Virus record (IMG/VR): IMGVR_UViG_2534681774_000027 | Span: 1-5,594 of that record | Direction: 5' to 3' (one strand) | DNA length: 5,594 nucleotides | Source of the DNA: a virus | Lineage: Duplodnaviria > Heunggongvirae > Uroviricota > Caudoviricetes | Shown: positions 1 through 5,594 of the stretch, one piece after another | Layout of the letters: the number at the start of each line of letters is the position of its first letter | Position numbering within the stretch: position 1 is the first letter of the stretch | The notes under the pieces: generated by a model | What the model saw: the letters and a program-made list of their open reading frames with translations, nothing else | Databases searched by the model: none | What the model was told of the DNA's origin: nothing | Translations under genes and position numbers: made by a program

Positions 1-444
1 AGAAGTCCGGGGATGTACAGCAGAACAGCGTCTGGCGGCAAGAAAGCCAGAGCTGCGCCACTGATGCAGTCACTGTATGACTGGATACAGACTCAGATGA
101 AAACACTGTCGCGTCACTCGGATACGGCAAAAGCGTTCGCATACCTGCTGAAACAGTGGGATGGCCTGAACGTGTACTGCAGTAATGGCTGGGTGGAAAT
201 CGACAACAACATCGCAGAGAACGCCTTACGGGGAGTGGCCGTAGGCCGGAAAAACTGGCTGTTCGCGGGTTCCGACAGCGGTGGCGAACATGCGGCGGTG
301 TTGTACTCGCTGATCGGCACATGCCGTCTGAACAATGTGGAACCAGAAAAATGGCTGCGTTACGTCATTGAGCATATCCAGGATTGGCCGGCAAACCGGG
401 TACGCGATCTGTTGCCCTGGAAAGTTGATCTGACCTCTCAGTAA
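1..444 (+). CDS. IS66-family transposase, C-terminal fragment (5' end lies outside the window)
   Basis: Reading frame is open from base 1 with no upstream stop; stop at 442-444. Translation (…[51 protein letters not shown]…LLPWKV) matches the conserved C-terminus of IS66-family transposases as I remember it. Only about 147 codons are present, so the gene is 5'-truncated by the window edge. Confidence 0.8.
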
Positions 445-474
445 ATATCAATACGGTTCTGGCGAGCCGCTTAC
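1..474 (+). mobile_element. Right-hand part of an IS66-family insertion sequence; terminus inferred near 474
   Basis: Transposase C-terminus ends at 444. Bases 461-474 (ggcgagccgcttac) read inward from the end as GTAAGCGGCTCGCC, which resembles the GTAAGCG-type terminal inverted repeat I recall for IS66-family elements. The exact boundary is inferred, not verified against the left end. Confidence 0.45.
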
Positions 475-530
475 CATCGATCTGTTATGCCTATTACTTA
501 TGAGTGGTGTTACCCTCATTTGTGAGGGTG

Positions 531-567
531 ACAAAAAGAAAACCCGCAGTTTTTACGCTGCGGGTTT
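531..567 (-). terminator. Rho-independent terminator downstream of the zinc-ribbon/TM2 gene
   Basis: Perfect 10-bp stem aaacccgcag (540-549) / ctgcgggttt (558-567) with an 8-nt loop. On the minus strand it is followed by TCTTTTTGT (complement of 531-539). It lies about 25 nt past the stop of the 593-889 gene. Confidence 0.55.
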
Positions 568-592
568 GTCATTCTGATTCGCCCACTAGGCA

Positions 593-889
593 TTAGCCAT
601 ATTTGCGGGCAAAGTCTTCATCAGAGGTGCATAGATAGATAAAAAACTCAATAAATGCCACGATTGCCGGAATGAATGTCCAGCAAAAAATAAGGTAAAG
701 GAATCCTTGCCCCACTTTACCTAAATAAAATTTGTGTGCACCAAGACCACCTAAAAAGAAAGCCAGTAGTGCGGCTGTCATTCTGCTTTTTGAACTTGCT
801 GTTCTTTGAGGTGCTCCACAATTGGGGCAGGATGTGGCATCTTTATGTATTTCCTTGCCGCATCCGCGACAAAATACCATTTCACTCAT
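593..889 (-). CDS. Small membrane protein with N-terminal zinc ribbon and C-terminal TM2 domain (98 aa), function unknown
   Basis: ORF with an AGGAA Shine-Dalgarno 6 nt upstream of the ATG at 889. N-terminus carries CxxC…CxxC (CRGCGKEI…CPNCG); C-terminus has the TM2 signature LLAFFLGGLGAHKFYLGKVGQGFLYL and two hydrophobic helices. Composition is visibly AT-rich compared with the phage genes. Confidence 0.8.
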   Translation of the reverse strand: MSEMVFCRGCGKEIHKDATSCPNCGAPQRTASSKSRMTAALLAFFLGGLGAHKFYLGKVGQGFLYLIFCWTFIPAIVAFIEFFIYLCTSDEDFARKYG

Positions 890-902
890 AAAGAGTTCCT
901 TT

Positions 903-960
903 CAAATTTAAATAAGCGTTAAACCCACCACTCTTACTGGTGGGCCTCAATTTAAATTTG
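903..960. repeat. Nested palindrome: 11-bp perfect inverted repeat flanking a 7-bp-stem hairpin
   Basis: caaatttaaat (903-913) and atttaaatttg (950-960) are exact reverse complements. Between them, cccacca (924-930) / tggtggg (938-944) form a stem with a 7-nt loop. On the minus strand the hairpin is followed by a U-rich stretch (TTTAACGCTTATTTAAATTT), so it could terminate the hok-like transcript and/or act as an operator for the TM2 gene. Confidence 0.35.
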
Positions 961-993
961 GGTGCCACTTCGACCATACCCTGGCAACCGATT

Positions 994-1015
994 GACGGGG
1001 GATTGCTCCCCCGTC
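994..1015 (-). other. GC-rich stem-loop just 3' of the hok-like ORF (possible mRNA 3' structure)
   Basis: gacggggga (994-1002) / tcccccgtc (1007-1015) form a perfect 9-bp stem with a 4-nt loop, beginning about 10 nt past the hok-like stop codon on the minus strand. Hok mRNAs are known to carry stable 3' structures. Confidence 0.3.
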
Positions 1016-1024
1016 GCGGTTTCC

Positions 1025-1165
1025 TTACTGCTTACACTGTAAGAACGCCGCAAACTCCGCTCCCCAGAAGCTCATCCGTATTTCGCACAGCGAACCATGC
1101 AGCATCCAGATGATGAGGATTGCCGTCACGCAGAACGTGATGGCCGTAAGCGATTTTTGCGACAT
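1025..1165 (-). CDS. hok: Hok/Gef-family type I toxin (46 aa), absent from the supplied ORF track
   Basis: Hand translation of the minus strand gives MSQKSLTAITFCVTAILIIWMLHGSLCEIRMSFWGAEFAAFLQCKQ with stop TAA at 1027-1025. AAGGAG Shine-Dalgarno lies 8 nt upstream of the ATG (1165-1163). One hydrophobic helix followed by the SLCEIR motif and a C-terminal AAFLxCK segment, closely resembling Hok-family proteins as I recall them (e.g. …DSLCELHIK…AAFLACK…). Confidence 0.7.
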   Translation of the reverse strand: MSQKSLTAITFCVTAILIIWMLHGSLCEIRMSFWGAEFAAFLQCKQ

Positions 1166-1295
1166 AGCACTTGCTCCTTTTCCGGAGAGGCGCTAACCTT
1201 TCACTTGTCAAGGTAATGCGGTTAGGGCCTCGGTTAAACAGAAATGTTTTCCGGGGCCTTTCCACATCCGGCCTTCGGGTATTCCCTCCGACCAT
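1032..1295 (-). CDS. mok: mok-like overlapping reading frame (translational coupling frame for hok); start uncertain
   Basis: ORF in a different frame that overlaps the whole hok-like ORF and stops 7 nt before the hok stop, which is the arrangement known for mok/hok. The ATG at 1295 has no clear Shine-Dalgarno; an in-frame GTG a few codons downstream is preceded by GAAGG and may be the true start. The protein has no recognisable domain, as expected for Mok. Confidence 0.35.
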   Translation of the reverse strand: MVGGNTRRPDVERPRKTFLFNRGPNRITLTSERLAPLRKRSKCYVAKIAYGHHVLRDGNPHHLDAAWFAVRNTDELLGSGVCGVLTV

Positions 1296-1355
1296 CAGCC
1301 GAAAGGCACCCGCGCGTAATCTATCGCTTTTTTGTTACTCCGGCAATTCTGCCTG

Positions 1356-1616
1356 TTAATTCTGAGATAAAGGCAAGCTCATCTGATTGTTTCCCCTGTG
1401 TGAAGCTGGCAGCTCATGCCACGGGATACCTTCTGAAGAGTGAACGCCGGAGGCATGTTTCGATGTGAATTTATGGAAAGCTTCCAGTGTTGAGAAGCAT
1501 ACGCCGCATTCCAGATTGTTACACTGGTAATACTTTTGCCGCACGGTGTTTGAATCATTTTCCGGACGACTGGTGCGGATACGGGCAGATGCGCCACAAA
1601 GCGGACAACGGAACAT
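1356..1616 (-). CDS. ogr: Ogr/Delta-family zinc-finger late-gene transcriptional activator
   Basis: MFRCPLCGASARIRTSR…YYQCNNLECGVCF carries the CX2C-X22-CX4C zinc finger and aligns with P2 Ogr as I remember it (MFHCPLCQHAAHARTSR…). GGAGG Shine-Dalgarno 5 nt upstream of the ATG. It sits immediately downstream of gpD on the same strand, as in P2. At 86 aa it is longer than the 72-aa P2 Ogr. Confidence 0.85.
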   Translation of the reverse strand: MFRCPLCGASARIRTSRPENDSNTVRQKYYQCNNLECGVCFSTLEAFHKFTSKHASGVHSSEGIPWHELPASHRGNNQMSLPLSQN

Positions 1617-1644
1617 AGCGACCTCCCTTAACGTGGTGCTGTCG

Positions 1645-2772
1645 CTATTCTAAGTTGCTCACTCTGTTTCCGCTATCCATTCCGGGATTTTTTGCTTCAA
1701 GCTCAAGCTGAGTGGTAAAGCCGCTGTTATCAATGGTGTGCCCGGCTTTTGCAATAATCCAGTCCTGATTATCAATCTCGCTTTTAAATCCTGTTACCGT
1801 GCCATGCATTTCGGGGTAGAGTTCTGCGCGTCCACGTGCCAGCGTGATGGAGAATGATGCGGCTCCGCGTTGTAGTTGTTGCCACTTTGCCGCCGCTGCG
1901 CGTCTTGCTGCCTGCTCGTTCTGATAAGTCTTGCGTAACACAAACACATTGCCTTCCGCGCCTTCCATATAATCACCTTCACGGCTGCTGCTTTTCTCTT
2001 TTTTCGGTTTTGGCGGTTTGCGGCGTTTCACGCTGACTTTTTTCTTTTTCCCGTAATTAAGATCAAGCCAGTAAGCGCGTACCCCCGTATACGCCTCGCG
2101 GTCAGCAATGCGGAACTGATGGCGATCGCCGCTGCTGCGTGTGATGGCGAACGATGGCAACGGCTGGCCCTGTGCGTTCACGCCACCGCCGGGCATGATG
2201 AATAACAGATTACCGCTTTTTACCGTGGTGATTGCGCCCAGCATTTCCGCCATGCGCGTAAGGAAGGACATGTCGCTTTCTTCGGTCTGGTCGGCGTGGT
2301 CGATTTCGATATGCATCAGCATTTCGCTGATTTGCGGTTTCAGACCGTACCGATGAGCGATGGCGGATACCACACGCTCAACGGTCACATCATGCCAGGA
2401 CACCTCACGTTTAACGTTAAATTCATCCCGAAAATCTGCGCTTCTGGCTGAAACAGTCAGCCTGTCCGGCGGTCCTTCGTGTGCGATTTCATCGACAATG
2501 TAAGAGCCTTTTTCTGTCAGCGGTTCGCCTTTCCAGCCAATGAGAACCGTCAGGCGCGCGCCCCGTGGCGGTAGCTGCAACTGACCATCCGCATCATCCA
2601 GCGTGATGGTGAGCTGGTCCGCCTCAAATCCCCGGTTGTCGGTCAGTGACAGGCTCATCAGGCGCTCTGCCACGCCTGACAGCGTTTTACCCTCCGCGAG
2701 AATATCAAAAATCCGGCATTTTTCACGGGGGTCTGTGCTCTGACTGAGCAATTGCATGGTGGTGTCGGTCAT
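1645..2772 (-). CDS. D: P2 gpD-like tail protein (late control gene D family)
   Basis: Translation contains LSLTDNRGFEADQLTITLDDADGQL…, the lysine-rich KKKKVSVKRRKPPKPKKEK segment, and a C-terminus …GFTTQLELE…, all matching P2 gpD as I recall it. Start placed at the ATG at 2772 because of a strong GGAGGG Shine-Dalgarno 5 nt upstream; the track's ATG at 2793 is in frame but lacks one. Confidence 0.88.
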   Translation of the reverse strand: MTDTTMQLLSQSTDPREKCRIFDILAEGKTLSGVAERLMSLSLTDNRGFEADQLTITLDDADGQLQLPPRGARLTVLIGWKGEPLTEKGSYIVDEIAHEGPPDRLTVSARSADFRDEFNVKREVSWHDVTVERVVSAIAHRYGLKPQISEMLMHIEIDHADQTEESDMSFLTRMAEMLGAITTVKSGNLLFIMPGGGVNAQGQPLPSFAITRSSGDRHQFRIADREAYTGVRAYWLDLNYGKKKKVSVKRRKPPKPKKEKSSSREGDYMEGAEGNVFVLRKTYQNEQAARRAAAAKWQQLQRGAASFSITLARGRAELYPEMHGTVTGFKSEIDNQDWIIAKAGHTIDNSGFTTQLELEAKNPGMDSGNRVSNLE

Positions 2773-2928
2773 CTTTCCCTCCCTGTGCGGCATGGTCGCA
2801 TGTGCGTGCGGAGGGGGTTACTGCTTTTTGTTGTCGCCGGGTCGGGAGAACGGCGCAGGGGTGAGATTACGCGCGTGGTGGGTGATGATTGTTGCCGAAT
2901 CATTTAACGGATACAAGGGGCTGAAGCT
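2773..2928. promoter_or_regulatory. Divergent intergenic region between gpD (minus) and FI (plus); presumed late promoter(s) and possible rearrangement junction
   Basis: 156 bp of non-coding sequence between two divergently oriented late genes. Contains an imperfect Ogr-box-like element TGT-N12-AGA (2832-2849; consensus is TGT-N12-ACA) and a Shine-Dalgarno for FI. No -10/-35 elements could be assigned with confidence. Confidence 0.35.
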
Positions 2929-4113
2929 ATGAGTGAAACTCGTTTTCATGGTGCCCGTGTTACGGAAAATACCGACCTGGTAACAGCGATTAACGATGTT
3001 GATTCCAGCGTTATCGGTATCGTGGCAACGGCGGATGATGCGGACGCGAAGCTGTTCCCGCTGAACAAGCCCACACTGCTGACCCGCGTCAATGACGTGC
3101 TGGGAAAATGCGGAACAACGGGGACGCTTTATCGTGCGCTTAAGGCCATCGCAGACCAGGTGAGCACAAAGGTGATCGTCGTTCGCGTGGCTGAACACAA
3201 AGAAGAAGACGGAAAGACGCAGGATCAACTGGTTATCGGTGGTTCTGAGGATGACGGCAGCTATACGGGGATGTATGCGCTGCTTGTTGCAGAGCAGGAT
3301 GAAAGCATCGGATACCGTCCGCGTATTCTGGCCGCGCCGGAGCTGGACACGGAGGCGGTGACAAAATCCCTGTGCGTGATTGCGGGTAAACTGCGCGCGT
3401 TTGTGTATGCCTCATGTCACGGCTGTAACACGATGGCTGAGGCGATTACCTACCGCCAGAAATTCAACGAACGTGAGGTGATGCTCTTATGGCCGGACTT
3501 CATCGCCTACAACCCGAAAAGTGGCAAAAACGAAACGTTCCCCGCGCCTGCCTATGCGTGCGGCCTTCGTGCGTACATTGACCATGAGCAGGGATGGCAC
3601 AAATCACTGTCCAACGTTCCGGTTAAAAATGTGCTGGGGATGTCGAGGCATGTGTTCTGGTCGTTGCAGGCCGAAGACAGCGATGCCAACAGCCTCAACA
3701 ACAAAGAAATCACGACCATTATTCGTCGCAACGGGTTCCGCTTCTGGGGCAACCGCACACCGGAAACGAACGCCTACATCTTTGAGGTGTATACCCGAAC
3801 CGCACAGGTGCTGGCTGATTCAATTGCAGAAGCGCAGTTTGAAACCATCGACAGTCCACTGACGCCTGCGAACGTGAAGGATGTTATCAGTGCCATCAGG
3901 GCAAAACTGGATTCACTGGTTACTGCCGGGAAACTGATTGGCGCGGAGTGCTGGTATGACGTGGTGGATAACAGCACCATGGATTTACGTCAGGGACGTG
4001 TGCGTATTCGCTATAAATATACGCCCGTTCCGCCACTGGAAGACATGGAGCTTTACCAGACGTTTACTGATGAATACTTTGAACCCGCATTTGCGGTGCT
4101 GGGAGGTGCCTGA
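2929..4113 (+). CDS. FI: Contractile tail sheath protein (P2 gpFI family), 394 aa
   Basis: Length and translation (…VIGIVATADDADAKLFPLNKPTLLTRVNDVL…GTLYRALKAIADQ…) match P2 FI sheath protein (about 396 aa) as I remember it. The stop overlaps the FII start in a TGATG junction, indicating translational coupling. Confidence 0.93.
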   Translation: MSETRFHGARVTENTDLVTAINDVDSSVIGIVATADDADAKLFPLNKPTLLTRVNDVLGKCGTTGTLYRALKAIADQVSTKVIVVRVAEHKEEDGKTQDQLVIGGSEDDGSYTGMYALLVAEQDESIGYRPRILAAPELDTEAVTKSLCVIAGKLRAFVYASCHGCNTMAEAITYRQKFNEREVMLLWPDFIAYNPKSGKNETFPAPAYACGLRAYIDHEQGWHKSLSNVPVKNVLGMSRHVFWSLQAEDSDANSLNNKEITTIIRRNGFRFWGNRTPETNAYIFEVYTRTAQVLADSIAEAQFETIDSPLTPANVKDVISAIRAKLDSLVTAGKLIGAECWYDVVDNSTMDLRQGRVRIRYKYTPVPPLEDMELYQTFTDEYFEPAFAVLGGA

Positions 4114-4625
4114 TGGCTGTGCCAAAACATCTTCGCTTTTTTACGCTGTTTGTGGATGGTGAAAACGAAGTGGGTAAGGTGACGTCCGTCACTCTGCCCA
4201 AACTGACGCGCAAAACCGACAGCTACCGGGGGGGCGGCATGATGGGTGCGGTAAGTATTGATCTCGGTCTGGACGACTCCGCGCTTGATGCGAGCTTTGT
4301 CATGGGGGGCGCAGTTCGTGAGCTGTTCCTTAAGTATGGCGGCACGATTGACGGCACGCTGCTGCGTTTTGCGGGTGAATACTACACCGATGCAGAAAGC
4401 GACCTGTATGAAGTCGAAATGCGCGGACGTGTGACGGAAATTGATATGTGGGAAGCCAAACAGGGCGAAGCCACATCACACACTTACGCCATTAAAAACA
4501 CCTACTACAAGCTGAGTGTTAACGATCGCCCGTTGTGGGAGATTGACCTGCTGAACTTCATTTACCGGAAGGACGGCAAGGACATTGTGCCCGATCGCAT
4601 CCGTTCCGCGCTCGGGCTTGGCTGA
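4113..4625 (+). CDS. FII: Tail tube protein (P2 gpFII family), 170 aa
   Basis: Translation (…VTLPKLTRKTDSYRGGGMMGAVSIDLGLDD…LRFAGEY…EAKQGEATSHTY…) matches P2 FII (about 172 aa) as I remember it. Position directly after the sheath gene is canonical. Confidence 0.93.
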   Translation: MAVPKHLRFFTLFVDGENEVGKVTSVTLPKLTRKTDSYRGGGMMGAVSIDLGLDDSALDASFVMGGAVRELFLKYGGTIDGTLLRFAGEYYTDAESDLYEVEMRGRVTEIDMWEAKQGEATSHTYAIKNTYYKLSVNDRPLWEIDLLNFIYRKDGKDIVPDRIRSALGLG

Positions 4626-4679
4626 TAAGTAATATGCAGGCGGCGCAGTGCGTCGCCTCTGACTGAAAGGAGTTTCCTG

Positions 4680-5045
4680 ATGAAAGAGACGAAAAACATC
4701 GATACCGAAAACACGGTCGTTGCTGACACTGTGAAAGAAACCAGTGAGCGTGGCATAAAACTTACCCAACCAATTGAGCGAGGCGGCGAAAAAATCACGT
4801 ATGTGGAGATCACCGGAGCTATTGAGCAGGCTGGATCTCTGCGAGATTTGTCGCTGTCTGATGTGCTGAATCTGAAAGCGGAATCTATGTTTACGCTGCT
4901 GTCACGCGTGACATCACCGCGACTGGATGAAGTGACGATCAAAAAAATGGCATCCCGTGACTTTATTCAGTTATGTGTGGTTGCCGTAAATTTTTTGAGC
5001 GGTGCGGACTCTGGCGGGAAGAACGAACAGGCGACGGAAGCCTGA
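4680..5045 (+). CDS. E: Tail assembly chaperone gpE (zero-frame product)
   Basis: Strong AAAGGAG Shine-Dalgarno upstream of the ATG. Acidic small protein located between the tube and tape-measure genes, and it contains the P2-type slippery heptamer T_TTT_TTG in frame. Confidence 0.8.
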   Translation: MKETKNIDTENTVVADTVKETSERGIKLTQPIERGGEKITYVEITGAIEQAGSLRDLSLSDVLNLKAESMFTLLSRVTSPRLDEVTIKKMASRDFIQLCVVAVNFLSGADSGGKNEQATEA

Positions 5046-5209
5046 TCACGGTTGTGTGCTTTGAGCACATAGAAGACTTTGTGGCAGATATTGCCGTTAT
5101 TTTTAACTGGTCGCCCGCCGAAATCTTCATGATGACGCCCGGCGAAGTGGTTAGCTGGCGTGAGCGGGCGGCACTTCGCAGCGGGAATGCAGACAATGAA
5201 GACTCTTGA
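4680..5209 (+). CDS. E+E': gpE+E' fusion produced by programmed -1 ribosomal frameshift
   Basis: Slippery heptamer T_TTT_TTG at 4991-4997 in the E frame. The -1 frame is open from there to the TGA at 5207-5209 (…FFERCGLWREERTGDGSLITVV…), overlapping the start of T by 14 nt. This is the organisation described for P2 E/E' and is analogous to lambda G/GT. Confidence 0.7.
4991..4997 (+). other. Programmed -1 frameshift slippery site (TTTTTTG)
   Basis: Heptamer X_XXY_YYZ = T_TTT_TTG positioned in the gpE frame as AAT TTT TTG; the -1 frame continues open for about 70 codons. Confidence 0.7.
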
Positions 5210-5594
5210 TATCCGGGTCGCTTTCAGCGCCGTTGACAGGCTGACCCGGCCTGCCGAAAACGCCCGCCGCCTGATGGGGCAGTTTGGTGACTCCATCCAG
5301 CGAACGCAGGGGGCGATCAAAAATCTCGAGCGTCAGGCGCGTTCATTTGAGCGCGCCCGCGACGCTGTCAGTAAAGCGGATGCGGGTATCGTGAAAGCAC
5401 GACGCCAGCTTAACGCCCTTAATCAGTTACAACGCACGGGTACAGTGCTCAGCGAAAAGCAACAAAAGCTGATGCAGCAGTTAAGCACCCGGCTTGAACG
5501 CCTGAATGAATCGCGCACACGGGAAATTCAGAAAATGCGGGAGCTTGGCGGAGAGCTGAAACGCCACGGCATTTCCCTGACAGGCCGCGATAGC
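5196..5594 (+). CDS. T: Tail tape-measure protein gpT, N-terminal part (3' end lies outside the window)
   Basis: ATG at 5196 opens a frame with no stop to the window end (133 codons): MKTLDIRVAFSAVDRLTRPAENARRLMGQFGDSIQRTQGAIKNLERQAR…. This is alpha-helical and Q/R/E/L-rich, typical of tape-measure N-termini, and sits in the canonical position after E/E'. It is absent from the ORF track because it has no stop in the window. Confidence 0.8.
   Translation, partial: MKTLDIRVAFSAVDRLTRPAENARRLMGQFGDSIQRTQGAIKNLERQARSFERARDAVSKADAGIVKARRQLNALNQLQRTGTVLSEKQQKLMQQLSTRLERLNESRTREIQKMRELGGELKRHGISLTGRDS

Follow-up and report, generated by a model that had tools for sequence, protein, structure and literature searches.

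A probable hok/sok-family type I toxin-antitoxin cassette in the cargo of a P88-like Escherichia coli prophage

The hok gene downstream of ogr

The window, by which we mean the whole stretch of 5,594 nucleotides analysed here, consists of the end of an IS66-family element (1-474), which abuts the cargo end of the prophage at 474/475, and of a P88-like prophage (475-5594). Directly after ogr, as the first-pass annotation had it, the minus strand of this P2-like prophage carries a short gene for a Hok/Gef family toxin. The hok/sok locus is a textbook type I toxin-antitoxin system, and the gene described here, together with the elements that surround it, very probably forms a cis-encoded cassette of this family, ~390 bp in length and part of the prophage cargo. 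The gene and its translation signal are as follows.

1025-1165 (stop codon included), minus strand: hok, a 46-aa Hok/Gef family toxin gene, supported by the ORF listing, Pfam, NCBIfam and PHROG and identical to RefSeq WP_000078916.1
1174-1177, minus strand: Shine-Dalgarno sequence GGAG of hok, 8 nt before the ATG (1165-1163) and predicted to be closed by an upstream CUCUCC

The product, MSQKSLTAITFCVTAILIIWMLHGSLCEIRMSFWGAEFAAFLQCKQ, displays the hallmarks that had been ascribed to it from the letters alone: a hydrophobic N-terminal segment spanning residues ~5-22 (Kyte-Doolittle, 15-aa window means up to 2.55), the motif SLCEIR at residues 25-30 and a C-terminal AAFLQCK at residues 39-45. Profile searches agree with the proposed family, the Pfam model HOK_GEF (PF01848) scoring 29.9 bits against a gathering score of 22 (E 4.1e-07), with peptide residues 7-44 aligned on profile positions 5-42 of 42, and PHROG 251 matching with an E value of 1.3e-22. 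Seven residues exceed 80% conservation among 1264 Hok peptides in a published logo (bioRxiv 10.1101/2025.08.07.668861). Alignment on this logo, with the second cysteine included, places M1 on logo position 1 and C12, T14, L26, C27, E28, E37 and C44 on positions 16, 18, 30, 31, 32, 41 and 48, at a constant offset of 4. The same work found 42 of 45 diverse Hok homologues to be toxic. Among NCBIfam models the best match is the HokA equivalog (NF007290), whose 34 bits fall so far under its cut-off of 89 that the peptide is not HokA; the Hok subfamily model (NF007279) gives 21.6 bits against a cut-off of 73, and K-12 HokA itself shares 43% identity. Judged by these comparisons, the peptide is a member of the Hok family that corresponds neither to HokA nor to any other named K-12 orthologue.

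Relatives were collected with a degenerate DNA pattern for WGAEFAAF, which retrieved more than 100 real loci in IMG/VR. When applied to GTDB species representatives, the pattern returned mostly chance matches (in Amycolatopsis and others) and only three of the expected enterobacterial loci, two from Salmonella and one from E. albertii. The resulting comparative set comprises 61 distinct cassette variants from IMG/VR and enterobacterial loci, all 61 with an intact Hok ORF of 46-47 aa. Measured against the window sequence, dN/dS of Hok lies between 0 and 0.28 over the 61 variants; variant L035 differs by nine synonymous and no non-synonymous changes, and variable sites are distributed over codon positions 1, 2 and 3 as 22, 11 and 32. 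This pattern points to strong purifying selection on the Hok ORF. An ORF this short would be passed over by a six-frame caller with the usual length cut-off, and might on that account be dismissed as a frame left open by chance between genes. Such a reading has next to no likelihood and is already refuted by the Pfam score above threshold, the PHROG match (E about 1e-22) and the conservation of the ORF with a third-position substitution pattern in the 61 variants; RefSeq, moreover, annotates the gene.

The locus is in fact less novel than the first-pass annotation supposed when it called it unannotated, as RefSeq WP_000078916.1, PHROG 251 and the records of P88-like phages already call the gene Hok/Gef and name the exact peptide. 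The gene is thus known and ordinary, and no discovery. Positions 880-1360 of the window are nucleotide-identical in at least 15 E. coli chromosomes, where the gene also lies between ogr and a TM2-domain gene; the RefSeq gene order there is TM2-domain protein, 'Hok/Gef family protein' (WP_000078916.1), ogr/Delta zinc-finger protein and phage late control D, with raiA adjoining. Related copies occur in 1549 of 5426 complete E. coli genomes, with up to 7 matches per genome. Cassette copies 94-97% identical are found in the phages P88 (SF19_gp52), P884B11, 500465-2, Chuche and PhiR44_2, the P88-like phages belonging to Xuanwuvirus (Peduoviridae) and bearing the annotation 'MokW-like host killing / hok/gef family protein', and a copy ~80% identical is present in Stx-converting lambdoid phages. 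The clade, with its peptide of 46 aa and the tail WGAEFAAFLQCKQ, occurs in prophages of Escherichia and Salmonella, the P88-like and Stx-lambdoid types among them. Plasmids rarely carry it (35 of 72,556 records), and classical plasmid hok loci show no DNA or tblastn similarity to the cassette at E 1e-3. By blastn, the cassette is also present in a few loci whose titles name other taxa.

Public records give the peptide only; the Sok RNA, the mRNA boundaries and the status of mok are absent from them. A published census (2026) counts 32,532 hok loci, mostly annotated before and four-fold enriched in prophages, and explicitly left Mok unanalysed (bioRxiv 10.1101/2025.08.07.668861).

Predicted promoters and RNA elements, and extent of the cassette

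The type I reading proposed for the locus is strengthened by the presence, around the gene, of a hok-type leader and a predicted antisense Sok unit. The elements are listed below.

1341-1346, minus strand: -35 element TTGCCG of the hok promoter, read from the sequence, starting 10 nt after the ogr stop codon (1356-1358)
1318-1323, minus strand: -10 element TAGATT of the hok promoter, with a 17-nt spacer to the -35 element and 6 nt before G1311
1152-1311, minus strand: hok mRNA leader, a full-length match (1-157) to the 157-nt Rfam model RF01794 'sok'
1297-1311, minus strand: tac box GGGUGCCUUUCGGCU and predicted 5' end of the mRNA, paired with fbi in the minimum free energy (MFE) fold; the Rfam model begins at 1311
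1206-1222, minus strand: part of the hok leader that is hypervariable and rich in indels; the Sok 5' tail is complementary to it
1171-1199, plus strand: Sok promoter, with -35 TTGCTC (1171-1176), a 17-nt spacer and -10 TAACCT (1194-1199), overlapping the hok Shine-Dalgarno region on the opposite strand
1206-1262, plus strand: predicted Sok antisense RNA of ~57 nt, with a single-stranded 5' tail, a hairpin (1224-1259) and a UUU tail; both ends are predictions
994-1015, minus strand: 3'-UTR hairpin, 9 nt past the hok stop codon (993-1016 in the terminator scan)
960-975, minus strand: fbi box GGUCGAAGUGGCACCC, the pairing partner of tac, with 960 as the last position of the conserved cassette
918-944, minus strand: terminator CCCACCA-GUAAGAG-UGGUGGG followed by UUUAACGCUUAUUU, a 10-bp terminal hairpin in the MFE fold, outside the conserved cassette

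A consensus scan for sigma-70 sites over 850-1420 at a threshold of 9/12 found none, and both promoters were placed by homology and conservation, with consensus scores of 8/12 or less; the hok -35/-10 pair scores 8/12. The hok -10 element is TAGATT, TAAATT or TAGAAT in nearly all variants despite their differing upstream flanks, and the copy in Stx phages also shows TTGCC and a 17-nt spacer before its -10, in a flank that is otherwise unrelated. The hok promoter would be a weak, constitutive-type one, with a predicted mRNA of ~395 nt from G1311. The Sok promoter-like site is present in all 61 variants, as TTGnnn-17/18-TAACCT in 60 and with TAAGCT in one, at a place relative to the hok Shine-Dalgarno sequence that we take to correspond to that of the R1 Sok promoter. 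The predicted Sok RNA folds with -24.9 kcal/mol (z -4.0).

The Rfam match to the leader scores 46.2 bits (E 3.1e-08), under the gathering score of 59. Since the match is to the hok strand and stops at the start region of hok, the model in effect describes the hok leader, including the complement of Sok. Two other Rfam matches in the window, to MicC and BSnc120 at 493-650, were set aside as chance matches on a terminator hairpin (E 0.3-0.4, far under gathering).

In the MFE fold of a 397-nt transcript running from 1311 to 915 (z -6.6), the first 15 nt pair with 960-975. This tac-fbi pairing is retained across 59 variants, with 94.5% of cells paired against 34-51% when the partner is slid. The helix shows no compensatory pairs in these 59 variants, all changes being one-sided and wobble-compatible; double-sided covariation is absent because both sides are almost invariant. 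A ucb-like box (1253-1265) is the alternative partner of tac in the consensus fold, in which columns 1-14 pair with 47-59 in 57-59 of 59 sequences, an invariant stem without covariation support that is also adopted by truncated and nascent folds. The ucb-like box varies at one column only, which does not track the hypervariable stretch. Within the cassette, column entropy peaks in the latter (0.95 at A2 columns 97-108).

In full-length, truncated and nascent folds alike, the hok Shine-Dalgarno sequence has an unpaired probability of 0.00-0.08, and the start codon region is predicted to pair with the codons for EFAAF. The anti-Shine-Dalgarno hairpin and the helix between the start codon and this downstream box are the two least variable stretches of the cassette, even at synonymous sites.

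Downstream of hok, the GC-rich hairpin that had been noticed after the stop codon is present and reads, on the minus strand, GACGGGGGA-GCAA-UCCCCCGUC. Compensatory changes are seen at two of its pairs, one being GC in 38 and AU in 21 sequences and the other AU in 41, CG in 11, GC in 5 and UG in 2. It is, however, an internal 3'-UTR stem and not the end of the unit; beyond it come the fbi box and the terminator. The interval first assigned to the locus, 1025-1340, is slightly too narrow: the conserved cassette covers 960-1346 and is followed by the terminator hairpin (924-944), for a full module of ~918-1346. The terminator at 918-944 is context-specific, P88 carrying a different one at that position. 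Across P88-like, Stx-lambdoid and other contexts, homology runs from the hok promoter to just after fbi (960), whatever the flanks, and because it starts and stops at these points regardless of its surroundings, the cassette behaves as a mobile module.

The 87-aa frame and comparison with named hok systems

The first-pass annotation had also assigned the part of mok to an 87-aa frame overlapping hok.

1032-1295, minus strand: 87-aa overlapping frame of the ORF listing, which we regard as open by chance in this variant and not as a conserved gene

The frame exists and overlaps hok as described, with hok one base downstream of it, presumably the same offset as that between mok and hok in R1. Its role as mok is not sustained by the comparison. 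The ATG lies 17 nt into the predicted transcript, within the tac stem and without a Shine-Dalgarno sequence, and the product has no family match in Pfam, NCBIfam or PHROGs. In 36 of the 61 variants no ORF with an ATG, GTG or TTG start reads into the hok Shine-Dalgarno sequence in any frame; the other 25 do have an upstream ORF, whose starts are inconsistent (-130, -103, -100, -76, -46). In most relatives the 87-aa frame itself is cut by stops or indels or has no start, and in many it is open only from -16, -28, -43 or -55, with ends at +80 or +131. The variable sites show no coding constraint in this frame. We therefore reject it as a gene; on the evidence of these alignments, and with ATG, GTG and TTG starts considered, mok appears not to be conserved in the clade. 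A short leader ORF, GUG-A[AU]A-GGU-UAG, which ends just before the anti-Shine-Dalgarno sequence, was considered as a substitute for mok and rejected as a general feature, as Stx-type variants have GUA in place of its start and no Shine-Dalgarno sequence lies upstream.

The cassette shares most of its architecture with R1 hok/sok: the Hok peptide family, an mRNA of ~400 nt, the tac-fbi pairing with an alternative tac/ucb stem, a Sok promoter that overlaps the hok Shine-Dalgarno region, a short Sok with a 5' tail and a hairpin, and an upstream CUCU box that closes the hok Shine-Dalgarno sequence (element definitions as in PMC9841398). It differs in the length of the peptide (46 aa here, 52 in R1) and in the absence of a conserved mok ORF from the clade of the window, the stretch that holds the mok start in R1 corresponding here to the most variable, indel-rich part of the cassette. 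Hok synthesis in R1 strictly requires mok to be translated as far as the hok Shine-Dalgarno sequence or beyond (PMC9841398). With K-12 hokA/mokA/sokA the locus shares both cysteines and the 3' flank GCACCCAAATTTA. The K-12 locus, however, is disrupted by IS150, and its mokA and sokA are listed as pseudogenes, whereas promoters and leader in the window are intact.

[quoted passage not shown] HokW, in contrast to the peptide described here, has 51 aa and starts with MKQQKAM, and the hokW leader begins with GGGTGCTTGAGGCTATC (primers in PMC8621323). None of the 153 fetched loci, many Stx-type copies among them, contains the hokW start sequence. Identity of the cassette with hokW of Sp5 was rejected on these differences in peptide and leader. 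The gene falls instead in a prophage-associated Hok cluster that is already known to public annotation pipelines.

Proposed mechanism, role and significance

The arrangement of the elements suggests a mechanism of the hok/sok type, in which we infer transcription, processing, RNase III decay and toxicity, along with every biological role. The promoter just after ogr would give the ~395-nt mRNA, whose 5' tac box would pair with the 3' fbi box or with the nearby ucb-like box and which would encode a 46-aa Hok that has both conserved cysteines and, at its N-terminus, a membrane helix. From the promoter over the hok Shine-Dalgarno region on the opposite strand, a Sok RNA of ~57 nt would be transcribed that is the complement of part of the leader. 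Following the R1 paradigm, the full-length mRNA would be stable but inert, locked by tac-fbi pairing, until slow 3' trimming takes off fbi and the mRNA refolds; unstable Sok would then bind the refolded mRNA and direct it to decay by RNase III. By the same paradigm, once Sok synthesis stops, whether because the prophage has been lost or excised, because an infecting phage has shut off transcription, or upon induction, Sok would disappear and Hok would be produced and depolarize the inner membrane.

Because the hok Shine-Dalgarno sequence is predicted to be closed in every fold, the locus could alternatively be translationally silent: a structurally intact relic in which no mok opens the closed site, native Hok is never made and the module hitch-hikes with prophages. 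The very low unpaired probability of the site in all three kinds of fold and the 36 variants whose leaders offer no ORF into it are consistent with such a state, as are the dependence of Hok synthesis on mok translation in R1 (PMC9841398), the disrupted or pseudogene condition of the K-12 relatives hokA, mokA and sokA, and earlier tests of chromosomal hokA, hokB and hokC, which gave no post-segregational killing (summarised in bioRxiv 10.1101/2025.08.07.668861). We nevertheless regard a silent locus as unlikely. It is weakened by the purifying selection on Hok, evident from the low dN/dS and from the exclusively synonymous differences to variant L035, and both promoters and the tac and fbi boxes are retained in all contexts. 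Furthermore, the start region and its complementary box are near-invariant, synonymous sites included, which implies regulated translation rather than none.

Two further alternatives accept a working toxin-antitoxin system and differ in what it is selected for. Hok might help the phage once it is induced, by hastening lysis and the release of progeny. This has been reported for hokW-sokW: after mitomycin C, and depending on RecA, sokW vanishes and HokW builds up, and deletion halves phage release (PMC8621323). In the window no terminator separates ogr from the cassette immediately downstream, so that late transcription could read into hok. HokW, however, is a different paralogue, with its 51 aa and a start, MKQQKAM..., absent from the 153 loci, and P2-type phages are generally not SOS-inducible; a selected function in lysis seems improbable to us. 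We would give no more weight to abortive infection or exclusion as the selected role, in which an invading phage would stop transcription, Sok would run out and Hok would be freed. The position of the cassette at the cargo end of the prophage, where other morons adjoin, the four-fold enrichment of hok in prophages (bioRxiv 10.1101/2025.08.07.668861) and the 42% reduction of T4 plating by R1 hok/sok on a high-copy plasmid (cited in PMC8621323) would suit such a function, but the same census found no enrichment of hok near defence systems, and the effect reported for R1 is small. For a functional hok/sok cassette, the reading we prefer, we consider addiction to the prophage or its retention the most likely role. 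Superinfecting phages or lysis may be affected in addition, and of all parts of our account the role is the weakest. Post-segregational killing and abortive infection, the roles first put forward for the locus, are reasonable guesses.

What the analysis adds to the records is of some use, namely the full anatomy of the cassette, with its promoters, tac and fbi boxes and Sok, which is missing from them. The sharp boundaries of the cassette show that a unit of ~390 bp moves between unrelated prophage types. Only two points are mildly new: the clade seems to be without a conserved mok, and the stretch complementary to the Sok 5' tail is hypervariable. We tentatively raise the possibility, which we hold to be somewhat less than even, that this prophage Hok clade has dispensed with mok, that translation of hok is gated by RNA structure only and that the variable Sok target acts as the determinant of specificity. 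If the clade is mok-free, Sok would work through decay of the mRNA or through blocking of a standby site; if the hypervariable target sets specificity, the up to 7 copies per genome would be kept from neutralising one another. The absence of mok, if confirmed, would mean that the translational-coupling model established for R1 is not general for the family, and would provide an abundant natural variant in which to study how Hok synthesis is unlocked.

Prophage setting of the hok cassette

Outside the hok cassette, a hok/sok-family type I toxin–antitoxin module, the window contains, among other features:

1-474: 3′ portion of a transposase gene of the IS66 family (Pfam DDE_Tnp_IS66 and IS66 C-terminal element)
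593-889, minus strand: protein of 98 aa that combines an N-terminal zinc ribbon with a TM2 domain (Pfam TM2, E 5.5e-19; PHROG 10292)
4113-4625: intact tail tube gene, 170 aa (Pfam Phage_tube, E 8e-45)

The terminal repeat of the IS66-family element, ...GCCGCTTAC, closes at 474. Among complete E. coli genomes, all that match the window do so over 475-5594 only, which places the element directly against the prophage's cargo end. In other strains, this same cargo end is occupied by com and a DNA methyltransferase, adjoining raiA. The TM2-domain protein, whose PHROG is listed as of unknown function, is a second small membrane-protein moron and lies just downstream of hok.

In the tail region, the tube gene is intact in the window, but in E. 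coli strain 89-3156, whose prophage is otherwise nearly identical, it is marked as frameshifted. Further along, the ORFs at 4680-5045 and 4973-5209 overlap (4973-5045), and a T-rich run that looks slippery, AAATTTTTTG, lies within the overlap at about 4988-4997. Genes that use the P2 E/E+E′ tail-chaperone frameshift are expected to be laid out in this way; the RefSeq annotation gives two separate genes at this overlap.

Limits and relatives of the cassette

Comparison of P88-like, Stx-lambdoid and other prophage contexts (L002, L003 and L034 among the fetched loci, and others) shows that cassette homology starts at the hok promoter (1346) and ends exactly after the fbi box (960), the element that pairs with the 5′ tac box, while the terminator differs, each context bringing its own. 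The cassette is therefore a module of about 390 bp that travels as one unit between prophages. The downstream flank carrying the TM2 gene is found with only 3 of the 61 distinct hok cassettes.

One IMG/VR locus, L094, holds a chimeric cassette, in which a 5′ leader belonging to another hok lineage (its 5′ end reads GGACACC...) precedes a coding region and fbi box of the window-type clade, so that three of the first seven tac–fbi pairs are mismatched. E. coli K-12 hokA (3449-3633 of fetched locus L154) has in common with the fbi box of the window and its flank the 3′ motif GCACCCAAATTTA, but in the coding regions its protein is only 43% identical to the window Hok. The hokA locus is cut by IS150, and its mokA and sokA are recorded as pseudogenes.

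Conserved and variable RNA elements

The hok start codon and the 9 nt that follow (AUGUCGCAAA; 1154-1165, minus strand) are complementary to UUUGCGGCGU at 1044-1056 on the same strand, which falls inside the hok codons for EFAAF. Across the 59 variants compared, hardly any change occurs in either stretch, synonymous positions included, a pattern that suggests a conserved helix that would occlude the start codon.

Variability within the cassette peaks in the stretch complementary to the 5′ tail of the predicted antisense RNA Sok (1206-1222; columns 97-108 of A2, the alignment of cassette variants), where indels of 1-2 nt are present and neighbouring elements are nearly invariant. This stretch may set the specificity of Sok where genomes hold several copies of the cassette.

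Follow-up and report, generated by a model that had tools for sequence, protein, structure and literature searches.

The window, the whole stretch of 5,594 nucleotides that was analysed, represents the end of an Escherichia coli prophage of the P2-like type. Its minus strand carries a TM2-domain gene (889-593), a hok toxin gene (1165-1025), ogr (1616-1356), which adjoins hok, and gpD (2793-1645), followed by the tail sheath, the tube, and further tail genes. On the plus strand, opposite the hok leader, lies a predicted gene for a Sok antisense RNA, and most of what follows concerns this gene and its relationship to the toxin that it faces.

Genomic context of the hok locus

The window opens within an IS66-family transposase gene (1-444), of which the C-terminal 143 codons are visible (PF03050, PF13817); this C-terminus lies at 13-444 on the plus strand. 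Strain 89-3156 has different DNA left of the TM2 gene, namely a Com/DNA-methyltransferase pair and then raiA and bamD, so the IS66 copy appears specific to the window's source. The TM2-domain/zinc-ribbon gene (889-593, minus strand) is flanked by the 3' end of hok on one side and by a hairpin terminator (~539-567; AAACCCGCAG...CTGCGGGTTT) on the other, and because this terminator lies directly 3' of hok in most other copies (alignment A2), the TM2 gene looks like inserted cargo. Weak Rfam matches to MicC and BSnc120 at 493-650 appear to reflect the same terminator hairpin.

The hok region itself is widespread. Its 461 bp (900-1360) are present in 1,549 of 5,426 complete E. coli genomes (~29%), some copies being 100% identical, and megablast with 900-1360 lists at least 15 further E. 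coli genomes in which the match is 100% identical. Strain 89-3156 carries the exact locus at NZ_CP027366.1 (~2,986,735-2,987,070). RefSeq annotates the locus as "Hok/Gef family protein" only, with no small RNA. The same locus adjoins ogr in the P2-like phages P88, P884B11, and 500465-2, where the coding sequence is named "MokW-like host killing", and a version that is 80% identical adjoins lom in Stx phages.

The Hok toxin and its mRNA

The toxin gene (1165-1025, minus strand) encodes a peptide of 46 aa (MSQKSLTAITFCVTAILIIWMLHGSLCEIRMSFWGAEFAAFLQCKQ) that matches the Pfam family HOK_GEF (PF01848) with an E value of 4e-7 and 29.9 bits, above the curated cut-off of 22, as expected of a small hydrophobic Hok/Gef toxin ORF; the RefSeq entry for the peptide is WP_000078916.1, "Hok/Gef family protein". 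An identical peptide, catalogued and tested, is entry 72_1621 (plasmid LRP137) in Table S2 of a preprint that reports toxicity for 42 of 45 tested homologues; the three non-toxic homologues are named there, and 72_1621 is not among them (bioRxiv 10.1101/2025.08.07.668861). The same study left Sok and Mok unanalysed, stating that they are hard to identify. In the hok coding sequence, entropy by codon position follows the order 3 > 1 > 2, which indicates that the Hok protein is under purifying selection, and nearly all of 67 unique subfamily loci retain an intact Hok ORF. Decayed copies do occur among IMG/VR contigs: in one (L094) the leader is replaced by unrelated sequence after ~+40, and another (L109) combines a frameshifted 44-aa Hok with an extra GG in the Sok tail.

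Read from the sequence, the hok promoter (1346-1318, minus strand) comprises a -35 hexamer TTGCCG (1346-1341) and a -10 hexamer TAGATT (1323-1318) separated by a 17-bp spacer. Of 58 variants, 47 have the form TTGCC[G/C]-17-TA[G/A]ATT, and the rest have different upstream DNA with comparable hexamers. The mRNA leader that follows, from +1 at G1311 to the region of the hok AUG (1311-1152, minus strand), gives a full-length match to Rfam RF01794 and contains both the 5' GGGUGCC fold-back element and a GAGG (1231-1228) that is the counterpart of the mok Shine-Dalgarno sequence of plasmid R1. Downstream, a 3' fold-back (fbi-like) element ending in GGUCGAAGUGGCACCC (975-960, minus strand) pairs with the mRNA 5' end, GGGUGCCUUUCGGCU. 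This long-range pairing of the tac/fbi type is found in the minimum free energy fold of the full-length transcript (1311 to 918), which reaches -174.9 kcal/mol with a z score of -6.8, and the 5' and 3' fold-back elements, including GGCACCC, are invariant in alignment A2. The last helix of the full-length fold is a hairpin at the transcript's 3' end (948-921, minus strand; GGCCCACCAG...UGGUGGGUUU), which we take from this fold to be the probable hok terminator in this copy; the hairpin is absent from most other copies, whose terminator differs.

A candidate mok frame could begin in the window at an in-frame TTG (1211-1209), 16 nt past the GAGG. Such a frame is not conserved: 38 of the 67 unique subfamily loci have no ORF with an ATG, GTG, or TTG start across the hok start, while 15 others start downstream of the GAGG and the remaining 14 only upstream. 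The original prediction had placed the mok initiation region at 1270-1300, but alignments with K-12 hokC, hokB, and R1-type hok, as well as the Rfam match, put the counterpart of the mok Shine-Dalgarno GAGG at 1231-1228 on the minus strand, and the ATG at 1295 turns out to be position +17 of the hok mRNA, within the 5' fold-back (tac-like) element. With that ATG taken as the mok start, Sok was sought in the wrong place, its target lying ~70 nt nearer hok than had been assumed.

A predicted Sok gene opposite the hok leader

A Sok-like RNA had been expected on the plus strand, reading toward higher coordinates over the mok initiation region, and this orientation proved correct. We placed Sok by aligning the plus-strand segment 1165-1275 with the annotated sokC, sokB, and sokW regions and with R1-type Sok, an alignment that superimposes the -35, the -10, the start, the stem arms, and the tail. 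The predicted -35, TTGCTC (1171-1176, plus strand), aligns with the -35 of SokC, SokB, SokW, and R1 Sok and overlaps, on the other strand, the hok Shine-Dalgarno GGAG (1177-1174). The predicted -10, TAACCT (1194-1199, plus strand), follows 17 bp past it, and the same hexamer recurs in phage 933W, 6 nt upstream of where sokW is annotated to start. The window has one instance of the combination TTG-N20-TAACCT, where 0.03 are expected. Half of the consensus positions are matched by this promoter (6/12), and known Sok promoters are likewise non-consensus.

Generic searches passed the gene over. A sigma-70 and terminator scan of 880-1420 called no promoter, and its sole terminator-like site was the hairpin in the hok 3'-UTR, on the wrong strand; the Sok hairpin described below, with its weak U-tract (UUUCC), was not called either. 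Because the thresholds of such a scan exclude a promoter that matches 6 of 12 positions and a terminator with a tail of 3 U, we regard its outcome as uninformative rather than as negative evidence.

The predicted Sok RNA (~1207-1267, plus strand; ~55-61 nt) was located by a covariance model and by alignment to sokC, sokB, and sokW; by comparison with these annotated Sok RNAs, it would start near G1207 and end at ~1261-1267. It is complementary throughout to positions +45 to +105 of the hok mRNA, the GAGG included, and consists of a single-stranded 5' tail of ~17 nt (1207-1223), a G+C-rich, terminator-type hairpin (1224-1260), and a short U-containing tail. The hairpin folds with 10 + 5 bp: the lower stem pairs 1224-1233 with 1251-1260 and includes the G.U pairs G1225.U1259 and U1230.G1254, and the upper stem pairs 1236-1240 with 1245-1249 around a GAAA loop. 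The stem arms are GGCCUCGG and CCGGGGCC, and the tail, UUUCCACAU, is a weak U-tract. The fold of 1200-1270 on the plus strand reaches -27.6 kcal/mol (z = -4.15), with 0 of 200 shuffles as good. The original prediction had reported no clean terminator hairpin in the interval; this stands for the stretch before its T-run, where the fold of 1270-1340 on the plus strand gives z = +0.16, but not for the strong hairpin at 1224-1260, which lies inside the same interval.

Rfam locates the same region from the opposite strand. RF01794 ("sok") matches the window at 1311-1152 on the minus strand over the full model (1-157) with 46.2 bits (E 3e-8), a clear homology at a score below the gathering score of 59; all tested members of the subfamily score 33-47 bits on this model, so the earlier suggestion that the antitoxin may be divergent was a fair one. 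The RF01794 model has the orientation of the hok leader: its match at K-12 hokC lies on the minus strand (L002 502-654, 118 bits), with sokC on the plus strand (553-611), and at hokB/sokB and at hokW/sokW of 933W the match is likewise on the hok strand with sok opposite. The real Sok should therefore correspond to the middle of the match, read as its reverse complement. The score under the Rfam cut-off would also explain the absent ncRNA annotation in RefSeq, and it is because the family scores under this threshold and the model sits on the hok strand that standard pipelines miss Sok.

We accordingly use a covariance model in the Sok sense, built from SokC, SokB, SokW, and R1-type Sok only and run against the window with filters off. 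It returned a single significant match, 1213-1261 on the plus strand (27.4 bits, E ~2e-5 under a rough calibration), the next best having an E value of 2.7. At the level of sequence, then, the locus holds an antisense gene with its own predicted promoter in the hok leader and its own terminator hairpin. Covariance searching and folding of the plus strand had both been named in the original prediction as ways to settle the matter; the former, run in the correct orientation, finds a Sok homologue, and the latter yields the hairpin at 1224-1260, which no shuffle of 200 equals.

Conservation and strand preference of the Sok region

Related loci were collected with an exact scan for a 20-mer, the conserved 5' element GGGTGCCTTTCGGCTGATGG; the scan anchors the sample on that element and yielded 5 genome loci and 119 viral-contig loci; one spurious locus (L013) and the interrupted L094 were excluded. 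The resulting 58 unique variants come from E. coli genomes, phages, and IMG/VR contigs, and column entropy was computed over 60 unique sequences. The TTG of the Sok -35 is invariant in all 58 variants (TTGCTC in 40 and TTGCCT, TTGACT, and TTGTCT in 6 each), the -10 is TAACCT in 57 and TAATCT in 1, and the spacer is 17 bp in 52 and 18 bp in 6. Entropy is 0.02 bits per column in the -10, 0.02-0.11 in the lower stem, and 0.00 in the 3' tail. Between the near-invariant -10 and stem, the 5' tail block of Sok (1208-1223) is hypervariable (0.89 bits per column; one invariant column out of 16); in the hok mRNA this block lies just downstream of the GAGG, and its variability may reflect diversification of Sok specificity. 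As the Sok region also encodes the hok leader, constraints on the hok mRNA could account for some of its conservation.

The hairpin separates the two strands. All 41 unique predicted Sok RNAs form it, and the upper stem exists in at least four sequence versions, every one of them paired. RNAalifold on these 41 sequences found one compensatory pair only; formal covariation is scarce because there is no variation in the lower stem and indels distinguish the upper stems, and per-sequence folds were used for the comparison in its place. The Sok sense is the more stable in 41 of 41 variants, with a mean of -26.9 kcal/mol against -16.9 kcal/mol in the hok sense, because the G.U pairs U1230.G1254 and G1225.U1259 turn into C.A mismatches on the hok strand. 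This asymmetry argues against a hairpin that serves the hok mRNA alone.

We consider it very probable, on this sequence evidence, that the prophage locus is a complete hok/sok module with a predicted Sok gene at 1171-1267 on the plus strand. The original prediction had raised the possibility that the antitoxin is degraded or absent and the toxin an orphan, a view that sits poorly with the Sok-sense match at 1213-1261, a promoter found in 58 of 58 variants, and a strand bias in 41 of 41. The orphan-toxin idea is not supported, and the locus appears to be an ordinary one.

Alternative explanations

The strand preference and the promoter also bear on a different account of the same features, in which the hairpin and the apparent promoter are structure of the hok leader only, no plus-strand RNA is made, and an orphan toxin is silenced by folding of its mRNA. 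Such an account fits the position of the whole segment inside the very stable fold of the hok transcript (z -6.8), but constraint on the hok strand would not be expected to yield a hairpin that is ~10 kcal/mol better in the Sok sense in 41 of 41 variants. It would also accommodate a -35 that overlaps the hok Shine-Dalgarno sequence and would be conserved regardless, a promoter that matches the consensus poorly and was not called by the generic scan, and a literature search that found no transcript evidence for the Sok of this Hok subfamily; against these stand a TAACCT that is near-invariant at a fixed spacing from TTG and equals the sokW -10, and a model made from the Sok RNAs of other subfamilies that finds the plus-strand site. 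We judge this account improbable.

We attach still less weight to the idea that Sok is a recently decayed remnant in this copy, its promoter and terminator weakened, within a family that normally has a working antitoxin. Chromosomal hok/sok loci are sometimes inactivated, and the interrupted leader of L094 and the frameshifted Hok of L109 are instances of damage to related copies. The short U-tract in the window might be read in the same way, but it is invariant across the family and thus no lesion of this copy; the window agrees with the family majority at every hexamer and stem position, the leader from +1 to +160 is identical in the window and three other loci (L125, L001, and L066), and the perfect matches over 900-1360 in at least 15 other genomes likewise speak against a private loss. 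Decay of this particular copy is, in our view, very unlikely.

The elements from which the original prediction had sketched a Sok gene are real but belong to other features. TTGTCA is present at 1205-1210 on the plus strand, where it is the antisense of the Sok start region and of the possible mok TTG start codon. The T-run given as 1327-1334 exists, its exact extent being six T (1328-1333), and it falls within the 17 bp that separate the -35 and -10 of the hok promoter on the opposite strand. As had been noted, no -10 accompanies this TTGTCA, the sequence 16-18 bp on (1227-1234) being gcctcggt; with no -10 and no structure beyond that of shuffles, the proposed promoter and terminator fail, and the predicted Sok has its promoter at 1171-1199 and its RNA at ~1207-1267 rather than a -35 at 1205 and a terminator at 1330. 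A longer antisense RNA that covers the hok 5' end from this TTGTCA to the T-run can be set aside as the least probable reading, for although both motifs exist and a weak Sok terminator could let some read-through reach 1330, no -10-like hexamer follows, plus-strand structure over 1270-1340 is at chance level, the T-run falls in the most variable part of the locus (the hok promoter spacer, at 0.92 bits per column), and homology puts the Sok start, not a -35, at 1207.

Comparison with known hok/sok systems

The predicted hok/sok module shares its layout with hok/sok (parB) of plasmid R1, namely the pairing of 5' and 3' fold-back elements, the GAGG in the leader, and a Sok promoter over the hok Shine-Dalgarno region; the R1 mechanism, the mok Shine-Dalgarno GAGG, and the tac/fbi arrangement have been described (PMC9841398). 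R1 Sok and the predicted Sok are alike in their length of ~60 nt, free 5' tail, and one long hairpin. The two loci differ in that the Hok of the window has 46 aa rather than 52, its locus scores 46 bits on RF01794 against 87 for an R1-type locus, its leader is without the R1 insertion, its mok frame is not conserved, and it is borne by a prophage instead of a plasmid.

The Sok RNAs of K-12 hokB/sokB and hokC/sokC, at 57-59 nt, align base for base with 1207-1267 and have stem arms GGCCUCGG...CGGGGC, and the SokB tail, ending in GGGGCCUUCGUCUUU, is a poor U-tract like that of the predicted Sok. The K-12 loci carry annotated mokB and mokC, score 110-118 bits on the Rfam model, and are fixed in the chromosome, whereas the locus in the window is phage cargo.

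Another prophage-encoded and experimentally validated system, hokW/sokW of the Stx2 phages 933W and Sp5, has a Sok -10 identical to that predicted here (TAACCT), with a -35 of the TTGCCT type at 17 bp. SokW has been detected by northern blot, its antitoxin activity depends partly on RNase III and Hfq, and mutations around the sokW -10 abolished that activity (PMC8621323). HokW, in contrast, is a HokD/RelF-like toxin of 51 aa from a Hok cluster other than that of the window's Hok, the annotated SokW, at 71 nt, carries a longer hairpin insert, and the hokW locus scores 113.5 bits on RF01794.

Proposed mechanism and significance

In the model that we propose, the minus strand would give a hok mRNA of ~390 nt with its +1 at G1311 and its 5' end paired with the 3' fold-back element, encoding the 46-aa Hok membrane toxin, and the plus strand would give the Sok antitoxin from the promoter TTGCTC-17 bp-TAACCT with a start near G1207. 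As in R1 and hokW/sokW, relatives for which expression of an unstable Sok and neutralisation of Hok by RNase III-dependent decay have been shown (PMC9841398, PMC8621323), the free 5' tail of a constitutive but unstable Sok would pair with the processed hok mRNA, the Sok-hok duplex would be cut by RNase III, and translation would be blocked. Since Sok would be constitutive and short-lived and its duplex with hok cleaved by RNase III, Hok would be made only when Sok synthesis stops; for hokW/sokW, Hok is made upon prophage induction (PMC8621323). We infer the transcription of Sok, its exact RNA ends, its RNase III dependence, and its biological role by analogy with these systems.

The mok frame is not conserved, and the R1 mechanism, in which Sok blocks translation of a mok frame that overlaps hok and is translationally coupled to it, may therefore not apply literally to this subfamily. 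A speculative extension, which we think possible though rather unlikely, is that this subfamily (Hok cluster 72 of bioRxiv 10.1101/2025.08.07.668861) needs no mok, that Sok acts only by forming a duplex that RNase III degrades or by refolding of the leader, and that Sok tails have diversified into specificities that do not cross-react among co-resident prophages. For specialists in type I toxin-antitoxin systems, the non-conserved mok frame and the variable Sok 5' tail offer minor leads.

What is new is limited to a predicted, unannotated Sok for a divergent, prophage-borne Hok subfamily. A very common E. coli prophage hok locus is found to carry a recognisable Sok gene, a result whose significance is mainly one of annotation, and the exact predicted coordinates of Sok are now available for probing or deleting the antitoxin.

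Related loci in Stx phages

We considered whether the 80%-identical matches in Stx phages were hokW/sokW and rejected this identification, as they are a second locus, which adjoins lom and is unannotated in 933W. The copy of the hok subfamily in phage 933W lies at L005 3512-3674 (NC_000924 ~45,511-45,673), between lom and the ORF that follows it, and scores 35.6 bits on the Rfam model; the annotated hokW/mokW/sokW of the same phage are separate, at L005 16461-16735. In Shigella phage 75/02 Stx and in O157:H7 TW14359, the position adjoining lom carries an annotated Hok/"MokW-like" coding sequence. Phage 933W also has a match to sRNA-Xcc1 (RF02221) at L005 19137-19225, near the end of ant, which at 69.1 bits is above the gathering score and is unrelated to Sok.

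What the first reader, a model, noticed from the sequence alone, without database searches (positions are those of the whole stretch)
1356..5594. Non-canonical late-gene synteny: D-ogr is divergent from FI-FII-E-E'-T and gpU is missing
In P2, 186 and related phages the order is FI-FII-E-E'-T-U-D-ogr, all on one strand. Here D and ogr are on the minus strand while FI, FII, E and T are on the plus strand, separated only by a 156-bp intergenic region with no gpU remnant. That implies an inversion or recombination breakpoint in 2773-2928 (for example between two P2-like prophages), a defective or rearranged prophage, or a lineage with a genuinely different late-operon layout. D keeps its own strong Shine-Dalgarno and ogr is intact, so the module may still be expressed.
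Basis: partly seen in the sequence, partly recalled or inferred. Interest (0 to 1): 0.7.

Follow-up and report, generated by a model that had tools for sequence, protein, structure and literature searches.

The report
Normal P88-type P2-like prophage tail module
The back-to-back arrangement of the tail genes D-ogr and FI-FII-E-T is the normal, inherited gene order of a large, well-sampled branch of P2-like phages (phage P88 and relatives, present in about a fifth of complete E. coli genomes), not a rearrangement, and the supposedly missing gene U simply lies just beyond the end of the window.

Summary
The observed layout is real. ogr (1356-1616) and D (1645-2772) are on the minus strand. FI, FII, E/E' and the start of T are on the plus strand. 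The gap between D and FI is 156 bp and holds no U remnant.

The layout is not a breakpoint, a defect or an artefact. The stretch 475-5592 is collinear at 98-99% identity in 1062 of 5426 complete E. coli genomes. It is 94-98% identical in the plaque-forming phages P88 and Citrobacter phiSM (genus Xuanwuvirus). In these relatives U follows T directly, so it lies just past the window end.

I classified 160 loci that encode a D homologue. All 128 with D at least 60% identical to the window's show U-T-FII-FI on one strand and D-ogr on the other, across more than 20 genera of Enterobacterales. Salmonella phage SEN5 has the same order. The 31 loci with P2-like D, plus phiCTX and a Mannheimia phage, keep the canonical single-strand order. 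FI-to-U is therefore an ancient, fixed inversion.

Inferred wiring: one TGT-N12-ACA-type Ogr box (2832-2849) lies 34 nt from a -10-like hexamer on each side. This matches the shared site of P2's divergent pP/pO promoters and would drive pD and pF.

Verdict: ordinary and already known. Low interest.

The parts
1356..1616 (-). ogr: Ogr/Delta-type zinc-finger late-gene activator, 86 aa, with the motif CX2C-X24-CX4C
   Evidence: Pfam PF04606 at E 5e-14. It is 98% identical to the P88 region 34476-34733 and 36-42% identical to P2 Ogr.
1647..1652 (-). Candidate -10 element (TAGAAT) of an ogr-own promoter; it overlaps the D stop codon
   Evidence: A TAnAAT block is the only conserved island between the D stop and the ogr Shine-Dalgarno sequence in an alignment of 36 non-redundant relatives. 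By analogy, P2 has an annotated ogr promoter after D. Inferred, not shown.
1645..2772 (-). gene D (tail baseplate hub / late control D), 375 aa, intact
   Evidence: Pfam PF05954. It is 49-51% identical to P2 gpD over the full length and 96% identical to P88 D.
2792..2797 (-). Predicted -10 hexamer of pD (GACCAT on the minus strand, preceded by TGn); predicted transcription start near 2785
   Evidence: It lies exactly 34 nt from the dyad. An nAnnnT hexamer sits at 34+/-1 nt on this side in 33 of 36 non-redundant relatives. Inferred.
2832..2849 (.). Predicted Ogr box TGTCGCCGGGTCGGGAGA (TGT-N12-AGA), central in the D/FI gap and shared by pD and pF
   Evidence: A dyad occupies the same position throughout the clade. 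It is an exact TGT-N12-ACA in 24 of 36 non-redundant intergenic sequences, against a mean of 1.9 and a maximum of 6 in shuffles. The same TTTTGTTGT-N12-AGAAC motif occurs in the P88 P/O gap. The geometry equals that of P2 pF and P2 pP/pO, whose start sites are annotated in the P2 record.
2884..2889 (+). Predicted -10 hexamer of pF (GATGAT); predicted transcription start near 2896
   Evidence: It lies exactly 34 nt from the dyad. GATTAT, GATGAT or AATGAT is conserved here across the clade. P2 pF has the same spacing to its mapped start site. Inferred.
2929..4113 (+). FI, tail sheath, 394 aa
   Evidence: Pfam PF04984, PF22671 and PF17482. It is 46% identical to P2 FI and 99.5% identical to P88.
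4113..4625 (+). FII, tail tube, 170 aa
   Evidence: Pfam PF04985 at E 8e-45. It is 42% identical to P2 FII.
4680..5045 (+). E, tail assembly chaperone, 121 aa
   Evidence: It is 33% identical to P2 gpE by tblastn and 97% identical to P88.
4991..4997 (+). Slippery heptamer T_TTT_TTG for the -1 frameshift that produces E+E'
   Evidence: Read directly from the sequence. The shifted frame gives a 176-aa fusion whose tail matches Pfam Phage_P2_GpE. The P2 record annotates a -1 frameshift at the equivalent place.
4997..5209 (+). E' reading frame (the -1 frame extension of E)
   Evidence: Pfam PF06528 at E 1.7e-12 on the ORF in this frame. It is 48% identical to the P2 E' region.
5196..5594 (+). T, tape measure protein: the first 133 codons, running off the window
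   Evidence: It is 98.5% identical to residues 1-133 of P88 T and contains no stop codon.

Best explanation
The window is the right-hand end of an ordinary P88-type (genus Xuanwuvirus, family Peduoviridae) P2-like prophage.

In this branch of P2-like phages the block FI-FII-E-E'-T-U was inverted long ago relative to the other late genes, and the inversion became fixed. The native order is therefore ...J I H G | U T E' E FII FI (opposite strand) | D ogr. U is present, directly after T, just outside the window.

The inversion cut D off from the F operon. D, with ogr behind it, is now read from its own promoter, pD, which faces away from pF.

Inferred mechanism. The 156-bp gap holds a single palindromic Ogr box (2832-2849) of the TGT-N12-ACA class. 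A -10-like hexamer lies 34 nt away on each side, which puts the box at about -55 of both promoters. One bound Ogr activator would therefore switch on pF (FI to U) and pD (D, ogr) together, as at the divergent pP/pO pair of P2. ogr probably also has its own Ogr-independent promoter at the end of D (TAGAAT, 1652-1647), which would start the circuit.

What is shown and what is inferred. Shown: gene identities, the layout and its distribution, the presence of U in relatives, and the conservation and geometry of the dyad and hexamers. Inferred: transcription start sites, Ogr binding, and shared use of one box by both promoters.
For: Layout and identity
- Pfam and tblastn identify every gene.

Distribution
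- Stretch 475-5592 lies in one collinear piece at 98-99% identity in 1062 of 5426 complete E. coli genomes.
- It is 94-98% identical in P88, PhiR44_2, 500465-2, Chuche, phiSM and P884B11.
- The full P88 map and the E. coli 12A map show invertase / U T E' E FII FI / D / ogr / hok. U is confirmed by Pfam.

Survey of 160 D-encoding loci (80 from one-genome-per-species contigs, 80 from IMG/VR)
- 128 loci are P88-type. All have D at least 60% identical to the window's.
- 31 are P2-type and 1 is other.
- SEN5 (genus Senquatrovirus) has the same layout.
- The outgroups phiCTX and Mannheimia phiMhaA1 have the canonical order.

Viability
- P88 is mitomycin-inducible and forms plaques (PMC5285337).
- phiSM is released spontaneously, forms plaques and lysogenises (PMC6456863).

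Promoter model
- The dyad is an exact match in 24 of 36 non-redundant gaps, against 1.9 expected.
- Hexamers lie at 34+/-1 nt on both sides in 33 of 36.
- In the P88 late region only the P/O gap and the FI/D gap have this two-sided geometry.
- In the P2 record a single activator site (3057-3087) lies 55.5 nt from both the pP start (3016) and the pO start (3127). P2 pF has the same spacing from dyad to -10.
- The TGT-N12-ACA consensus and the Ogr dependence of P2 late promoters are as cited in PMC3931495.
Against: - In the window the dyad has one mismatch to the consensus (AGA instead of ACA).
- No transcription start site or Ogr binding has been measured for any P88-type phage that I could find.
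- The predicted pD leader is only about 13 nt, so the Shine-Dalgarno sequence would sit at the very 5' end of the mRNA.
- One subgroup (L159, L029, L032 and L160, from Providencia-type loci) showed no recognisable dyad in my scan.
- The window ends inside T, so the presence of U and the intactness of this particular prophage are inferred from relatives. An IS66-family element abuts the prophage's accessory end at 474.
Confidence: 0.9

Rival explanations
1. A one-off inversion or recombination between two P2-like prophages, or a defective rearranged prophage, with a breakpoint in 2773-2928 and loss of U.
For: The order differs from P2, 186 and phiCTX. An IS66-family element lies at the left end of the window, so this copy has suffered at least one insertion nearby.
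Against: - The same junction occurs in 1062 complete E. coli genomes and in 128 loci from more than 20 genera, including viable phages (PMC5285337).
- The gap is not a scar. It carries a conserved, symmetric promoter-like architecture.
- U is present after T in all relatives with enough flank.
Confidence: 0.02
2. An assembly artefact that joins two contigs at the D/FI gap.
For: None found.
Against: The junction is identical in over a thousand independently assembled complete genomes and in phage genomes sequenced from virions.
Confidence: 0.01
3. The FI-to-U block is a switchable segment, flipped by the serine DNA invertase that lies next to U in P88-type phages. The window would then show one of two states.
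For: A Hin/Gin-type invertase (Pfam Resolvase plus HTH_7) sits directly beside U in P88 and E. coli 12A.
Against: - All 128 P88-type loci show the same orientation relative to D and to J/I.
- SEN5 has the layout but no invertase between G and U.
- No inverted repeats flank the block in the closest relative.
- In the flipped state D and FI would each lose the shared promoter region.
- The invertase is adequately explained by the adjacent invertible tail-fibre segment (G / G' H').
Confidence: 0.03
4. The layout is a lineage trait, but pD and pF are not driven from one shared Ogr box. D-ogr might instead use an Ogr-independent promoter, or each promoter might have its own activator contacts.
For: - The window's dyad is imperfect (TGT-N12-AGA).
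- The pD side carries an extended -10 (TGn) that could give activator-independent transcription.
- ogr must be made before late promoters can fire.
- One subgroup lacks a recognisable dyad.
Against: - Only one dyad is present per gap, and it is central.
- The spacing of 34 nt to a hexamer on both sides is conserved from 60% to 98% D identity.
- It reproduces the P2 pP/pO geometry with mapped start sites.
Confidence: 0.2

Closest known systems
Escherichia phage P88 and the genus Xuanwuvirus (Peduoviridae), including PhiR44_2, 500465-2, Chuche, P884B11 and Citrobacter phage phiSM
   Same: Nucleotide identity is 94-98% across 960-5592. Gene order and strands are identical: U T E' E FII FI / D / ogr / hok.
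   Different: - The window has an IS66-family element at its left end, where relatives carry other cargo. E. coli 12A has a com/methyltransferase module there.
- P88's D differs at the C-terminus by a frameshift.
- ogr is not annotated in the P88 RefSeq record, but it is present.
Salmonella phage SEN5 / SEN4 (genus Senquatrovirus)
   Same: It has the same inverted FI-to-U block and a divergent D-ogr. A central dyad occurs in the D/FI gap of loci at this divergence level.
   Different: D is only 64% identical. There is no invertase between G and U.
Bacteriophage P2 (and 186, phiCTX): the F operon FI-FII-E-E'-T-U-D followed by ogr
   Same: - Every gene is homologous (33-49% amino-acid identity).
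- The E/E' slippery site TTTTTTG is the same.
- ogr follows D.
- The late-promoter dyad class and the dyad-to-(-10) spacing are the same.
   Different: In P2 all of these genes are on one strand, D is the last gene of the pF operon, and there is no pD.
P2 divergent late promoters pP / pO, which share one activator site
   Same: One palindromic TGT-N12-ACA-type site lies midway between two diverging late operons, about 55 nt from each start. A -10-like hexamer lies 34-35 nt from the dyad on both sides.
   Different: The site drives the packaging and head operons, not tail genes. For pD/pF the start sites and the Ogr dependence are predictions only.

Membership tests
P2-like (Peduoviridae) tail / late-gene module | Homologues of FI (sheath), FII (tube), E/E', T, D and an Ogr/Delta zinc-finger activator | tested here: met
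   Pfam hits for Ogr_Delta, Phage_GPD, Phage_sheath_1, Phage_tube and Phage_P2_GpE. tblastn against P2 gives 33-49% identity.
P2-like (Peduoviridae) tail / late-gene module | E+E' made by a -1 frameshift at a TTTTTTG slippery site | tested here: met
   T_TTT_TTG lies at 4991-4997 in the E frame, and the -1 frame carries the GpE domain. The frameshift itself has not been shown experimentally.
P2-like (Peduoviridae) tail / late-gene module | gpU present | not testable with these tools
   The window ends inside T. U (Pfam PF06995) follows T in E. coli 12A and in P88, and in every surveyed locus with enough flank.
Canonical P2 F-operon synteny (FI-FII-E-E'-T-U-D-ogr on one strand) | D directly downstream of U on the same strand as FI | tested here: not met
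   D and ogr are on the minus strand, while FI to T are on the plus strand. The same holds in 128 related loci.
Xuanwuvirus (P88-like phages) | High nucleotide identity to P88 and the same gene order | tested here: met
   97.9% identity to P88 over the aligned 83% of the window, with the same order and strands. Genome-wide identity, which is the basis of genus demarcation, cannot be computed from a 5.6-kb window.
Ogr/Delta-dependent late promoter (P2 type) | TGT-N12-ACA dyad upstream of a weak -10, with no -35 | tested here: inconclusive
   The window has TGT-N12-AGA (one mismatch) at 2832-2849. The exact dyad is present at the same place in 24 of 36 non-redundant relatives. The consensus is as cited in PMC3931495.
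Ogr/Delta-dependent late promoter (P2 type) | Dyad centred at about -55 from the transcription start | not testable with these tools
   Start sites are not mapped. The -10-like hexamers 34 nt from the dyad predict about -55/-56 for both pD and pF, as in P2 pF and pP/pO.
Ogr/Delta-dependent late promoter (P2 type) | Transcription depends on the Ogr protein | not testable with these tools
   This needs reporter or in vitro transcription assays.
Ogr/Delta zinc-finger activators | Four-cysteine motif CX2C-X22-CX4C | tested here: met
   All four cysteines are present, as CX2C-X24-CX4C with a spacer two residues longer. The Pfam Ogr_Delta score is 52.4 bits against a cutoff of 26.3.

The most novel reading that the evidence does not exclude
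After the ancient inversion that separated D from the F operon, this phage branch evolved, or recruited, a single central Ogr box. That box co-activates two diverging tail operons (pD and pF) from about -55 of each. It would be a second, independent instance of the bidirectional pP/pO design, and it would place ogr under direct positive autoregulation through pD. I found no paper describing this wiring for P88-type phages.
Probability: 0.6. Interest if true: 0.3.

Novelty: already known. Interest (0 to 1): 0.12.

Why it matters
It matters mainly as a caution for annotation. P2 and 186 are not the only native gene order among P2-like phages. The divergent FI/D layout should not be scored as evidence of a degraded or chimeric prophage, and a gene absent from a short window is not a missing gene.

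A smaller positive point concerns regulation. The conserved, symmetric promoter region in the D/FI gap gives a clear, testable prediction of how late-gene control was rewired after the inversion.

Tried and rejected
- An exact TGT-N12-ACA search in the window found only two matches inside coding regions, at chance level. The real candidate needed one mismatch and the comparative footprint.
- The generic sigma-70 and terminator scan of 850-3000 found nothing above the shuffle expectation in the D/FI gap.
- The Rfam scan of the whole window gave no hit at gathering thresholds, so there is no curated Sok/hok RNA match.
- The inverted-repeat search around the FI-U block in the closest genome found only short, chance-level pairs and none at the block's ends. 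No trace of the inversion mechanism remains.
- The candidate ogr promoter GTAACA-18-GATAAT inside D (1797-1768) was set aside. It lies in conserved coding sequence, and the better-conserved TAnAAT block sits next to ogr.
- The papers on P88, phiSM, SEN4/5 and the Burkholderia P2-like phages were searched for any mention of the inversion. None was found.
- The first full MAFFT alignment of the gaps was too gappy to read. Anchoring on the dyad worked.
Full report
**What is in the window**

ORF listing, Pfam scans and tblastn give the following genes.

| Feature | Coordinates | Strand | Note |
|---|---|---|---|
| IS66-family transposase, 3' end | 13-444 | + | the element ends at 474 with ...GAGCCGCTTAC |
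| TM2-domain protein with N-terminal zinc ribbon | 593-889 | - | |
| Hok/Gef toxin gene | 1025-1165 | - | |
| ogr | 1356-1616 | - | Ogr_Delta, E 5e-14 |
| D | 1645-2772 | - | Phage_GPD; the ATG at 2772 follows a GGGAGGG Shine-Dalgarno sequence |
| FI (sheath) | 2929-4113 | + | |
| FII (tube) | 4113-4625 | + | |
| E | 4680-5045 | + | |
| E' frame | to 5209 | + | reached by a -1 shift at T_TTT_TTG, 4991-4997 |
| T, first 133 codons | 5196-5594 | + | open to the window end |

The proteins are 33-49% identical to their P2 counterparts. There is also no trace of gpU anywhere in the window.

**Is the arrangement unusual?**

No.
- Megablast against all complete E. coli genomes finds 475-5592 as a single collinear piece at 98-99% identity in 1062 of 5426 genomes.
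- Against GenBank phages, the same stretch is 94-98% identical to Escherichia phage P88, PhiR44_2, 500465-2, Chuche and Xuanwuvirus P884B11, and to Citrobacter phage phiSM.
- The annotated P88 genome reads... V W J I H G (+) | alternative tail-fibre segment and a serine invertase | U T E' E FII FI (-) | D (+), then ogr (unannotated in the RefSeq record but present) and hok.
- The prophage in E. coli O111:H2 12A, 99.2% identical to the window, reads the same way.
- In both, the gene after T is a clear Phage_P2_GpU (E 1.5e-38 and 5e-39).

So U is not missing. It lies about 2.4 kb past the right end of the window. Because J, I, H and G share D's strand, the inverted part is the FI-to-U block, not D-ogr.

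P88 was induced with mitomycin C, forms plaques and has been engineered through its lysogen (PMC5285337). phiSM is released spontaneously, forms plaques and lysogenises E. coli K-12 (PMC6456863). The layout is therefore compatible with a working tail.

**How deep is the trait?**

I aligned the window's D with P2 D (A1). I used that alignment to pull 80 loci from a collection with one genome per species and 80 from IMG/VR. I then placed D, FI, FII, T, U, ogr, J, I, G, invertase and integrase homologues on each locus by tblastn.
- 128 of the 160 loci show U- T- FII- FI- | D+ ogr+. These are exactly the loci whose D is at least 60% identical to the window's.
- They come from more than 20 genera of Enterobacterales. 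These include Salmonella, Serratia, Erwinia, Pantoea, Klebsiella, Kosakonia, Enterobacter, Citrobacter, Pectobacterium, Brenneria, Edwardsiella, Hafnia, Yersinia, Morganella, Providencia, Xenorhabdus and Photorhabdus.
- 31 loci, whose D is closer to P2's, have the canonical FI+ FII+ T+ U+ D+ ogr+. One locus is unclassified.
- Salmonella phage SEN5 (genus Senquatrovirus, D 64% identical) has the inverted layout in its deposited annotation.
- The more distant phiCTX and Mannheimia phiMhaA1 have the canonical order.

The simplest reading is one old inversion of FI-to-U, fixed in a large branch of Peduoviridae.

No inverted repeats remain at the ends of the block. No locus shows the opposite orientation, and SEN5 lacks the invertase. 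A switchable segment is therefore unlikely.

**How it most likely works**

The inversion removes D from the end of the pF operon, so D (and ogr behind it, only 28 nt away) needs a promoter in the gap.

When the D/FI gaps of the relatives are anchored on a TGT-N12-ACA-type dyad, they show a strikingly regular structure.
- There is one dyad, placed centrally.
- An nAnnnT hexamer lies 34 (+/-1) nt away on each side: AATCAT or GACCAT on the D strand, often preceded by TGn, and GATTAT or GATGAT on the FI strand.
- Among 36 non-redundant gaps, 24 have an exact dyad, against a mean of 1.9 and a maximum of 6 in shuffles. 33 have the hexamers on both sides.

In the window the elements are:

| Element | Coordinates | Sequence |
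|---|---|---|
| pD -10 hexamer | 2797-2792, minus strand | GACCAT |
| Dyad | 2832-2849 | TGTCGCCGGGTCGGGAGA |
| pF -10 hexamer | 2884-2889, plus strand | GATGAT |

These predict transcription starts near 2785 (-) and 2896 (+), with the dyad centre at about -55 of each.

This is the geometry of P2 late promoters. In the P2 record the pF dyad starts at 17561 and the mapped start is 17626-17628. The single activator site 3057-3087 lies 55.5 nt from both the pP start (3016) and the pO start (3127). The TGT-N12-ACA consensus and the Ogr dependence are as summarised in PMC3931495.

Within P88's own late region, only the P/O gap and the FI/D gap have the two-sided arrangement, and both share the motif TTTTGTTGT-N12-AGAAC.

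I therefore propose that one Ogr box serves pD and pF together, a second copy of the pP/pO design. Transcription start sites, Ogr binding and shared use of the box are inferences; nothing here measures them. Weak points are:
- the one-base mismatch (AGA) in the window's lineage;
- the short predicted pD leader of about 13 nt;
- a Providencia-type subgroup in which I could not recognise a dyad.

**ogr**

ogr must be made before Ogr-dependent promoters fire. Between the D stop and the ogr Shine-Dalgarno sequence, the only conserved island in 36 relatives is a TAnAAT block. In the window this is TAGAAT at 1652-1647 on the minus strand, overlapping the D stop codon. By analogy with the annotated P2 ogr promoter, this is a plausible Ogr-independent promoter. 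pD read-through would then add positive feedback. This is also an inference.

**Comparison with known systems, and novelty**

The window is a member of the P88-type (Xuanwuvirus) group by sequence and by layout. It fails only the test of canonical P2 synteny, and that synteny is not a defining feature of the family.

The arrangement is on record in reference genomes of at least two ICTV genera and in a fifth of complete E. coli genomes, so it is already known. I found no paper that comments on the inversion or on the pD/pF promoter design. That gives the promoter prediction modest interest for phage regulation, but it is an extension of a well-understood scheme.

**Verdict**

- This is an ordinary feature of low interest.

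Noticed in passing
window 1-474: This is the 3' end of an IS66-family element (Pfam DDE_Tnp_IS66 plus IS66_C). It ends in ...GAGCCGCTTAC at 474 and abuts the prophage's accessory region. In the closest genome (E. coli 12A) a Com-family regulator and a DNA methyltransferase (a com/mom-like pair) lie at that position instead (L002 18978-19926).
   Followed up: partly
window 593-889 (-), hairpin about 538-567: A small protein with an N-terminal zinc ribbon and a TM2 membrane domain sits in the prophage cargo region. A GC-rich hairpin (aaaacccgcag...ctgcgggttt) follows its stop codon. It is conserved in the E. coli prophages but is not part of the region aligned with P88.
   Followed up: no
window 1025-1165 (-), overlapping ORF 1032-1295 (-), hairpin 993-1016: A Hok/Gef toxin gene (Pfam E 4e-7) has an overlapping upstream ORF in the position of mok. 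It lies between ogr and the prophage end, as in P88 (annotated there as MokW-like). The Rfam scan gave no curated hok/Sok RNA match at gathering score.
   Followed up: partly
L002 21185-22038 (E. coli 12A) and L001 34397-34444 (P88): The window's D is intact at 375 aa. In the 99.2%-identical E. coli 12A prophage, D is split into an 801-nt CDS plus a pseudogene fragment. P88's D changes frame near the C-terminus. Individual copies therefore differ in whether D is intact.
   Followed up: no
window 1356-1616: This Ogr has a CX2C-X24-CX4C motif, two residues longer than the CX2C-X22-CX4C quoted for P2. It is 86 aa long against 72 aa for P2, with an extra C-terminal tail.
   Followed up: no
L005 (NZ_JBQPOM010000071.1, 'Vagococcus sp. 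WN89Y'): A 226-kb contig labelled as Vagococcus, a Firmicute, carries a P88-type module with D 96% identical to the window's. This looks like enterobacterial contamination or mislabelling of that assembly.
   Followed up: no
L034 (Klebsiella sp. WOUb02) and L105 (IMG/VR): In these two loci the distance between the matched parts of FI and D is 846 and 496 bp, against the usual 140-260 bp. The FI (and in L034 also D) matches begin well inside the proteins, so this may be an insertion or damaged gene starts.
   Followed up: no
L001 24860-27564; L002 28054-30087: In P88-type prophages a serine invertase (Resolvase plus HTH_7) and a pair of opposed tail-fibre and assembly gene copies lie directly beside U. 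This is a Mu G-segment-like host-range switch located next to the fixed FI-U inversion.
   Followed up: partly
PMC6456863 (literature): The phiSM paper describes the virion as having a long non-contractile tail (siphovirus morphology). Yet the phiSM genome is 95% identical to this window and encodes a sheath and tube of the contractile P2 type. That discrepancy may be worth a second look.
   Followed up: no
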